From a virus: a stretch of 64,000 nt of DNA. Below the pieces are notes generated by a model. The model had not been told where the DNA came from. It did not search any database and saw nothing but the letters and a program-made list of their open reading frames with translations. The stretch covers positions 1 through 64,000 of the IMG/VR virus record IMGVR_UViG_3300044912_000492; one strand, 5' to 3'. The position numbers and the translations under genes were made by a program. This document shows, piece by piece, positions 1-64,000 of this stretch (position 1 is the first letter of the stretch; each line of letters starts with the position of its first letter).

Positions 1-41
1 GCCTAAAAATTACTAAGAATGTTCCCCACGATGGGCAGTCA

Positions 42-281
42 ATGGCTTTGCTAAGACTGGGTGATGTAGTTGAGTTTTGCGATGTTAAAGATAACTTGGT
101 AATAGTTTACAAAGATGGTGAGTTCTTTAGAGTTAAGCGTAAAGACTTTGAGCCTTTAACTTCCTACAGCAAGAAAACTTTTGATGATCGTTTAAATATG
201 ATTTTAGAGCCATACAAACATCCAGATTTTGAGGTTTTGCGAGGATTAAAATTCAAGCAATTTATGGGAATTAGTGTGTAA
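42..281 (+). CDS. hypothetical protein (79 aa)
   Basis: Only plus-strand ORF at this end; convergent with 378..653; no recognisable motif. Confidence 0.4.
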   Translation: MALLRLGDVVEFCDVKDNLVIVYKDGEFFRVKRKDFEPLTSYSKKTFDDRLNMILEPYKHPDFEVLRGLKFKQFMGISV

Positions 282-289
282 ATAAAAAA

Positions 290-325
290 GCGATCGCCAT
301 CCAATTACCACAGGACAGCGATCGC
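290..325. repeat. pair of HIP1 octamers (GCGATCGC at 290-297 and 318-325)
   Basis: Read directly; lies between convergent ORFs. It is one example of many HIP1 copies across the window and a cyanobacterial-lineage signature. Confidence 0.9.
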
Positions 326-377
326 TAAGTCAACAAACTAACAAAGGGTAAACACAAGGACGCATTCACATCTATTA

Positions 378-653
378 TTATCGCATATTTTGCAACTGTT
401 CAATCAAAAGCAAATTACGAGCATTGTCATTAGCTGCTCTCTGCCTGTTATCCCTCACCTCACGCGATTCCGTTAGTACTGTAGGCTGTGCGGTGGGTTG
501 AGCCGTGATTACAGTTGCTATGCCTTTACCCCATAGGTGATCAAGGTTAATCACTTTACCGCGCAAAATCATGTGGTTTGCTGGCAGATTATCAGCGATC
601 GCCATTGATGGAAGTGCGAAAAGTAGAAAAGGGATTAGTAGGTATTTCATCAC
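378..653 (-). CDS. small secreted protein (91 aa)
   Basis: N-terminus MMKYLLIPFLLFALPSMAIA looks like a cleavable signal peptide; start overlaps the stop of 650..1060. Confidence 0.5.
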   Translation of the reverse strand: MMKYLLIPFLLFALPSMAIADNLPANHMILRGKVINLDHLWGKGIATVITAQPTAQPTVLTESREVRDNRQRAANDNARNLLLIEQLQNMR

Positions 654-1060
654 GTATTTACTCCTTTGAAAGCTCCAATAACAAATTGAAAATTACTAGG
701 CACAAACGGATGCGCCATCGGTACAGGACGCAAAAGTCCAACTCGTTTACCGCCCAAATCTAACTCACAACGCACGTTATTAAATGATGCAAAATTGGAT
801 GGTAAACATTTGGGATCTTGAATCCATATCTTGATCGGTGTTTCCTCAACACTAGCGCCGATCGTCTCAAGTAGTTGCGGATTGGTTTCCCTTACCGCCC
901 ATCCCTCTATCATCGTTGTATCACTATCAATCACAGGATTACCAAGCGCGTTAGTAGTGCCAGTGCTTACGCTATTTCGCACCCAAAATCTGCAGTTATA
1001 TTGGTAACTGCCATCGCTGTTTTTTGGCGCAAATGGGGGGACGAGGCTAGGGAGTAGCAT
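650..1060 (-). CDS. hypothetical protein (136 aa)
   Basis: Long ORF in a co-directional, overlapping gene chain; no motif recognised. Confidence 0.5.
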   Translation of the reverse strand: MLLPSLVPPFAPKNSDGSYQYNCRFWVRNSVSTGTTNALGNPVIDSDTTMIEGWAVRETNPQLLETIGASVEETPIKIWIQDPKCLPSNFASFNNVRCELDLGGKRVGLLRPVPMAHPFVPSNFQFVIGAFKGVNT

Positions 1061-1241
1061 GATGTCTCTCTTTCTTAAATCTTGGCGGATCGTAGCTTTC
1101 GCATAAATTCCGATACCGTTCCGCAGGTGTTTTTAGATGCGCCAATTCTGGAAAAGTATTCGGATGATGGCTGATAAATTTAGACTGAGTATCTCGCAAA
1201 TGGTTATAAAACTCTATCTGATCAGGGGTCATTTGTCCCAT
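1047..1241 (-). CDS. hypothetical protein (64 aa)
   Basis: ORF in the minus-strand chain; overlaps the downstream gene start by 14 nt. Confidence 0.4.
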   Translation of the reverse strand: MGQMTPDQIEFYNHLRDTQSKFISHHPNTFPELAHLKTPAERYRNLCESYDPPRFKKERHHATP

Positions 1242-1252
1242 GTTATTTACCT

Positions 1253-1891
1253 TTACTCAATAAATTGTGATTTAAGATTATCTGACAATTCCTTAAAAGC
1301 TTGTGTATCAACTCCTAATATTTCACATCCCTTGGAATAACTAATAAACTCTTTATAAACAGCAAAAGTTGTAAGCAGTTCTAACTCATCTCTACCAACA
1401 ATTAAATGCTCTGCACTCTTATCCAGTAAAAGCATCACAGGAATTTGAAAGATTTTAGCAAGTTGAAAAAAGTGAATAGGTTTTAGATTCTCCTTTAAGC
1501 TTTTTAACTTTTGGATCAAATCTTCAATCGCGCTTTGTTCATCCGCAAAGTCAAAAAACTTAGCATTAAATTGAGACAAAGCTAAAGTCATCACATCTTC
1601 TGAAAAACTCAATAATGATGATCGTTTATCAAGCCATTGCAAAGCCTTGTAGACATTACCACTGCAATCTTTCGGATTGGTAAAGCGATACGGATCTAGA
1701 TAAGCCTGCGCTACTTGTGCCAAAAACAAAGGTATTTCAGCGCACTGTAAGGATAAGTCCTCTAGTAATTCGCGTCCATCCATACTGTTATGCACCCATA
1801 CAGACTCGTCTAGATTTGGGTGACACCAGCAATCACTAGAATCTTCATGTTCTCTGATGTCGTTCAAAGGAACTACATGGATTACAGACAT
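1253..1891 (-). CDS. hypothetical protein (212 aa)
   Basis: Long ORF; N-terminal VVPLNDIREHEDSSDCWCHP segment; function unknown. Confidence 0.55.
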   Translation of the reverse strand: MSVIHVVPLNDIREHEDSSDCWCHPNLDESVWVHNSMDGRELLEDLSLQCAEIPLFLAQVAQAYLDPYRFTNPKDCSGNVYKALQWLDKRSSLLSFSEDVMTLALSQFNAKFFDFADEQSAIEDLIQKLKSLKENLKPIHFFQLAKIFQIPVMLLLDKSAEHLIVGRDELELLTTFAVYKEFISYSKGCEILGVDTQAFKELSDNLKSQFIE

Positions 1892-2307
1892 TATTTACCC
1901 TTCAAATGCTTGCTTAACTCAATTTTAGCGCGTTCCTTGGTGCTTTGCGCCATACCTAAAAACCGTCGCGCTTCATTCGCATATGCAAAGTATCGCTTAG
2001 CCTCACCTGTCACCGATATTCGATAGCTCTTGCCATCGCTACTAATTACCGTTATCCCCTTACGCATCGCATCAGTACGGCGCAAAATTGTAAGGAACGC
2101 GCCGATCATTCGCTTATGTGCTACATACTTAGCTGATAGCGTTTTCCATGCCTCACCCGTATCAGGATCACCACCTTCTCGCAGTATGTTATCTTGCAAG
2201 TCTTTGACGTGTGATGCACTGACAGTCTTTATCACAGGCTCTATGTTTTGCAGTTTGGATAGGAGCTTAGCGGCGATCGGTGTTTGGGGTAGGGTAAATT
2301 TAAGCAT
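1891..2307 (-). CDS. possible Mu gpG-like virion morphogenesis / tail completion protein (138 aa)
   Basis: GEAWKTLSAKYVAHKRM...ILRRTDAMRKGI...RYFAYANEARRFLGM resembles the Phage_tail_S pattern. By-eye similarity only. Confidence 0.35.
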   Translation of the reverse strand: MLKFTLPQTPIAAKLLSKLQNIEPVIKTVSASHVKDLQDNILREGGDPDTGEAWKTLSAKYVAHKRMIGAFLTILRRTDAMRKGITVISSDGKSYRISVTGEAKRYFAYANEARRFLGMAQSTKERAKIELSKHLKGK

Positions 2308-2356
2308 GATGGCAACAAAAAAGCGCTTACGGTGTATTGTAAGCGCTTTTTTGTTG

Positions 2357-2557
2357 CTAGTTTAATGATTTTAAATACGCTTCATGCGCTGCTTTTTGAT
2401 TAAGGTAGCGATTCATTCGCTTTTGAGATACTGGAGGTAATGGTTTCCATTTTACCTGTCCTGTAGCTATCAAAATTACAACCGTGTCATAGGTTTGCGC
2501 TTCTTTGACTGCGTCCAAATAAGATGAAAAAGTTTTATCGTTTACTGAATAATGCAT
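2357..2557 (-). CDS. hypothetical protein (66 aa, start re-assigned)
   Basis: The ORF track starts at 2602. Alignment of the three promoter/UTR cassettes puts the conserved AAAGGAGC..ATG at 2557 (MHYSVNDK...). Confidence 0.55.
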   Translation of the reverse strand: MHYSVNDKTFSSYLDAVKEAQTYDTVVILIATGQVKWKPLPPVSQKRMNRYLNQKAAHEAYLKSLN

Positions 2558-2589
2558 GTCGTTCGCTCCTTTGTTTTCTTTCTGTACTA

Positions 2590-2619
2590 AAGATATCATC
2601 ACTAAGTAAAAGATGACAA
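2590..2619 (-). promoter_or_regulatory. early promoter, cassette copy 1 (-35 TTGTCA, 18-nt spacer, extended -10 TGATATCTT)
   Basis: Minus-strand reading; conserved in three copies (see 3347..3376 and 4527..4556); followed by a conserved 5'UTR with AAAGGAG SD. Confidence 0.45.
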
Positions 2620-2671
2620 GCTATTTGTAATATTTGTTTACAATGTTTTTATTCCTTTGTAAAAAAAATGT

Positions 2672-2962
2672 TTACTTAACCCTACGAGCCGTTGTCATCT
2701 CGCCACCTGCGATAAGTGGCTGTGCATTTTGCACTTCATCAAAATAGCTGATGCAGTCGCCATGTTCAAAATTCACTGTCACAGCCACAACCTCAGTAAA
2801 GTAAAACTCAAAGCCGTCTGCTTGGCTACCGTTATACTCAAAGTTTTTGACATTAGGTGACAGACTTTTAGCCAGTGCGATCGCCGCTTTCTTGTCAGCT
2901 AGATCGGGGTGAGTTTCGCTATCCCATGCGTGCGCGAAGTAGCAGTTAATTTGTGTGAGCAT
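2672..2962 (-). CDS. hypothetical protein (96 aa)
   Basis: ORF preceded by the conserved AACAAAGGTAACGACAATG ribosome-binding cassette. Confidence 0.5.
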   Translation of the reverse strand: MLTQINCYFAHAWDSETHPDLADKKAAIALAKSLSPNVKNFEYNGSQADGFEFYFTEVVAVTVNFEHGDCISYFDEVQNAQPLIAGGEMTTARRVK

Positions 2963-3025
2963 TGTCGTTACCTTTGTTAGTTGGTTGAAAGAGGGGCGCT
3001 ACTCCCTCTCGTTTGCGCGGGGTAG
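2963..3025 (-). repeat. intergenic cassette B copy 1 (GC stem-loop plus conserved SD)
   Basis: Minus strand: ACCCCGCGCAAACG-AGAGGGAGTAGCGCCCCTCT-TTCAACCAACTAACAAAGGTAACGACAATG; homologous to 4176..4244. Confidence 0.45.
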
Positions 3026-3313
3026 TTAAGCGGCTTTCTGTTCACGCTTTTCCAATAGCTCAGCGCGATCCATAGCCGATCTAATAGAGTTTTCTAGACG
3101 GGAAAAGGCAACATTAAAAGATCTGCCACATTGCTCTAAAGCCGTTTTGTTCATGCCAGCATCTTTAATGCGAGTAGCTTCCATCAAAGCCCTTTCGCTT
3201 TCACCGATACAAGCCCAAACCTCCCTAGAAGTCATGCAAGCGCTTAAATCATCAGCTTTGCGGGATAGGTTGTCGGTAACGATGTTTACTTGTGTTTTGG
3301 TTGCCTTAGTCAT
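3026..3313 (-). CDS. hypothetical protein (95 aa)
   Basis: ORF starting directly after promoter/UTR cassette copy 2. Confidence 0.55.
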   Translation of the reverse strand: MTKATKTQVNIVTDNLSRKADDLSACMTSREVWACIGESERALMEATRIKDAGMNKTALEQCGRSFNVAFSRLENSIRSAMDRAELLEKREQKAA

Positions 3314-3346
3314 GGTCGTTTGCTCCTTTGTTTTCTTTCTGTACTA

Positions 3347-3376
3347 AAGATACCATCACTAAATAAAAGATGGCAA
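3347..3376 (-). promoter_or_regulatory. early promoter, cassette copy 2 (-35 TTGCCA, 18 nt, TGGTATCTT)
   Basis: Same architecture as copies 1 and 3. An 11-bp-arm inverted repeat, GCTATTTGTAA-N7-TTACAAATAGC, sits at 3377..3405 just upstream. Confidence 0.45.
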
Positions 3377-3404
3377 GCTATTTGTAATATTTGTTTACAA
3401 ATAG

Positions 3405-3683
3405 CTACTTATCCTTTGCTTTTGGTTTACACCCATGCACTTCCCTGTATTTATCAGGATGTGCCAAGCGATAGCGTAAGTCATACTCAGCGCGAGTCAT
3501 AGGCTCAGTACCTATAGTTTGACCTCCACGTTTGCGATCGCTAATAGTTACGGTTACGGTTTTTCCATCAGGTGTGAGACAACCACGCCTACAGCGATAT
3601 TGTTTTGCACCTGATGGTTTTGTGCAGTTGAAACTCATTGGTTTGTGACAGTAGGGGCAATCTGGGTTGTTTTCTTGACTCAT
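3405..3683 (-). CDS. zinc-ribbon protein (92 aa), paralogue of 5638..5931
   Basis: DCPYCHKPMSFNCT..SGAKQYRCRRGCLTPDGKTVTVTIS: a four-Cys ribbon shared almost residue for residue with the 5638..5931 product. Reminiscent of IS-type transposase N-terminal Zn ribbons. Confidence 0.6.
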   Translation of the reverse strand: MSQENNPDCPYCHKPMSFNCTKPSGAKQYRCRRGCLTPDGKTVTVTISDRKRGGQTIGTEPMTRAEYDLRYRLAHPDKYREVHGCKPKAKDK

Positions 3684-3952
3684 AACGATTCCGCAAACGC
3701 CTTGATAGCGCTCTCATTGTTTTTAATAAATTGCTTTAATAATTTGATTTCATTAAAAAGAGAACTCAAATGCTTGCTAGTCGCGACATTAACAGGATAA
3801 GACGGCATCCATACACATTCAAACCAGCATACAGAGCCATCAATCATCCCTAGTCCAACATTAGCGACAAACTTGTCGCCTTCTTTGTAAGCGCTTTGGA
3901 TTGCGACCTTTGCGCTTGGATTATTGCCGATCATCGCTTCATTTTTACGCAT
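3680..3952 (-). CDS. hypothetical protein (90 aa)
   Basis: ORF with 4-nt overlap to the upstream gene. Confidence 0.5.
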   Translation of the reverse strand: MRKNEAMIGNNPSAKVAIQSAYKEGDKFVANVGLGMIDGSVCWFECVWMPSYPVNVATSKHLSSLFNEIKLLKQFIKNNESAIKAFAESL

Positions 3953-4175
3953 GGCTTAGCAACTCCTTCAACTCGCTTACTGTTTCCAATGCGTACCAAA
4001 CACCGCCGCTAGACTGCCATGAGTATTCGTAGCCCTCATCAGCCATGCGTACTGAGAGAATGTCTTCATCCCATAAATAAAAAATGTACTCTTCGCCGAT
4101 CTTGCCATCAATATTGTCAGGATGTAGCTCGGCATAGCGTTGTAGGAACGCTTGGATCATGAATAGTGTTGCCAT
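3945..4175 (-). CDS. hypothetical protein (76 aa)
   Basis: ORF preceded by cassette B copy 2 SD. Confidence 0.5.
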   Translation of the reverse strand: MATLFMIQAFLQRYAELHPDNIDGKIGEEYIFYLWDEDILSVRMADEGYEYSWQSSGGVWYALETVSELKELLSHA

Positions 4176-4244
4176 TATCGTTACCTTTGTTAGTTAATTG
4201 AATGAGGGGCGGTTAAGCCCCTGATGTGTGCGGGGGTGTGTCGG
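4176..4244 (-). repeat. intergenic cassette B copy 2 (GC stem-loop plus conserved SD)
   Basis: Minus strand: ACACCCCCGCACACAT-CAGGGGCTTAACCGCCCCTC-ATTCAATTAACTAACAAAGGTAACGATAATG; homologous to 2963..3025. Confidence 0.45.
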
Positions 4245-4490
4245 TTAGATTGCGTCTACTTCAGGGTTTGCTTCTGTTTGCCAAATATCAAAAATGGTTT
4301 CAATCTTAAAATCTGAATGCCAGTAATGTTTAAACAGACACTTTACGGAATCCTCAATATAATGAATTTCTACTTCATTTGTTTCGTTGTTGTACTTTGC
4401 GAACCCACTGCCAACAACCCCGTAGTCTCTTTTTACTACTGCATACCAATCTTGAAGTCTTGCGTTAATATGATTTACTACTGCGTTCAT
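4245..4490 (-). CDS. hypothetical protein (81 aa)
   Basis: ORF starting directly after promoter/UTR cassette copy 3. Confidence 0.55.
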   Translation of the reverse strand: MNAVVNHINARLQDWYAVVKRDYGVVGSGFAKYNNETNEVEIHYIEDSVKCLFKHYWHSDFKIETIFDIWQTEANPEVDAI

Positions 4491-4526
4491 GGTCGTTTGC
4501 TCCTTTGCTGTTTTCTTTCTGTACTA

Positions 4527-4556
4527 AAGATAACATCACTAAATAAAAGATGTCAA
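4527..4556 (-). promoter_or_regulatory. early promoter, cassette copy 3 (-35 TTGACA, 18 nt, TGTTATCTT)
   Basis: Best -35 match of the three copies; the same 5'UTR follows. Confidence 0.5.
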
Positions 4557-4593
4557 TAGGGTAAGCAAACTATTTTTAGATCGTAATATTCCG

Positions 4594-5106
4594 TTACATA
4601 TACCCCGCATAATCCAACTCAAAAATAATGCTATCTAATAGCGGCGCTTGATCTGGCTTTGTCGATGGCGGTGGGAGCTGCTCGTATAAGTCTAGGAGCT
4701 TGGCAACTTTCGCCGCCGCCAATGACAAGCCCTCACTCAAGTTCGCTTCAGTAATTGGATCAAGCCCTGCTACGTTTCTATATGCGTTTATTTGGGTAAG
4801 GCTAAAGTTATCTAGGTTGCCATGATCTTTGAGTAGCACCCATGACTTAGCTCTAAAATCTACTTCTGAGTTAAGCATAGGTGTAAATGTATCTAACACC
4901 CTATGGCGATAAACCACGATCTCAACGCCTTGGTAAAGCACTGGATTACCGTCAATAATTGCAGGGAAACTCATGCCAGCATCTTCGTATGAGGGATCAG
5001 GCAACATCAAAATACTTGGCTGCACAATGTCGCCAAAATAGCGAATACCAATTAGATCAGGTATTGCCTCTAGTATTGCGGTGCGGAGTTGTATTGGCGT
5101 TTTCAC
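4594..5106 (-). CDS. hypothetical protein (170 aa)
   Basis: Long ORF; no motif recognised. Confidence 0.55.
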   Translation of the reverse strand: MKTPIQLRTAILEAIPDLIGIRYFGDIVQPSILMLPDPSYEDAGMSFPAIIDGNPVLYQGVEIVVYRHRVLDTFTPMLNSEVDFRAKSWVLLKDHGNLDNFSLTQINAYRNVAGLDPITEANLSEGLSLAAAKVAKLLDLYEQLPPPSTKPDQAPLLDSIIFELDYAGYM

Positions 5107-5215
5107 GATGGCAACCGATAACGATTAATGGTAATATTGTAATTGCGATCGCTCCTAAGTCTGAGATTTACGCACCGTGTAGATTGTTGATGGCAGTGGA
5201 TAAAGCGATCGTTAA

Positions 5216-5288
5216 CCGAGAGTGGCAGAGTGGCGAAGCGACCCATAACGCAATTGGGTTTTACGTAGGTTCGAGTCCTACCTCTTGA
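5216..5288 (+). ncRNA. tRNA-like element (canonical T-arm, aberrant anticodon loop)
   Basis: - T-arm GTAGG-TTCGAGT-CCTAC.
- 5-nt variable loop TTTAC.
- Anticodon stem ACCCA/TGGGT, but with a 9-nt loop TAACGCAAT.
- Acceptor CCGAGAG/CTCTTGA pairs at 6 of 7 positions.
- D-stem is weak and there is no encoded CCA.
- Could be a degenerate tRNA or an att-type tRNA fragment. Confidence 0.3.
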
Positions 5289-5291
5289 GTT

Positions 5292-5567
5292 TTAATCCGT
5301 ACAGTGACAAGGTTCGCGATCGCCGTAAACGTCAAGCAATGGCTGAGCGAGTATGTCTTTTAATGGGCGCTTGCCAAATGTGTGACCTGTTTTTTCTTCC
5401 TGTTCTAACCACCATTGCAAGTTTTCAGGCTCTAATTCGGCTTGTCTTTGCTGCTCAATATCACGATGATGGAAACAGAAACGACAGTTAGATATCTCTG
5501 GGAATTGCCATCCTTTATCAAGTCAATACTTTGCTACATCAAGCTTAGAGATGCCATACTCGTACAT
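5292..5567 (-). pseudogene. Cys/His-rich ORF interrupted by one in-frame TGA (pseudogene or recoding candidate)
   Basis: ATG at 5567, 14 codons (MYEYGISKLDVAKY), TGA at 5523-5525, then 76 open codons (LDKGWQFPEISNCRFCFHHRD...EPCHCTD) to TAA at 5292-5294. The long part has no internal ATG. Confidence 0.35.
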
Positions 5568-5637
5568 TGGAAACTGAGTGACGCGCCATTCAATTAAGCT
5601 ATGTTGCTGTTGTCTGCGTCCTGTGAGCGAACAAGAC

Positions 5638-5931
5638 TTAGGAAACTTTTAACTCTTTACGTTTAGCTTTGCGCCGATCCTGTTTGCGCTTCATAGCAGC
5701 GCGATAACCTTCTGGATCGTTCTCCTTCCACCGTGCAGTTAACTCCTTCTGGCTTTTAGCATTACCAGATTTAGGGCGATGTGCAGGGCGATTGCTGATA
5801 GTCTTTGTTACCGTTTTACCTTCAGATGTAAGGCAACCACGGCGGCAACGGTACACTTCAGCGCCGCTAATTTGCGTGCCATTAAAACTCATTGGTCTGT
5901 GACAATAGGGACAGTCAGGACGATGAGGCAT
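5638..5931 (-). CDS. zinc-ribbon protein (97 aa), paralogue of 3405..3683
   Basis: PDCPYCHRPMSFNGTQISGAEVYRCRRGCLTSEGKTVTKTIS plus a basic C-terminal tail. Confidence 0.6.
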   Translation of the reverse strand: MPHRPDCPYCHRPMSFNGTQISGAEVYRCRRGCLTSEGKTVTKTISNRPAHRPKSGNAKSQKELTARWKENDPEGYRAAMKRKQDRRKAKRKELKVS

Positions 5932-6044
5932 TATCCAATCACCCTTTCGATTGCCTTGTTTACTTGCTTTGTCTTTTGTTACTTTTTAACAGTATTAGCG
6001 TTACCCGATCCTAACCACGGGGAGGTTACTGCTCAAGGATCAAC

Positions 6045-6142
6045 CCTTATTATTACGCCTAGGGCAGGTAGGTTTGAATAGTTGTCCTCTATCATCCTTG
6101 TTATTACGCTCAGGGGAAGCAGGTTTAAATAGTTGTCCTCTA
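6045..6142. repeat. two tandem ~51-bp direct repeats
   Basis: CCTTATTATTACGCCTAGGGCAGGTAGGTTTGAATAGTTGTCCTCTA versus CCTTGTTATTACGCTCAGGGGAAGCAGGTTTAAATAGTTGTCCTCTA. They lie upstream (minus sense) of the Zn-ribbon gene 5638..5931. Confidence 0.8.
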
Positions 6143-6223
6143 CCAGTTAATTTCTTAACTTTCTATATAGTAACACCACATAAAAACAATTGTCAACTCT
6201 TAATTAATGGATGTTGCATAGGG

Positions 6224-6853
6224 TTAATTAAGTACAGTTTTAGCCACACAATGGGCGATCGCCTTTTGAGTTTTGACTAACTCTTTCTTAAGTTTATCCA
6301 CTTTCTTGGTTCCAATCTTTGACCACTTAAGCTCATCAACTATCTCATTAATCCTAGCGGCGCGAATTTCGCCTAGTGTGGCGATGAGTAAAGTTTTGTC
6401 GATAAGTATGGGAGTATAACCCCATCGCTTCACGATCGCGGTATCACCTTTATACGGTGAATCATCAGGCATTAAATCAATGGTCACTATAATCGTATCT
6501 GCAAACACCATCTCAGTAGCTTTGCTTTGCGAATACTGGAAAAAGAAAAGATTCTCATCACCATCTTTAAACTTTGGGGATTGATTAAAATACTCGTTCA
6601 ACCCGTCAACAATGCCATCACGAATAGGCTTAAAAGCATTGGCTAACCCGTCGCTATCCATAGGCACATTACGAGCCGCAAACTTATGCAAGCTAATCCT
6701 AAGCTGTGATTTTCTGTCCCAATTGAAAAAGGTTTTAGCTTTTCCTGATTCCCTTTGTTGCTTCTTTTCCGCTTGATGCAGTATCCACAATCCGCGCCCG
6801 TTAGCGCTGTTTTCTGGTACTGCATCGATGGGGTATTGGATTTTTAATGTCAT
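6224..6853 (-). CDS. RusA-like Holliday-junction resolvase with C-terminal extension (209 aa)
   Basis: Start moved to ATG 6853 (MTLKIQYP), 13 nt after the upstream stop. VPMDSDGLANAFKPIRDGIVDGL resembles the RusA D.DN..K...D.L catalytic motif; YPIDAVPENSANGR resembles the RusA N-terminal PPS.N motif. Confidence 0.45.
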   Translation of the reverse strand: MTLKIQYPIDAVPENSANGRGLWILHQAEKKQQRESGKAKTFFNWDRKSQLRISLHKFAARNVPMDSDGLANAFKPIRDGIVDGLNEYFNQSPKFKDGDENLFFFQYSQSKATEMVFADTIIVTIDLMPDDSPYKGDTAIVKRWGYTPILIDKTLLIATLGEIRAARINEIVDELKWSKIGTKKVDKLKKELVKTQKAIAHCVAKTVLN

Positions 6854-6866
6854 AGCATTTTTTGTG

Positions 6867-7229
6867 TTACCTAAAGGTATTCTCCAAGTTTTTTGCAAAC
6901 CTCTCTGAAACTCTAGCCAGATTTTCATTAAACTCAGCGCGGTTTAATTCAATTTTGGGCTTGCAGTATCCATTATCAAAATGTTCACAAGCTTGACATA
7001 CTTTTTTGGGGACATTGAAGGTATTAGGTTTTGAGCTTTCAGGATATATGCCAGAAAAATTTTTAATCCGACATACCGTAGAAGCGCCCTTAATCAATAC
7101 CTTTAAGCCATCTTTGCTAATGATAGGCTCACCAGATCCAAGAGTAAGGACAGGCTTTTTATTGCCTAATTTGAAAACCCATATGTTTCGCATCCATCGG
7201 ATTCTGCCAAAATCAAAAATGTCATTCAT
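6867..7229 (-). CDS. hypothetical protein (120 aa)
   Basis: ORF in chain; contains a CQACEHFDNGYC cysteine cluster. Confidence 0.5.
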   Translation of the reverse strand: MNDIFDFGRIRWMRNIWVFKLGNKKPVLTLGSGEPIISKDGLKVLIKGASTVCRIKNFSGIYPESSKPNTFNVPKKVCQACEHFDNGYCKPKIELNRAEFNENLARVSERFAKNLENTFR

Positions 7230-7232
7230 AAT

Positions 7233-7547
7233 CTAAAACTCGCAATCATCAAAAGGTACATAGTCATCAAAATAATCGTCATCATATTTCGGGCGGCGCA
7301 AATCTTTAATCTTTGCTTTTAGGATTGCGACTACTGAGTAAAACCAAATCTGTAAACGTTGCCAGAAATCAGGGGTAATGCTTACGCAATCATTAGCGTC
7401 AACATATTCGCCAAGTTCATCCAAAAATAAAAGCGTTTTACCATAGCCCCATGAGCTATCAGCGCCATAGAGTTCAGCTTCTGTTGTGCATTCAGAGCAG
7501 TGGTATACATTGCCTTGATATAGGTAATAGTCGTTAGTGTTATTCAT
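7233..7547 (-). CDS. hypothetical protein (104 aa)
   Basis: Start set at ATG 7547 (MNNTNDYY), overlapping the upstream stop by 8 nt. Contains CSEC and an acidic C-terminus. Confidence 0.5.
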   Translation of the reverse strand: MNNTNDYYLYQGNVYHCSECTTEAELYGADSSWGYGKTLLFLDELGEYVDANDCVSITPDFWQRLQIWFYSVVAILKAKIKDLRRPKYDDDYFDDYVPFDDCEF

Positions 7548-7752
7548 GGGTTCTTGTTTGGTTTTGATTACGGTACAGTGTGATCGCATCACGCATAGTT
7601 TTAGCTTTTGTCCCTTCAGGGAGTGATTTGTACCACTCCTCTGTTTCTTTGGTTACGCCCAAAACCACTTTGATAAATACAAGTGAATCGGGTTTAGTTG
7701 TGCCTTTAGGTCTGCCAGCAGATGATCGAGTTTTTGATGTTTGTTTAGTCAT
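7540..7752 (-). CDS. small DNA-binding protein, GRP-motif family (70 aa)
   Basis: SAGRPKGTTKP N-terminal arm followed by LPEGTKAKTMRDAITLY. Same architecture as the 17563..17760 and 46963..47151 products. Confidence 0.5.
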   Translation of the reverse strand: MTKQTSKTRSSAGRPKGTTKPDSLVFIKVVLGVTKETEEWYKSLPEGTKAKTMRDAITLYRNQNQTRTHE

Positions 7753-7804
7753 TAGTTATATTCCTTGGTTTATAGAAAGGGATTTTCTATCCCCTCTATT
7801 TTTG

Positions 7805-8173
7805 TTAGCGACACAAACGAGCATAAGAGCCTTGCCATTTGTTAAGCCAATCACCAGCTTCGCCAGATGTATTAGCACCATCAGCCCAAATTTTAAATAC
7901 TAGCTTCAAGATTTGAAATCCAGTCAATGAATGAATTTCTTTCTCAATCTCAACACTAGCTCTACCCGTTTGGATATACCAGTGAATACCGTACCAAATT
8001 GCATCAAACGCGATCGCTTGCTGTTGTGAGTAAATCCCGTCTTCTTGCATAGAACGGATGTTAGAAGTAAACAACGTATCAATTACGTTTCTTTTTACTC
8101 TCGTAGTGTAATTGCAAAAAAAAAGAAATTCTTGAGCGTATTCAGCGACTACAGAAAATTTAGTGGTAGACAT
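7805..8173 (-). CDS. hypothetical protein (122 aa)
   Basis: ORF downstream of a sigma70-like promoter. Confidence 0.5.
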   Translation of the reverse strand: MSTTKFSVVAEYAQEFLFFCNYTTRVKRNVIDTLFTSNIRSMQEDGIYSQQQAIAFDAIWYGIHWYIQTGRASVEIEKEIHSLTGFQILKLVFKIWADGANTSGEAGDWLNKWQGSYARLCR

Positions 8174-8204
8174 AACGGGCGGCTCCAGAAAAGGTGTTGA
8201 ATTA

Positions 8205-8234
8205 AATATACTACTAAGAATTATATTTTGTCAA
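8205..8234 (-). promoter_or_regulatory. sigma70-type promoter (-35 TTGACA, 18 nt, -10 TATATT)
   Basis: Minus-strand reading GGTTGACAaaatataattcttagtagTATATT, about 30 nt upstream of the 8173 start. Confidence 0.45.
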
Positions 8235-8339
8235 CCACTAAATAATAAATACTTCACACATCACACTCAACCCCAAACACAGCAAAGCGATCGCCTATGA
8301 CAGCGATCTGATGAGTGAGGGATAAAAAGTAGCGGCTTC

Positions 8340-9275
8340 TTATGCCCCTATGCTAGTAGCAGGAGATTGTGAAGCGCGGGTGTATTTGCTTACTCGTTTC
8401 CTTAAACGCATACGGCGCAATGATTTAGACTCAAGATCATAGATATTAGTTTTAGCCTGATAGAGAGTGCGATCGCCATCAAATCTCATGTAATGCTTCT
8501 CACCTAAATTATGGGTTAACCAAAATTCAGGACTGGTTATAGCGTCATTGCAAGGTTCACACACCTGATAACGTTTAATACCTTTGAGATGCTTACGCAC
8601 GGTTTGAGGGGTACGACTGACTAAATCAGCTACTAAATCTTGAGAGACACCGTATGGAACAAATAAGCGATGAACGAGTAGAAATCTGCCTTTAATTTTT
8701 AAACCCTTGACACCCGAAAGCATAATTGTAGATGCGTGCTTAAAAATATTCTGGGATTTCTTGACGTGCTTTGCTAATTTCTTGCCTTTATATTTTTTGT
8801 TATTCTCCTTAGTTTCTCGTTTTGCAGCATGAAATGACGCTTCCTGCTTTTGCGCTGTAGTAGCTATTACTACTTGCGATCGCACTTGGTTAGGCATATC
8901 TACAGAATCCATCTCAAAGATCGCGCCCAAATTGCTAATATTTAGCTTTGAGCAGACTTTCTTGAGTGAAGTATAGATAAGCCTAGCGCCATCGCCTTTA
9001 ATCTCCAGTAGCCAAAAAAGCCCCAGATTATACGCTAATCTAAGGGCTTTTTTAATTGTGGCAATACTGCGATTAAATGTACGTGCAAGCATTGGTAAAT
9101 CCAAGCTAACCTTGCCAGCGCCTTTCCCTGCTTCACCTGATTGGTATTTAGGTGTGTGGCTTTGCTTATCATGTGAACGCACAAAAAGATATAGCATCTT
9201 CACCAAATGAGGGATTCTCCAACATTGGGCAAAACTGCTATAAATTTCTACGGTTCTGTGATAAACTTGACTCAT
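8340..9275 (-). CDS. HTH-containing DNA-binding protein (311 aa)
   Basis: HTH-like segments SIATIKKALRLAYNLG and VSQDLVADLVSRTPQTVRKHLKG; function unknown. Confidence 0.55.
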   Translation of the reverse strand: MSQVYHRTVEIYSSFAQCWRIPHLVKMLYLFVRSHDKQSHTPKYQSGEAGKGAGKVSLDLPMLARTFNRSIATIKKALRLAYNLGLFWLLEIKGDGARLIYTSLKKVCSKLNISNLGAIFEMDSVDMPNQVRSQVVIATTAQKQEASFHAAKRETKENNKKYKGKKLAKHVKKSQNIFKHASTIMLSGVKGLKIKGRFLLVHRLFVPYGVSQDLVADLVSRTPQTVRKHLKGIKRYQVCEPCNDAITSPEFWLTHNLGEKHYMRFDGDRTLYQAKTNIYDLESKSLRRMRLRKRVSKYTRASQSPATSIGA

Positions 9276-9374
9276 TCGACTGGTTGGTTCAGTTTGGATC
9301 TCCGCGCACCCTTTCGAGTAACGTTAGCTGATGGAGTGATGAACATCTTCTAACTAGCGGTGAAGCTATATTAT

Positions 9375-9415
9375 CACGAAAGCCCTGAAAATTATTTTTT
9401 TCAGGGCTTTCGTGT
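9375..9415. terminator. long hairpin (17-bp arms)
   Basis: CACGAAAGCCCTGAAAA-ttattt-TTTTCAGGGCTTTCGTG in the 430-nt non-coding gap. Confidence 0.4.
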
Positions 9416-9641
9416 GTTAAACTTTAATCATTGGTTTGCAAGGCTTGCGTCCACTGGGCGTTAAAGAGATTGCAAACCATGTCACCTCCTAAAAAGAGTT
9501 GTTTTGTAGGTGGAATACAGGGGAGTCGAACTTTTTAGTAGTTAGATGAGAAGCCCTAGCTAGTACCAAACGTACCCACCGATTGAAAAATCAAATGCTT
9601 GGATAGTTTTGACGGACGCGCCAAGTATTTAAAGAGTCATT

Positions 9642-9689
9642 AAAAACATAAAGCCCTTTTATTGTGTAATAGAAGGGCTTTATGTTTTT
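9642..9689. terminator. long hairpin (17-bp arms) followed by a T-run
   Basis: AAAAACATAAAGCCCTT...AAGGGCTTTATGTTTTT then GTTTT. Confidence 0.45.
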
Positions 9690-9707
9690 GTTTTAAATTA
9701 TTTTTCG

Positions 9708-9902
9708 TTGTGGTCCACCATTATTTCTAGATATATAAAGGGTTTCAAGCTTTTTAGTGTCAAAAAAATGGCTTGGTTAGGACCACTGTATTTTATAGCT
9801 CCATACTGCAATAATAAAAGTGCAAACCCACACAGAACCACTGCCATGAAAATGAAACCGCCAAAGCCAAAAGGTAAGCCAAAGCCTAAGCCTTATAAGT
9901 AG
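9708..9902 (+). CDS. doubtful small ORF (64 aa, Lys/Pro-rich tail)
   Basis: Bracketed by hairpins. The opposite strand encodes a hydrophobic TM-like peptide (GLGFGLPFGFGGFIFMAVVLCGFALLLL), so the coding strand is ambiguous. Confidence 0.25.
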   Translation: MWSTIISRYIKGFKLFSVKKMAWLGPLYFIAPYCNNKSANPHRTTAMKMKPPKPKGKPKPKPYK

Positions 9903-9906
9903 CCAA

Positions 9907-9949
9907 CAAAAAGAGAAAGCGATCGCATTTTGATCGCTTTCTCTTTTTG
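9907..9949. terminator. hairpin containing HIP1-like core, T/A runs on both sides
   Basis: CAAAAAGAGAAAGCGATC-gcatttt-GATCGCTTTCTCTTTTTG; directly downstream of the minus-strand gene ending at 9963. Confidence 0.5.
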
Positions 9950-9962
9950 TTGTGGTTAGGGT

Positions 9963-10217
9963 TTATTCAATAGGTTGTAGCGACAACAAAAAATCTTCAG
10001 AAAAAGCCTCGCCTTTGTATTTTTCTATAGCACTTGGTAGCCAGTGCTTATTCCACTGCTCAATATTGTTTAGATCGTTGCGTCTTGCGATTGCATCATC
10101 AAGGTTAGAGAAAAGCATTTTATCAAAGCCTCTTAACCTTGAGAAGCAAATGTATGGATAGGTTTCGGTGCTATTTGAATTAGTGACAATGTGCCACTGA
10201 AACGGATGATTTGACAT
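9963..10217 (-). CDS. hypothetical protein (84 aa, start re-assigned)
   Basis: ATG 10217 (MSNHPFQW) has a CAAAGGAG SD. The track start at 10379 would overlap the HNH gene extensively. Confidence 0.5.
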   Translation of the reverse strand: MSNHPFQWHIVTNSNSTETYPYICFSRLRGFDKMLFSNLDDAIARRNDLNNIEQWNKHWLPSAIEKYKGEAFSEDFLLSLQPIE

Positions 10218-10233
10218 TGTAGTTACTCCTTTG

Positions 10234-10521
10234 TTAATTAATCCAATTAGCGATCGCCGCCTCACGTTCTTGAGTCCAGTAGTACCGCGCTCTGTACCAT
10301 GCAAATAACTCTTGGCTACCTTTATCGCGATTACAGGGCAGGCAGGCGGGTAATAAATTGCTTGCCACTGTTTCGCCACCTTTCGCCTTGGGTTTTGCGT
10401 GATCTAGTGATTGTGCGGGCGCATGACAGTACACACACTTGTAGTTAAAATTCTGATAAATCCCCTCTCGAAAACTTCTGATTATCTGCTTTTTTCTGGC
10501 AAAATCCAAAGTATTTAGCAT
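10234..10521 (-). CDS. HNH endonuclease (95 aa)
   Basis: CVYCHAP..SLDHAKPKAKGG....NLLPACLPCNRDK: classic CxxC..DH..GG..N..CxxCN..K HNH motif. Confidence 0.85.
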   Translation of the reverse strand: MLNTLDFARKKQIIRSFREGIYQNFNYKCVYCHAPAQSLDHAKPKAKGGETVASNLLPACLPCNRDKGSQELFAWYRARYYWTQEREAAIANWIN

Positions 10522-10558
10522 GTGGTTTTAGAGGGTAGGTTTTATTGATTTTAGCTTG

Positions 10559-10789
10559 TTAATCAGCCAATCTCGCAAATCGACAAGCAATGGCGCGACT
10601 ATCGACATACTCAAGCTTTGCGCTGTGAATGATTGATGTTGCTGGAATATCGGTATAAGCGACTTCTTGGAATTTAAAAATCTCTCTAGTATTTCTAAAA
10701 ATTTCTTTAACGGATTCTAGATTGTAGGATGCGTAGTATTCAGGATAATTTAAGCGATCGCCTGTGACTTTGTAGTACTTGATTTTCAT
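10559..10789 (-). CDS. hypothetical protein (76 aa)
   Basis: ORF in the minus chain. Confidence 0.45.
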   Translation of the reverse strand: MKIKYYKVTGDRLNYPEYYASYNLESVKEIFRNTREIFKFQEVAYTDIPATSIIHSAKLEYVDSRAIACRFARLAD

Positions 10790-10963
10790 CGTGATTACTC
10801 CTTAATTACTTACTCTTGTTTACCTTCAACAAACAGCGCACAACGCCGCCTTTTAAACTGCCATCGCTCGCAAACCTTACAGAATGATTGCGGATTACGC
10901 TTGAGATAAGCTTCGCTGTATTGCGTGTAATTAGGGGCGCGACATTTGGCGATCTGGGATTGG

Positions 10964-11266
10964 TTAGTTGCTATGGTATTTACGCTTTAATCTAGCAGCT
11001 TGGTTTTTAGCGCGGATATTAGCGTCGCAAATGTCACAAACATCTTTTGAGATATTCCACTGACAGCGAGGCTTTAGCTTTTCAGCGCACCAAACGATAT
11101 CTTGAGTGGTTTCATTACTAGGGCTGCGATCATGGTTTTGATACTGATATAGCTCAACTGTGATGTAGTCCAAGTCAATTGCATACGAACTAGGGTTGAA
11201 TGTATGCAATTGACTTTGTTGTACTAGTAACGAGATTTCTGGATACGAGATTTCTGGATATTGCAT
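10964..11266 (-). CDS. hypothetical protein (100 aa)
   Basis: ORF in the minus chain; begins with a duplicated YPEIS. Confidence 0.45.
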   Translation of the reverse strand: MQYPEISYPEISLLVQQSQLHTFNPSSYAIDLDYITVELYQYQNHDRSPSNETTQDIVWCAEKLKPRCQWNISKDVCDICDANIRAKNQAARLKRKYHSN

Positions 11267-11275
11267 ATAAGCAGC

Positions 11276-11473
11276 CTAAGCAGCCTTTACATATTGACGA
11301 TCGCGGACAGTGACAGCGCCATTAGCTAAAAGCTTGTCAACAATTGAGCGGCGAACTTTCATGGGTGAGCCAGAATCATTAAGGATTAACTGGCTTTGAG
11401 CGTTATAGAGATTAAGGTAAGAACCGCCGATCCGACCGCCTTGATTGATTACTTCTAATACATATTCGTACAT
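11276..11473 (-). CDS. hypothetical protein (65 aa), first gene of the leftward operon
   Basis: Divergent from the XRE gene across the 11474..11651 control region. Confidence 0.5.
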   Translation of the reverse strand: MYEYVLEVINQGGRIGGSYLNLYNAQSQLILNDSGSPMKVRRSIVDKLLANGAVTVRDRQYVKAA

Positions 11474-11523
11474 CGCTTTGTTTTCCTTTGTTTACCAAGT
11501 TAATTTCTGTATCTAAGTTACTA

Positions 11524-11628
11524 CTATAAATTGTAATAGTCAATATATAAACGATTAGTGTTTTGACTGCTTTAAACACAACACTATAAGCAAAAGCTAT
11601 ATAATTTGTAACAGCTATAGATTATAAT
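11524..11628 (+). promoter_or_regulatory. divergent control region with operator-like sites and a perfect TATAAT
   Basis: - Operator-like sites CTATAAATTGTAATAG (11524-11539) and CTATATAATTTGTAACAGCTATAG (11597-11620).
- Candidate promoter TTGACT (11563-11568), 16 nt, TATAAG (11585-11590).
- Perfect TATAAT at 11623-11628, 24 nt before ATG 11652. Confidence 0.45.
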
Positions 11629-11651
11629 ACAAGCAGTTTACGGACAAGGAG

Positions 11652-11858
11652 ATGATACTAAGGCTTAAGGAACTAAGAGAGCGTAACGGATTAACTCAAG
11701 TACAACTATCTGAATCAACCAAAATCGGAGTGCAAAACATTGCCAAGATGGAACAAGGACGATCCGAATTCTTTCGTCGCAAGCACATTGATATTTTTTG
11801 CAGTGCGCTTAATTGTAGTGCTGGTGAACTTATAGAGGCGGAAAAGATTAAATTATGA
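11652..11858 (+). CDS. XRE-family (Cro/CI-type) HTH transcriptional regulator (68 aa)
   Basis: LKELRERNGLTQVQLSESTKIGVQNIAKMEQG: canonical XRE HTH; AAGGAG SD. Confidence 0.85.
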   Translation: MILRLKELRERNGLTQVQLSESTKIGVQNIAKMEQGRSEFFRRKHIDIFCSALNCSAGELIEAEKIKL

Positions 11859-12007
11859 GTGACACAGAAAAACAACCCACACCGCAAACCCGTATACCGA
11901 TCGTTGTCACGTCGCAACGTGTAGAAGATCGGTATAGAGTGGATGCATCAAAGACTAAGGCTAAAGATATGGGTGCTAGTTCTAGGATTTTGAGGTTGTT
12001 TGAGTAA
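11855..12007 (+). CDS. small protein (50 aa, below track cutoff)
   Basis: ATG overlaps the XRE TGA (ATGA coupling). Translation: MSDTEKQPTPQTRIPIVVTSQRVEDRYRVDASKTKAKDMGASSRILRLFE. Confidence 0.45.
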   Translation: MSDTEKQPTPQTRIPIVVTSQRVEDRYRVDASKTKAKDMGASSRILRLFE

Positions 12008-12024
12008 AATTACAAGGCAAAACA

Positions 12025-12219
12025 ATGTATAGATTTTTAACTAACTTTCGATGGATTCGCAAATCAGCAGGAAAGAATTGGAGGCTTTTGGATTCTTCTT
12101 TTTTGGTTGATGGCAGTAAGCCTACTTGGTACAACTGGGATATTGTTGCAGCAGATCCTACCATGATGAAAATGATCAATGTTGGATATATCACCATTTT
12201 GAAGAGTGAGAGTTATTGA
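12025..12219 (+). CDS. hypothetical protein (64 aa)
   Basis: Stop overlaps the dcd start (TGATGA coupling). Confidence 0.4.
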   Translation: MYRFLTNFRWIRKSAGKNWRLLDSSFLVDGSKPTWYNWDIVAADPTMMKMINVGYITILKSESY

Positions 12220-12854
12220 TGACGCTAGTTGATTGGGAGATACAGCACAGATGCGGCGATCGCTCTTACGTTCCGCAATGGTGGAATTTAAAGGCATTGG
12301 CTTATAAATACTTTGTGCCATGCCCTAAAAATCCAATGATTGCACCATACGATCCAAGCTTAGTTAATGCTGCTAGCTATGATTTGGAGTTGGGCGACAC
12401 ATTAAAAATCGCTAGAATTGTCGAATACAAGACTGAGTATTTTGCTGTCAATGGCGTTACTCACTCAATGCGAGTCCCTCTAAAGCCTACGGAATGGATA
12501 GACATTGATTTATCAACTGGCTTTGAATATTGGATGCAAGATAACGATTTTATCTTGAGTGAAACAGAGCCGATCTTTCACATTCCCAGAAATGTATCCG
12601 CACAATTTGCACTCAAATCGTCAAGAGGTAGAGAAGGTTACGAACATGCATTAGCAGGATACATAGATCCCGCTTGGCATGACAGTAAGCTGACTGTTGA
12701 GCTTCACAAGATTAATCCTAATCCTGTGGTTTTGTACAAAGGCTTAAAGATTGGTCAAATCATTTTCACTAAAACTAATTCACAGCCGATCCATGCCTAT
12801 GATGTGCGTGGTAGATATAACAAAGACAGTCAAGTACAGGTGAGTAAGGGATGA
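12216..12854 (+). CDS. dcd: dCTP deaminase / dUTPase-superfamily enzyme (212 aa)
   Basis: NAASYDLELGD, LKSSRGREG, GYIDPAWHDSKLTVELHKINP and LKIGQIIF match the Dcd signature (kSS.aR.G; iDPGw.G..tlEl.N; igQ..f). Confidence 0.8.
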   Translation: MMTLVDWEIQHRCGDRSYVPQWWNLKALAYKYFVPCPKNPMIAPYDPSLVNAASYDLELGDTLKIARIVEYKTEYFAVNGVTHSMRVPLKPTEWIDIDLSTGFEYWMQDNDFILSETEPIFHIPRNVSAQFALKSSRGREGYEHALAGYIDPAWHDSKLTVELHKINPNPVVLYKGLKIGQIIFTKTNSQPIHAYDVRGRYNKDSQVQVSKG

Positions 12855-13093
12855 GCAAATGGACGTATCGAATCTCAAAGCAAACTCTCGCAAACGGTGA
12901 TGAGGTGTTTGCTATTCGTGAATTTTATCCCAATAGCAAGGGAGAGTTAACAAGCTGGAGTGCTAACGAGATTACGCCTGTGGGTTTGACGCTGGAGGAT
13001 CTAAAAGGTGAGTTAGCGCTGATTATGCAATGTTTGGATAAGGAAGTGATTGATATTGGAGGTGAAGATAATGGCACAGGACGAGTGGCTTAA
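12851..13093 (+). CDS. hypothetical protein (80 aa)
   Basis: ATGA-coupled to dcd. Confidence 0.5.
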   Translation: MSKWTYRISKQTLANGDEVFAIREFYPNSKGELTSWSANEITPVGLTLEDLKGELALIMQCLDKEVIDIGGEDNGTGRVA

Positions 13094-13655
13094 CATTGGA
13101 CTATGCGGCGCACATGGCACAGGCAAAACGACATTAGCGATCGCTTTGTCGCAAAAGCTAGGGATTCCGTATATTCCCATTGATGCGAGTGAAGTATTTA
13201 CAGATCATGGTTTTCACCCGTCCGATAAGCTTGATATTCGCACTCGCTTATTTTTGCAACAAAAGATTTTAGAGAAAGCTGAGAATATCTGGTTTGATGT
13301 TGATGAGCCTAGTTTTATCTGCGATCGCACACCTCTTGATATGGCTGCTTATTTGCTTGCTGATGTTGGCAATGGTGAGTTAGATAAGCGCACTCAAATT
13401 GAGATTATGGACTATTTGCAAGATTGCTTTAATGTCACGATTCAGTTTTTTGACAAAATTGTATTAGTCCCTCCTGCGATCGCTTTTGTTGAGCGTGAGT
13501 ACAAAGCGGCGATCAATCAGCCGTTAATCTTTAAGCTTCACGCTTTGCTTTTAGGAATGCTTAACACTTTGGATGTGTCTTACAAGGTGTTGCCACAAGA
13601 CTGCTTAGAGATAAGCGATCGCGTCCAGTTTGTTGAAGATTTTATGAGAGAGTAA
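13071..13655 (+). CDS. P-loop NTPase, nucleotide-kinase-like (194 aa)
   Basis: Start at ATG 13071 behind a GGAGGTG SD. Walker A GLCGAHGTGKTTLA; small AAA_28/dNMP-kinase-like size; sits between dcd and thyX. Confidence 0.55.
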   Translation: MAQDEWLNIGLCGAHGTGKTTLAIALSQKLGIPYIPIDASEVFTDHGFHPSDKLDIRTRLFLQQKILEKAENIWFDVDEPSFICDRTPLDMAAYLLADVGNGELDKRTQIEIMDYLQDCFNVTIQFFDKIVLVPPAIAFVEREYKAAINQPLIFKLHALLLGMLNTLDVSYKVLPQDCLEISDRVQFVEDFMRE

Positions 13656-13657
13656 CT

Positions 13658-14638
13658 ATGTTTCAGCCACAAGCCAAAATTATCGCTGATTCCGTTAATC
13701 CTTGCGGCGATCGCTTAACTACTTTTGTATTAACCTATCACCGTCTAGTGCATAGTGAATTTCTCACACATAGAATGCTAAGCAAGAATAGCTCTAGCAG
13801 CCGTGCGATACCAGTAGAAAAGATGATCGCTAAAGTTATTGAAGACAATGTATTCCCACTAGAATTTGGCAAAAATCAAAAGGGGATGACTGCAAAAGAA
13901 TCCGTAGATGATGCAGCGATCGCCGCATCTATGAAGACATGGCAAAAAGCGCGGCTAGATGCTATTGACCACGCATGGGCATTACATAAACAAGGTGTTC
14001 ACAAACAAGTCGTAAATCGCCTATTAGAGCCATTCTCTAGCATTACCGTAATCTGCACTGCTACCGAGTATCAAAACTTCTTTGCTCAGCGTTGCCATCC
14101 TGATGCTCAGCCTGAAATACAAGCTTTGGCGATCGCCATGCGTGAAGCCTATGAAGCAAGCGAACCAGACCAATTAGAAGACGGAGACTGGCATATACCA
14201 TTTTTGGGTGAAGACGAAAAAAACGATGATGGAGAATTTGTTGCTAGTGAAGCTGAATTGCAATGGCATAAAAACTTGATTGGCAAGGTCACAGACAATG
14301 ATTTTATCAAAATCGCAACTGGGCGGTGTGCTAGAGTTTCCTATCTCAATCATGATGGCATTCGCAACATTCAAGACGATATCAAACTGCATGATCGCCT
14401 ACTTAGCTCTAAACCACCGCACCTATCACCATTTGAGCATTGTGCTATGGCATTAGGTGAGAGCGAGGCAAGAGCTAACTTTGTTGGCTTTGAGTCATAT
14501 CGGTATCAGTTAGAGCATAACTACGAACCGACAGAAGCAGAAATAGCTATTTTGTCCGCTACTGAAGAAGAGATTTTGCAAATGCAAAGTAGATTTAAAG
14601 ATATTTCAATTGAAACATTACCAAGGCGCAAAAGATGA
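13658..14638 (+). CDS. thyX: ThyX-like flavin-dependent thymidylate synthase homologue (326 aa)
   Basis: THRMLSKNSSSSR fits the ThyX motif RHRxxSxxxxSxR except for the first R (here T). The protein is longer than typical ThyX. Confidence 0.65.
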   Translation: MFQPQAKIIADSVNPCGDRLTTFVLTYHRLVHSEFLTHRMLSKNSSSSRAIPVEKMIAKVIEDNVFPLEFGKNQKGMTAKESVDDAAIAASMKTWQKARLDAIDHAWALHKQGVHKQVVNRLLEPFSSITVICTATEYQNFFAQRCHPDAQPEIQALAIAMREAYEASEPDQLEDGDWHIPFLGEDEKNDDGEFVASEAELQWHKNLIGKVTDNDFIKIATGRCARVSYLNHDGIRNIQDDIKLHDRLLSSKPPHLSPFEHCAMALGESEARANFVGFESYRYQLEHNYEPTEAEIAILSATEEEILQMQSRFKDISIETLPRRKR

Positions 14639-14877
14639 AAAAATCTGAACTAAGAGAAGGCGCTAGAGTGTTTGTCGCTAATGTTGTTTATATTCAGCAA
14701 ACACGGATTGATCAAGTAACTCAAGGTAAAAGGCTAGGGATTATTTTTGATGCTAACGTGATTACGCAAGATCGCGTTAGCAAGATACTTGTTAAATTTG
14801 ATGATTGCGAAAAACCTCAACTAGTAGTTTTGCAAAGGTTGCGATTAGAAAAAACAATGGAGCATAACAATGACTAA
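14635..14877 (+). CDS. hypothetical protein (80 aa)
   Basis: ATGA-coupled to thyX. Confidence 0.5.
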   Translation: MKKSELREGARVFVANVVYIQQTRIDQVTQGKRLGIIFDANVITQDRVSKILVKFDDCEKPQLVVLQRLRLEKTMEHNND

Positions 14878-14983
14878 TGAAGAAATTAATCTTGCTGTTG
14901 CCTTGATCTCAGGATGAACACAGATTGAGCGGTATGGCTTTATAGGGTAAAATAAAAACACCGTAGATGTACGAGAAATATTT

Positions 14984-15505
14984 ATGTATGGGATAGAAAC
15001 TGAAGACAAAACTACAGCTTTAGCTAGTGCGCTTAGTTACTGGATTTTTCGCTGTAGGGATAAGGCTAAAAGCCCTGCGATGGGACTTAAAACATGGGAA
15101 TACTTTCAGAGCAGTATCCAAAATGCTGCTATTCCCTCAAGAAGTATTGACGATTACATTGAGAATCTAGCCAAAAAACTAATCGTTGCACACCTCAATC
15201 CAAAAGAATGGACTCGCATAATTGCGCCTAATCAGGTGATTTTACGCGCTTCTCTTAATCCTGATGGCAGCATGGGAGACATTCAGCAAATTGATAGCGA
15301 TCAACATTTGCAGTGGCTAGGATGGCAAGACATTCTCAATTCGCTTAAGCCTGAAGGAATAGGCGATCGCCATATTCTCAATTTGTGCAAATCAAAACCG
15401 CATATTATTACTACCTATTGTCGCGTTCGATTTGAATGCGATCGCGCTTTGAATATTCCCGATGAACCAGAAAACACTCTAGATGTAGAGGCTAACAATG
15501 CTTAA
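14984..15505 (+). CDS. possible Cas11-like small subunit (173 aa)
   Basis: Call is positional only. The stop overlaps the cas7-like start by 8 nt, the composition looks helical, and the size matches type IV Cas11. No diagnostic motif. Confidence 0.3.
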   Translation: MYGIETEDKTTALASALSYWIFRCRDKAKSPAMGLKTWEYFQSSIQNAAIPSRSIDDYIENLAKKLIVAHLNPKEWTRIIAPNQVILRASLNPDGSMGDIQQIDSDQHLQWLGWQDILNSLKPEGIGDRHILNLCKSKPHIITTYCRVRFECDRALNIPDEPENTLDVEANNA

Positions 15506-16676
15506 TTACAATCCCCACGATCGCCATAATATCAAGCTACATTTGCAGATTACTTTGCTACAGCCACTCTCACATATCAGTGAATCGGTAGGCAATCAGA
15601 CGAATTTACGCACGATGAAAGTGACAGACTTAGAGGGGAATCCCTCTGAGGTGTTTTGCCTATCTGGCAACTCCCTACGCAATCGTATTTTAAGGCGATG
15701 CGGTATTGATTCCTTCCTATCTCAAATCGGTGTACAAGTATCGCCAACGATGCACCATGCTTTATTTTGTGGCGGCGCGATTGATGGAGGCACGGGCAAC
15801 GATTTGGATTTGGATAAAAAGATCCGTCAGCTTTTGCCATGCCTATCAGTACTAGGAACTGCAAAACCAAAAGGCTTGTTTGGTGTTGGTGATGCTCAGA
15901 TGGTGCATGGTCGGATCGCCGTTGGTGATGCGTATCTTGCCTGTGTAGAGAGCGCTGAATACATCTATCGACAATTTCCACCTGCGTTACCCATTGATGT
16001 TATTTCGGCGTTAGAGCAGATCGTTGATGGCAAGGATTTACAGCACTCGCAACGGGTTAATCAATGGCTAGGGATTGATACTAAAGTCAATCAATACGAT
16101 CTCAAGGCTTTGCTTGATGAGTGGCTCCCATACTTAGGTGAGAAGTTGCGATATTACTCCGATTGGCTTACCTACAGCCAAAAAACGCGGCGCGATTCTC
16201 TTCACGATCCTAACTTTGCTAAGCACTTGATTGGTGCTAGTCCACAGCCAAAAATCGGACAGGGCGATCTTTTTGTAGTAGCTGATGATTCCCCCAAAAA
16301 GAAGCCAGAAAAAGAGAAATCGCAACAAATGATCATGGGTAATTGGCTACTCCAAACAGGTGCTACCTTATACAGCTATTGGAGCGCAAACGTCACCAGA
16401 ATCGAAGAAGGATTTATTGCTGATGCGTTACTCAAGTTTGCTGAATCGCCATATTTAGGCGGTCAATCTGGAACAGGTTGCGGATTATGCTCTATGCAAT
16501 TTTGGTTTGAGACTGCTGACGGTGATCGCGGCGAGTTTATGACAATTACACCTCACGCGCAAAAACTAAGCGATCGCGCTTCTGAATCTCATGCAAGGTA
16601 TAAAGAATATCTTGAAGATTACAAAGGGTTTCTAGCTGATTCCAAGAGCGATATCAGGAGTTTACTTAATGGGTAG
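15498..16676 (+). CDS. csf2: RAMP protein, Cas7 (Csf2)-like (392 aa)
   Basis: - N-terminal strand ITLLQPLSHISESVG.
- SGNSLRNRILRR at aa 56-67 (compare GSSLRG.LR of Csm3/Cmr4/Csf2).
- C-terminal glycine loop PYLGGQSGTGCGL. Confidence 0.6.
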   Translation: MLNYNPHDRHNIKLHLQITLLQPLSHISESVGNQTNLRTMKVTDLEGNPSEVFCLSGNSLRNRILRRCGIDSFLSQIGVQVSPTMHHALFCGGAIDGGTGNDLDLDKKIRQLLPCLSVLGTAKPKGLFGVGDAQMVHGRIAVGDAYLACVESAEYIYRQFPPALPIDVISALEQIVDGKDLQHSQRVNQWLGIDTKVNQYDLKALLDEWLPYLGEKLRYYSDWLTYSQKTRRDSLHDPNFAKHLIGASPQPKIGQGDLFVVADDSPKKKPEKEKSQQMIMGNWLLQTGATLYSYWSANVTRIEEGFIADALLKFAESPYLGGQSGTGCGLCSMQFWFETADGDRGEFMTITPHAQKLSDRASESHARYKEYLEDYKGFLADSKSDIRSLLNG

Positions 16677-16678
16677 TA

Positions 16679-16721
16679 CAAACTATTTTAATTTATGTAT
16701 TGCATAAATTAAAATAGTTTG
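16679..16721. promoter_or_regulatory. perfect 19-bp-arm AT-rich palindrome
   Basis: CAAACTATTTTAATTTATG-tattg-CATAAATTAAAATAGTTTG begins 3 nt after the cas7-like stop. No T-run follows. Confidence 0.6.
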
Positions 16722-16787
16722 CTATATTGATATTCATGAGGCAAGGGCAGCCACCCAAACCTCACTCAAACCCACTAACACAAAGCC

Positions 16788-17333
16788 ATGAACACCAGCC
16801 AAATCGCACAAATCGCAACCTCACTCAATGTCTCCCCAAACCAAATCAAAAGAGCCGAAGAATGGGCAAACGTTTTGTTCGTTGTGGTTGTTGGCAAGGG
16901 CTCTCGATTCGTATCCAAAAAGGTATTAAAAATGGAAATGACCCAAATGACCCGTTCGCAATTAGCCAAGAAGATCGCTGCCGATCTAGATTGTACTACC
17001 AAAATCTGGGAAAAAGGCGGCAAAGTCCGAGTTTATCTTTCCCATCGCGGCAAAGATTACGGATTTGTTGAAATCACCGCTAAGGGCGTAGAATTTGCGC
17101 TCACGGGCTATGCAAATAACGCTTATGGCTCCGATATCCGCAATTCGGCTGAGGGCATTGAAATCAACGAACCATCAGCAGTTGTAGGCGATGTCCGCCG
17201 CCTTACCAGTGAAGAAGCCGACCAACTAGCGGCAATGTCTCGCGGCAAAGCTAACGACACCGAACGCGCTCTAAATGCCATGTATGGCAGAGGCGGATGG
17301 GATCATTGGGATCGTGAAGATTACGAAGGTTAG
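16788..17333 (+). CDS. hypothetical protein (181 aa) between cas7-like and cas5-like genes
   Basis: Longest of three overlapping frames here; no motif recognised. Confidence 0.5.
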   Translation: MNTSQIAQIATSLNVSPNQIKRAEEWANVLFVVVVGKGSRFVSKKVLKMEMTQMTRSQLAKKIAADLDCTTKIWEKGGKVRVYLSHRGKDYGFVEITAKGVEFALTGYANNAYGSDIRNSAEGIEINEPSAVVGDVRRLTSEEADQLAAMSRGKANDTERALNAMYGRGGWDHWDREDYEG

Positions 17334-17392
17334 AGACGAAGCGCCGCCCGTAGCGTCTAATACGGATAGTAAATATTATTCAAACAAAAAAA

Positions 17393-17563
17393 ATGAAAAG
17401 CTATCAAGAAGTACAGACTGAAGCAATTGCAATCTATGGATCTAATATTGCAGTTTTGCCAAAAGGTAGAAATGTTTTTGCATCCCGCGCCCAAGCATTC
17501 CTTTCATATTTAGGAGAGATCCAAGATGGTGAAGGGCATTCATATTTAATCTATAAAAAATAA
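17393..17563 (+). CDS. small protein (56 aa, below track cutoff)
   Basis: MKSYQEVQTEAIAIYGSNIAVLPKGRNVFASRAQAFLSYLGEIQDGEGHSYLIYKK; the TAATG junction couples it to 17563..17760. Confidence 0.45.
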   Translation: MKSYQEVQTEAIAIYGSNIAVLPKGRNVFASRAQAFLSYLGEIQDGEGHSYLIYKK

Positions 17564-17760
17564 TGCCAGACCCTACCCCTCGCAATCCCAAAGGGGCAGG
17601 GCGCAAGCCTAGCCCCGACGAACCGAAACCCACCCAGAGTTTTCGCTCCGATCCAGACATCAAAACCTATCTTGCCACCATCCCTACAGGCGAAAAAACC
17701 AGAATCATCAATCAAGCAATCAGAGAGTATATATTGAGGCAAAACCAATCACATGATTAA
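17563..17760 (+). CDS. small DNA-binding protein, GRP-motif family (65 aa)
   Basis: GAGRKPSPDEPKP arm followed by IPTGEKTRIINQAIREYI; paralogous in architecture to 7540..7752. Its stop overlaps the cas5-like start. Confidence 0.5.
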   Translation: MPDPTPRNPKGAGRKPSPDEPKPTQSFRSDPDIKTYLATIPTGEKTRIINQAIREYILRQNQSHD

Positions 17761-18436
17761 TCTTCAAATAATCGCGCACATGGCAACGCCTCTCTTTGCC
17801 TATGATGATTGGTCGCCTAGCTTTGATGCTCTCATTGAATATCAATTGCTCGACTCACTAGGATTGATAGAGCCTAATCCCACAGAGGCAAGCATTATTA
17901 AAAATCTGCCATTGCTATTTGAGCAAATGCCGATCGCCCGAAAGATGCTAAATGGTGAATGGTATTGGGCGGTAAGCTCACCTCATTACATTGAAAATCA
18001 TCAGCAAATTTCGCAATATGTAAAGCGCTGGGATAAGCAAGAATTACACCTTGATTTAAAAGGGAAACGCGGTAAATTTAGTGGTAGTGAAGGGCATTTT
18101 AAAGCTTATAAACTACCTAAATACAACCGCGAAATGCAGACTATCCACTGGTTTTGTATTGGCGATGCAAATAAGATTAGTCAACTGATTCTAAATGTTT
18201 CGCACCTTGGCAAGAAGCGATCGCAAGGGTGCGGACAAGTCCATAAATGGGAGGTGCTACCGTTTGAGCATGATTGGCATTTGTGGCGCGGCGATAGTTT
18301 AGCCAGACCTATACCAGTTGGGATGATTGAGCCGCCTCAAGCTATTAATATGATGAACTGGGGATGGCGACCGCCTACATGGTTGGCTGCTAATAAATCT
18401 ATGTGCTATATGCCAACGGACAACGTATGTCGATAA
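17753..18436 (+). CDS. csf3: RAMP protein, Cas5 (Csf3)-like (227 aa)
   Basis: Glycine-rich loop HLGKKRSQGCGQV near the C-terminus; N-terminal strand LQIIAHMATPLF. Size and cysH adjacency fit Csf3, but it could alternatively be Cas6-like. Confidence 0.5.
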   Translation: MINLQIIAHMATPLFAYDDWSPSFDALIEYQLLDSLGLIEPNPTEASIIKNLPLLFEQMPIARKMLNGEWYWAVSSPHYIENHQQISQYVKRWDKQELHLDLKGKRGKFSGSEGHFKAYKLPKYNREMQTIHWFCIGDANKISQLILNVSHLGKKRSQGCGQVHKWEVLPFEHDWHLWRGDSLARPIPVGMIEPPQAINMMNWGWRPPTWLAANKSMCYMPTDNVCR

Positions 18437-19176
18437 CTTTTGGTAGTGGACTAAATGCTAGATGGCTAACACGTAAACGCGACAATGCGATCGCCCTAAT
18501 TACTGAATGGTTAAAGCTTTGCGATTATCAAGTTTACGGCTCTATTTCGGGCGGCAAAGATTCGCTAGTTATGGCGCATCTGATTAGAGAAGTTTATCCA
18601 GATTGTCCGTTTCTATGGGTAAATCAAGGACATTTAGCCGAATGGGATGATTGCGTAGAATTGCTTTATTACCTACGAGATGAACTCAAATGGAACATCA
18701 TAGAACTATGCCCACCATTGGGATTGATGCAGCTTTACCGCAAATTAGGTATGAGTTTTGATGGTCAGTTCAATGCTCTTGATAAAAAACAATGTCATGA
18801 ACTTTTGCTATATCCGCTAAATGAATGGGCGGAAATGCATAACGCAAAAGGCTATGCATGGGGACTAAGGCAAGAGTCTAGAGGGCGCAAAGAATATTTG
18901 CGGTCTAACGGTTTGCTTTACACAAAGAAAGATGGAATCGTTATTTGCTCTCCTATTGGCTTTTGGAAAACTGAGGATATTTGGCATTACATAGATTGGC
19001 AAAAGCTACCCTATGCCACTATTTACGATGTCGAAGGGCGCATGACTTTCCGTAATGGATGCCCTATCGATACAGCGCTTTCTAACTGGGGGCGTATGGC
19101 ACACCTAAGAAAGAATTACCCCAAGATTTATTTTGAATTTGCTGAGCTATTTCCAGAGGTAAAAAACTATGCTTAA
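18427..19176 (+). CDS. cysH: CysH-like PAPS-reductase-family PP-loop enzyme (249 aa)
   Basis: PP-loop SISGGKDS (SGGxDS). ATG 18427 overlaps the cas5-like stop by 10 nt (alternative start 18403). Confidence 0.75.
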   Translation: MSITFGSGLNARWLTRKRDNAIALITEWLKLCDYQVYGSISGGKDSLVMAHLIREVYPDCPFLWVNQGHLAEWDDCVELLYYLRDELKWNIIELCPPLGLMQLYRKLGMSFDGQFNALDKKQCHELLLYPLNEWAEMHNAKGYAWGLRQESRGRKEYLRSNGLLYTKKDGIVICSPIGFWKTEDIWHYIDWQKLPYATIYDVEGRMTFRNGCPIDTALSNWGRMAHLRKNYPKIYFEFAELFPEVKNYA

Positions 19177-19810
19177 TTTTGACGATATCTCTATTGTGAT
19201 TCGTACCGTATCAGCACATAGAATGCACTTACTGCAAAGATTGCAACAACAATTGAAGCCTCTTGATTTTGTCATTTCTGATAGGTCGGACAGACAAAAC
19301 ACCTATGCTGATGATTGGTTTAATGCAATGCGTAAAGGTCAAGATCAATCTAAAAAATGGCTAATCCATCTAGAAGATGACGCTTTTCTGTCACCTGATT
19401 GGAAGGTAAGCGTATTAAACCTTTTAAATCAAATCCCTTTAGATATTAAGGTCTGTTCGTTTTATTCTGGGAAAAGAATGAAGCAAGAATTTGAACATTT
19501 ATCTAAACCACATTGGGAATACTTGCGTGGATCGTCTTTCTTTATGCACCAATGCACGACTTGGAAAATGGAGTACGTTGATTATTTTGTTGATGGAATA
19601 AAAAGCCAATGGGCTTCACATCCTGAATACAGAAAAATTGATTTTATTGATCAAGCCTTAATGGATTTTATGGTACAAAAAAAAGAAAAGTTTGCGCGAG
19701 TTTTCCCTAGTTTAGTCCAACACACAGGCGACAAAAGTTTGATTGGTCATGCAAACAGTAAAAGTCGTCAATCATCTAGTTTCACCTATTTTTATGGAGA
19801 TACACCTTAA
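19169..19810 (+). CDS. glycosyltransferase-like protein (213 aa)
   Basis: ISIVIRTVS N-terminal strand and IHLEDDAFLSPDW (an EDD DxD-type motif), as in GT-A/GT25-like enzymes. Overlaps cysH by 8 nt. Confidence 0.4.
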   Translation: MLNFDDISIVIRTVSAHRMHLLQRLQQQLKPLDFVISDRSDRQNTYADDWFNAMRKGQDQSKKWLIHLEDDAFLSPDWKVSVLNLLNQIPLDIKVCSFYSGKRMKQEFEHLSKPHWEYLRGSSFFMHQCTTWKMEYVDYFVDGIKSQWASHPEYRKIDFIDQALMDFMVQKKEKFARVFPSLVQHTGDKSLIGHANSKSRQSSSFTYFYGDTP

Positions 19811-20283
19811 TGCCATTCATTAAAAAAGGAACATTGCTAGAAGATTGGCAGACAGCTAATCCTATAACTTTATTAGGCGATTTAGAATTGCCAGAATTGC
19901 CATCACTAAATAATTTTATTCAAAAAGAATATGGCGATCGCAACGGTGTAAAAGCAATCAATTACAACCGCAAAGACAAGAGCGCTCCTTATTTTGTTTG
20001 TTGCCGTGGCGCATGGAGAATGCACACAGATCCAGGGTACAACCGATATGCACATCATGTAGTTTTAATGACTTGTAATGCAAAACTAACGGGCTATGCC
20101 GATAATTATGTTGTTAGAGTAGGACAAGCTTTAATTATTGATTCTCATTCTCCCCACGCTTTAATGTCAATCGATCCTACTGAAGAAACATTTTTTTTAT
20201 CTTTAGCTCAAGATTTAACAGAAAAAAATACTAATTTCATTAAAACAATTGACATTGAGAAATATTTAAATGAAATCAAATAA
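19810..20283 (+). CDS. possible cupin / 2OG-Fe(II)-dioxygenase-like protein (157 aa)
   Basis: WRMHTDPGY (HxD) and a downstream IIDSHSPHAL (distal His) suggest a facial-triad arrangement. TAATG-coupled to the GT-like gene. Confidence 0.3.
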   Translation: MPFIKKGTLLEDWQTANPITLLGDLELPELPSLNNFIQKEYGDRNGVKAINYNRKDKSAPYFVCCRGAWRMHTDPGYNRYAHHVVLMTCNAKLTGYADNYVVRVGQALIIDSHSPHALMSIDPTEETFFLSLAQDLTEKNTNFIKTIDIEKYLNEIK

Positions 20284-20944
20284 CTGCTATCTTTGCGCCG
20301 CCCCTAACGCGACAAAACCTTTAGCCCTTAAGAACACCTTTACAAGTCATAATGCCGCTAGATGTCCTGATTCTAAGTATCTATGCGATCGCTGTGCATG
20401 GTGTATTCCGTTAAGGGCTTTTTATTGGAATGAAACCAAGGGTAAGTACAGCGCGATCTATTCCCGCAACTGGTCATGGTTACTTTCTGCTAATGATGCT
20501 TACGGCTCTTATCCTAAATTTGGTAATCAACATACTGAAGGGAAAGACACGCTAGAGATAGTTGATCGCCTTCCTACTCGCTCTCAAATTAGGGCATGGT
20601 TGCTTGATCCACCAAAGCCGCCCTTCACTATTTGCATTGCCGAATCAGGGCAAAAGCATATATTACCGTGGGCACTAGAAGCCAATAATCGCGATTATTT
20701 TCCAGTGCAATTTGAGCTTGATACTTTGCACATTTATCGATCTGCTTTTACCCATTTGCTCACACGATATGAAGAGCTTATGGCTATGGGATTTAGCAAA
20801 ACTGAAATCAATAGCGGTAACTATCGAAGCGACAAATTAGCTAAGTGCATCAGTGAATATGCATCATGTGAGGCTGTGATTGCTGCTAAACGTGGTAATC
20901 GGTTGCTGGATTTGGTAAGCTATGTCGCAAAAGTATCAGAGTAA
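20270..20944 (+). CDS. csf1: Zn-finger protein, Csf1 (small Cas8)-like (224 aa)
   Basis: N-terminal CYLC (aa 6-9) plus C-x6-CDRCAWC cluster (aa 33-45). Size and operon context fit type IV Csf1. Confidence 0.4.
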   Translation: MKSNNCYLCAAPNATKPLALKNTFTSHNAARCPDSKYLCDRCAWCIPLRAFYWNETKGKYSAIYSRNWSWLLSANDAYGSYPKFGNQHTEGKDTLEIVDRLPTRSQIRAWLLDPPKPPFTICIAESGQKHILPWALEANNRDYFPVQFELDTLHIYRSAFTHLLTRYEELMAMGFSKTEINSGNYRSDKLAKCISEYASCEAVIAAKRGNRLLDLVSYVAKVSE

Positions 20945-20963
20945 GATATGGCAGACAGTAAAC

Positions 20964-21677
20964 ATGAAAAACTGTATATTTTGCAAGAAAGAATTTGATG
21001 AAGCTAAAACAAAACGGCTTTGCTGTACTAGATCATGTGCAGCAAAGTTTTCCACAGAAAAGAAAGGCGGATCAGCATGGAAACAAGAAGAGATCGAATA
21101 TCTTGAAGATAATCTTGGTGTTTTACCTTTTCCTGTATTGGTTAAATCCTTTAAGAAATGGTCTAAAAAACAAGGCTACTCAGAACGGACAGATACTGCG
21201 ATAGAAGTTCAAATCCATCGCATGACATCTAACTCGCCCTTAAGCCGCAAATGCACTGAAGACAATTTTACTGTGTACGAACTGTCGAGAGGGTTAGGCT
21301 TATCAATGGATCGGGTTCGCTTATTTGTCCGCAATGGGAAATTGCAACCCCGCAAAATTGCCAGAAATCAGAATGCAGTTAAACGTAAAGACGCGATCGC
21401 CTTGGTACTAAACAATCCATCGTATTTTGCTAACTGCGATCGCGATAATCTGTTTTGGCTATTGGAAGATAACAAACTGGTTGAGAAAGTGAAAAGTGTG
21501 GAACCATCAACTAGAGGTTTTCGCCGTGCTGTACGTTGTTATGCTCCTGATGGAATTAGAGAATATTCAGGCGTAAAAGAAGCAGCTAGGGCTAATTTTG
21601 TTACGCATAACTGTATATCCCAAGCGATCGCTAGGGGTGGCAAAAGCGCTGGTATAAAATGGGAATGGGTGGAGTGA
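20964..21677 (+). CDS. DNA-binding protein with NUMOD1/IENR-like C-terminal module (237 aa)
   Basis: ATG 20964 (MKNCIFCKK) lies 19 nt after the csf1-like stop. N-terminal Cys cluster; C-terminal YSGVKEAARANFVTHNCISQAIARGGKSAGIKWEWV. Confidence 0.5.
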   Translation: MKNCIFCKKEFDEAKTKRLCCTRSCAAKFSTEKKGGSAWKQEEIEYLEDNLGVLPFPVLVKSFKKWSKKQGYSERTDTAIEVQIHRMTSNSPLSRKCTEDNFTVYELSRGLGLSMDRVRLFVRNGKLQPRKIARNQNAVKRKDAIALVLNNPSYFANCDRDNLFWLLEDNKLVEKVKSVEPSTRGFRRAVRCYAPDGIREYSGVKEAARANFVTHNCISQAIARGGKSAGIKWEWVE

Positions 21678-21716
21678 TTATTGCTAAACTATTAGCAAAA
21701 TTACACTCACAAAATT

Positions 21717-22007
21717 ATGGCAGCTAAAAAAGATCCGCGCCTTGCTAAAGCTGGAGTTGATGGCTATAACAAACCAAAGCGCACTCCTAAGCATCCTACT
21801 AAGTCTCATGTAGTTGTCGCTAAAGAAGGTACAGAAGTGAAATTAATTCGTTTTGGTGAACAAAGTGCAGAGACAGCAGGGAAACCCAAAGAAGGTGAAT
21901 CTGAAGCGATGAAAGCTAAACGAGAAGCATTTAAAGCGCGTCATGCCAAGAATATCGCTAAAGGTAAGATGAGTGCAGCTTGGTGGTCTTCGGTTACGAA
22001 ATGGTGA
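21717..22007 (+). CDS. conserved basic hypothetical protein (96 aa)
   Basis: GYNKPKRTPKHPTKSHVVVAKEG...ARHAKNIAKGKMSAAWW; followed by a strong terminator. Confidence 0.55.
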   Translation: MAAKKDPRLAKAGVDGYNKPKRTPKHPTKSHVVVAKEGTEVKLIRFGEQSAETAGKPKEGESEAMKAKREAFKARHAKNIAKGKMSAAWWSSVTKW

Positions 22008-22009
22008 TC

Positions 22010-22052
22010 AAAAAAAAGGAGTTATTACGGATTGTAATAACTCCTTTTTTTT
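22010..22052. terminator. bidirectional rho-independent terminator
   Basis: AAAAAAAAGGAGTTATTAC-ggatt-GTAATAACTCCTTTTTTTT. Confidence 0.85.
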
Positions 22053-22171
22053 GATTCTGGTAATGCACTGAAAGCTATATGTATTAACAGATTGAGGCGA
22101 AAAAGTGGTAAAATATTAGAAGCGAATCGCAAGGTTTGAAGGTGCGATCGCTGAATCCACATTACCTAAAC

Positions 22172-23065
22172 ATGGTAGATAACATGGCTAAAGATATTAT
22201 TACATTAGATCGTAACGGAGTTCAGGTTGAGATCGAAGGGATCAAGGTTGACTTACCTATCAAAGCTATAAGGGATCTCCCTTTGGCTGGGGATGTCTAT
22301 TTGATTAAATGCTGTCAGTTTTACAAAATTGGCGCGTCTGCACAGATTAAAAAGAGGATCGCCGCTATCCAGTCTATCGTCCCGTTTGATGTTCAGATCA
22401 TTGATTCTTTTCTTTCGTGTGATGTTTTCCAAGACGAGAAAAAGATACATCGTTTATGTTCTGAGTTTAATGTCAAAAATGAGTGGTTTCTTTTGCCAGA
22501 TTCTTTTGTTAAAAATAGGGCAAGATGGTTTAAACCGTCTGTATCTCCAATCCCACAAATCAAACAAGGGATCGCCAAATATATGAAAGCGGTTGACGAT
22601 GAAAGCGGCGTTTTCTCAGAGCTAACAGGAAGTTTAATTTATAGACCTAAGCCCGACAAAGAACTCATGAGAAATTGTTTTTTACTAAACACTGAGATTA
22701 GTACTCAGATTATTGCGGCTCATTTCAATGTTGATGTAGCCGAAGTCCATAACAATCGCTATCGTGGCTTGTATCGCAAAAACGCAACTCAACTCAGAGA
22801 AGAAGCAGGGCTTAAAAAGTCTGAGACTCCTCTGGATCGCCTATCTGCTTATGACTTGAATTTAAACAGCTTGGCTAACCAAATGGCTTTGATGTCTGGT
22901 GATTCTGGTAAGGTGTTAGATGCGGCGATCGGGTTGCGTCAATTGCATGAGCAAACTGTCGGCAAACCATTAGAGCCAACATGGGAAGAAAAGCATTTAA
23001 GACCTAATCAAGCTAAAGCGATCGCCTATTCCCCTGAATACCAAACTGAGCTACCAGTAAGCTAA
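22172..23065 (+). CDS. T5orf172 (GIY-YIG-like) domain protein (297 aa)
   Basis: DVYLIKCCQFYKIGASAQIKKRIAAIQ...EKKIHRLCSEFNVKNEWFLLP matches the T5orf172/MUG113 pattern. First ATG is at 22172 (the track start 22136 is non-ATG). Confidence 0.6.
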   Translation: MVDNMAKDIITLDRNGVQVEIEGIKVDLPIKAIRDLPLAGDVYLIKCCQFYKIGASAQIKKRIAAIQSIVPFDVQIIDSFLSCDVFQDEKKIHRLCSEFNVKNEWFLLPDSFVKNRARWFKPSVSPIPQIKQGIAKYMKAVDDESGVFSELTGSLIYRPKPDKELMRNCFLLNTEISTQIIAAHFNVDVAEVHNNRYRGLYRKNATQLREEAGLKKSETPLDRLSAYDLNLNSLANQMALMSGDSGKVLDAAIGLRQLHEQTVGKPLEPTWEEKHLRPNQAKAIAYSPEYQTELPVS

Positions 23066-23141
23066 AATCATTCGCGCTCTGTGATAGCGATATCACAGAG
23101 CGCGATAATGCTAGAATCGCTGTAAATTCGTATGTTGATTT

Positions 23142-23789
23142 ATGCCAAAGAAAAAAGCTAAGCTCTCAGATTTTCGTATTCAAGAAAAAAATCTCAATAA
23201 ACACAAACCCCGTGGTATGGGACAGCTATCCAATATCATCTCAAAGGAAGGATGGCAGTCTGCAATCACTGTCGCGAACGACAATCAAGCATTTAGCGGT
23301 AGTGCAAGATTAGAGACAGCACAAGAGCTATTTGGTGATGAAGCAGAGCCTATCGTATTTGATATTGATGGTACACGCCCCGTAATCCTTAGACGGGTTG
23401 ATATTCCCACTGCTGACGATCCAAGGGCTATCAGATTAGGCATTGCAGATAATCGCATTAGTGAGGTTAACTACGATTTAGATATTGATCTACTACAAGA
23501 GACAGCGCAAATAATCGACATCAGCGATCTATATTTTGACGATGAACTTGCAAAATTAGCAGAGCAAAAGCAGGAAATCATCGACTATCAAGAGCCTGAT
23601 TTTCTCAAGTTTTCAGATAACAATGACTTACCAGCATACGCAACCGATCGCAGTGGTGGCAATAAGCAACCTATACCCATAGTCGTTGGTAGTCGCACTA
23701 TGCAAAGATGGAATGAATATAAGGAAAGTATTGGGATAAAAAATGATACGGCGGCGTTTGAAATGCTGCTAGAATCTCAAGAGATCTAA
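23142..23789 (+). CDS. ParB N-terminal (ParBc) nuclease-like domain protein (215 aa)
   Basis: NLNKHKPRGMGQLSNIISKEGWQSAITV...FSGSARLETAQEL...LGIADN pattern. Confidence 0.55.
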   Translation: MPKKKAKLSDFRIQEKNLNKHKPRGMGQLSNIISKEGWQSAITVANDNQAFSGSARLETAQELFGDEAEPIVFDIDGTRPVILRRVDIPTADDPRAIRLGIADNRISEVNYDLDIDLLQETAQIIDISDLYFDDELAKLAEQKQEIIDYQEPDFLKFSDNNDLPAYATDRSGGNKQPIPIVVGSRTMQRWNEYKESIGIKNDTAAFEMLLESQEI

Positions 23790-23799
23790 GGTGATTATT

Positions 23800-24225
23800 A
23801 TGCTGCGATCGCTAGACAACAGTAATGGTATTCAATATTACGGTGGGAATGATCCCGCAAAGATGAGTGGTAGATTCAAGAAGGGAGGATCAACGGGGGG
23901 GGGATCTAACTCGGTAGGCAAATCAAAAACGAGTAATTTTGTTTTAGGATTAAAAAAACAGGTTTCTGATACTGCTAAATATATTGGAAGTCGTACTAAT
24001 AAGCCTGAATTAATTAGAATGGCAGTTCAAAATACTAAGAATAATTTGATTGACAAAGCGACAACTGATATTAAGCGCGGAAATCAAAGATTGACTACAA
24101 AGACTAAGATTGATTCTAATATTCGCAGACAAAAACGCGCCATGACTTCAGGTGATATTTCTCGTAATGCTAGTATTCAATCCGCTAGACTTGAGACGCA
24201 AGGTCAACTCAATCTTTTGAGATAA
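23800..24225 (+). CDS. basic protein P1 with conserved N-terminal module (141 aa)
   Basis: Start set by homology at ATG 23800. MLRSLDNSNGIQYYGGNDPAKMSGRFKKGG, then a Gly/Ser linker and a K/R/N/T-rich tail. Paralogue of 25451..25861. Confidence 0.6.
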   Translation: MLRSLDNSNGIQYYGGNDPAKMSGRFKKGGSTGGGSNSVGKSKTSNFVLGLKKQVSDTAKYIGSRTNKPELIRMAVQNTKNNLIDKATTDIKRGNQRLTTKTKIDSNIRRQKRAMTSGDISRNASIQSARLETQGQLNLLR

Positions 24226-24228
24226 AAC

Positions 24229-25473
24229 ATGGACGGATTAAAGCCTCTCTACGGTGGTTTACTCAAGATACCCGCGCCATTAGAACTTAGTGGTAATTGG
24301 TGTTCAACTAATTGTCCCTATTGCTTCGCGAATCTTAACGCCCCTACTCGTACACTTGACGTTAACGGTGTTTCAAGACTATTAGCTGACTATCAAAACA
24401 GAAATACCATCGAGGGGTATTTACTACGTGATGGCTATCCTGTAATTGTCAGCAATCATATTGATCCGTTTAGCGCCTCAAACTATCGTCAGATGATTCC
24501 TTTTATGGAAACCATGACAGAGCTTGGTATACCTTACTCTGTGCAAACCAAGGGTGGAAAAGGATGGGAAAAGGTACTTGAGTTTATGCCGATCGGTGTT
24601 TGGTATGTGTCGATATCATTCTCCGATGATGAGACACGCAAATCTATAGAGCCTAGCGCACCGCCTTTAGAGCATCGCTATGAGTTGCTAGAAGCATTGA
24701 TATCAAAAGGGCATACGGTAATTGTCGGATGCAACCCATGTGAACCAGATTGGCTGTTAGACCCTATTCCGTTCTTTGACAATCTAAAAGAGATTGGCGT
24801 ATTTGGTACATGGATGGAAAATCTGCACATTAATACCAAGCAAAAAAAAGTAATGTCAGATCGCGATCGCAAGTTGTTAGGCGAAGACTTAATCAGTGAT
24901 TGCCTCAAGAAGAAACATAGCGATCCTTACAGGAAAGAATTTGTCGAGATGTGTAGGGAATACTCGCGATCAATAGGGTTAGAGAATTACAGCATTGCTA
25001 ATGGTAGGTATTCAAACTTTTTTGATGCTTACAAGATGTATCCGAAATTATTCCCAGTAGTTCAGCAATTTATTAATCGGTGCGCTACGTTAAATCGTGA
25101 GTTTTTCACACAACGAGAATGGGTAGAGTTTTTTACCCCGTTACTACCTACATTCGTAACATCGCAAAATTATCACTATATTGATAGCAATGTCAGAATG
25201 TGTCCTGAAAAGGCGCTAGGCTTTAAAGTACCAAAGAATCCAACGTTTGAGACAATCTTGAAATGCTCTTTGAAGTCTCATAATGTACCGTTTCATCCAG
25301 TTAACAAAGCTGCTTTCAGTTATGCTGTAGATAGTAATGGTAATTATTTATTAGACGATGTAGATAAATTGCCTATACTATGTTATGGCGCGGATGGGTG
25401 GACTCATACTATGATTGAGTATGATGACAATGAGATTAATGAGGTCGATTATGTTGGAATCATTAGACAATAG
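24229..25473 (+). CDS. radical SAM enzyme (414 aa)
   Basis: CSTNCPYC (CX3CX2C) at aa 25-32 in the GNWCSTNCPYCFAN context, similar to SplB/COG1533-type radical SAM proteins. Confidence 0.75.
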   Translation: MDGLKPLYGGLLKIPAPLELSGNWCSTNCPYCFANLNAPTRTLDVNGVSRLLADYQNRNTIEGYLLRDGYPVIVSNHIDPFSASNYRQMIPFMETMTELGIPYSVQTKGGKGWEKVLEFMPIGVWYVSISFSDDETRKSIEPSAPPLEHRYELLEALISKGHTVIVGCNPCEPDWLLDPIPFFDNLKEIGVFGTWMENLHINTKQKKVMSDRDRKLLGEDLISDCLKKKHSDPYRKEFVEMCREYSRSIGLENYSIANGRYSNFFDAYKMYPKLFPVVQQFINRCATLNREFFTQREWVEFFTPLLPTFVTSQNYHYIDSNVRMCPEKALGFKVPKNPTFETILKCSLKSHNVPFHPVNKAAFSYAVDSNGNYLLDDVDKLPILCYGADGWTHTMIEYDDNEINEVDYVGIIRQ

Positions 25474-25861
25474 CGACGGTGTTCAGTATTACGGTGGTAA
25501 CGATCCATCTAAGATGAGTGGTAGATTCAAGAAGGGCGGAGGCGGTGGAGGCTCTAGTGGTAGTGCTAAACGTAGCGCTGTAGGACAGCGTAGTAGTGTT
25601 GAGTCTAAGTTTGGTGCATTAGCAGGTAATATTGCTAAAAATCAAGCTATTCTTAAAAATCCCAGTTCAACGCCAGAACAACGGGCGATCGCGACACGCA
25701 AAATTATGGCTAACACAAGGACTGCGACGGGATCTATACAAAGAAATGTTGGAAGCGAGCAAATAACCTCTCGTTTTGGATTGCAATCTAGGGCGCAACA
25801 AGCGAGATCGGCGGCGCAAGCACCTTCTGTTTACGGTAATTCTCTTGGAATAATAAAATAA
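25451..25861 (+). CDS. basic protein P2 with conserved N-terminal module (136 aa)
   Basis: ATG 25451 behind a GAGG SD, overlapping the radical SAM stop. MLESLDNSDGVQYYGGNDPSKMSGRFKKGGGGGG, then a divergent basic tail. Confidence 0.6.
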   Translation: MLESLDNSDGVQYYGGNDPSKMSGRFKKGGGGGGSSGSAKRSAVGQRSSVESKFGALAGNIAKNQAILKNPSSTPEQRAIATRKIMANTRTATGSIQRNVGSEQITSRFGLQSRAQQARSAAQAPSVYGNSLGIIK

Positions 25862-25927
25862 AATAAGTAAGTTATATAGGGGCATCCCTATATAACTTAC
25901 TAGGAATAAAGTAGACTACTTGACATT

Positions 25928-26545
25928 ATGGCAGCACCAACAAAACATGATTGGGCAAAAATTAGCAAGGAATACATAGAAGCGCCTAGTGATGATTTGC
26001 GACCTTCATTAGTTGCTTTAGCATTAAAATATGGTGTAAGCATTAAATACATTGAACAGAAATGTTCAAAAGAAAAATGGGTGGAGCAATCCAAGATCTT
26101 TCTAAGGCGCGTCTCTCAAGAGTCAAAGCAAGAGAAAGTGTCAAGCCTAGCGGGTGAACAAACTAAGTTTGATGCTGATATTCTGACTGTTGCGAGAGCA
26201 TTGCAAGGGCAAATCATAGGTCATCTTAATGAAGCTAAGCAATCAAAAACGCTATTACCTCCAAAGGATATAAGCCTGTTATCGGGTTCGTTATCCACTA
26301 TTCAACGCATTGGACGGACAGCATTAGATTTTGATTCATGGACACCTGACAAAATCGTAAATGAGGCATTAAAACTTGGCTACCTTCTCACCGATCCTCG
26401 AACTCTTACCAGCGACACAGGCTCGGATGGAAAGAGCTTGGGAAAAGGTAGAGACTCAGATAGCACAGAAGCAAACCCGTTCGCAGACATACTCGCAACA
26501 ACAGAAGATACAACTACACCCGCTACAGCAAACGATCGCGAATAG
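25928..26545 (+). CDS. terS: terminase small subunit (205 aa)
   Basis: N-terminal HTH-like SLVALALKYGVSIKYIEQKCSKEKW; immediately upstream of TerL. Confidence 0.6.
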   Translation: MAAPTKHDWAKISKEYIEAPSDDLRPSLVALALKYGVSIKYIEQKCSKEKWVEQSKIFLRRVSQESKQEKVSSLAGEQTKFDADILTVARALQGQIIGHLNEAKQSKTLLPPKDISLLSGSLSTIQRIGRTALDFDSWTPDKIVNEALKLGYLLTDPRTLTSDTGSDGKSLGKGRDSDSTEANPFADILATTEDTTTPATANDRE

Positions 26546-27827
26546 CCAAGCTAAGTACACGATTGCAGTGTCAGGACGGCGCTTTGGTAAAACTGTATTG
26601 CAAATATACAAAGCCCTAGAACGTGTTGCGATTGGTGCGCCATATAATCCCGTTTCGCCGCCTGTGGTAGTGTTGGCTGCCCCTACCTTGGTTATGGCTC
26701 GTAGATTACTATGGAAGCAATTACAGAACATTCTACGCAATCACAAAGCAGTCGAGAATGTCAGCAAATCTGAGTTTACAATCACCTTTAAGAATCCTGA
26801 TCCGTATAAGTTCTATATGCCTGATTTAATGATCATGGGTTTGAATGATGGTGATGGTGATCGCGCCCGTGGTTTGCGTCTATGGCATTTTGGCGGTGAT
26901 GAGTGGCAAGACTGGAAAGCAAGTATTTTCCCAGAAATTATTCAGCCAGCATTGTCTGATACGCAAGGGAGTACAGCGCTATTCACCTATACACCCAAAG
27001 GCAAAAGCAATCATACCTATGATGCTTACGAAAATGCACTTGTAGCCGATCCGATGGTATGGCAAGCGTTTAAATATAAGAGTGTGGATAATCCGCACCT
27101 TAAGCCAGAAGATATTGAGTTGCTTAGGCAGAGCTTGTCTCCAAGGCTATTCCGTCAAGAGATGGAAGCATCATTTGAAATGTTTGAGGGACAATTCTTT
27201 GAGACGTTAAGCGCTAGGCATATCATCAGCGACCGCGATTTACCTAGTGAGTTTGCGTATCGTATCTTATCGGTTGATTGGGGCGCGGTTAATCCAAGAG
27301 CCTTAGTGGTTTGCGCCTTTATCAAAGATGGCTTTTATCATTGGTTTGTAGTTGATGAGTGGCGCGTACCTAGGACGATGCAAGGTCAGGCAATATTAGA
27401 AGATGACTTTATTTACGAATGCCATAAGTTAGCGATGAAGTGGCAAGTTAACAGAGCCTTTGGTGATCCCTCTAGACCTGATGCAATCAAATCATTACGG
27501 GTGTGGAAACCCAAAGAGGGGCAAATATTCAAGGAAACATTCAAAAATTACTGCTCAGAAGTTAGGGGCGCGGTCAATGATTTTATTAAGGGCATTGACT
27601 TAATGAGCAGTGACTTCTATCACGAACGGATCAAGATCGTAGACACATTGCCTCAATTCTTTGAAGAGTGCCAATCGTATCACCGCAAAAAAGATAAGTA
27701 TGGCAACATCACAGAAGAAGAAGCAGGTAATCAAGTGACGCATGGTATCGACTGCCTACGCTATGCGATCGCGTCAATGCCGCCCGTTAATCGTCAATCA
27801 AGCTTTGGTAGTAGTAGAGCTATGTAG
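26376..27827 (+). CDS. terL: terminase large subunit (483 aa; start 26376 or 26427)
   Basis: Walker A-like VSGRRFGKT and Walker B-like HFGGDEWQD. There is no Met after aa 18, so at least 119 nt of overlap with terS is unavoidable. Confidence 0.75.
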   Translation: MATFSPILELLPATQARMERAWEKVETQIAQKQTRSQTYSQQQKIQLHPLQQTIANSQAKYTIAVSGRRFGKTVLQIYKALERVAIGAPYNPVSPPVVVLAAPTLVMARRLLWKQLQNILRNHKAVENVSKSEFTITFKNPDPYKFYMPDLMIMGLNDGDGDRARGLRLWHFGGDEWQDWKASIFPEIIQPALSDTQGSTALFTYTPKGKSNHTYDAYENALVADPMVWQAFKYKSVDNPHLKPEDIELLRQSLSPRLFRQEMEASFEMFEGQFFETLSARHIISDRDLPSEFAYRILSVDWGAVNPRALVVCAFIKDGFYHWFVVDEWRVPRTMQGQAILEDDFIYECHKLAMKWQVNRAFGDPSRPDAIKSLRVWKPKEGQIFKETFKNYCSEVRGAVNDFIKGIDLMSSDFYHERIKIVDTLPQFFEECQSYHRKKDKYGNITEEEAGNQVTHGIDCLRYAIASMPPVNRQSSFGSSRAM

Positions 27828-27828
27828 A

Positions 27829-27866
27829 CAACAAAAAGCGCCATATCACTACAGCGCTTTTTGTTG
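27829..27866. terminator. bidirectional terminator between convergent terL and scaffold genes
   Basis: CAACAAAAAGCGC-catatcactaca-GCGCTTTTTGTTG. Confidence 0.75.
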
Positions 27867-27880
27867 ATTGAGTCAGCTAA

Positions 27881-28633
27881 TTAGCTAAGTCCTAACCCTT
27901 TCTTCACTAAATCCATCGGATCGGCTGTGCGATTGAAATCACTGGTTTGACGCTTACCACTGCCATTAGGGATATTGTCGCCACTAGCGCGATTAAGTGG
28001 CTTTGCTGCTGATGGTTTCTTAGCTGCAATCTCGTTAGCCCAATCCTCAATCGTAAAGGGTACAGTCTTTTTATCCACAACCTTAAAGCGCTGGGTGCGA
28101 TCCTTGACGGATTCAACCACAATCACCTCATACTCACCATCTTCATTTTCGATCGCTTCTAGTTGCTTAGCATATGCAGGGTTATTGGTTAAATCATCAA
28201 GAAATTCAGATCTAAAAACTTGAGCAAAAGCGGCTTTAATTTCTTTTTTAATGAATTGCTGCTTAACCTTTGCATCTTTCTCTTCTAGCCTTTGCAGTGC
28301 CTCTTCTTCGCGCTTCTTGGCTGCTGCTTTTTCGGCTGCTGTTTCGGTCAAAAGTTGCTCTTTGAGCTTTGCAAAATCACCTGTCCGTTTTGCTCTCTCT
28401 TCTTCATCTAAGCGCTCTTTTTCCTTGAGTTGCTCATCCTTTTGTTTAACCAATGCTTGAGCGGCGTTCAATTCATCGCGCAATTTTTTAAGAGTGCGCT
28501 TTACCGTGTCATCTTCTTCTGGTTTTGCGGGTGCTTTTACCTCATCTGTAGCACTTCCACTGCTAACGCCATCGGTAGAGTCAGCGCCGCTTTCTTCATT
28601 CTGGTAGAAATAGTTTCTAAATTTAAATCGCAT
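27881..28633 (-). CDS. scaffolding protein (250 aa)
   Basis: Long K/E/A-rich coiled-coil region (EKERLDEEERAKR...AAEKAAAKKREEEALQRLEEK); position between the portal and capsid modules. Confidence 0.6.
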   Translation of the reverse strand: MRFKFRNYFYQNEESGADSTDGVSSGSATDEVKAPAKPEEDDTVKRTLKKLRDELNAAQALVKQKDEQLKEKERLDEEERAKRTGDFAKLKEQLLTETAAEKAAAKKREEEALQRLEEKDAKVKQQFIKKEIKAAFAQVFRSEFLDDLTNNPAYAKQLEAIENEDGEYEVIVVESVKDRTQRFKVVDKKTVPFTIEDWANEIAAKKPSAAKPLNRASGDNIPNGSGKRQTSDFNRTADPMDLVKKGLGLS

Positions 28634-28635
28634 AT

Positions 28636-29004
28636 TTAAGCTCTAGTGTGTTTTCCTGATAGACTCGCACAATTCTGTAGTTGCAAATTGTCGATAAGCC
28701 ATTGCCGATCGCCATTGTATAAAGTCATTGTAGCTCTTAGATCAGAGCCGCTTTGCTTAGTAATACTGTAAAACGATGGGACAGATTGACTGGTTACTCC
28801 AAGGCTACCATCGGTCATCTGAGTATCGATAGTAGTTTTGTATGCGTCTAATCCGTCAAGCTTTGATTGTACCTCAGTTATAGCACTCACTCCATAGGTG
28901 TCTTCATAGGTTGTGAGGGTGCTTTCAATCAATGCGTAGTAATCGCGTGTGAGATTGAGGTACTTAACAATGCGATCGCGATCGTTGGTTGTCCATGTAC
29001 TCAT
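28636..29004 (-). CDS. hypothetical head-module protein (122 aa)
   Basis: Sits between the portal and scaffold genes, overlapping the portal stop. Confidence 0.5.
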   Translation of the reverse strand: MSTWTTNDRDRIVKYLNLTRDYYALIESTLTTYEDTYGVSAITEVQSKLDGLDAYKTTIDTQMTDGSLGVTSQSVPSFYSITKQSGSDLRATMTLYNGDRQWLIDNLQLQNCASLSGKHTRA

Positions 29005-30650
29005 GATTCCGCCTCCGTTTCATTTTCTTCATCTTCATCTTCGCTATCGTCTTCTTCTTCGTCGTCAATCTCAGTCTCTACCGATTGGCTTTGATTAGCA
29101 TTAGCAACCATCTCAACAGGCGGCGCGATCGCCACAATTTTCTGATCTTTGGGTAAGAAATTAATTCTATGCAAAATCTCAGTAGCTGCTTCTTCGGTTA
29201 ATCCTTTATTGATTACCTCAAAGATAGTGCGAATCAAGTTCACATCAGCAGGGGCAAGAATAAAGCTCAAATCTACGTCAATTGTACCGTGATCAGCCCT
29301 TACGTCTTCACCTTCCCACATTGCCCAATGGCAAAAGACTTGCTGAGAGCATGATTCTTTATTGACTTCATACTCTTGCAATCCTGCTTCATTTTGCCCT
29401 GCCTTGATGCTCACCTCAGTAGCAGATTGTTGGACAAATGATTCACCCAAAAAGTTGAAAACAGTTTGTTTAATCAGTGATTCTAATCGGTCTAGAGCCT
29501 CAATCATAGGCGCGACACTATTAGCATCAGCTTGCAAATAGTAAACCTTAGCGGCTCCGATCTGGGTTAGCACTGTCTCAATAACAGCAGCACCGCCTGT
29601 TGACAAAGGATTAAGCTTTTCTGGAATAAAGTCAATGTGTTCACGAACAGCAGTCGGTTGCATCTTGCGAACTGTTGCAAGCCAATCGCTAAATACTTGG
29701 TAATAAGTATGATTCTTTTGCTGTAAATCAAGTAAAGGCGGTATCGTATCCCAAGGGTTAGCACTGGTTACTGAGTACAGCACAAAAGGGATTTGACTTA
29801 GTGGCTTACCATTGGTATCTAACAATGGCTTAGGTGCTTCTACCTCTCGATATTCTTTTTCGCCTTTGTCGTTGGTTTCAATGCAAGTTACCGATCGCAT
29901 CACAGCATAATAAATACGATCCTCCTCTTGTACTTTGATTAGCTCGTATTCCCAGCAATAGTTTTTCATTGACTGCTTATAACGAGTTTCGCTAATCACC
30001 TCACTCCGATCAATGGTGACGTGCTTGAGTAGTACCGATCCGTCATTGGTGTATTCGTAATCCTTAATATCAATATCAAGCCTAGGGATTAGCACCGAAT
30101 AGGGGCGCAAATCTAATTGCTGTTCAACCGCACGATTAGGAATTTCGCCAAAATTAGGATAGAGGGTAAGCACTCCCACAAAGCCATCACGTACAGCCAT
30201 GCGATCGGCTTCAAGAAAGAATGCTCTTATTGATGTACCGCGCTTATCAAAATTTTTAGAGGCATTGACAACTGATTCGGGTACATTGCCACTAAGCACC
30301 CATTTACTTAGCAGACTAGATACAATTTTGACGGCTGGCTTAAAAAAGTTAACAAATAGCGATCGCCTTAATCTGAAATACCACTCTTTTGGTGTTTCGC
30401 TTGGCATGAGTGGTAAATACTCCTCAGCCAAATTATCGATAATCTGATCAAGGTTCTCGCCATAAATCCAAGCGCTTTGCCCCTCATAGAAGTCAATACA
30501 ACGCCTTACATTAGCTTGCTGCCTTTGGTACGCAATGCTCTTTAATGTTGGATTGTTATCATCGCCAAGTATGTTACCGCCTCGATAGCCTTTAGCGATC
30601 GCCTCTGGTAATTGATTTGGCTGTAGCGTGATTAAAGTTTCTGTTGTCAT
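29001..30650 (-). CDS. portal protein (549 aa)
   Basis: Positional call: large ORF heading the portal-scaffold operon, divergent from the capsid gene. Highly acidic C-terminal tail EIDDEEEDDSEDEDEENETEAES. Confidence 0.6.
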   Translation of the reverse strand: MTTETLITLQPNQLPEAIAKGYRGGNILGDDNNPTLKSIAYQRQQANVRRCIDFYEGQSAWIYGENLDQIIDNLAEEYLPLMPSETPKEWYFRLRRSLFVNFFKPAVKIVSSLLSKWVLSGNVPESVVNASKNFDKRGTSIRAFFLEADRMAVRDGFVGVLTLYPNFGEIPNRAVEQQLDLRPYSVLIPRLDIDIKDYEYTNDGSVLLKHVTIDRSEVISETRYKQSMKNYCWEYELIKVQEEDRIYYAVMRSVTCIETNDKGEKEYREVEAPKPLLDTNGKPLSQIPFVLYSVTSANPWDTIPPLLDLQQKNHTYYQVFSDWLATVRKMQPTAVREHIDFIPEKLNPLSTGGAAVIETVLTQIGAAKVYYLQADANSVAPMIEALDRLESLIKQTVFNFLGESFVQQSATEVSIKAGQNEAGLQEYEVNKESCSQQVFCHWAMWEGEDVRADHGTIDVDLSFILAPADVNLIRTIFEVINKGLTEEAATEILHRINFLPKDQKIVAIAPPVEMVANANQSQSVETEIDDEEEDDSEDEDEENETEAES

Positions 30651-30818
30651 TTTTGCAACATTAATTATTAATATGATATTATCAGCTTAATCTGAGTTAA
30701 TGGGGCGTGATGCCCTAATTAATAAAAGATTGCGGAAAAGATTAGAAGTGATTTCTAACTTTGAGCGTGATGCCCCCCGCTACACAGCAAAGCACTCAAA
30801 GTTTAGGAAATCATAAAT

Positions 30819-31772
30819 ATGGCAGCTTTAACACTATTAGAAATGGCGAAGCAAGCCCGTGAGATGGGAGACATCTTAAAGGCTGGCATTGTTGAACAAT
30901 ATGCGGGTAATTCTCCGATCCTTGACGTAATTACGTTTGAAGAGCGTGCAGGTGGTGTTGTTGAGTGGCTACAAGAGAAGCGACTTCCTGTAATGGCTAA
31001 CCGTGCGATCAATGAAGGCTTCACAGCAGATATCGGTGAAGTTGAGCGACGGATCGAGAAAGTCGTTATCGCTGGTGGTGAAATTAAGATCGATACGGCT
31101 GGCTTAAAGCTGTATGGCGAAAACGTCCTAACCACTCAAATCTCTATGGCGCTTAAGTCTTTACAACTTAAATGGCATGGTGATTTCTTTAACGGCGATC
31201 ATGCTGCTAACCCTAAAGAATTTTCAGGACTTAAAACCCGCGCTGGTGGTACTCAGCTAGTACAAGCTGGTAGCGCTTCGGGTGGTGATGCATTGTCTCT
31301 CAGTGCATTGCGTCGAGCGATCGCTAAAGTACGCCCTGTAAATCCACGCGCTCAACTACGCATTTACTCTAATCTTGAGCTAGCTTTGCGCTACCAAGAT
31401 GCAATCAGCAACCCTTCGATTTCTGGTTACGTTGTGCAAACCAAGAATGATGTAGGCGTAGAAGCTCCTACCTTCAAAGGTATCCCTTGGTACGCAATTG
31501 AAGAAGATGCAGAGGGCGATCAAATCCTTGGCTTTACCGAAACTGGAAGCGGCGGCGGATCGGCGGTTTGCTCTTCGATCTACGTTGTTGCGTTCAGCCC
31601 TGAAGATCTTACAGGTATCCAAACAGGCGGTATCGATGTTCGCGACATGGGTGAGATGCAAACTGAAACTAAGCGCTTGATCCGTATGGATTGGTTGAAC
31701 AATTTCGCAACCTATAACCCTCGCTCCTTTGTTCGCCTTGCTGGTGTAAAGGACGCTGCTTTTACTGCTTAA
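30819..31772 (+). CDS. major capsid protein, probably HK97-fold (317 aa)
   Basis: Positional and compositional call: first gene of the rightward structural operon, typical length, no enzymatic motifs. Confidence 0.65.
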   Translation: MAALTLLEMAKQAREMGDILKAGIVEQYAGNSPILDVITFEERAGGVVEWLQEKRLPVMANRAINEGFTADIGEVERRIEKVVIAGGEIKIDTAGLKLYGENVLTTQISMALKSLQLKWHGDFFNGDHAANPKEFSGLKTRAGGTQLVQAGSASGGDALSLSALRRAIAKVRPVNPRAQLRIYSNLELALRYQDAISNPSISGYVVQTKNDVGVEAPTFKGIPWYAIEEDAEGDQILGFTETGSGGGSAVCSSIYVVAFSPEDLTGIQTGGIDVRDMGEMQTETKRLIRMDWLNNFATYNPRSFVRLAGVKDAAFTA

Positions 31773-31839
31773 TTCAATTCTGTGAATTTACAGGATTGAT
31801 ATTTATCAAGGCTTTTAGCCACATTATCTGGAGAAAATT

Positions 31840-32286
31840 ATGGTCTACTCAGGCGCTTTTAAATCTACATTGCCCCGTCGCGCTAATACCGCGCAAGTTG
31901 ACGCTCTTACTGTTTTGCGTGATTACACGGCGGCGGCTCTCAGTGCAACTACTAATGGCACTCCTATCGAATATCCTTTTACTGCTGAAGAATCGGTAAA
32001 GGTGATCATTAATCAGGCTGCTTACTCTAGCTATTCGGCTGGTTCGGTTAGCTGGACTCTATCTCTTGAAGTTTGCGACACTGTTGGCGGTACTTATAGG
32101 CAAGTCGCCTCTATTGCCCCCACCGTAGCGGCTGGCGCGGCTCTCAATGGTCAAGAGGTCTTTTTGAGCGGTGAACAAATCAACAAAACTTTTGCTAATG
32201 CAAGGTTTTTACGAATTGTCGCAACTAAACTCAGCACAGCAGGAAACCTCACTTTCGGTGCATACCTCGTTCCTTCTGGTTGCTAA
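31840..32286 (+). CDS. structural protein (148 aa)
   Basis: Ala/Thr/Ser-rich ORF directly after the capsid gene; possible decoration or head-associated protein. Confidence 0.5.
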   Translation: MVYSGAFKSTLPRRANTAQVDALTVLRDYTAAALSATTNGTPIEYPFTAEESVKVIINQAAYSSYSAGSVSWTLSLEVCDTVGGTYRQVASIAPTVAAGAALNGQEVFLSGEQINKTFANARFLRIVATKLSTAGNLTFGAYLVPSGC

Positions 32287-32288
32287 TC

Positions 32289-32477
32289 ATGAAAATGAAT
32301 CTTTATCATCCTGAAACGGGTGAGCTATTCCGTATTCATCATCATGATGTTGATGGCTGGATCGCAAACGGGTTTCTAACCTCACCGCCTGATCTGAATC
32401 CGATTGCTACTGAAGAAACAGAAGCGATCGCACCAAAACCCAAAGCAAAGAAATCCGCACCTGTGGAACCCGAATAA
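32289..32477 (+). CDS. hypothetical protein (62 aa)
   Basis: ATG 32289 (MKMNLYHPETG); followed by a terminator. Confidence 0.45.
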   Translation: MKMNLYHPETGELFRIHHHDVDGWIANGFLTSPPDLNPIATEETEAIAPKPKAKKSAPVEPE

Positions 32478-32487
32478 ATCTAAACGG

Positions 32488-32516
32488 AATAGGCGATCGC
32501 AAGGTCGCCTATTTTA
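32488..32516 (+). terminator. rho-independent terminator
   Basis: AATAGGCGA-tcgcaagg-TCGCCTATT followed by TTAATAA. Confidence 0.65.
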
Positions 32517-32522
32517 ATAAAA

Positions 32523-33464
32523 ATGACAGTACAAACTGATTTACAAACAAATTTAGACGCTTACATACAAGCTAATTTCTCTGGTAGTTTAGCTGAAGTT
32601 TCGGCTACCAAAAAACCGTTAGAGGATTTGCTAGACATACAGCAATCACTAAGCAGTGGCGGCGGTTCTGGTGGCGTTGCTGATACGACTGCAACAGGTA
32701 CAATTACCACTCAAAATCTAGTTCCCGCTGGCGTTGCAACGGCTGGCTCCGCTGTATCTATAGACCTTGATAGCAAAGGTACAGTTACAATCCAAGTAAC
32801 TGGAACTTATACAGGCGCTCTATCAGCGCAAATCACGACCGATGGGACTAATTGGATTACTCCAACAAATACCGTATTTAAAGATATGACCACAGGTGCG
32901 AATAAGGCAGCTATTCCAAGCGCATCTGTGGGGATTTGGCAGATTGAAGTTATAGGGCATGCAAAATTTAGATTGAGCGCTCTTGCAGCCGTCACAGGTA
33001 CAGCTACTATTGCTCTAAGAGCAGCGGCAAATACTTCACAAGTAAGCGTTGCGGGTGTATCTACAGCAGCGAATCAAACAACTGGAAATGATTCTCTAAC
33101 GAGTATTGACACTAAACTCCCTGCGAGTTTGGGCGCAAAAGCTCCTTCTGCTTCGCTATCAGTTACCCAAGCTTTTGCGGCAACTTCCACCCTAGCGAAC
33201 GTGGCTAGTAGTGCGACATCGGTTAGTTTATTAGCTGCAAATAACAATCGAAAAACAGCGATTATTATTAATGATTCAACTTCAGATTTATACGTTACCC
33301 TTAATGCAAGCGCCGCAAGCACAACAAACTATTCATTATTTTTAGCCGCCAAAGTTGGTAACACGCCATCATTTTTAGCTATAAATGGTGATGATTATTC
33401 GGGTGAAATTAGAGGGATTTGGAGTAGTGCCAATGGCTTCGCAAGAATTACGGAGGTCGTGTAA
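32523..33464 (+). CDS. structural protein, fibre/tail-like (313 aa)
   Basis: Ala/Thr/Ser/Gly-rich beta-type composition; in the structural operon. Confidence 0.5.
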   Translation: MTVQTDLQTNLDAYIQANFSGSLAEVSATKKPLEDLLDIQQSLSSGGGSGGVADTTATGTITTQNLVPAGVATAGSAVSIDLDSKGTVTIQVTGTYTGALSAQITTDGTNWITPTNTVFKDMTTGANKAAIPSASVGIWQIEVIGHAKFRLSALAAVTGTATIALRAAANTSQVSVAGVSTAANQTTGNDSLTSIDTKLPASLGAKAPSASLSVTQAFAATSTLANVASSATSVSLLAANNNRKTAIIINDSTSDLYVTLNASAASTTNYSLFLAAKVGNTPSFLAINGDDYSGEIRGIWSSANGFARITEVV

Positions 33465-34432
33465 TGATTATTGTTAATAATCCTGCTGCTAGTGCTGCTA
33501 GTGCTGCTGGTATTGGGAAAAACTATTTTAAAAACCCTAACTTCGCAGTAATTCAAGGCACTGCATCAGGCACTTTAGCTAATTCCACAGCGCTGCCAAC
33601 AGCATCACTTGGTTATTTAGGAGAAACAGAGTGGTGTATTGCTGCTAGTGGTGGTACTCCTGCTTATGCTTTTAGCTCAGCAAATGAATCTGTGACCTTT
33701 ACAGGAGCCGCTTCTACTACAGCAATTTATTTGCTACAAAGGCTTGAAAGTAGAGATACTAATAGAATTAAAAGCAAAACAGTAACTTTCTCTTGTGAGA
33801 TTTCTAACTCACTTCTCACATCAGTAATTTGGGAAGTGTTTAGACCAACAACCAGTAATGATACTCATGGTACTATTGCAACACCAACACAGACATTGAT
33901 TGCTAGCGGTACTTTCACTGTAAGTAGCACACTTACTAGATACAGTGCTACTTTTACACTGCCTGATTTAGTTTCTAGAGGATTAGAAGTAAGGTTAAGA
34001 GTAGGGACGCAAACATCAGGTACTTGGATAGTTGCAAGATTGCAGTTGGAAGAGGGTAGTTTAGCTACTAACTTTAATTGTGGGGATTTTAGCCAAGAGT
34101 TGGAAAGATGCCAGAGATATTACTGGAAGCAATCCCCTTACGGTGTTGCACCAAAAGCAACTTTTACAGTTGGATTAACGGGAAGTTATTTGGGTGGTGG
34201 CTCTAATGGCGGTGGGTATTGTATCGTTAACGCTTCTTTCCCCAGAATGTTTGCTATTCCTATTGTTACAACCTCAGATGCATTAGGAGCGAGTGGCGTT
34301 TGGACTACAGATGCTGGTAATGGGCAGGGAGTTTTTCTTAACGGTATTTCGGATAATTCTATAACCTTCTCTGGGTGGGCTTCTGCTAATTACGGCTATT
34401 TGAGATATGAATGTTTTGCACACATCCCCTAA
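33464..34432 (+). CDS. structural protein, fibre/receptor-binding-like (322 aa)
   Basis: ATGA-coupled to the previous gene; Ser/Thr/Gly-rich. Confidence 0.5.
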
Positions 34433-34454
34433 AAATAAACTAATAAATAAAACA

Positions 34455-34889
34455 ATGGAATTTACATATAAACTAATACAAAATCAACCAAACTCCATCT
34501 TAAGACTTGAAGATGGAGCAATTATTCCAGAAGGAAATAATGGCGATTGGCAACTATATGAAGCTTGGCTTGCTGATGGCAATACGCCTGAACCCGCTGA
34601 TATTTTGTCTGTTGCGCCTCCTAATTGGGATGCGCTTTATGGTCGCTTACTTGCCTACGACCTTAATCCGATTTTTGAAAGCGTTAAGGCGATCGCAAAA
34701 ACTGACACTGCTATTAATTGGGATCTAACGGCGCTTTCGACAGCGCTTTCGACAGTGAGAACTGAACAGGCTTTAAAGGACTGCTTAGATGAGTTGATTG
34801 CAGATGGATATGTGGTTAGTGATGCTCATAAAGTGTTGTGGAATAGCGCGATCGCTGAATTAAACTTTAGCGAGTTGGTGAAATTATGA
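34455..34889 (+). CDS. hypothetical protein, possibly fibre-assembly-like (144 aa)
   Basis: ATG 34455 ([10 protein letters not shown]); [18 protein letters not shown] segment is typical of fibre-associated small proteins. Weak call. Confidence 0.4.
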
Positions 34890-35053
34890 TCCGCAAAATA
34901 ACCCTGACCGCGAACGCCGACACGATCCTGACGGCGTTCCCAGTGCCTTTCCACAAGTTGCCTTTCTAGTTGCGATCGAGATAATCTAAATATTTCTATC
35001 AATACGATCTCCACTAAGCAACCTAAAAAGCAAACCAAAAAAAATTTAATAAA

Positions 35054-35419
35054 ATGCCTTGTAGTACTCCTCTCCCAATAAACAAATTTACAAATAATCC
35101 TATTTTAATTGGGTTCCCTTGGAAGGATTCGCTCGTATTTGCTACGGGTACTCTAGCCAGCCCTACCTATTTAAACCTGAGTTTGTACGATGTTTATTTT
35201 GCGATCGCCCCTTCATTTACATCAGCTATCAGCCTAGCTCCTACGATTACTAAATTATCTAACGGGCTTGCAACGTTTGAGTTTACTGATGTGCAAACAG
35301 CAACTATGACGGCTGGTACATGGGTGGGACATGTTTTTTTGCAACTTATTGCGGGCGGCGCTCCTGATTTTAAAATGCAACTTGAGATCCCTGTAATTGA
35401 CCCAGTACCAACGCCATGA
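35054..35419 (+). CDS. hypothetical structural-module protein (121 aa)
   Basis: ORF after a short gap. Confidence 0.45.
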   Translation: MPCSTPLPINKFTNNPILIGFPWKDSLVFATGTLASPTYLNLSLYDVYFAIAPSFTSAISLAPTITKLSNGLATFEFTDVQTATMTAGTWVGHVFLQLIAGGAPDFKMQLEIPVIDPVPTP

Positions 35420-35529
35420 CGCAAATAATTAAATTCACAGAGCCTCTATTGCAGATTATTCAGCGCAACAATCAACCAACTTTAATTGTGCAATATTTAG
35501 TGCAGCGCCACCGCCTGATACGTAGCTAA
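35416..35529 (+). CDS. possible small ORF (37 aa)
   Basis: ATGA-coupled to 35054..35419. Translation: MTQIIKFTEPLLQIIQRNNQPTLIVQYLVQRHRLIRS. Confidence 0.25.
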   Translation: MTQIIKFTEPLLQIIQRNNQPTLIVQYLVQRHRLIRS

Positions 35530-36083
35530 ATAGTTACGGACACATTGCCAAGATGATTGCAGCAAGCCTTGATTTGCTTAGGTGTATAGTCCACACCAAA
35601 ATAAAATAAAGTCTGTCCTTTGGGATTGCCAGAATCTTTCTTTAGTCCATCGTTTTTAGGGTTTGTGAACTCAACACGATGATTAATGGTCAAATGGCAC
35701 ACGGAATAATTTTGAGCGTCTATAAACCAATTACTAGACGTGTTTGAGTTTACCAATAAAAAACTATTACCGATATGGGCATAGCTTAGAACTAATTCTA
35801 CTGCTCTATCAATGTTGCCCTTGGAATATGGTGGATTAAACCACTTGTTATAAAAATCGGTTAAATCTTTACTAAAAGCGTCATCAGTTTTAGTCCAGTA
35901 TGTTTTCGCTTGTATGATTGTGTTAGCTCTAGCACACGAAAAAGCGTCAAGATCAAAGCCTCCAACTAAATCGCGAAATGGCTTTACATATTTTTCAGGC
36001 GTGTAATTTTCATCGTTATCCTTGTCTTCATCGGTGACAACTAAATGCATTGAGAAGAGATTAGGCTGTGTAATTAGCATCAT
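35526..36083 (-). CDS. dam: DNA N6-adenine methyltransferase, phage Dam family (185 aa)
   Basis: ENYTPEKYVKPFRDLVGGFDLDAFS and catalytic WFNPPYS (the NPPY motif). Confidence 0.8.
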   Translation of the reverse strand: MMLITQPNLFSMHLVVTDEDKDNDENYTPEKYVKPFRDLVGGFDLDAFSCARANTIIQAKTYWTKTDDAFSKDLTDFYNKWFNPPYSKGNIDRAVELVLSYAHIGNSFLLVNSNTSSNWFIDAQNYSVCHLTINHRVEFTNPKNDGLKKDSGNPKGQTLFYFGVDYTPKQIKACCNHLGNVSVTI

Positions 36084-36256
36084 TTTAAATCTCCAAAAAA
36101 TGTCCCTTTGCCCATTTTGATCATTACCGCTTGCTGTCCTAGGTAAAGCATGTGCAATTCAGTAAGTAGCTGCTTAGCTGTTTCTAAATCAATGTTTTGA
36201 ATTTGCTGGCAAAACATCATGTGAGTAAATTCTTTTTCGGGCGGTAAGTTACTCAT
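36080..36256 (-). CDS. nblA: NblA-like phycobilisome degradation protein (58 aa, below track cutoff)
   Basis: MSNLPPEKEFTHMMFCQQIQNIDLETAKQLLTELHMLYLGQQAVM... parallels the NblA core (LSLEQQF......QVQNMS.DQAKDFL..LY.Q). ATGA-coupled on both sides. Confidence 0.6.
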   Translation of the reverse strand: MSNLPPEKEFTHMMFCQQIQNIDLETAKQLLTELHMLYLGQQAVMIKMGKGTFFGDLK

Positions 36257-36404
36257 TCCACTTTACCCACTCATTACAAGCTTGATTTAGCGATCGCCAA
36301 TGATTACGAGTAGCGCTCTTGTCGCAAGTCTCACGCAGTTTACATGTAGCGCACAGAGTAGCGGACTCCATTTCTGTTATGATTTTGTCGATTGTTTTAG
36401 TCAT
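36249..36404 (-). CDS. small Cys-containing protein (51 aa, below track cutoff)
   Basis: MTKTIDKIITEMESATLCATCKLRETCDKSATRNHWRSLNQACNEWVKWNE; overlaps both neighbours by a few nt. Confidence 0.45.
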   Translation of the reverse strand: MTKTIDKIITEMESATLCATCKLRETCDKSATRNHWRSLNQACNEWVKWNE

Positions 36405-36732
36405 GATAAATACTCTTTTTTTTTACATTGATTACAGCATCTTGCTGTCTTTGTGTATGGCGTTTTAGTTCATACTCGGAGATGATTTCAATCGCTTTTA
36501 AGATGGTTTCAATAGAACTTTCTGCAATATCCCAATAGACCATCTCAGAGTAAAAAAGCAATGCAATATATTCTTTCTGTATTGCCACAATCCAAGAGCC
36601 AATTTCGCAAATATTGTCAAAATCATCAGCGTCAAATTCGATAGGCTCAAAATCGCCTTGATGCTTAAATCCTAGATTGGATAAAGCTTTATGAAGATCT
36701 TCTTGTTTCATAATCCCTTTAACTCCTTCCAC
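36397..36732 (-). CDS. hypothetical protein (111 aa)
   Basis: ORF in the chain. Confidence 0.5.
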   Translation of the reverse strand: MEGVKGIMKQEDLHKALSNLGFKHQGDFEPIEFDADDFDNICEIGSWIVAIQKEYIALLFYSEMVYWDIAESSIETILKAIEIISEYELKRHTQRQQDAVINVKKKSIYHD

Positions 36733-36911
36733 TCAGTAACTAACATCCGATACGCCGCCAAATCCTGATTAATTTGCGCGTTTACCATTGGCTTATCAAA
36801 GCTGTGATCCGTCATGCGATCGCCTATCGACTCCACAAGCTTGTCAATGGCTTGCTCTGTACCTGCGATCGCGTCTTGCTTGATTTGTGGTGTCATCATA
36901 ATTTTATACAC
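36708..36911 (-). CDS. hypothetical protein (67 aa)
   Basis: ORF directly downstream of the Phd-like gene. Confidence 0.4.
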   Translation of the reverse strand: MYKIMMTPQIKQDAIAGTEQAIDKLVESIGDRMTDHSFDKPMVNAQINQDLAAYRMLVTEWKELKGL

Positions 36912-37177
36912 GTCGCTTTAGGTTTGCCTCTAGATGTCAGGGTAACCGTTCCTTCCATCTCCAATAGGTCGAGAAAATCACTGGTAAAGTCACGGGCTTG
37001 AGTAAAGCTAACTGTTGAGAATTGACCATCAATTAGCTTCGTAAGTCTAAAGATAGGCTTACCGTAATCCTTCACGATTACATCGCGATTGTTCACTCTT
37101 ACCGATCGGCATAGCGTCGTTAAGCTATGCCGAAAATTTGTGATTGATGTTGATTCTGTTTGTTGTGTGTTACTCAT
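36896..37177 (-). CDS. Phd/YefM-antitoxin-like domain protein (93 aa)
   Basis: ATG 37177 (MSNTQQ). ITNFRHSLTTLCRSVRVNNRDVIVKDYGKPIFRL resembles the Phd/YefM N-terminal pattern. Confidence 0.4.
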   Translation of the reverse strand: MSNTQQTESTSITNFRHSLTTLCRSVRVNNRDVIVKDYGKPIFRLTKLIDGQFSTVSFTQARDFTSDFLDLLEMEGTVTLTSRGKPKATCIKL

Positions 37178-37406
37178 GGCGTGAGTTTTTCCTGTAATAA
37201 ACTCGATTTGGAGGGTTACCAGATTGGACAACACCGTTAATTCTTACAGGGAAAGAGCCTTGAATGAATGGAGTCTCTCCGCATTGCTTGTAAAATTCGC
37301 GTGACTTTTCAGTGTCTTCCCCACGAGAATCGTATGGAACCCAAACCCCATCAACAAAGATCTCTTTTGTGGTTTTTTCTTCATTCAACATGGTAATTAC
37401 TCTCAT
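37170..37406 (-). CDS. hypothetical protein (78 aa; start uncertain)
   Basis: The track start 37478 overlaps the upstream TM gene; ATG 37406 (MRVITM) or 37391 is more likely. Confidence 0.4.
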   Translation of the reverse strand: MRVITMLNEEKTTKEIFVDGVWVPYDSRGEDTEKSREFYKQCGETPFIQGSFPVRINGVVQSGNPPNRVYYRKNSRHE

Positions 37407-37471
37407 CTTTCCTAATGCGATCGCGCCTACTCTTGATCGCGTGATGTGGCTTCTAGCAGGAGAAGTGTGGG

Positions 37472-37615
37472 TTACCAATACGTGTTTGCATAACGCTTTA
37501 GCCAGTCAAAGAAAACTGCTAATCCAACTACGCCACTAGCTACAAGCGCCCAGTTAAAACCGATAGAACATAAATAGCAGCCATAAAAAACCACGATGAT
37601 AGTTACAAATTGCAT
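37472..37615 (-). CDS. small membrane protein (47 aa, below track cutoff)
   Basis: AAGGAG SD; MQFVTIIVVFYGCYLCSIGFNWALVASGVVGLAVFFDWLKRYANTYW (two hydrophobic helices). Confidence 0.5.
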   Translation of the reverse strand: MQFVTIIVVFYGCYLCSIGFNWALVASGVVGLAVFFDWLKRYANTYW

Positions 37616-37735
37616 TGTTTACTCCTTGTTTCTTGTTACTTGTTTCTTGTTTAACAGTTAATAATATACACGAATTGAACGAATAGTACAACACCAAAAT
37701 CATAGCTGTTACGCCGCAAAATCATAAGCAAAAAT

Positions 37736-38527
37736 CTATGATTGAATATCGCGCCAAATATCAGAGTAGTTAAGCAGCTTGTTATCCAAGTCCCCCATTT
37801 CTTTCCTTGGTTTAAAGCTAATTCCATACTGAGTTAGAACCTTTGTGCTAGCTTCGCCTAATGCTTTCTTGGTAAATGGGTAGTCGCGGCTCTGAGCTAA
37901 TTTAAAAGCCATGTTGAGAGATAAAAGATCACACTCAATCTCAGTAGCTTGGATTCGTGAATATAAAGCTGCATCATGCAACCCTTTAGGAGCCTTAAAT
38001 ATCTCATGAGTACTAGCGCGATTATTTAATAAATCTTCTGTTTGTGGAAGAGTAAGGTTTACACCCATATCTCTAAACCTTTTGGCGATTGTACTGATAT
38101 CTAGCCATGTATCAGTTAAAGCTTGCTGTAGCTGTTCTGTAGTCACAATCCGAACGCTTTCAAGCTTTATCCCCTTTGTTGTCTTCTTTTGTTTGGGATT
38201 ACTCTTTGATTTAGAATCTTTTACATTTTTAGGCGGCTTAGTCGGGCGATCGCTCTTAGGCTTAGGCGGTGGTGTCGCAATCTCACTAATCTGAACAATT
38301 TGGCGATCTAGTAGGTATTGCCACAATACGCCCCACTGCTTTTTGCTTGCGTTCCAATTGGCAAAGGAAAGCGCACTATATGCAATCTTCTCGTATGGGT
38401 ATAGATTCTCATCGTTGCGCTCTCGTTCAGCGATCGCACTCAAGATCGGCGCAATTTGTTGCCATAGTGCGGGGCTAGTGTCAGGGGATGGGAGCGAGGG
38501 GATGCAGATGGGTAGTGTGGGTTTCAT
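37736..38527 (-). CDS. hypothetical protein (263 aa)
   Basis: Long ORF with a central K/P-rich linker (PPPKPKSDRPTKPPKNVKDSKSKSNPKQKK). Confidence 0.55.
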   Translation of the reverse strand: MKPTLPICIPSLPSPDTSPALWQQIAPILSAIAERERNDENLYPYEKIAYSALSFANWNASKKQWGVLWQYLLDRQIVQISEIATPPPKPKSDRPTKPPKNVKDSKSKSNPKQKKTTKGIKLESVRIVTTEQLQQALTDTWLDISTIAKRFRDMGVNLTLPQTEDLLNNRASTHEIFKAPKGLHDAALYSRIQATEIECDLLSLNMAFKLAQSRDYPFTKKALGEASTKVLTQYGISFKPRKEMGDLDNKLLNYSDIWRDIQS

Positions 38528-38529
38528 GA

Positions 38530-39039
38530 TTAAAAAATCTCGTTGTAATCTTTACCTAGTGGCAATGTTGCCAGAATCTTGTTAAACGATCGCACAATGC
38601 AAAGCTCTCGGATTGGTGCTGGTACATCCTGAATGAAATGACGATATTCTGGTGTGTCTTCTTTGTGCAAATGTCGATTGAGTGCGATCGCTTCTACCCA
38701 TCTATCAATCAACTCATCAGATACCAGAGCGCAATCATCCATCCAATACCATTGTCCTGTACGAGTATCCGCGTCCCATTCATGCCATAGCCTAGCTTTG
38801 CCTGTTTCCTTGTCTCTAGTGCGATGTTGCACCGTAAAAACATCATAGTTATAGGCGACTACTTGACCAATTTCGGGCGGCATAGCGATCGCCATTGCGG
38901 GAAAGTTTTCCTTCCAAGGTTCGCACTCAATAACGGGAAAAATAGCACCCTTTTCTGTACGGTATTTAGTCTTCTTTTCGTTCTGTTTGACACTCAAAAA
39001 TAGCGTGTTACTTGGCTTGTGAATTAGTGTTTCTGGCAT
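38530..39039 (-). CDS. hypothetical protein (169 aa)
   Basis: ORF abutting the helicase stop. Confidence 0.55.
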   Translation of the reverse strand: MPETLIHKPSNTLFLSVKQNEKKTKYRTEKGAIFPVIECEPWKENFPAMAIAMPPEIGQVVAYNYDVFTVQHRTRDKETGKARLWHEWDADTRTGQWYWMDDCALVSDELIDRWVEAIALNRHLHKEDTPEYRHFIQDVPAPIRELCIVRSFNKILATLPLGKDYNEIF

Positions 39040-41405
39040 TACATATCATCCCATTGTTCATCTTCTTCGGTGTCTTGTGGAATTGGAGCTACTGGTAATT
39101 GTTGAGGCGGTACATAATCCGCTTTTTGTTGATCTAGAATTGACACAAAAGCGTTACCTATGCGACTTCTAGCGCCATCAAATACAGGTTTAACTATCCA
39201 TCCTGCTTCATAATCGCGATTCTTTTCGCACCCAATCTCAATCAATCCCCTATCGTTAGATTGTGGATTGTACCGATCATCACGGTAGAGATACAAACCA
39301 ATATCGACAATTTGGCGCGTCATACTAGTTTCTTTACTGTCAGCAAGTTTTGGGCGTTTGTCTTGCCTTGATTCAACAGCCCCTGTTGGTTGCAAAAGTA
39401 GAAACATGGTGATCTTAAGTTCCTTGCGTAGGTTATCCAATGTGACTAAGCAATGGTCAAGATCACGGCGCGGATCGTTAGTTCTTTTTAACGGGGAAAG
39501 TAACTGTAAGTAATCGATAAATACAGCCCCTATCGTGCCATTTTGAGTAACAAATGATTTAATTTCATTACAAATATCTTCAACGACAGGACTAGAATCA
39601 TAGACATAGATCCGACCTCCTTCATAAGCTTGTACCACTGCTTCAAAAGTGTTTTTATCTTGTGGTACAAAGAAAGTATTTTGCTTAATCATGCGATTGG
39701 TAAAACCTGTTTCCATCTGAGCAAACTTAGTGGCGGCGCGACTTTTACCAACTTCAAGAGAGCAAATTAAAACAGTTTCCTTGAGAAATACTGCAATGTG
39801 TTGAGCGATGTAAAAAGCTGTTGTGGTTTTCCCATGACTAGAGACAGCGATTATCCCTACCATTGATCCGCGCTCCATTTCTAGCTTTTCATCTACTTCT
39901 GGAATACCAGTGCTTAAGTATTTCTGCTCTAATGTTTCACGCTCTGATTTCTCTTGCTCAACTCTATCAATCTGCTTTCTAAGGATTTCACCAGCATTAA
40001 CAAAACCTTCAGACAATGAGTTTTTATTAGCAAACTCAGCTAATTTCTTCTGAGACTCAGCGATAGCCGCCTTAACGTCGCCACTTTCTGCATAAAGCTT
40101 AGCTACATCATTACCAAGTTTTTCACCTAATTTCAAGGTATAGCGATCGCTGATGATTTGCGCTTGGTATGCGATATCAATGTCACCAAATTGGTTAGCC
40201 CGATCCTTGAGTGAGACTAAGTATTTTTGACTGATCTTGTCGCCTAACCCCTTATCTGTAAGGATTTTATGCACACTTAACACATCGATCGGTTGATTCT
40301 TTTGGTTAAGCTCATACAAAGCTACGCAAATTTCGCGGCTTAAAGGGTCTTGAAAAGCGTCAGGGGATGCAATGATACCTGTGATAGTAGTAACGTGTCT
40401 TGGCGCTAGCAAAACTGAGCCAATGATAAAACTTTCAGCGTCAATATCTTCTGTAGGATCGCTAGCAAGATCTAAAAGTCCACTACCTCGGAAAAAATCT
40501 AGCCAATCACTAGGCGATCGCAATTGGTATTTATCAAAAGCATCAGTCCCAAATGTTTCATCGCAATCACCCTTAGTTTTATCTTGCCACTGTCCCCAGT
40601 CAGCAAATAGCACTGTAGGCACGTTTACCGCTAAGCGCTTGTAAGCTGTCAGGATATTTAGCTTTTTCTCATCCTGTGTATTAGCATCGCAAAGCAATGT
40701 ATGGGCGATCGCTTTTGGGTATTTCTGGAAGATGCGATTTAGTCCATTCTTGCCAAATATGCCAGCAGCAGCACCAATTAAAACCACATTGTCGTTAGTT
40801 TTCCACTCAAAAAACGCTCTCACAAGCGACTTTAAAGCGCCTTCTGTGTACTTAATCTCGTAGGGTTTAGAGCTATCAAAACGTGGTGACACCCATAGGA
40901 ACAAAGGATTTTCACCTGTTTCTTTAAGTTTGTTGTCTCCCGAAAATACGCCCCATGTATACTTTGCAGTTGAGCGATCATCATTGGCTTTCTGTGCGCC
41001 GCAAAACATGCCTGTGATTGGGTCAATCGCAGATATCCCGTAGCCATTATCAAGGGCAAATAACCATAGTTTGCTAATGGCATAGGCTATCTGCTTATCG
41101 GTTAGACCTCGTTCTAGCAAATTGGCAATTTGGCGATCGCTTAACTTTGATTCACAGGATCGGATCTTTGCGTCGCGTTGTTGGATGCTCAGTACTGGGA
41201 TTCTTTCACCACGATTCTGAGTACCATCTTGAATAGGGGCATACATTGCAAAGCCAAGAGCATCGTCTTTGATTTTTTTGTATCCTAGGGGCGCTTCATT
41301 GTGCGATCGGCAATGAATTCGATCGCCATTTTGCCTACAGCTTTTATGCTCACCATGACACACAGGGCAATCGCTATTTTTGAAAAGTTCAAACTCAGAT
41401 TTCAT
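39039..41405 (-). CDS. primase (Zn-finger/Toprim-like) - DnaB-type replicative helicase fusion (788 aa)
   Basis: - Zn finger CPVCHGEHKSCRQ..HCRS.
- Toprim-like YTEGALKS...LLCDAN.
- DnaB N-domain-like IIGSVLLAP..DAFQDP.
- Walker A SSHGKTTTA and Walker B VFIDYLQ. Confidence 0.8.
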   Translation of the reverse strand: MKSEFELFKNSDCPVCHGEHKSCRQNGDRIHCRSHNEAPLGYKKIKDDALGFAMYAPIQDGTQNRGERIPVLSIQQRDAKIRSCESKLSDRQIANLLERGLTDKQIAYAISKLWLFALDNGYGISAIDPITGMFCGAQKANDDRSTAKYTWGVFSGDNKLKETGENPLFLWVSPRFDSSKPYEIKYTEGALKSLVRAFFEWKTNDNVVLIGAAAGIFGKNGLNRIFQKYPKAIAHTLLCDANTQDEKKLNILTAYKRLAVNVPTVLFADWGQWQDKTKGDCDETFGTDAFDKYQLRSPSDWLDFFRGSGLLDLASDPTEDIDAESFIIGSVLLAPRHVTTITGIIASPDAFQDPLSREICVALYELNQKNQPIDVLSVHKILTDKGLGDKISQKYLVSLKDRANQFGDIDIAYQAQIISDRYTLKLGEKLGNDVAKLYAESGDVKAAIAESQKKLAEFANKNSLSEGFVNAGEILRKQIDRVEQEKSERETLEQKYLSTGIPEVDEKLEMERGSMVGIIAVSSHGKTTTAFYIAQHIAVFLKETVLICSLEVGKSRAATKFAQMETGFTNRMIKQNTFFVPQDKNTFEAVVQAYEGGRIYVYDSSPVVEDICNEIKSFVTQNGTIGAVFIDYLQLLSPLKRTNDPRRDLDHCLVTLDNLRKELKITMFLLLQPTGAVESRQDKRPKLADSKETSMTRQIVDIGLYLYRDDRYNPQSNDRGLIEIGCEKNRDYEAGWIVKPVFDGARSRIGNAFVSILDQQKADYVPPQQLPVAPIPQDTEEDEQWDDM

Positions 41406-42150
41406 TGTCAGTTCCCTCTAAGTTTTTGAGATACAAACGAGCGCGATCGTGTAGCCATTGCAAGTTAGGTCTTGCGTAATGTTCCCAATAGTTTGGGACA
41501 TCGTTGTCAGCTTTTGCGTGAATGCCATCAACTAGCCTTAAGTTTTTGGCGGCGTAGTTGTCTAGGTAAATCACAATCCAGTGATCTTTGACTTCTTTGG
41601 GGATGTCATCGGTAAAAGCTTCATGAAGGTAAACTTTGCGCCATCTAGTCTCAATTTGTTGGGTTACCTTGTTTCGTTTTGTGCCAATCGGTAAAAAGCT
41701 CCACTCCCTTGTTTCTTCTACAGGTGCTAGTAAAGCAATCGGATCAGGTATCTCAAAATCTTCACGCTTTGCGCCTTTAGCATGGCGGCAATACGATTCA
41801 ATAAAATCCTTACGAGCGATCGCTGGTTGTGTGCATTGGTTTTTGATGTACCACCATCCGCCGATCGCGTTTAGTGCTTTCAAGCCAACTACTGAAAACG
41901 GGGTGTCGATGTCTTGCCATTCGCGCTCGGCTCGTTCTTCGATTGTGCCAATAGCCAAGCCAATTAACTCATCAGGGGTAGGAAAGTATTTGCCAATCAA
42001 TGCGATTGACACTGCATCAATAAACTCCTTTTCGTTAATTTGAGATGAAATTTGCTTGTAATAGTTTTGGACTGCTTTATCTGGTAAGGACTTATCGAAT
42101 GTTGCCATTAATTCAGTCATGTACTCAATAAATACTGAAACTTCAATCAT
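41395..42150 (-). CDS. helicase loader, G39P-like N-terminal domain (251 aa)
   Basis: FDKSLPDKAVQNYYKQISSQINEKEFIDAVSIALIGKYFPTPDELI fits the G39P-family pattern. Lies between the organiser and helicase genes. Confidence 0.45.
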   Translation of the reverse strand: MIEVSVFIEYMTELMATFDKSLPDKAVQNYYKQISSQINEKEFIDAVSIALIGKYFPTPDELIGLAIGTIEERAEREWQDIDTPFSVVGLKALNAIGGWWYIKNQCTQPAIARKDFIESYCRHAKGAKREDFEIPDPIALLAPVEETREWSFLPIGTKRNKVTQQIETRWRKVYLHEAFTDDIPKEVKDHWIVIYLDNYAAKNLRLVDGIHAKADNDVPNYWEHYARPNLQWLHDRARLYLKNLEGTDNEI

Positions 42151-43268
42151 GATGCTAATCCCATTGCTTGCTGTAGTCGGATGTAGGTTTGCGCTTTTTT
42201 AACCTCGGTACTAGACATCAGGACATCGCCTTGTGCCGATTCTTTTTTGGGTGATTGCTCGTATTTCTCAAAGTTTTGATACGGCTTATCATTGCTGAGA
42301 TATTGCTCTAAGCTCCAACGCTTCAAAACTTTTTTGTGAAACGGATCGCTTTGCGCGTACCAAAGGCTTTTCTGAAAAATCTCCATAGCGCGATCGCCAT
42401 GTGTTGCAGTAAACGTCTCCAGTTTTGAGATGGCAGTCTTTGATAGCGACTCATGGTTTACCCAGTCTTCAACCTTGTCTTGTACCCACACATCAAGAAA
42501 TGGCTGATACTTACCTCGCTTCGCTTCAAAGCTTGGCTTTTTGGCTTTAGCGCCAGTCGCGAAACTTTCGGGCGGCAAAAGGGAAAGGGGGGTAGGGGGG
42601 ATTGGGTTTTCTTTTTGATCTGCCATGCAATCAATCAAAACTTGCTTTGCTGGTAAATCTGAATTAGAAATTAATACAGCCTCAGAAGCAAATAAATCAC
42701 GCGGATGCGTTTCTTTATTGATCTCCTTATTAGTTTTTTTATTAATTTCTTTTATATTGATCATTTCGACTTGAGGTCGATCTCTCATTTCGACTTGAGG
42801 TCGATCTCTCATTTCGACTTGAGGTCGATCTCTCATTTCGACTTGAGGTCGATCTCTCATTTCGACTTGAGGTCGATCTCTAAGTTGCTCCACGTCGCCT
42901 TTAATCGTGCTTTTTAAGGGGCGCTCAAATTTGCTTAAACCCTCATAATTGACTCGATACCATTTAGTTTGATCGCGCCTGTTAGAGTCTGGTTGGCAAG
43001 AAACGATAATATTTTGTGTCTCAAGTCTGGCAAACATTCTAGAAATACCGTCTACAGTCATCCACTGAAGCTTGTCTTGCCATTGCTTTAATGAGTATTT
43101 ACACCATAAAAATCCTTGGTAGAGTGTGCGATCATCAGAATGCTCTTCCTTGATTTCAACAAACCAGTGGATTTGTTGGACTGCGATAGATCCGTTAATA
43201 CCTATCAATTTCGCAAGACTTGGTAAAACCATTAAAGGTTTTTCATTCAGTAAAAGATGTGTACTCAT
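42147..43268 (-). CDS. replisome organiser / origin-binding initiator (373 aa)
   Basis: N-terminal winged-helix-like region; internal (RDRPQVEM)x5 encoded by the iterons. The organiser-loader-helicase order matches SPP1 G38P-G39P-G40P. Confidence 0.55.
   Translation of the reverse strand: MSTHLLLNEKPLMVLPSLAKLIGINGSIAVQQIHWFVEIKEEHSDDRTLYQGFLWCKYSLKQWQDKLQWMTVDGISRMFARLETQNIIVSCQPDSNRRDQTKWYRVNYEGLSKFERPLKSTIKGDVEQLRDRPQVEMRDRPQVEMRDRPQVEMRDRPQVEMRDRPQVEMINIKEINKKTNKEINKETHPRDLFASEAVLISNSDLPAKQVLIDCMADQKENPIPPTPLSLLPPESFATGAKAKKPSFEAKRGKYQPFLDVWVQDKVEDWVNHESLSKTAISKLETFTATHGDRAMEIFQKSLWYAQSDPFHKKVLKRWSLEQYLSNDKPYQNFEKYEQSPKKESAQGDVLMSSTEVKKAQTYIRLQQAMGLAS
42762..42881. repeat. five perfect 24-bp tandem repeats (putative origin iterons)
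   Basis: CATTTCGACTTGAGGTCGATCTCT x5 with no mismatch. Flanked at 42725-42761 by an AT-rich tract (ccttattagtttttttattaatttcttttatattgat). Confidence 0.9.
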
Positions 43269-43483
43269 TAATGACTCTCCCTATTAAAAGCGCTGATTCC
43301 AAAACGTTGTTCATGTATAGCAGTATTGTGATGCTTAATAGATTCGTTACTGTTTGTCCTACAGTAGTCGGTCAGATCGGAAATTATTTGACTAACTTCC
43401 TTGTGGGTTAAAAGCCATCCGCCGTAATCACGCAAAATACGTTGTGTTTCAATAGGGTATTTTTCAACGCTAATAATTGCCAT
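43268..43483 (-). CDS. hypothetical protein (71 aa)
   Basis: Stop overlaps the organiser start. Confidence 0.5.
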   Translation of the reverse strand: MAIISVEKYPIETQRILRDYGGWLLTHKEVSQIISDLTDYCRTNSNESIKHHNTAIHEQRFGISAFNRESH

Positions 43484-43641
43484 TATTTCACTCCCGCCTC
43501 AGAGATAACTTTCTCAAGAGCCTCAACACAGACATCAACCATTTTGCGATCAAGGGTTGCACAAGCAATCTTTGCGTCACGGTGCAACTTGCGAGGTATA
43601 CGCGCTTTAAATTGCGCCCATTCAATTTCTTGGTTTTCCAT
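43483..43641 (-). CDS. ribbon-helix-helix (CopG/Arc-like) protein (52 aa, below track cutoff)
   Basis: MENQEIEWAQFKARIPRKLHRDAKIACATLDRKMVDVCVEALEKVISEAGVK; TAATG-coupled to 43268..43483. Confidence 0.5.
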   Translation of the reverse strand: MENQEIEWAQFKARIPRKLHRDAKIACATLDRKMVDVCVEALEKVISEAGVK

Positions 43642-43712
43642 AAATCACCTTGCATTACTCAATAAGTATAGTATTTTTGTACCAAATTAAATCACTTTAT
43701 TTCTAATGAAAA

Positions 43713-43750
43713 GCCCAAAATACATAAGCAAAACTTTATGTATTTTGGGC
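43713..43750 (-). terminator. rho-independent terminator after the Dda-like helicase gene
   Basis: GCCCAAAATACATAA-gcaaaact-TTATGTATTTTGGGC; on the minus strand it is followed by TTTT. Confidence 0.65.
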
Positions 43751-43756
43751 GATCGC

Positions 43757-45334
43757 TTAACTCATGAATTTGCAATGCAAAAACAATCCTTCAGAAGCTC
43801 GTGAACTTGCCACATAAAGCAGTTGATTTCGTACCGTGACATCTTGGCAGCCAAAGATATTTGATTCGTCACTAAACACTTGGTTAAATGTAGACCCTTG
43901 CGACTGATGCACGGTCAATGCAAAGGCATACTGTAGCTGTCTCATAAAGCTATTGCCTTTAGCCGTAAAGCCAATCCAGTGCATTTGTTGGTAAAATCGC
44001 GCCCACTCAACTTTGCGGATTTTGCGCTGAGCATCGGTTTGATTTGGTAAAGCAATGATATTTTTTTTCCACTTGCCAAAATATTCCTTGATATGCTCTT
44101 TTTCTGAATCATCCGCTATGTTAACGATCGCCACATCGCCTAAATCAGTTTCGATCTCAAGCTCCCAAAGTTTCCAGTAATCACCGTTAAGCATTACCTC
44201 ACGAAAGTTTGCATCTCTTACCGTGCATTCAGCGCTAGAGTACATCAAAATTGAAGTACTTCCAGTCGCCCATTTTTCATCGTCTTCGCGTTTGTACGGT
44301 GAATCAGGCGCTTCGTAATCAGGATTAAGTTTTGATTGGCAAGTGTCAAAATCCCATTCAACCAAATCCTTAGCAACTAATCTTTCACCAACTTGGTAAG
44401 GTTCAGAATTAGCTCCGTAAATCGCCTCACGAATCATTAAGTTAAGCGATTGGACACGGTTATTAGTCCACGCTAAAGCTCGGATTGCGTCAGGATTTTG
44501 ACTGTCTCCATACTTAAAGCTGTTGATTAAATCACGATGCCACTCATTACTTGATAATCCTTCAAATTTACCTCTAGCAAATTGCTTGCGAGGTAAAGAT
44601 TTTTGAGAGATGTTATTCCTGATATCAGTGCAGTAACTTAATACCGCGCCGCTATTTCGGACTACATCGGTTAAGGTCCAATACAAGGCGATGCTTGTGA
44701 ATGTTGGGGATAAGTTTGTAAATGGAGTTTCTTCGCCATTAGGCGCTTCATTTTCAACTGGCGGTAATTGGCAAGGATCACCAGTAAACAGAAATTTAGT
44801 ATCAGTGCGCTGTGGAATAAATCCCATGAGTTGCGCGGTAATCATCGAGCATTCATCAACCACAATTAAATCGTATTTGTAGCTATTGTCGCTGCCATTA
44901 GATTGCAATACTTGACGACCATCATGATTTCGCTCTATAGACAATCCTAAAAGCTTATGAATGGTCATGCAAGTGACTGAGATGTCTAAATCGTTGGACA
45001 TCCGCTTCAGTACCTGTACCGCTTTGTGGGTAGGGGCTGTAAAGCAGACTTTTTTACGCTTTGACAGCAAATATTGGGCAACCCTTTGTAACGTGAATGT
45101 TTTACCAGTACCAGCAAACCCAAATAGCCCTGCTAGTGACAAATAAATCGGGTTTTTAGCTTGATTTTCGTCTTCGCAAGCAGTCCCAGCCATTACCCAT
45201 GACGTAATACCACTAAACGCTTTGCGTTGTTGCGCGTTCAATCCTTTGGTGTAAAGCTCAGCACTGAAATCAACAATATTTGTTTCAGGTAAAACAATGG
45301 ATTGAGATGATTCTAGTAAGAATGATTTACTCAC
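43757..45334 (-). CDS. SF1 DNA helicase, Dda/RecD/Pif1-like (525 aa)
   Basis: Walker A GFAGTGKTFTL, Walker B LIVVDECSM, motif V/VI ALTVHQSQGSTF. Confidence 0.8.
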   Translation of the reverse strand: MSKSFLLESSQSIVLPETNIVDFSAELYTKGLNAQQRKAFSGITSWVMAGTACEDENQAKNPIYLSLAGLFGFAGTGKTFTLQRVAQYLLSKRKKVCFTAPTHKAVQVLKRMSNDLDISVTCMTIHKLLGLSIERNHDGRQVLQSNGSDNSYKYDLIVVDECSMITAQLMGFIPQRTDTKFLFTGDPCQLPPVENEAPNGEETPFTNLSPTFTSIALYWTLTDVVRNSGAVLSYCTDIRNNISQKSLPRKQFARGKFEGLSSNEWHRDLINSFKYGDSQNPDAIRALAWTNNRVQSLNLMIREAIYGANSEPYQVGERLVAKDLVEWDFDTCQSKLNPDYEAPDSPYKREDDEKWATGSTSILMYSSAECTVRDANFREVMLNGDYWKLWELEIETDLGDVAIVNIADDSEKEHIKEYFGKWKKNIIALPNQTDAQRKIRKVEWARFYQQMHWIGFTAKGNSFMRQLQYAFALTVHQSQGSTFNQVFSDESNIFGCQDVTVRNQLLYVASSRASEGLFLHCKFMS

Positions 45335-45804
45335 GCCGCTACCTCATCAGACTTAGCGATCGCCATATCTTGCAAGCCGTCTAAAACCAGTTCTTCCAAC
45401 ACATCACAAGGTTTGCAACCACGTTCAACAGCCCAATGAAATAAGCGCTTTTTAACTTCTGGTGACATCATGATTGTCATCTGTTTCCTTTTATCACCAT
45501 TGTCAGGAACAGGAGAACGATTTAATAATGGCTTAAACCATTCAATAAAAGTATTTTCCGTGCTTGCCAGTAAATCACAATCTAATGACAAATAGGCGAT
45601 ACGAATGCCTTCAATAGATGCAAATTGGTTAAACCTATTATGGTTAACCCATCTTTGCCTTATGTTAGCTGACTGCCCTATATATTGAATGACCCCAAGG
45701 GAATCAATCACAAAATAAATGGCGGAGCGACTAGGCAAATATGCCTTCATGTTTAATGCCACACTTGGCAAGGATGATAGATCTAATGTTTCTGGATTAA
45801 TCAT
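45331..45804 (-). CDS. GIY-YIG nuclease domain protein, paralogue A (157 aa)
   Basis: SAIYFVIDSLGVIQYIGQSANIRQRWVNHNR (GIY..YIG..R) plus a C-terminal RHH-like tail. Confidence 0.65.
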   Translation of the reverse strand: MINPETLDLSSLPSVALNMKAYLPSRSAIYFVIDSLGVIQYIGQSANIRQRWVNHNRFNQFASIEGIRIAYLSLDCDLLASTENTFIEWFKPLLNRSPVPDNGDKRKQMTIMMSPEVKKRLFHWAVERGCKPCDVLEELVLDGLQDMAIAKSDEVAA

Positions 45805-46262
45805 GCTGCTACTCCATCATTGGATTTAGCAATTGCTGCTTCTCTCTTCAAAGCACGAGTAACAAAAGCCTTGAGAGTACGATCTTCCTGTTTAGCAAGA
45901 TCTTTAAGTGTTTGCATTAGCTCAGCATCTATCTCAATAATTAGCTGAACTATACCCGTCTTTTCTAACGCAGAGCGGTTTAAAGGAGGATTGAAATACT
46001 TGATTAATGCAAATTCAACTTCTCTTAGCAAGTCAGTATCTAAAGTCAAATAGGCAATCCTAACTCCTCCTAAAGCTTTAAGAGCTTTAGTCCTATGATG
46101 CCCTTGCCATCTTTGATTCACATTTACAGATTGTCCAATATACTGAATAGTCCCTTGAGAATCAATCGCAAAGTAAATAGCTGACTGAGTAGGTAGATCA
46201 GATTTCGCTTCTAATGCCACGCTTGGCAGTGTGGATAAATCCAAAGTTTCTGGGTTAATCAT
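45801..46262 (-). CDS. GIY-YIG nuclease domain protein, paralogue B (153 aa)
   Basis: Start set at ATG 46262 (MINPETLDLS, identical to the paralogue A start); SAIYFAIDSQGTIQYIGQSVNVNQRWQGHHR. Confidence 0.65.
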   Translation of the reverse strand: MINPETLDLSTLPSVALEAKSDLPTQSAIYFAIDSQGTIQYIGQSVNVNQRWQGHHRTKALKALGGVRIAYLTLDTDLLREVEFALIKYFNPPLNRSALEKTGIVQLIIEIDAELMQTLKDLAKQEDRTLKAFVTRALKREAAIAKSNDGVAA

Positions 46263-46404
46263 TTCTTCCCTCACGTTTTGCAATCGCTTCTAGTAGCAAG
46301 ATATCTAATGTGTCCTGAATAGTTCGGCAATCGCTTGACGCTACCTTGTCTAACTCCTTTTTTGTGTCAACATGCATCCGAACCATAACTGTAGGTTTTG
46401 CCAT
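46255..46404 (-). CDS. ribbon-helix-helix protein (49 aa, below track cutoff)
   Basis: AAGGAG SD; MAKPTVMVRMHVDTKKELDKVASSDCRTIQDTLDILLLEAIAKREGRND; overlaps the paralogue B start. Confidence 0.55.
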   Translation of the reverse strand: MAKPTVMVRMHVDTKKELDKVASSDCRTIQDTLDILLLEAIAKREGRND

Positions 46405-46422
46405 AACGCTCCTTTAACTTGT

Positions 46423-46439
46423 GTATACCTATTGTATAC
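46423..46439. promoter_or_regulatory. two GTATAC palindromes 11 bp apart (candidate RHH operator)
   Basis: GTATAC at 46423-46428 and 46434-46439, 19-36 nt upstream of the RHH start. A TTGTCA -35-like hexamer lies further upstream on the minus strand. Confidence 0.4.
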
Positions 46440-46515
46440 TAACTCGCTGACAAACTAACACAAACTTTCTAATCCAAAACACAAAACACATAGACTCGCA
46501 TCTATACATCCGCGC

Positions 46516-46550
46516 ACAAAAAAGCCGTCATTTTCAGGCGGCTTTTTTGT
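46516..46550. terminator. bidirectional rho-independent terminator
   Basis: ACAAAAAAGCCG-tcattttcagg-CGGCTTTTTTGT. Confidence 0.75.
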
Positions 46551-46594
46551 GTCAATTCATGTCTAATTTTTTCTCAACTTAGGATTAGCATGGT

Positions 46595-46900
46595 TTACTT
46601 AACCTTTTTGAAACAGTCCCAAGCTCGATCCTCGTCTGGTACAGCAATGAGGTGAGTTCCGCCCCATGAGTGACATAAGCGCTTTGCATCGGTTTCGTAC
46701 TGAGTTCTAATGGTGTCGCCTAGCTTCACCATATTGGGAGCTACATCTTGACGCTGTGACATCCTAGGAGCGCACATAGTACCGTTAGGGGTTTGAATCG
46801 GTGTGCATGGTTCAGAGATGATTGGAGGTGTAAGCACAGTGGCGGCGATCGCAGGTACGGGAATAGCAAGCAATGCGAAAGTGATGATTAGGTTTTTCAT
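46595..46900 (-). CDS. secreted protein (101 aa)
   Basis: Signal-peptide-like MKNLIITFALLAIPVPAIAA; four Cys in the mature part. Confidence 0.55.
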   Translation of the reverse strand: MKNLIITFALLAIPVPAIAATVLTPPIISEPCTPIQTPNGTMCAPRMSQRQDVAPNMVKLGDTIRTQYETDAKRLCHSWGGTHLIAVPDEDRAWDCFKKVK

Positions 46901-46962
46901 GATTTAATTAGTTAGTGAATGCAGTTGTTCAGCGATCGCTTGTCAGGGGCGATCGCTGATTT

Positions 46963-47151
46963 TTATTTGAGTTGATTGGCAACTACAGCAAGAGCAAGAT
47001 TAATTAGATCGTCTCGCGATTCGTAGCCTAACTCTTGCCATCTATTTAGGAGTGGTAGATTCGCTAGCGTTGCCTTGAATCGAAAAACAGTTTTCACTTT
47101 ACCTGTGTTTGGTCTAGCGCCGCCACGTCCGATTCCTTTGGATTTAGTCAT
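46963..47151 (-). CDS. small DNA-binding protein, GRP-motif family (62 aa)
   Basis: GIGRGGARPNTGK arm followed by an RHH-like body. Confidence 0.45.
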   Translation of the reverse strand: MTKSKGIGRGGARPNTGKVKTVFRFKATLANLPLLNRWQELGYESRDDLINLALAVVANQLK

Positions 47152-47720
47152 TTTGCCCTCGCTAGTTTTCTGCTTACAAGTTCGTGAGCTTCATTCAGCA
47201 CTGCATTTATATCCTTACGATAAGCCCTAGCATCACATTGTTTTTGCTCTACATGAGTGCGAACACGGTCTAAATGCTTGCGTACAGTAGGATTGCTTAC
47301 TCCAATAATTTCAGCAGTTTTTGCAACGCTAAAACCCATGCTGTAAACTTCTTGGCATAAAAGTTTAGTCTTTTGCGCCTTGATTGCATTGCCTTCACGA
47401 TCACGGTTTTTAATACCAAATTTATCGAGAATCTCACAAACAGCAGGGACACTAATATTTACTTGATTAGCAATCTTTTGAATAGTCAATCCTGCGTTCC
47501 ATAGGCTTTTAATTAGCCTGTTACGGGCTTCTCTTTCGTGGGCATACATTAAGCGCCCTCCACCTTGAGATTTGCCACCAGGGGATCGGCGCTTAATACC
47601 CGATTCTCTAATAATCTTTCCGATTGCTGTATGGCTACATCCAAGCTTGTCGCTTATTTGTTGATAGCTCATGTTCCGATCGCGATAAAAACCGATGATC
47701 TGTTCTTGATCTAAATTCAT
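47148..47720 (-). CDS. DNA-binding protein with three HTH repeats (190 aa)
   Basis: YQQISDKLGCSHTAIGKIIRESGI, IQKIANQVNISVPAVCEILDKFGI and VAKTAEIIGVSNPTVRKHLDRV. Confidence 0.6.
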   Translation of the reverse strand: MNLDQEQIIGFYRDRNMSYQQISDKLGCSHTAIGKIIRESGIKRRSPGGKSQGGGRLMYAHEREARNRLIKSLWNAGLTIQKIANQVNISVPAVCEILDKFGIKNRDREGNAIKAQKTKLLCQEVYSMGFSVAKTAEIIGVSNPTVRKHLDRVRTHVEQKQCDARAYRKDINAVLNEAHELVSRKLARAK

Positions 47721-47723
47721 GTT

Positions 47724-48059
47724 TTACTCTTCTACCTCTTGCGGATAATCAATGATTTCATCCTCGATTTTGTAGCCAGTTAAAATGTTTGCATCGCTAT
47801 AAGCATCAATGGTTATAGCTTTTACTTCTATTGCAGATCGGCGATCGTGTGTTGTGTTGAGATAGTATTGCAAATCAACTTTTTCAGGGAGTAAATCGCA
47901 ATGATTTAAGACAAATTCTTTGGAATATGTTGAGCGCTTTTTGGAATCCTTTAAGGAACAAAAAACAATCCAATCATCTAAAATGCCTACAATTTCTTCT
48001 AATGCAGAAGAAGGAAATTGTAGTATATCTCCAGACCTCAGATTTGATTTGATTGCCAT
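47724..48059 (-). CDS. hypothetical protein (111 aa)
   Basis: First ATG at 48059 (MAIKSNL); the track start is non-ATG. Confidence 0.45.
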   Translation of the reverse strand: MAIKSNLRSGDILQFPSSALEEIVGILDDWIVFCSLKDSKKRSTYSKEFVLNHCDLLPEKVDLQYYLNTTHDRRSAIEVKAITIDAYSDANILTGYKIEDEIIDYPQEVEE

Positions 48060-48095
48060 AGAAAGCGGGTAGCGAACCCGCAAAACGTTAATTAA

Positions 48096-48548
48096 TTAAT
48101 ATTCAATGCGATCCGCAAGAGATTCGTTTACTTCTTCCAAGTAAGCGGTAATCCACTCATCTCCATCAAAAGCATCATCAAAATCTTTCTGTGCTGATTC
48201 AACCAGTTCAATTACTTTGGGGCTATCGGACTCTTTAGCCCAAGACTCAACTTCTTTGCGATTACCGCCGTATTCGCAGTCTTGATCGGCTTCAAAAGCT
48301 AGAACGATTTGATTCCACTGAGATGAAAGATGTAATTCATTCTCTCCAGCAAAATTATCAGCATGATCGCGGACTTGAACACCATCAGCGAAAAACTCAA
48401 ATCCATCCAATACTCCACCATTCTCGAATTGACGCTGACCGTAACGGGCTTGTGAATCTGCGGTAAATTTACCGTCAATCAATTTAGCCCATATACCCCA
48501 TGAAGAGTCGTATGAAATGTTGCTTGCGAGTTCTTGTAAAGTAGCCAT
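48096..48548 (-). CDS. highly acidic protein (150 aa)
   Basis: D/E-rich throughout (DFDDAFDGDEW, EEVNESLADRIEY). Confidence 0.5.
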   Translation of the reverse strand: MATLQELASNISYDSSWGIWAKLIDGKFTADSQARYGQRQFENGGVLDGFEFFADGVQVRDHADNFAGENELHLSSQWNQIVLAFEADQDCEYGGNRKEVESWAKESDSPKVIELVESAQKDFDDAFDGDEWITAYLEEVNESLADRIEY

Positions 48549-48677
48549 TGTCTTAATCCCTTTTTGTTACTTGTGTTTGCGGCTTTCTCTCTCAGCCATG
48601 AATACATAATAAACCCTATCCCTTTGAATGTCAATTAATTCATAGAGATAGGGTTTAATCTTAATATTTAGTTACGA

Positions 48678-48929
48678 TTACTTTTTCTTTTTCAACCTAC
48701 CACCCATAGCTTTAGGCGGCAAATCATACATAAAGCTAGCTTGCGAAACAGTGAGATCTAACAACCATTCGCGATCACTGCAATGTGGGCAAGCTTTAAG
48801 CTCTCTAACTTCTTGCTGTGCTAGATCTATAGGAAGATCGCATTTTAGGCAAGTGACAAACTGGGTTTTACCTTTTCGCCTAGGTGCTTTTAGCTGTTCA
48901 AAATCAATGGTTAATTGGATTTTACTCAC
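48678..48929 (-). CDS. zinc-ribbon protein (83 aa)
   Basis: CLKCDLP...CPHCSD. Confidence 0.5.
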   Translation of the reverse strand: MSKIQLTIDFEQLKAPRRKGKTQFVTCLKCDLPIDLAQQEVRELKACPHCSDREWLLDLTVSQASFMYDLPPKAMGGRLKKKK

Positions 48930-49198
48930 TGCCTTAACTCTTCCATCTCAAACTCATACGGCTTAATCTCTTCACTAATCTCACCTTGCGACGATCCGCC
49001 TTTAGCAAGGTAGTCAAATTGGCGCTCTGATACTGTCGCCTCTTGTGGTAATGCATACACCTTATTGGCAATGTATGCGTGTAAATGCGTGACGTGTGCA
49101 TCAGCGTATCCCATTTCACGCAAAGCAAGAGCGATCGGTGAGTTTCTGGGGTACTTAGCGGCGGCTATGTGTGCGGCGGTGACGGTGACTTTGATCAT
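48926..49198 (-). CDS. hypothetical protein (90 aa)
   Basis: ATGA-coupled chain. Confidence 0.5.
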   Translation of the reverse strand: MIKVTVTAAHIAAAKYPRNSPIALALREMGYADAHVTHLHAYIANKVYALPQEATVSERQFDYLAKGGSSQGEISEEIKPYEFEMEELRQ

Positions 49199-49383
49199 TA
49201 ATCTTTTCTCCCAAAACTTTGATAAGTTCTAATTGTGAAGCAAAGCCAAATTATAAAAGGTTCACCATAATTCCATTCGCAATACGGTTTAATTCGCCAT
49301 CTTGATAAATGTAAATGGAACAAAATTGAAAAGCCGTCAATTGGTAATCCGTTGTATTTACCTTTTGGGAATTTCATACGCAA
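49198..49383 (-). CDS. hypothetical protein (61 aa)
   Basis: Coupled ORF. Confidence 0.4.
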   Translation of the reverse strand: MRMKFPKGKYNGLPIDGFSILFHLHLSRWRIKPYCEWNYGEPFIIWLCFTIRTYQSFGRKD

Positions 49384-49628
49384 TTTTTCAACCTCTTCTG
49401 TACTAATTGTTTATACGCTGCTTCTTTGCGCTCTTTCGCTGACATAGTAGCGATCGCAAAGTCTTCAATCTGAACGGGATTACCTAGGCTATCGACAATG
49501 CAAAACTCATCGTCTGGATGTTGCTTTTCTAGCCTTTGTTTTAGCTCTGCTAGTATCTGTAATCGAGTTGTCAGCGCTGATGCTATTGTTGTTTCCTTGT
49601 GGGTTCTTAAGATTCTGAATTGCTTCAC
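49374..49628 (-). CDS. hypothetical protein (84 aa, GTG start inside the upstream gene)
   Basis: Its only start is GTG 49628, 122 nt inside 49507..49806 (see finding). Confidence 0.35.
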   Translation of the reverse strand: MKQFRILRTHKETTIASALTTRLQILAELKQRLEKQHPDDEFCIVDSLGNPVQIEDFAIATMSAKERKEAAYKQLVQKRLKNCV

Positions 49629-49806
49629 GTTTCTCCTGTACCTTGTTAATCAATTCTGTGAGTGTGACAACGCCCTCTTTACTTGTGAATACGTCGCGAT
49701 ACTCCCATGAGTCAGGCGATCGCAGTTGCCAGCCAACATAGAAGCAAGCGCGACGTATTAGGTCGGGGTTACTGTCTAGGGTTGTTAGTTGTTCTAGCTT
49801 CTCCAT
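49507..49806 (-). CDS. hypothetical protein (99 aa)
   Basis: AAAGGAG SD 7 nt before ATG 49806. Confidence 0.5.
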   Translation of the reverse strand: MEKLEQLTTLDSNPDLIRRACFYVGWQLRSPDSWEYRDVFTSKEGVVTLTELINKVQEKREAIQNLKNPQGNNNSISADNSITDTSRAKTKARKATSRR

Positions 49807-50035
49807 TGATTAGCTCCTTTGCTCGATTAAAAACTGAGAGATAAAACGGATTACTACTAGATGGATTTTGCATTGTTTTTGCATCATCAACAGCTAGTAA
49901 GGCAATACCCATTATTTGAAAGTTGGAATTTTCTGGGATTCCCTCAGCGATTATATTTTGAGCCAAGCTATTGATTACTGATTCGGTTTCAGAGTTGAGT
50001 AAAAATTCAATAATCGGATCAATGTTTTTATCCAT
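49769..50035 (-). CDS. hypothetical protein (88 aa)
   Basis: ATG 50035 (MDKNIDPII). Confidence 0.45.
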   Translation of the reverse strand: MDKNIDPIIEFLLNSETESVINSLAQNIIAEGIPENSNFQIMGIALLAVDDAKTMQNPSSSNPFYLSVFNRAKELINGEARTTNNPRQ

Positions 50036-50144
50036 GATTTTAATGTTAAGGCGACGCAATCGCGCCGCCTGTGTATGTGGGTTAGTAGCTAAAATGGAAT
50101 TAGGTCATAGTCAATCGCGCCGCTACTTTGCGACGATTGACGGG

Positions 50145-50678
50145 CTAAAAATCCTCATCTACTACAGGTGTATCTGCACTTTCGCTTGTAGAGAAAGGAT
50201 TAGCGCCCTCAAATAGCGCCAAAAGGTTTACAGGTGTATTTGCGCTAGCAATCGCCACATCTTCAGATAAGGGCTTAGGAGGCATTGCAATTACCTGATA
50301 CTTAGTCTCAAGCGCTTTACCTGTGCGGGTTACCTTAAGCCCGTAGTTACGCAAATCGCCATACTCTTCATCCTTCCAGTAACCCCAAAGAGCATCACGG
50401 ATCGAAGCTTGTGTAATCTCCCAAATCTCGACTTGATTGGTTGTGTAGTTCCACACCTTGAAAGCCCAGAAATGCTTTTGCTTGTCACCTTCACGGATAT
50501 TTGGAGTAGACTCAAAACGCAATTCGGATCGGACGCATTTATTGTCAGCAGTCCAGTAGCTGTAACCAACAATTGCTTCTGACAAAATACGAAGCTTTGC
50601 TGGTTCGCCTTCCTTAATTTTGGTGTAGCTACCGCCTTCAGAATTAGAAGCGGGTGGTTCGTAATTAGATGGAAACAT
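50145..50678 (-). CDS. ssDNA-binding protein candidate (177 aa)
   Basis: ATG 50678 (MFPSNYE). The acidic C-terminal tail ends DTPVVDEDF, as in SSB/T7 gp2.5-type tails. Lies in the replication/recombination block. Confidence 0.5.
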   Translation of the reverse strand: MFPSNYEPPASNSEGGSYTKIKEGEPAKLRILSEAIVGYSYWTADNKCVRSELRFESTPNIREGDKQKHFWAFKVWNYTTNQVEIWEITQASIRDALWGYWKDEEYGDLRNYGLKVTRTGKALETKYQVIAMPPKPLSEDVAIASANTPVNLLALFEGANPFSTSESADTPVVDEDF

Positions 50679-50784
50679 GTTTTTTAGATCCTGCCTTAAT
50701 AACGGCAATAGGGATAATTGTTTTGCCTTGTTTTACACTCACGCTATGCAAGCAACCTACACTATCGCAGTAGGGGCGGGATGA

Positions 50785-50943
50785 TTAAGCGTAATACTTA
50801 GTGATACCGTCAAATGCTTCTTGGATTTCGGGATCAGCGATAAATTCAATCAGCAATTTATCAGCTTCAATATGTGCAATTTCGGGATCTATATCAGTAT
50901 CTGATAAAGCTTCAAGCTTACTGATTAGTTCTTGTTTAGTCAT
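50785..50943 (-). CDS. small acidic protein (52 aa)
   Basis: ATG 50943 (MTKQELISKLEALSD). Confidence 0.4.
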   Translation of the reverse strand: MTKQELISKLEALSDTDIDPEIAHIEADKLLIEFIADPEIQEAFDGITKYYA

Positions 50944-51075
50944 GATGCTTTTACCTGTGACTAGAGTTAATAATGATCGCCGCCGCAATGGGCGACAGGA
51001 ACGCGATACACAGCAAATAGATTAGCTGTTGATGCAAGTGGTAGTAGTAATCAGATGGTGTCATTCTTTCCACCA

Positions 51076-51417
51076 TTACGCATTGATACGCTTGCTACAT
51101 GTTAGATCTTTAGCTGTAGGCAGCCATTGATCGATTTCTGGTGGTAGTGAGTCTTCTTGAGTGGATTCCTTGGGTTCTGTAAATCCTTTTACCTCTAACG
51201 CTCTACGCTCAAATGATTTGATGGCGGCTTTAATCTCATCAGGTTTTGTGATGGCGATTGTGTTGGTTGAGTCTCCTGTCTTGACTGTGATGATGAATTG
51301 ATCGGGTAATCTTAAATAACCTTCAATTACTAAGCCCCAATTTTCTACAAATACTTTTGGTGTGATTTGAATCATTGCCTTGTTAATAATGTTTGTGAGT
51401 TGAGCAGTTTTCGCCAT
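51076..51417 (-). CDS. hypothetical protein (113 aa)
   Basis: ORF in the chain. Confidence 0.5.
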   Translation of the reverse strand: MAKTAQLTNIINKAMIQITPKVFVENWGLVIEGYLRLPDQFIITVKTGDSTNTIAITKPDEIKAAIKSFERRALEVKGFTEPKESTQEDSLPPEIDQWLPTAKDLTCSKRINA

Positions 51418-51431
51418 GCTCAGGGCATTGG

Positions 51432-51650
51432 TTAAACGTAATCCCTTGCTATATCGGTCATTGATTCTATATACGCCTCAATGATGCAAATCAAATTATC
51501 TGCCATTTCATAAGGAATATCAGCGACAGATTTAAAACCATGATTGCGACATATTTCTGACCTATATTTTTTTACGGAATCGCCATCAATTTGGCTAGCC
51601 CTTAATTTGAATTGCCAGTCTTCTAGTTTCATTAGATCAGCGCTCCACAT
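51432..51650 (-). CDS. hypothetical protein (72 aa)
   Basis: ORF in the chain. Confidence 0.45.
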   Translation of the reverse strand: MWSADLMKLEDWQFKLRASQIDGDSVKKYRSEICRNHGFKSVADIPYEMADNLICIIEAYIESMTDIARDYV

Positions 51651-52198
51651 CTATATCTTGCTGACATCGCAAAGTTAGCAGCGCGATCGCTGTCACGATC
51701 CATCATGCGATCCATGCGTTGACGTTCTAGACAAACATTAACCGACTCATCAGGATCGTAAAACCATGATGGCTCTTGAATCCTGACTGCCTTAGCGTAG
51801 TGACATTGTGGAATATCACGAATTACAGCCGTAATTCTAGACTCCATAACAGGATCGTATTGAACCTCTAGCGCCGATTCAACATGAATGTCATGAGCGT
51901 TTTGATGGCGCTCTGCTTCGAGATATGCACGCACATCAAACAACGCTAATCCACCGCCATACTGATTAGATGGAATCATTACCCCATCTCGAAGCAAACG
52001 AAACATGGGCTTTTTAGTTGTTCCCATGTTGATAATTTGATAGCCAAGACTAGCGGCTAATACTTCTACCTCATCAAAATCCACAACGGGGGCGCTGTAT
52101 GGTGTAGCGCATTCGTGCGCTACATGAGCAGGTAGATTGTGTGGGTTGCGATTGTCGTAAACCGCGGTGACGGGAATAAAAAACTTGTCAGTGGTCAT
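51632..52198 (-). CDS. hypothetical protein (188 aa), first gene of the leftward operon
   Basis: Long ORF starting next to the 52.2-kb control region. Confidence 0.55.
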   Translation of the reverse strand: MTTDKFFIPVTAVYDNRNPHNLPAHVAHECATPYSAPVVDFDEVEVLAASLGYQIINMGTTKKPMFRLLRDGVMIPSNQYGGGLALFDVRAYLEAERHQNAHDIHVESALEVQYDPVMESRITAVIRDIPQCHYAKAVRIQEPSWFYDPDESVNVCLERQRMDRMMDRDSDRAANFAMSARYRCGALI

Positions 52199-52287
52199 TG
52201 CGCTTGCCTTGTTGCTTGTGTTTTATCTGTATGTGAAACAGTATAACATGAATAACTCAAAATAAAACATAAAAATAAATTTTCTTT

Positions 52288-52316
52288 TTGACTCAAAGTA
52301 TGATACTTTGTAAATG
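52288..52316 (+). promoter_or_regulatory. promoter with palindromic operator in the spacer
   Basis: -35 TTGACT (52288-52293); the 17-nt spacer is a perfect palindrome, CAAAGTAT-G-ATACTTTG (52294-52310); -10-like TAAATG. Confidence 0.5.
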
Positions 52317-52336
52317 TAGTAATTAGTAAGGCATAC

Positions 52337-52504
52337 ATGGCTATTGAAACTAAACAAGTTATAACTGGTAATCGCAAAACCCTGTCTATTCAGGAAGAGG
52401 ATCTGGAAACTTTAAAAAGGTTAAAGCAGGGCAAAGAGAGTCTTGCTGTTACATTTCATCGGATCGTGGAAGCTGCTGACTTGCAATCATCGGTAAAGAA
52501 TTAG
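52337..52504 (+). CDS. ribbon-helix-helix protein (55 aa, below track cutoff)
   Basis: MAIETKQVITGNRKTLSIQEEDLETLKRLKQGKESLAVTFHRIVEAADLQSSVKN. Confidence 0.5.
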   Translation: MAIETKQVITGNRKTLSIQEEDLETLKRLKQGKESLAVTFHRIVEAADLQSSVKN

Positions 52505-52516
52505 GAGGTAAGGCAT

Positions 52517-52558
52517 ATGCACTCAGTAAAACGTGGTAGACCGTTTAAGCAAATATAA
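52517..52558 (+). CDS. 13-codon mini-ORF (MHSVKRGRPFKQI)
   Basis: Perfect SD TAGGAGGTAAGGCAT before the ATG; a terminator follows immediately. Carries the GRP motif of the small DNA-binding family. Confidence 0.3.
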   Translation: MHSVKRGRPFKQI

Positions 52559-52592
52559 AAAAAGCTGGTAGAGAATATCTACCAGCTTTTTG
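52559..52592 (+). terminator. rho-independent terminator
   Basis: AAAAGCTGGTAGA-gaata-TCTACCAGCTTTT then TGCTTTT. Confidence 0.8.
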
Positions 52593-52707
52593 CTTTTAAG
52601 CACCTTTGGTTTGTTCGCTTCAAGCCTCAAATCCTTGCTAGTAAAACTTTTATGGATTCTTGTAAGTCATTCGTTTCAGGCTTTTTTCTTAAAACCTGGT
52701 TTTGCTT

Positions 52708-52911
52708 TTAAGCACTTTTGCTCTGCCAATCATGGCAATCATTAGCAGCGTAAAAGTTCGCTGTTTCCTGTGATGGGACTTCAGTGCAGAGATTGCGTGA
52801 GTTGAATCTGCAATTCTCGCAGCTACGGCGCGATCGCCTGTCTTGTGTGGCTGCAAGTAGCTCTGCGAACTGTGTCTGTATCTGATATTCGGTAGGTTGT
52901 GTTAATCGCAT
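52708..52911 (-). CDS. hypothetical Cys-containing protein (67 aa)
   Basis: SCENCRFNSRNLC...NDCHDW. Confidence 0.4.
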   Translation of the reverse strand: MRLTQPTEYQIQTQFAELLAATQDRRSRRSCENCRFNSRNLCTEVPSQETANFYAANDCHDWQSKSA

Positions 52912-53013
52912 GTTTTATTTTTTATATTAAAAGCTATACTAAAAGAGCCTTGTTAACTTTGTTACTTTCTGAACTAAAGGCGGATCGCACCACTCTACAG
53001 CGATCCGCCTTTT

Positions 53014-53274
53014 TTATTGCTGATCTTTTTGCTCTATATCGTAATCGCGATCCGATTCTAATCGCGCCTCAATGCCGCTTACTTGTTGCTCTAATTTGGT
53101 GACGCGGCTATTTAGTCTATCCCAAATATGTATAGGCATTTGCAATCTTAGAGACTCATTAATTAGCTTGGTAATGTCGATATCTTCACCATTAGCTTTT
53201 CGCGCCGCTACGCATTGGATAAGTGCGCTGTAGATATCATCATCAATACGGATAGATCGGGGCGTTCCTGCCAT
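53014..53274 (-). CDS. RHH-like regulator with coiled-coil tail (86 aa)
   Basis: ATG 53274 (MAGTPRSIRIDDDIYSALIQ); divergent from the 53308 promoter. Confidence 0.45.
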   Translation of the reverse strand: MAGTPRSIRIDDDIYSALIQCVAARKANGEDIDITKLINESLRLQMPIHIWDRLNSRVTKLEQQVSGIEARLESDRDYDIEQKDQQ

Positions 53275-53307
53275 AAGGTTACTCAAAAATAATATTTAGC
53301 ATAACAC

Positions 53308-53337
53308 TTGACAGTATTTACTACAGACCTGTAGTAT
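53308..53337 (+). promoter_or_regulatory. near-consensus promoter with palindromic operator
   Basis: -35 TTGACA (53308-53313), 18-nt spacer, -10 TAGTAT (53332-53337). The inverted repeat TACTACAG-ac-CTGTAGTA (53319-53336) overlaps the -10. Confidence 0.55.
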
Positions 53338-53404
53338 TTTGTTAATGTCTCATCAGACATCCAATGGACATCCCATCAGACACTAGCGTTAAGGAGGTAA
53401 AACA

Positions 53405-53632
53405 ATTGAAATAGAGCAGTCTTTAAGGGCTTGGGCGGATTATTTTGGCATACCTTTTGGGACTTTTAAGAACAGAGCTAGCCAAATAAAAATCAAAGCC
53501 CCATTTACTGAATCAAAAGCAAGACTAATAGCGGCTCACGCTGCTGGCAAAGCTTTAAAAGCCAGAGGTTTTACAGCCTTAGCAGGAAAGAAAAATTACA
53601 CAAATATTATGGAGAAACTAACAAGTGACTGA
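53405..53632 (+). CDS. HTH-like protein with probable non-ATG (ATT) start (75 aa)
   Basis: AAGGAGG SD at 53391-53397, 7 nt before ATT 53405. The frame opens only after TAA 53390-53392 and has no ATG until near its end. Translation: IEIEQSLRAWADYFGIPFGTFKNRASQIK... Confidence 0.4.
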   Translation: MEIEQSLRAWADYFGIPFGTFKNRASQIKIKAPFTESKARLIAAHAAGKALKARGFTALAGKKNYTNIMEKLTSD

Positions 53633-53993
53633 TCAAGAAAAAGAAGTGATGAGACAAGCGCAATCTAACGCTCCTAGTACAGCACCTAAATCAGACAAGA
53701 AAAGCAAAAACACTAAGAGCGTGTCTTTAACTGCTGATGAACTAAAGCAACAAACATCAGAACAGATCGGGGCTTTGGCTACATCGGTTACTAATCCCAT
53801 GATGGCGGCTGTAAAAAAGACGGCATCACAAAAAATCATGCTTGAAACAGTTCAGTCCATGCCTGATATTTTGGCGGATGCTAACGCAGGGTTAGAGGAT
53901 TTTTTCGGTTCCTTCGAGCCAGAGACGCTGGCTTTCGATTTGACGATGAACCAATTACCCCAATCAGCACAACTTCAACTCAAGGCGGCGTAA
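53625..53993 (+). CDS. hypothetical protein (122 aa, GTG start)
   Basis: Overlaps the previous stop. Confidence 0.5.
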   Translation: MTDQEKEVMRQAQSNAPSTAPKSDKKSKNTKSVSLTADELKQQTSEQIGALATSVTNPMMAAVKKTASQKIMLETVQSMPDILADANAGLEDFFGSFEPETLAFDLTMNQLPQSAQLQLKAA

Positions 53994-53998
53994 ACACC

Positions 53999-54703
53999 AT
54001 GTACGAAGTACCCACTGACACTATTGTTGATTCTCAACAATTCACCGCACAACCAAATACAGCAGCCCCTATTGTTGCGATTAATCACGGTGGTGAAGTT
54101 AATCAATATCAGTGGGTAAGCCCTCGCAATATCGCTTTGATTGCTGGTGGATTGGTTGTGTTAGTCATTGGCGCGATCGCCATGCGTAGCACTGCGATAA
54201 CTACTGATCAAGTGATTAAGGTTGAGCCGTTAGCTCAACCTACCGTAAAAGCCGAAGAAGTCAATAAAGCCATTCTTGAAAGAAGTATCGAAGATTTAAA
54301 CACATTAATCTTTTTGACTAACGAAAGACTAGCAAAAGATAAGCCAGCGCTTCAAAACGAACGAGCGAAAGAGATTACTGCATGGGGTAACAAACTAGTT
54401 ACCGACAGAAACAGTAGTTGCTATAAAAGCGTTTATCAGCGCAAATGCTTTATTAGTATTTTCCTTAAAGAGCAAATTGAGCGATATAAAGACGCTTACC
54501 GTTCTCGCAAATGGGAAGAAGCAAACAAAGCTTTGTTCCAGATTGAATCAGCGAGAATTGCTTGGGTTGGATCTGGTGATCTTCCTTTGGATGGTGACGC
54601 AACTGTTTCAGCAATACGGAATGAACTTGAAAGACGAATTGAAGTTGAGCAACAAAGCGACAACGCGATCGCCGCCGAAATGTTTGGAGGTAAGCAACAG
54701 TGA
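53999..54703 (+). CDS. single-pass membrane protein (234 aa)
   Basis: TM helix IALIAGGLVVLVIGAIAM followed by a coiled-coil ectodomain. Confidence 0.55.
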   Translation: MYEVPTDTIVDSQQFTAQPNTAAPIVAINHGGEVNQYQWVSPRNIALIAGGLVVLVIGAIAMRSTAITTDQVIKVEPLAQPTVKAEEVNKAILERSIEDLNTLIFLTNERLAKDKPALQNERAKEITAWGNKLVTDRNSSCYKSVYQRKCFISIFLKEQIERYKDAYRSRKWEEANKALFQIESARIAWVGSGDLPLDGDATVSAIRNELERRIEVEQQSDNAIAAEMFGGKQQ

Positions 54704-55758
54704 AAGCTTTACCTTACGCTCTGAGCTTTGTCTCTAACTGTATTGCTACTGCACTCTTGGCTAATCCTATGCCCTATGTGGTGCAAAATCAGGCTGAGAT
54801 AGGGCTAGTATTACAGAAATATGCAATCGACAAGGAGGGCTTAGAGCTTAATTATCGCAGCTATAACAATCCTGTGGCGATGGGAATAACTGGAGCGATC
54901 GCGTTAGTTTCTTTTGGTTTTATGGTCAAAGAGCTTAGCGATAAGCCATTGATTCAAATGCCTACACAGTCAGCACAAAGCACTCAAGCGCCGCAATTTG
55001 TGAATAATGTTAATGTTCGCAATGTTGCTGTTAGCCGTCCTAGTCAAGAGCGCACTCAATCAAAGCAAGAATACACGCCTGATTTGGTTCCAACAGATAG
55101 CGATCCATATGCATGGATGGAAACATTGCATGAAGTGAATTGCTTACTGATTTATGGTGAACAAGGCGCTGGTAAAACAACCTATGTTGAGTATGAAGTG
55201 AAATGCAGAAAAGAGCTAAGACATCAGATCTTAGTACTTGATCCTCATCGTGAATATGGCGCTTGGGACGGATTGGAAGTGGTTGGCGACGGCATGAATT
55301 ATCAAGCAATTGATGATGAGCTTGGCAATATTAACGCCTTGATTAAAAGTCGTTATGAGCAACGCGCTACCATTCCAAACTTTAACCCTCAACCAATGAC
55401 AATCATTTGCGAAGAGTTCACAAAATGGAGTGCTAAATGCCCTAATTCAGATGATTTCTTTTCAGCCTCTTTGTCGGATTGCCGAAAAGTTAGAGTTCAT
55501 GTTGTGTATGTTGCACACGCCCGAACAATGGGAGCTTTAACCAAAAAAGTAGGCATGTCTGCAATGTTTGAAAATGGCTCTACCAAGTTAGAAATCTTAG
55601 GCAAAAAGAATGAACTTGGCAAAACTATCCCTAGCGGTTTTGCTGACTTGTACGATTCAAGAGATAGCAAACCCAAACGAGTTGCTATTCCAGATTTATC
55701 AAAATCTGAACCGCTACCAGAAAACGTAATCGATTTAAACAAAAGGAGAACTGCATAA
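54700..55758 (+). CDS. membrane-anchored P-loop ATPase, FtsK/VirD4/HerA-like (352 aa)
   Basis: Two N-terminal TM helices; Walker A YGEQGAGKTT; LVLDPHREYG; Walker B TIICEEF. Confidence 0.6.
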   Translation: MKALPYALSFVSNCIATALLANPMPYVVQNQAEIGLVLQKYAIDKEGLELNYRSYNNPVAMGITGAIALVSFGFMVKELSDKPLIQMPTQSAQSTQAPQFVNNVNVRNVAVSRPSQERTQSKQEYTPDLVPTDSDPYAWMETLHEVNCLLIYGEQGAGKTTYVEYEVKCRKELRHQILVLDPHREYGAWDGLEVVGDGMNYQAIDDELGNINALIKSRYEQRATIPNFNPQPMTIICEEFTKWSAKCPNSDDFFSASLSDCRKVRVHVVYVAHARTMGALTKKVGMSAMFENGSTKLEILGKKNELGKTIPSGFADLYDSRDSKPKRVAIPDLSKSEPLPENVIDLNKRRTA

Positions 55759-56228
55759 TGAGCAACCTTACACGCTACGCAAACCAAGCAAAAAATACCC
55801 GTGATATTGATCGTGATGGCGACGGGCAAATTGACGGATTTAACTCGCACGATCGCCCTCGCTATAACATCGATTGCAATACAAGATCGTCTATCTGGGT
55901 TTGGTTTAAGTCTGGATTTAAGCTGGCTTGGTTTTACCCTATAAGCTTTACAATGTTTTGCCTTTGCATGTGGTTTGTAGTCCGTCCTATCTTATTTACA
56001 GCGCCCGTCGCATTACTCAGAAATAACCCCAAGCAGCTTACAACGGCTGAAGCTGGCGGCGAACTTAACGCGCTTACTAATAATGTAGTTGTTGGAGTTC
56101 GAGGCTTTGCTGGTACTTCACTGGAAGCTGTACAAGAGTCCCAAATCAAAGCTAATACTGAGAACAGTGATCGCCGCCCTGCCGAAAGCTTGATTCCTAA
56201 AGCTAAAGTAACCTTTGTAGATAACTAA
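55758..56228 (+). CDS. membrane protein (156 aa)
   Basis: TM region WFYPISFTMFCLCMWFVVRPILFTAPVALL. Confidence 0.5.
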   Translation: MSNLTRYANQAKNTRDIDRDGDGQIDGFNSHDRPRYNIDCNTRSSIWVWFKSGFKLAWFYPISFTMFCLCMWFVVRPILFTAPVALLRNNPKQLTTAEAGGELNALTNNVVVGVRGFAGTSLEAVQESQIKANTENSDRRPAESLIPKAKVTFVDN

Positions 56229-56233
56229 ACGAT

Positions 56234-56740
56234 ATGCGTAAATCAGCATTTCTCACTACAGGCGGATTTATTTTGTCTGTAGTGATTTTTTTAGGAGATA
56301 TGACTAAGCAAGGCTATTGGGCTTTTACCGATGCAAACGACATTAAAAAAGCGCTTCCTACCTTTAACTCACAGCAATTCGCACAGCTACTCACAGGCAA
56401 CGATCAAGGGTGCTTAATTAAGGGCGCACAGACTCAAAAAGTAACTCGTAGCCAAATCAACACACTACGAAAACTAACAGACTTAGAACAAGCTAAAAAC
56501 CTACTAGGAAATGCGTATTGTCAAACAGCCACAGGGCTTGTGTACCTAACAGAATCAGGAAAAAGATTAACGGTAAGAATAGATAAGGCATTGGATTATG
56601 ACTTTGATTCAGAATCGAAATCGCTCACCAACAAAGAGCGCTCACCCTCAAAAACAGATGGAAGCGCTGATTACTTACTGCACAGAAGATTATCAACACC
56701 AAGTCCTAAGCCAGAAAGAAAACCAACTCAAAACCAATAA
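56234..56740 (+). CDS. signal-anchored/secreted protein (168 aa)
   Basis: N-terminal MRKSAFLTTGGFILSVVIFLG. Confidence 0.5.
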   Translation: MRKSAFLTTGGFILSVVIFLGDMTKQGYWAFTDANDIKKALPTFNSQQFAQLLTGNDQGCLIKGAQTQKVTRSQINTLRKLTDLEQAKNLLGNAYCQTATGLVYLTESGKRLTVRIDKALDYDFDSESKSLTNKERSPSKTDGSADYLLHRRLSTPSPKPERKPTQNQ

Positions 56741-57791
56741 CTTTATCCGTTTGGTTGCGTCTGGTATTTTGCTCTCATTTGTGGTGATAAAACCTTTTAA
56801 TTCTGTTGGTGAATGGGGATGGAGACTCGCTTCCATCCCTACTTTTGACCCTACTGGAATAGAGAAAAACTTCTCACAACTTAATGAAGACAAGGGCTTT
56901 AACCGTACATTTAAGCAAGGCGACAAAATCTTGCAATGGGAGATAACGTCACCATTTGGAGATCGCGTTCATCCTGTGACTGGCGAGATCAAAAAGCATA
57001 CAGGTGTAGACGTAAGTACACCAATAGGCACTCCGATCTATGCAGTAGGAAGACCTCGCAACGCCTTCGATATTGGCAAGATGTTTGACGATGAGATTAT
57101 TAGAGTTGAATGCCAAGATCGTGAAGGAGTAACGGCTGGAGGTACTACAGCGATCGCCACTAGTTCGCTAATGCCAGAACATCGTTTTCATTACTATCAC
57201 TTGGATACATGTAATGAAGGCGGCTTTGCTAGCGGCGCGATAATTGGTACTACTGGCAATAGCGGCACATCAACAACAGGCGCACATCTTCATTTTGGTG
57301 TTGAATTCAAGGGTCAATTCATTGATCCGCCTAGTGGTTTTTTGCGATGGACTCTTGAGGGCAAACAACCGCAACAAACGGAAACAAAGCCAATTGTTGA
57401 GAAGTTACGCAATGCGATCGCTGGTCAAGAATCGAACCATGATCCAAGCGCTGTCAATCCCCATAGCAACGCCCTTGGTTATGGTCAAGTCATGCCAGAA
57501 AATATCAAGGAGTGGTCAACTCAATGTCTTGGTAAGCCACTAACTGAAGATGAGTTTATTAAGTCCAAAGAGAAGCAGGTCAAGATCATTGATTGCAAGC
57601 TTACAGAGTATTTGGAGTCAACTAAAAACGCTCCTGATTTTGATACTCAAATCCGCAAAGTAGCATCAATGTGGTATAGCGGCGATCCTACCCTGTACGA
57701 CAATCCTAGACCGCAAACCTATGGCGCTGGTGATTATCCAAGTATTCGAGATTACACAACTACGGTATTAGGGAGATTTAAAAAGCAATGA
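56598..57791 (+). CDS. bifunctional cell-wall hydrolase: M23 peptidase + lytic transglycosylase (up to 397 aa)
   Basis: - M23 peptidase: HTGVDV (HxxxD) and GAHLHFGV (HxH).
- SLT lytic transglycosylase: QESNHDPSAVNP...LGYGQVMP.
- TM anchor FIRLVASGILLSFVVI.
- Start is 56598 or 56658, so it overlaps the upstream ORF by 83-143 nt. Confidence 0.75.
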   Translation: MTLIQNRNRSPTKSAHPQKQMEALITYCTEDYQHQVLSQKENQLKTNNFIRLVASGILLSFVVIKPFNSVGEWGWRLASIPTFDPTGIEKNFSQLNEDKGFNRTFKQGDKILQWEITSPFGDRVHPVTGEIKKHTGVDVSTPIGTPIYAVGRPRNAFDIGKMFDDEIIRVECQDREGVTAGGTTAIATSSLMPEHRFHYYHLDTCNEGGFASGAIIGTTGNSGTSTTGAHLHFGVEFKGQFIDPPSGFLRWTLEGKQPQQTETKPIVEKLRNAIAGQESNHDPSAVNPHSNALGYGQVMPENIKEWSTQCLGKPLTEDEFIKSKEKQVKIIDCKLTEYLESTKNAPDFDTQIRKVASMWYSGDPTLYDNPRPQTYGAGDYPSIRDYTTTVLGRFKKQ

Positions 57792-58282
57792 TCTACCTAA
57801 TTTTGATCTTAATCCTCATATATTGCTACTTCTACTATTGGCGATCGCCATACAAAATAATCAAGCATTGCGATGGCGACACCTCATGGGTAAAGCCACT
57901 ATTCGGGCGTAAATTCAAAGTTCGATATGCTGTAATTGATGCCAACGAATCTAGACAAGCTGGAGGGAAAGAAGCGACTCAATATCTAAATAGAATCTTG
58001 CCGATAGGTTCTAGAGTTGCCATCGTTCCCACATCAAAGCACAAAAGCTACGATCGCGACATGATTGGCACTGTATACCACAACTTTAGGAACATTAATC
58101 TAGCTATGCTAAAAGCTGGCTATGCAGTGATTGACCCGCGATACTTGACTGCTGATATACAAGAGCAGTACACCAAGGCTCAAAACAGGGCAAAAGCTCA
58201 TAGGCTTGGCAGATGGGGGCATCCCTCGCAGTATGCGGAAATGCCTTGGCAATTTAGAAAAAGAACAATGTGCAGAAGATGA
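57788..58282 (+). CDS. membrane-anchored staphylococcal-nuclease (SNase)-like nuclease (164 aa)
   Basis: N-terminal TM helix; CDGDT, VRYAVIDANE, YDRDMIGTVY and AMLKAGYAV match the SNc thermonuclease pattern. Confidence 0.7.
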   Translation: MIYLILILILIYCYFYYWRSPYKIIKHCDGDTSWVKPLFGRKFKVRYAVIDANESRQAGGKEATQYLNRILPIGSRVAIVPTSKHKSYDRDMIGTVYHNFRNINLAMLKAGYAVIDPRYLTADIQEQYTKAQNRAKAHRLGRWGHPSQYAEMPWQFRKRTMCRR

Positions 58283-58437
58283 CGATGGAAACCCCAATAA
58301 CGCCCGCGCAAGCCTTAAAGCTGTATCTCCGCTTACAGGAAATACCAAACCCGCAAAACATAGTAATAACGCCAAAAACTAGCCATTATTACTACAACAA
58401 AAAGACCGATAAATATTATTTAGGACAAATGCCATGA
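58279..58437 (+). CDS. small protein (52 aa, below track cutoff)
   Basis: ATGA-coupled to the nuclease gene. Translation: MTMETPITPAQALKLYLRLQEIPNPQNIVITPKTSHYYYNKKTDKYYLGQMP. Confidence 0.35.
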   Translation: MTMETPITPAQALKLYLRLQEIPNPQNIVITPKTSHYYYNKKTDKYYLGQMP

Positions 58438-58503
58438 CAAACCAAAACGGCGCTATTTATTTGATTAAGCGCGTAATTTATGAGCAGATTTGTAGGCTCG
58501 ATC

Positions 58504-59196
58504 CTAGCCAGTCTCTTTAGCTTTTAAAGCTCTTCTCAACTCCAAAAAAGCAGACGCAAATTCTTCTTTGACCTGAGTTGAGAAGAGCTTTTGATTTTTC
58601 TCAATCCTATCAAGGCGATCATCCAATAAGTCCAACGCCACTCGAAATTCAGCAGCGTAAACTTCAATCACTGAAGCTGTCTCTTTCGGGATACTGGCGA
58701 TCGCTTCCTTCAAAGCTTTTAAAGCTTCGCTATTATGCGTTGTAGCTTTGATTAAATCCTCAGTTGCTTGTACCTGTGATTCGCTTGCCCTTGATAATGC
58801 TTGTGTAGAGTGAGCATTTGCTGTTGAGGATTGGATTGCATCGCCTACTAAATGCAATAAGTCTTTGATTACAAATTCTGAGGAATCTGCGCTGTGCTTT
58901 GCAATCTGGGAAATCGTATCGGCTAACCCTTGATTAATATCAATCTCCGCTTCCAGTTCTTGTCCTTTGCGGTTTTCAGCTTGCAATACTTTGCTAGTTC
59001 TTACCCCTGCAAATTGCTTAGCTATTTCGCCCCATGGCATCCATTTCCCTATCAAAATACTTACAAGGGAAATAACCACACCTGCACCACCTAAGCCAAC
59101 AATAGGAACGTCATTACTATTAGAGTTAGCTCCGCTATTTGGCGTAGGCTGTGACTGTGTAGCAGGGGCTACAGCGATATAAGATTTCATTATCAA
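58504..59196 (-). CDS. membrane-anchored coiled-coil protein (230 aa)
   Basis: TM helix VGLGGAGVVISLVSILIG followed by a long helical region; possible lysis or spanin-like role. Speculative. Confidence 0.45.
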   Translation of the reverse strand: MIMKSYIAVAPATQSQPTPNSGANSNSNDVPIVGLGGAGVVISLVSILIGKWMPWGEIAKQFAGVRTSKVLQAENRKGQELEAEIDINQGLADTISQIAKHSADSSEFVIKDLLHLVGDAIQSSTANAHSTQALSRASESQVQATEDLIKATTHNSEALKALKEAIASIPKETASVIEVYAAEFRVALDLLDDRLDRIEKNQKLFSTQVKEEFASAFLELRRALKAKETG

Positions 59197-59217
59197 AGCA
59201 ATAGGGAAAGTATTACA

Positions 59218-59403
59218 ATGATTATGGCACTTTTTGAGGATTTTCGCATGAATAGCACATCATGGCTAACTGTTTTGGGCGCTGTCGCTGGAGCTTCTGA
59301 GATTGCAATCTCTAAGAATATTCAACCCGAAATAGCATCTGTTGTTTTTGGAATGAGTTTGCTAGGGATGGGGATTTTAGGTAAAGGAATCGAGAAAAAA
59401 TAG
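59218..59403 (+). CDS. two-TM small membrane protein, holin-like (61 aa)
   Basis: WLTVLGAVAGASEIAI and IASVVFGMSLLGMGILG, with a charged C-terminus KGIEKK. Confidence 0.45.
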   Translation: MIMALFEDFRMNSTSWLTVLGAVAGASEIAISKNIQPEIASVVFGMSLLGMGILGKGIEKK

Positions 59404-59405
59404 AC

Positions 59406-59438
59406 ACAAAAAAGCGGCAATTAACGCCGCTTTTTTGT
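59406..59438. terminator. bidirectional rho-independent terminator
   Basis: ACAAAAAAGCGGC-aattaac-GCCGCTTTTTTGT between convergent genes. Confidence 0.8.
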
Positions 59439-59502
59439 GTGTTAGTTGATTTTGCTGATATAAAACCCAATCTGAGAATGCAACGAAATGTAACCGTTTT
59501 AA

Positions 59503-60954
59503 TTAAACTTGCAGCCAAGTAGAACCAGTTTCGCGCTTAAACTGCAAAGTAAAATTTAAATCCTCTCCAAACAAAACAAAATTAACGCTACCTTCGCTAT
59601 CTGAAAAATCTTCTATGTAAAGATCTTCAGTTGTTTCAGGATCTGAGCCGATCGTGTAAGTGTTATTTACTAGAATCCGCTCAGAATCAATCAGTCCGTA
59701 TCGAGCAAAAAGATCAATCCAATAACCAAAAGCAGAAAATTGTAAGAAGACTTCTATTCTTCTTACAATTCCAAGAGGTGACACGGAGCCTGTCAATCCA
59801 GATATAGCTAAATCTGCACTAGTAGCGGTAGCATCTACAAATTCGTAAGGATCGGTATCTAAATCGCTATAGCGATAATACCCAGTTGCAGATAAAGTAT
59901 CTATTGGTGGGGCGTAAGGATCTGGATCGCTAAAATCAAAAATATTAATTATTACAATATAGTATAAATGCTGATTACTCTTTAGGGTTTTCATCTCCAA
60001 AAAGTTATTTTTTTTGATAATTTTTCCTTTTTGCTTGTTATTTGTTTTTAGCTTAAAAGTTAGCAAATCTGTTGTAGGGGGTATACCTCCTACAAAACGA
60101 ATTAACCCGTATTGAGGTAGTCTTGTAAATTTTGCGGTGATTTTCTCTAGGCTTGTAAAAGCAGGGGAATCTCCTCCCACGGTGTCTACACTTAGAAGCA
60201 TGTAGCTCCTAAATGAATTATTTGATTCAAGAGAAATATCTATTTGGGATTTTAAAGATCTCGATTCGTTAAATTTAGTTATTGTTTCGCCATCAAGAAA
60301 ACTGACAAGATCGCGCCCTTTTACGCCGCAAACTAAATGAGCGTAAGATGATATAAGCGAACTAAAAGAACCATTAACAGCATTTGAAATCGTTACAAAA
60401 ACCACTGCTTTTTTTTGTGATTCTCTATGATATTCAATGGCAAAGTTACCAAATGTTACCCATACAAAAGTAAAAGTATTATCAATGAGTTCATAAGTGA
60501 TTTCGCCATCTCCGATAAAAGCTCTAATCGTTAGATCGGTAATCGTGTCTCCTTCTAAAATAATTTCTTGCTCTAAGGAATAATCCTCAATTGCAGCTCC
60601 AACAAAATACATGTAGTTCAACCCCAAATAATATTCGGCAACATCAGGGGGGATGTCAGCAATTGGGGTTTCTGGGGGATTGTTTTTAGCGTCTACTCGT
60701 TGTAAAGCACCTTGGTTAGATCGCAAAAATACACGCTCACCAATTGACAAAGAAGCATTACTAATCAAATTAAATCCGCTATTCGTTTCGCCATTGATCG
60801 CTACTCTATCAGTACCATCAACAGGATCAATCCCCTGATAGGTTGCAAATGGGTTTAGTAGCCCGTCACGTTTTTCTTTTGCGTATTGATTACGCAATCG
60901 GTCAATTTGTGATTGGCTAGCCTTGCCAGCTACTGCATCAAAAAAATCTGTCAT
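59503..60954 (-). CDS. tail/fibre-associated structural protein (483 aa)
   Basis: Large ORF at the end of the leftward tail operon; no enzymatic motif. Confidence 0.5.
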   Translation of the reverse strand: MTDFFDAVAGKASQSQIDRLRNQYAKEKRDGLLNPFATYQGIDPVDGTDRVAINGETNSGFNLISNASLSIGERVFLRSNQGALQRVDAKNNPPETPIADIPPDVAEYYLGLNYMYFVGAAIEDYSLEQEIILEGDTITDLTIRAFIGDGEITYELIDNTFTFVWVTFGNFAIEYHRESQKKAVVFVTISNAVNGSFSSLISSYAHLVCGVKGRDLVSFLDGETITKFNESRSLKSQIDISLESNNSFRSYMLLSVDTVGGDSPAFTSLEKITAKFTRLPQYGLIRFVGGIPPTTDLLTFKLKTNNKQKGKIIKKNNFLEMKTLKSNQHLYYIVIINIFDFSDPDPYAPPIDTLSATGYYRYSDLDTDPYEFVDATATSADLAISGLTGSVSPLGIVRRIEVFLQFSAFGYWIDLFARYGLIDSERILVNNTYTIGSDPETTEDLYIEDFSDSEGSVNFVLFGEDLNFTLQFKRETGSTWLQV

Positions 60955-61226
60955 TGAGGCGCTCTAAAGTCTGCAAAAGTTGTGTAACTATTCTTAGTAC
61001 TAGACAAAGAAACTTGCGATGGCGGCGCTCCAAAATTACCGAGATTTGCGGCTTGTATGCCGCCGTCAGCAGTGGTAACAATAAATTCACCTGTATTAGA
61101 ATCAAATCCTGTTACCGAGCCAATCTGTATTGGCTGTGGCAAAGATGATTTCTCGGATACAGACTTTAATCGATTGATTTGCGCTTGAGTCGCGCTTGCG
61201 ATGACAGAAGTAAAAAAATTAGACAT
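60951..61226 (-). CDS. structural-module protein (91 aa)
   Basis: Shares its N-terminal segment with 59503..60954 (FF.SV/AV.A..SQ.QI.RL); ATGA-coupled. Confidence 0.45.
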   Translation of the reverse strand: MSNFFTSVIASATQAQINRLKSVSEKSSLPQPIQIGSVTGFDSNTGEFIVTTADGGIQAANLGNFGAPPSQVSLSSTKNSYTTFADFRAPQ

Positions 61227-62046
61227 TTCCTAAACTCACTCTAAAATTACCAGCAGGGATTATAAGCTCTTGACCAACAGCAATATTTTGAGTTGACACT
61301 GAACTAAAAACAATTAGATTAGTGGAATTAAATAAAGCGACAGAATTAAAGCCAGTAGCGGCGGCGATCGCATTGCCATAATCTATATTATTTGTAGCCT
61401 GAATTTGGCGCGTATTGCCTACAGTGCTGATCGAACTCCATCCACTACTAGGGATTGAAAATCTTCCACCTGTAGCAACTGTAGATGTAATTTCAGTGAT
61501 TGTGCCATCGGCGGCGATCGCTGTTGCAAGCGCTAATTGATTGCTAGTTGGAGCCGTACCCGCGCTAGTGCCAGTAAGCCATCCTAGTTGTAAATCTCTT
61601 GCGTAAATACTCCAGAATAGAATATCTAAATCAATGATTACATTGCCAGCCGCCCTTGAAACACTATCACCATTGCCAAAACTTAGAAGCTCAGCAATGC
61701 CCAAACTATTGCGAAAAGGGAATCCGCCTAAAAAATTGCCACTGGTTGAGGCATCCCAAAACCCAAAATAAGGCAGATTGGAGCCAGCCGCGATCGATGT
61801 CCCAAAATTTAAAGATGCTGTGCTAGCAATCCTTCGATTATTCCCTACAGTAGCAGGGGCGCTAAAGTTACTAGAAGTGTACGAAGCTCTACCACTAAAG
61901 TAAGTACCTGTTACCTCATTAGCACCTGTGAGAGCAGGATCGGCGCTGTGTATGCTTGCGTATAAAGTGGTAGGGGCTGTACCCGCGTTGGCTCCCTTAA
62001 AATGATGATTAAGGAATTTGTCGATAAAGTAGCTGGAAAGTCCCAT
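61219..62046 (-). CDS. tail-fibre-like protein (275 aa)
   Basis: Gly/Ser/Thr/Ala/Asn-rich beta-type composition. Confidence 0.5.
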   Translation of the reverse strand: MGLSSYFIDKFLNHHFKGANAGTAPTTLYASIHSADPALTGANEVTGTYFSGRASYTSSNFSAPATVGNNRRIASTASLNFGTSIAAGSNLPYFGFWDASTSGNFLGGFPFRNSLGIAELLSFGNGDSVSRAAGNVIIDLDILFWSIYARDLQLGWLTGTSAGTAPTSNQLALATAIAADGTITEITSTVATGGRFSIPSSGWSSISTVGNTRQIQATNNIDYGNAIAAATGFNSVALFNSTNLIVFSSVSTQNIAVGQELIIPAGNFRVSLGNV

Positions 62047-62056
62047 GATTTTTCAC

Positions 62057-63934
62057 CTATAAAGTAGCTAACCCGATCATTGTATCTGGCTTGATTGGAT
62101 TGTAATTAATATACAAATCTGATAAGCCGATCATTATGGAAGGGGCGATCGGGTTGAAACTTATACGTAAATCTGCAAGCCCGATCATATTAAAGCTGCC
62201 TAGCGTAATCGCAACGGGGCGGGATATCACCGTAGGGGTGCTAGCGGGGGCTGTACCAACTTCGATACCGTTAAAAACTAACCATGCTTCTGTCCCATTT
62301 AATCCCCATTTAATGCAATCTAATTTTAAGTAATAAATTAAATCTGTATCAGTAACAGCTACATCCGCAAAAGGCTTAAAAGCATTGCCCAAAGCCGTGT
62401 CAGTAATCGCGCCGCCAAATTGTTGACCATAAGCACGCCCTGATAATATGCGATTAAATCGAGAGCCATAATCAACTAATTGAGACTGTTCTACTGTGTA
62501 GGGTACATCTATTGTTTTTTGCCTAGGACGGTACGGATCGGCGGCTAATTGCTGTGCAAATATTTCTGCTTTTAGTTGCACTTCTCCCGTAGTATTTATG
62601 CTTGCATCACCAAAATTTGTAAGTGGACCAGATGTGTCTGGCTCGGTAATATCAGATTTTCTTGCAAGAAACGTTCGTGGATTTGATGGATTCTGATCTG
62701 GATAAGTTACCCCGTAAGATTCATCAATTATTGTCCTTTTACTCCATAACCCATCTTTTATTTTTGTCCATACTATTGTTGTGATTCTGAACAAAACGGG
62801 AAACGTTCGTGGATTCTCTGGCTGCTGATCTGGGAATAGTACCCCATAAGCTGAAATCTCTCTGTATTCAGTCTTGTAAACAATTCCTTTATCAAGAAAA
62901 TAAATAGTTGTATTTTTTGTTTTTTGAACTAAAAACGTTTGTGGATTTGATGGATTCTGATCTGGATAAGTTACCCCGTAAGCCTCGTTAATTATTTCTG
63001 TTTTTGTGACAAGGTTCCCATTAGTTGCGACATCAAAAACAAGGATAGTTTGAGATTCCAAAACGGGAAACGTTCGTGGATTCTCTGGTTGCTGATCTGG
63101 AAATAGTACCCCATAAGCCTTAATGCTAGTTGTAATTTTAGGATCGGTATCAATAGGTGTAATCGTTTTTACCGTACCTGTGACGATCAATTTCTCGACT
63201 GGCTGCTCAGCAATATCACCAATAGAATCCCACGATCTCTCGTCAGCCCCGATCGCATAAGAAGCGATCGCACTACCAGAATAGATGGCACTGATAGGCT
63301 CTGCGATTACCGTACCAGCGCTATTGCACCGCAAATAGTACCCTGCACTATCAGCGATCGCCCCTGCAAATCCAATAAAATTACCAGTCTGTTTAGGCAG
63401 TGGATAAGGAATAGGATAGGGCATAGAACTTATGCTGTGGCTTACCCCAATGTAATCCAAGATGTTGCCAATAATCACACTGCGATTAAGCGGCGTTCCT
63501 GCGGTGATTCCTGATATATCCTGATTTGGCTCTGGTGGAAAGTTTTCCAAAGCTAATCTACAGCCAATTTCTAGGAATAGTTCTAATATGCCATCCATAT
63601 TCCTTTTTGGCTTTTGAGGCATTTTTAGCAAATACAAAGCTTGCCCACTACAAGGCAGATAAGTAAGCGTTCCTGATGTATTTGCAATTCGGATCGTGAC
63701 TAGTTGACCCCGTTTCCATTGGCTAGGGTTAAGTCTAGGATTGGGTGAACTTGGTACTGTTGAATCGTAGCGAGAAATCTTAAGATTAATGGAGCCTGTG
63801 ACTGGCATTAATCCAGTTCCAACCTCATATTCTGGATAACCCAAAATTATTCCAGAATCAAAGCTAATCCAATTAGTCCAATTTTGCGATCCTATAATTA
63901 ATTCGCATCTACGTGAGGTGAGATTAACTGTCAT
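62057..63934 (-). CDS. tail protein with ABAB internal repeats (625 aa)
   Basis: AYGVLFPDQQPENPRTFPVL x2 alternates with YGVTYPDQNPSNP(Q/R)TFL x2; large structural ORF. Confidence 0.55.
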   Translation of the reverse strand: MTVNLTSRRCELIIGSQNWTNWISFDSGIILGYPEYEVGTGLMPVTGSINLKISRYDSTVPSSPNPRLNPSQWKRGQLVTIRIANTSGTLTYLPCSGQALYLLKMPQKPKRNMDGILELFLEIGCRLALENFPPEPNQDISGITAGTPLNRSVIIGNILDYIGVSHSISSMPYPIPYPLPKQTGNFIGFAGAIADSAGYYLRCNSAGTVIAEPISAIYSGSAIASYAIGADERSWDSIGDIAEQPVEKLIVTGTVKTITPIDTDPKITTSIKAYGVLFPDQQPENPRTFPVLESQTILVFDVATNGNLVTKTEIINEAYGVTYPDQNPSNPQTFLVQKTKNTTIYFLDKGIVYKTEYREISAYGVLFPDQQPENPRTFPVLFRITTIVWTKIKDGLWSKRTIIDESYGVTYPDQNPSNPRTFLARKSDITEPDTSGPLTNFGDASINTTGEVQLKAEIFAQQLAADPYRPRQKTIDVPYTVEQSQLVDYGSRFNRILSGRAYGQQFGGAITDTALGNAFKPFADVAVTDTDLIYYLKLDCIKWGLNGTEAWLVFNGIEVGTAPASTPTVISRPVAITLGSFNMIGLADLRISFNPIAPSIMIGLSDLYINYNPIKPDTMIGLATL

Positions 63935-64000
63935 TAGATCTTCACCCCAGTCTCTTGCAACTCAATGATCGCAGTCACGTTACCTACACCTGTATCCACC
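63934..64000 (-). CDS. 3' end of an upstream tail-operon gene (partial)
   Basis: Open frame ...VDTGVGNVTAIIELQETGVKI stops at 63934-63936, overlapping the ATG of 62057..63934 (TAATG). Confidence 0.5.
   Translation of the reverse strand, partial: VDTGVGNVTAIIELQETGVKI

Follow-up and report, generated by a model that had tools for sequence, protein, structure and literature searches.

The internal proteins of T-even phages are a diverse set with a capsid targeting sequence (CTS) as their sole common part (PMC3012670), and both T4 Alt and P1 DdrB are proteins that the virion packages and injects (PMC5512222). In T4, internal proteins IPI-III and Alt have a short N-terminal peptide in common and are otherwise unrelated (PMC3012670), their genes form clusters that are hypervariable between close relatives, and the cargo consists of basic proteins and an ADP-ribosyltransferase (PMC3012670, PMC5512222). 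Polyvalent and MuF-fused effectors and the P1 Dar system include ADP-ribosyltransferases, ParB-like proteins and nucleotide-directed enzymes, encoded by genes that adjoin head and packaging genes (PMC5512222). In the ParB-domain DNA methyltransferases found by phage terminases, an enzyme that uses SAM and a ParB-like domain are coupled immediately 5′ of the terminase. Among radical SAM (rSAM) enzymes, the RiPP maturases (SuiB/StrB of streptide, DarE of darobactin, PoyD) are encoded beside one or more genes with a conserved N-terminal peptide, the glycyl-radical activases (PFL-AE, NrdG) act on a protein, and SplB (COG1533) is paired with basic proteins, the SASPs. Pyruvate formate-lyase (PFL) activating enzyme is a single-cluster rSAM enzyme that acts on a protein glycine loop.

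Here we analysed a 64,000-nt stretch of uncultivated cyanophage DNA (the window; IMG/VR record IMGVR_UViG_3300044912_000492, positions 1 to 64,000), in which an rSAM gene is flanked by the genes of two basic proteins, P1 and P2, that carry the same short N-terminal peptide (the tag). The host was identified as a cyanobacterium, HIP1 being found 83 times against 0.7 expected. The initial annotation offered three explanations for this trio: that P1 and P2 are substrates of the rSAM enzyme with a RiPP-like leader and core, that they are packaged or injected proteins with a common targeting sequence as in T4, or that they coat DNA and work with an SplB-like lyase. By analogy with T4 the second appears to fit best, because the tag architecture recurs in relatives, the cargo slot is hypervariable and the cargo is made up of ADP-ribosyltransferases, a NUDIX hydrolase and basic proteins. 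We read P1 and P2 as an address peptide followed by a Gly-rich linker and exchangeable cargo, in which the rSAM enzyme would act on the tag and the cargo would be packaged and injected, and we give this reading a probability of about 40%. Literature searches that combined rSAM with phage, ParB, terminase, capsid targeting, ejected proteins or virion modification yielded no account of such a module.

Gene order at the locus

A block of four genes, all on the + strand, was bounded by two hairpins. The left edge was formed by a hairpin with a 15-bp stem (23072..23105), found in a scan for terminator-like structures directly 5′ of a gene for a 215-aa ParB-like protein (23142..23789; PHROG 498/620 ParB-like, E 1e-12 and 6e-11), whose sequence assigns it to the ParB/Srx superfamily. 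P1 (23800..24225, 141 aa) occupied a variable cargo slot between this gene and the rSAM gene (24229..25473, 414 aa; recognised from a CX3CX2C motif, Pfam Radical_SAM and an AF2 model), and P2 (25451..25861, 136 aa) shared its first 23 nt with the end of the rSAM gene, an overlap that had been noticed earlier. The right edge was a hairpin with a perfect 16-bp stem (25866..25901; RNA fold -24.1 kcal/mol, z = -5.6) between P2 and the gene of the terminase small subunit (TerS; 25928..26545, + strand; weak PHROG 51 match), the position of which was conserved in loci L001 and L004-L007. The terminase large subunit gene (TerL; 26376..27827, + strand; PHROG 2, E 1e-31; Pfam Terminase_6N) probably starts downstream of the listed TTG. 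The reported placement of the trio between a ParB-like gene (23142-23789) and the terminase genes (25928-27827) was therefore correct. Head genes followed for a scaffolding protein (27881-28633), a portal (29001-30650) and a major capsid protein (MCP; 30819-31772).

The arrangement departs from T4 in several ways. No prohead protease was recognised among the window head genes examined (scaffold, portal, MCP), no cleavage consensus was found, and the window phage has a separate scaffolding protein. The tag has no sequence similarity to the CTS and is tied to an rSAM gene and usually to a ParB-like gene, both absent from T4; packaging of the tagged proteins is here a prediction. P1 and P2 also differ from polyvalent and MuF effectors in being separate polypeptides with a short common tag, neither MuF fusions nor processed polyproteins.

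A shared N-terminal tag on P1 and P2

The starts of both genes, which had been corrected in the initial annotation by mutual alignment, were supported by ribosome-binding sequences: the P1 ATG at 23800 is preceded by AAGGTG (23788-23793) and the P2 ATG at 25451 by GAGGT (25441-25445). The resulting tags, MLRSLDNSNGIQYYGGNDPAKMSGRFKKGG in P1 (23800..23889, + strand) and MLESLDNSDGVQYYGGNDPSKMSGRFKKGG in P2 (25451..25540, + strand; from the alignment with P1), had 24/28 identities in BLASTP (E 7e-17), with no similarity past the N-terminus, and were the only two copies of the module in the whole 64-kb window. Invariant positions of the P1 tag were seen across 10 relatives. The tails of the two proteins were unrelated and strongly basic, with a net charge of +15 (P1) and +12 (P2), so that near-identical N-termini on divergent basic tails held as described. 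Over the first 35 codons, P1 and P2 had 16 identical codons, 12 synonymous and 7 non-synonymous differences; since synonymous differences outnumber non-synonymous ones, the shared peptide has been kept by selection. The P2 tail was identical to its L004 orthologue at 93/102 positions, its codons differed synonymously at 23 positions and non-synonymously at 9, and it was under purifying selection in L004-L007; on these codon comparisons P2 is a real gene.

Three other origins of the pair were rejected. Chance ORFs do not agree with Shine-Dalgarno sequences before both starts and purifying selection on P2. Recent duplication, and with it the concern that the N-terminal identity is a purely local event lacking homologues, is excluded by the synonymous divergence and by conservation of the tag in relatives across phyla. 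Conservation at the DNA or RNA level is not compatible with a peptide that is kept across GC contents of 0.29 to 0.67. P1 found no match in a protein search of GenBank phages, and neither did the locus in a nucleotide search. Several database relatives of P1 end soon after the tag; in the window, direct reading of the sequence showed a G9 homopolymer (23895..23903, + strand) in the part of P1 that codes for the Gly linker.

The tag in relatives

The initial annotation had suggested a search for the N-terminal module in other phages, and this recovered the tag on one to seven genes near the rSAM gene in at least 11 of 51 rSAM lineages, around homologous rSAM genes of 30-40% identity. The consensus was MA[AS]xGG[HS]WKxGxF (in full M-A-[AS]-[SA]-G-G-[SH]-W-K-[GS]-G-x-F), the window tag being a diverged form of it; of the 49 N-termini that fitted the tag expression, 47 were taken as true and the other two were N-termini of capsid proteins. 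Three neighbours of the rSAM gene in an Oculatella prophage (L003) start with MASKGGSWKSG(K/T)F, and tagged genes numbered four in L012, three in L025, seven on the contig of L027 and two each in L030 and L083, while L010 and L013 carried other variants of the tag. Tagged genes occurred on both sides of the rSAM gene and were often translationally coupled; the downstream tagged gene started 0-23 nt from the rSAM stop in the window, L003, L012, L025, L027 and L030.

Scans that began from the tag led back to the same enzyme. An rSAM gene adjoined the tag in 4/4 IMG/VR contigs with the pattern. In metagenomes the strict tag was found on 18 stretches, 10 of which had an rSAM gene on the same fragment; of the other eight, seven were too short or were another part of an rSAM contig. 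An rSAM gene accompanied 0/25 of the loose-pattern control matches. One tag-bearing fragment (L126), with about 1.3 kb on each side, had no rSAM gene. The tag was thus found essentially only beside the rSAM gene. The terminase and portal genes of the tagged loci were unrelated or undetectable and their GC content ranged from 0.29 to 0.67; because these loci share no structural module, the tag tracks the rSAM gene and not one capsid type. A first version of the tag pattern, MAxxGGHWK, had found the contig of L012 together with chance-level matches, one of which was a capsid protein lead.

The first eight residues of the tag (MA[SD]SGGHW) also form the N-terminus of all members (56/56) of a major capsid protein family. 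No rSAM gene was found within 10 kb of these capsid protein genes, so the motif can work without the enzyme. The motif was absent from the capsid proteins of two tag-bearing phages, those of the window and of Oculatella.

Cargo and the proposed role of the tag

Tagged proteins were built from the short N-terminal tag, a Gly-rich linker and an unrelated, mostly basic cargo. The part after the tag ranged from 12 to about 735 residues and included folded enzymes: an ADP-ribosyltransferase domain was found three times and a NUDIX hydrolase once, beside many small basic proteins, and one tagged protein (L013) had a weak ParB_N match. The net charge of the cargo tails was zero or above in 36 of 37 and clearly positive in most. 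Among phages with 89-97% identical rSAM proteins, the slot 5′ of the rSAM gene held four unrelated tail types or no gene. This cargo corresponds to the repertoire known for packaged phage effectors.

Under the address-peptide reading, the rSAM enzyme would recognise the tag and most likely modify it by radical chemistry at the conserved Gly, Trp/Tyr, Lys or Phe. The tagged proteins would then be loaded into the capsid, pass into the next host together with the DNA and act there early; in the window phage they would do so as DNA-associated basic proteins, in relatives as ADP-ribosyltransferases or a NUDIX hydrolase. A more specific version, which we regard as doubtful, is that a ParB-like-assisted rSAM enzyme modifies the 13-30-residue tag of full-length proteins as a commitment step for capsid loading and co-injection. 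The modification might be a radical cross-link, or a glycyl or C-alpha radical that couples the tag to the capsid, the DNA or another partner, or it might cleave the tag; in such a commitment step the cargo would imitate the capsid protein's own N-terminal arm, with which it shares the first eight residues.

If the tag is an rSAM-dependent label, it would be a new route of phage cargo selection, different both from the CTS of T4, which depends on a protease, and from fusion to MuF, and rSAM-guided tagging of virion cargo would be without described precedent in phage assembly. The tagging suggests that proteins which the phage probably carries into the host are marked in a way not described before. 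Dozens of small basic proteins and several ADP-ribosyltransferase or NUDIX enzymes would then be flagged as candidate injected effectors or anti-defence factors, in a system that spans cyanobacteria, Bacteroidota, Proteobacteria, Chloroflexota and other phyla, and a role would be given to a family of about 350 clusters annotated merely as 'radical SAM' or 'DNA repair photolyase'. If the 13-residue tag is sufficient for encapsidation, it could serve to bring foreign proteins into capsids.

The ParB-like partner and spread of the rSAM family

All of the approximately 350 clusters of the rSAM family came from uncultivated phages or prophages of many phyla, including prophages of Synergistetes, Bacteroidales, Dehalococcoidia and Nitrospiraceae; a protein search with three divergent members found none in GenBank phages. 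No other gene accompanied the rSAM gene as constantly as the ParB-like gene, on which the initial annotation had placed no emphasis. In 58 of 75 loci it lay 5′ of the rSAM gene in the same orientation, its stop often overlapping the rSAM start by 4 nt; the usual order was ParB-like, rSAM and terminase genes with the first two translationally coupled. The ParB-like protein of the window had no Pfam match, and its orthologue in the Oculatella prophage had a weak match to Pfam ParB_N. The PHROG 498 match covered the ParB part, that is, the ParB domain of ParB-methyltransferase fusions. The locus resembles the ParB-domain DNA methyltransferases by phage terminases, and differs from them in that a radical SAM protein takes the place of the methyltransferase and is a polypeptide of its own. 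About three quarters of the rSAM lineages, a proteobacterial cluster of 17 loci among them, had no recognisable tag within 6-10 kb, and the rSAM enzyme must therefore have a function independent of tagged neighbours.

The constant ParB-like partner suggests DNA as the object of that function, and a serious, if unlikely, rival to the address-peptide reading is that two independent functions lie in one late-gene island. In this account the tag would be a capsid or scaffold address that works by protein-protein binding, as the T4 CTS or the cargo-loading peptide of encapsulins does, the ParB-like and rSAM proteins would act on DNA near packaging time, in anti-restriction modification or repair, and tagged genes would be present because genes of accessory and ejection proteins accumulate at the site. 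It agrees with a conserved core that consists of the ParB-like and rSAM pair, with the persistence of the rSAM gene in untagged lineages, with the PHROG link to methyltransferase fusions and with the invariant capsid N-terminus in phages that have no rSAM gene. Annotation of the rSAM protein is also consistent with a DNA role: JGI labels its homologues COG1533 'DNA repair photolyase', and its only NCBIfam matches were the Rv2578c family at 23 bits (cut-off 430) and, also weakly, the putative DNA modification/repair rSAM family TIGR03916. Against this, the tag is essentially restricted to the rSAM neighbourhood, on both sides of the gene, despite unrelated packaging modules; L025 and L031 carry rSAM and tagged genes with no adjoining ParB-like gene; the capsid proteins of the window and Oculatella phages do not have the motif; and the C-terminal domain of the rSAM protein showed no recognisable DNA-binding fold. 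If the enzyme does act on DNA, the ParB-like and rSAM pair by the terminase would constitute an undescribed phage DNA-modification or repair module.

Fold and predicted chemistry of the rSAM protein

The 414-aa protein is a member of the radical SAM superfamily. Its CSTNCPYC sequence (24301..24324, + strand), a [4Fe-4S]/SAM cluster motif that had been noticed near the N-terminus, lies at residues 25-32, and C25, C29 and C32 were invariant in an alignment of 30 sequences reaching down to 25% identity, which dispels the concern that the motif might not be conserved in homologues. They were the only three conserved Cys columns in that alignment. The window protein scored 28 bits against Pfam PF04055 (Radical_SAM), just below the cut-off of 29.5, and the domain was precomputed as present in most of its homologues. 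The AF2 model (pLDDT 90.8) superposed on many rSAM cores and placed the core in residues 1 to about 200, followed by a family-specific domain (about 198-414). Searching the PDB by sequence, with a single rSAM protein or with the family profile, gave no meaningful match and no SP lyase, and in a BFVD fold search the sole matches were viral rSAM proteins of a generic kind and an unnamed entry of 469 aa.

PFL activase, SP lyase and viperin were the top Foldseek matches. The best was PFL activating enzyme (3c8f/3cb8, E 7e-7), the peptide-bound form included, a match that covers the generic core alone and is no better than those of SP lyase or viperin. From the invariant motif and the fold match, the enzyme looks catalytic and protein-compatible. 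It resembles the glycyl-radical activases in its single cluster with CX3CX2C near the N-terminus and in its proposed action on a protein, and in the tag a conserved Gly lies between small residues, with an aromatic residue after it. The rSAM protein is unlike the activases in matching no activase model in Pfam or NCBIfam and in its extra C-terminal domain of 215 residues; no glycyl-radical enzyme (GRE) gene was found nearby, the spacing of the tag differs from the GRE motif RVxG[YF], and a tag of 14 residues is too short to shelter a stable glycyl radical.

The C-terminal domain, modelled separately (pLDDT 85.5), had no fold match in the PDB (best E-value 1.2), and neither a DNA-binding nor a peptide-binding fold was recognised in that search. 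Judged from the model, it could be the part that binds the tag. It could also be pictured as a docking platform in a further account, in which the rSAM or ParB-like protein is internal to the virion, the tag docks to it non-covalently so that cargo piggybacks, and rSAM catalysis serves another purpose after injection. We consider this clearly improbable: the very tight tag-rSAM association and the weak ParB_N match in the L013 tagged protein agree with docking, but the rSAM protein itself carries no tag, its packaging is hypothetical and oxygen-labile Fe-S enzymes would be unlikely passengers in virions of phages with oxygenic hosts.

The first explanation of the initial annotation, that P1 and P2 are substrates of the rSAM enzyme, is supported in its general form by the finding of the tag essentially only beside the rSAM gene. 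The residues in which the tag is rich (Trp/Tyr, Lys, Gly, Phe) are of the kinds that RiPP rSAM enzymes cross-link. Its literal version, in which leader and core are modified, cleaved and released as a bioactive peptide, is highly improbable: gene adjacency is typical of RiPP clusters and tagged peptides of 26-45 aa are encoded directly 3′ of the rSAM gene in L095, L104, L113 and L065, but the conserved part here is about 13-30 residues, the 'core' can be a 750-aa enzyme (up to 751 aa, with folded ADP-ribosyltransferases and NUDIX enzymes), the rSAM protein has no SPASM Pfam match, twitch domain or auxiliary-cluster cysteines, no RRE, protease or exporter gene is nearby and the setting is a phage late region, between ParB-like and terminase genes. 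Its third explanation, in which P1 and P2 coat packaged DNA like SASPs and the rSAM enzyme repairs UV damage after injection as an SP lyase analogue, is hardly credible, since the basic tails, the cyanobacterial host, the COG1533 label and the SP lyase match (TM 0.42-0.51) are set against the lack of any match to SplB sequence models (NCBIfam), a family profile that finds no rSAM protein in the PDB by sequence, SP lyase being just one of several generic fold matches, no conserved fourth Cys as H-donor, tails with no SASP-type match in Pfam, NCBIfam or PHROG, toxin-type cargo in relatives, and prophages of Synergistetes, Bacteroidales, Dehalococcoidia and Nitrospiraceae, for which a sunlight rationale looks unlikely.

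Some rSAM homologues were longer (708-759 aa) and were checked as possible ParB-rSAM fusions. The insert of one (P0173) had no Pfam match, and that of another (P0198) matched a LAGLIDADG homing endonuclease and is for that reason read as an intein.

Two tagged basic proteins flank a radical SAM gene

Comparison of related loci established a conserved module beside phage packaging genes, consisting of a ParB-like gene (in most loci), a radical SAM gene and genes for one to seven exchangeable proteins that carry a tag and are mostly basic. In the window the radical SAM gene (24229-25473; + strand) encodes a protein of 414 aa (rSAM) with CSTNCPYC at residues 25-32. The initial annotation had placed an ORF with a corrected start on either side of it, and all three were present as described. 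P1 runs from an ATG at 23800 to 24225 (141 aa; AAGGTG six nucleotides upstream of the start) and P2 from an ATG at 25451 to 25861 (136 aa; GAGGT five nucleotides upstream). The overlap reported between P2 and the rSAM stop spans 23 nt, and the trio does lie between the ParB-like gene and the terminase genes TerS and TerL, with the scaffold, portal and major capsid genes downstream of the terminase.

The near-identical N-terminus of about 30 residues claimed for P1 and P2 was also borne out by BLASTP (24/28 first residues identical; E 7e-17), with nothing significant beyond it and tails that are both strongly basic (net charge P1 +15; P2 +12). The first 35 codons display 12 synonymous and 7 non-synonymous differences, so this shared peptide (the tag) is not a fresh duplication, and no third copy of it occurs in the 64-kb window. 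The P2 tail is identical to its orthologue in a related locus (L004) at 93/102 residues, with 23 synonymous and 9 non-synonymous changes, and P2 is, as judged from sequence, under purifying selection. The HIP1 octamer GCGATCGC, a cyanobacterial host signature, is present in 83 copies in the whole window compared to 0.7 expected, which indicates a cyanophage or cyanobacterial prophage.

The tag recurs beside rSAM genes in many lineages

A search for the N-terminal module in other phages, recommended in the initial annotation, was productive. When the ORFs around each rSAM gene were compared with one another, many lineages proved to have an N-terminus that is repeated on unrelated tails. With the rSAM proteins grouped at 55% identity, 11 of the 51 clusters contain tags, and these clusters span four or more deep branches. 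The prophage of Oculatella sp. LEGE 06141 (L003) has four copies of its tag, three of them (MASKGGSWKSG(K/T)F) on rSAM neighbours and one at another place on the contig. Among other loci, L012 carries four tagged genes (MAASGGHWK[SG]GxF), L025 three (MAS[SA]GGHW...FVP), L030/L083 two, and L027 seven on a 33-kb contig (MAAAGGSWKGGSF). Variants were found in L010 (MASSAVRSKVGRKFGG) and in L013, L053 and L078 (MAGQDWRKNKKGF, one copy being on the opposite strand), and tag peptides besides the window type also include MAASGGHWKSGVF. Single tagged peptides of 26-45 aa stand directly past the rSAM stop in L095/L161, L104 (Chitinophagaceae), L113 (Methylococcaceae) and L065.

The tag expression matched 49 N-termini, 47 taken as true tags and two being capsid-protein N-termini, giving the consensus M-A-[AS]-[SA]-G-G-[SH]-W-K-[GS]-G-x-F followed by small or Gly residues. 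The window-type tag, ML.SLDNS.G.QYYGGNDP.KM[SG]GRFKKGG, keeps the GG ... K-x-[SG]-G-[RK]-F core and is restricted to close relatives of the window phage (14 small clusters in a large protein collection).

A tag-first scan with the back-translated pattern M-A-x-x-G-G-x-W-K-x-G-x-F found an rSAM gene adjoining the tag in 4/4 matching IMG/VR contigs. The metagenome collection yielded 43 matching stretches, 18 of them with a strict tag defined independently of rSAM (small residues at 3-4; H/S/A/V/T/I at 7; ORF of at least 25 aa). rSAM was on the same fragment in 10/18. Of the remaining eight, one belongs to a contig that carries rSAM in another part, and in six the sequence on the side expected to hold the gene is shorter than 700 nt, which leaves L126 as an apparent exception. 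As an internal control, 0/25 non-strict matches in this collection had rSAM nearby. The dependence is asymmetric: the tag implies rSAM, and rSAM does not imply the tag. The downstream tagged gene typically begins 0-23 nt from the rSAM stop (window, L003, L012, L025, L027, L030), and the terminase and portal genes of the tagged loci are unrelated to those of the window or undetectable.

Cargo following the tag

Pfam analysis of 37 tagged proteins identified an ADP-ribosyltransferase (exoenzyme/ART) domain three times, each in an independent lineage (L003, 217 aa; L025, 607 aa; L083, 751 aa), and a NUDIX domain in a second L083 protein (508 aa). The remaining tagged proteins are small and without a Pfam match, apart from a sub-threshold ParB_N match in a 255-aa protein of L013. 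This is the longer of two tagged genes that flank rSAM on opposite strands there (5586-5867, - strand; 7208-7975, + strand); L013 has no upstream untagged ParB-like gene, and its ParB-like partner may itself be tagged. Tail net charge was at least 0 in 36/37 proteins and clearly positive in most. In phages whose rSAM is 89-97% identical to that of the window, P2 is conserved and the slot between the ParB-like gene and rSAM holds one of four unrelated tail types or is empty. The domain repertoire of the cargo is like that of T4 Alt and phage P1 DdrB, known packaged and injected phage effectors (PMC5512222).

The radical SAM enzyme and its ParB-like partner

rSAM scored just below the Pfam Radical_SAM threshold (28 bits vs 29.5) and gave only weak NCBIfam matches to the Rv2578c family (23 bits vs a cut-off of 430), and no sequence relative was found in the PDB even by family-profile search. 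Homologues of about 400 aa form 124 clusters in a 5.8-billion-protein collection, some with the JGI label 'DNA repair photolyase' (COG1533), and an exhaustive profile search extended the family to 352 clusters at 50% identity (E <= 1e-30). The Cys motif singled out in the initial annotation is conserved in a 30-sequence family alignment, where C25, C29 and C32 never vary and are the only conserved Cys residues, so a SPASM-type auxiliary cluster is absent. In a confident AF2 model (pLDDT 90.8), residues 1 to ~200 superpose equally on PFL-activating enzyme (including peptide-bound 3cb8), spore photoproduct lyase, viperin and many others, and are predicted to be a generic radical SAM core. Residues 198-414 modelled alone (pLDDT 85.5) had no PDB fold match (best E 1.2).

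All homologues derive from metagenomic viral contigs or prophages, with no family member among 50,697 GenBank phage records. The prophage hosts include the cyanobacteria Oculatella and Drouetiella as well as Chitinophagaceae, Blastocatellia, Chloroflexia, Methylococcaceae, Nitrosomonadales, Nitrospiraceae, Synergistetes and Saccharibacteria. Two homologues, P0198 (708 aa) and P0173 (759 aa), contain a 340-370-residue insert before profile position 31, directly past the Fe-S cluster motif. The P0198 insert is read as a putative intein due to a LAGLIDADG homing-endonuclease match, and no Pfam match was found for that of P0173. Inteins usually occur in active sites of important proteins.

Across 80 IMG/VR loci and 23 genome loci, the ParB-like gene was the most constant rSAM neighbour, lying upstream on the same strand in 58/75 loci with an intact rSAM ORF; for 8 of the 17 loci without it, the upstream sequence was shorter than 700 nt. 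In about 30 loci the two genes share 4 or 8 nt, the ParB-like stop running into the rSAM start. Where 250-760 nt separate them, several loci have a small tagged gene in between: the window (P1), L001, L003, L006, L007, L010 and L023. Terminase genes usually follow rSAM, but their types differ.

A capsid-protein family begins with the tag motif

A major capsid protein family (L086:2808-3884 and L162-L225 in IMG/VR; PHROG 212) has, as its invariant N-terminus, the first eight residues of the common tag (MA[AS]SGGHW) and begins M-A-[SD]-S-G-G-H-W-x-[TN]-L-A-E-A-Q-K-L-T-Q-S in 56/56 members. Phages with this family had no rSAM within 10 kb and no further tagged ORF. The window capsid protein (30819-31772) belongs to the same PHROG; it and the Oculatella capsid protein align from position 9 of the family and therefore lack these eight residues. 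The scan pattern forced seven of the eight shared residues, with about 2-3 chance matches expected; a chance match would rarely be an exact, invariant capsid-protein N-terminus. If the likeness is real, the tag would be a capsid-protein N-terminal peptide supplied in trans, which would favour a capsid-assembly role for the tag and also mean that the motif can work without the rSAM enzyme.

Possible function of the module

That the tagged proteins are delivered cargo is plausible by analogy, on the grounds of their architecture, hypervariability, cargo types and place in the genome. rSAM may in turn act on the tag, as suggested by a near-exclusive, translationally coupled association across phyla and structural backgrounds together with an intact catalytic motif. 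Four points weaken this second step: most rSAM lineages are without a tag; coupling with a ParB-like gene points to DNA; the labels of the closest sequences likewise concern DNA; and the motif, as seen in the capsid proteins, would be working without the enzyme. We therefore hold the combination of delivered cargo and an rSAM acting on the tag only tentatively (probability about 0.4). Two independent functions, with the tag serving purely for capsid addressing and the ParB-like/rSAM pair acting on DNA, are possible but rather doubtful. The initial annotation had also considered P1 and P2 as RiPP-like rSAM substrates; a classical RiPP is unlikely, as the cargo includes large folded enzymes and SPASM, RRE, protease and exporter are all absent. 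Its further suggestion of a SASP/SplB-like photoprotection pair is likewise unlikely, given the absence of an SplB signature and of SASP similarity, toxin-type cargo and hosts for which a sunlight rationale looks improbable.

The components resemble two known kinds, CTS-tagged internal proteins and leader-guided radical SAM maturases. Literature searches turned up neither a ParB-like/rSAM/terminase module nor tagged phage proteins linked to rSAM, and the combination appears undescribed. Should the enzyme prove to modify the tag as a loading step, the module could be categorically new.

Additional features of the region

Two paralogous ParB-like genes (31-82% identity) precede rSAM in many loci (L001, L004, L016, L024, L050, L058, L060, L063), with a 214-aa gene of unknown family between them in L004. 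L001, a 63%-identity relative of the window phage, encodes a Tet/JBP-family dioxygenase (3330-4148) about 2 kb upstream of the ParB-like/rSAM block, which hints that phages of this group may modify their DNA bases. The rSAM gene is only 0.1-4 kb away from a contig end in many viral contigs, as would fit a genome terminus or packaging start close to the ParB-like, rSAM and terminase genes.

In the window, the ParB-like gene is preceded by a 309-aa protein with a T5orf172/MUG113 (GIY-YIG-like) domain (22136-23065), and a 96-aa protein (21717-22007) has a full-length match to PHROG 7595 (unknown function; E 6e-40). Long hairpins, perfect or nearly so, stand exactly at both edges of the ParB-like/P1/rSAM/P2 block, upstream (23072-23105; 15-bp stem) and downstream (25866-25901; 16-bp stem; z = -5.6), and could be cassette boundaries, opposite-strand terminators or RNA processing sites. 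Within P1, the stretch coding for the Gly linker contains a G9 homopolymer (23895-23903). Several tag relatives in the database measure just 29-46 aa and stop shortly past the tag, possibly reflecting slippage/phase variation, sequencing frameshifts or genuine mini-proteins. One HIP1 copy (23805-23812) lies inside the P1 tag coding sequence, and the P2 tag copy has none.
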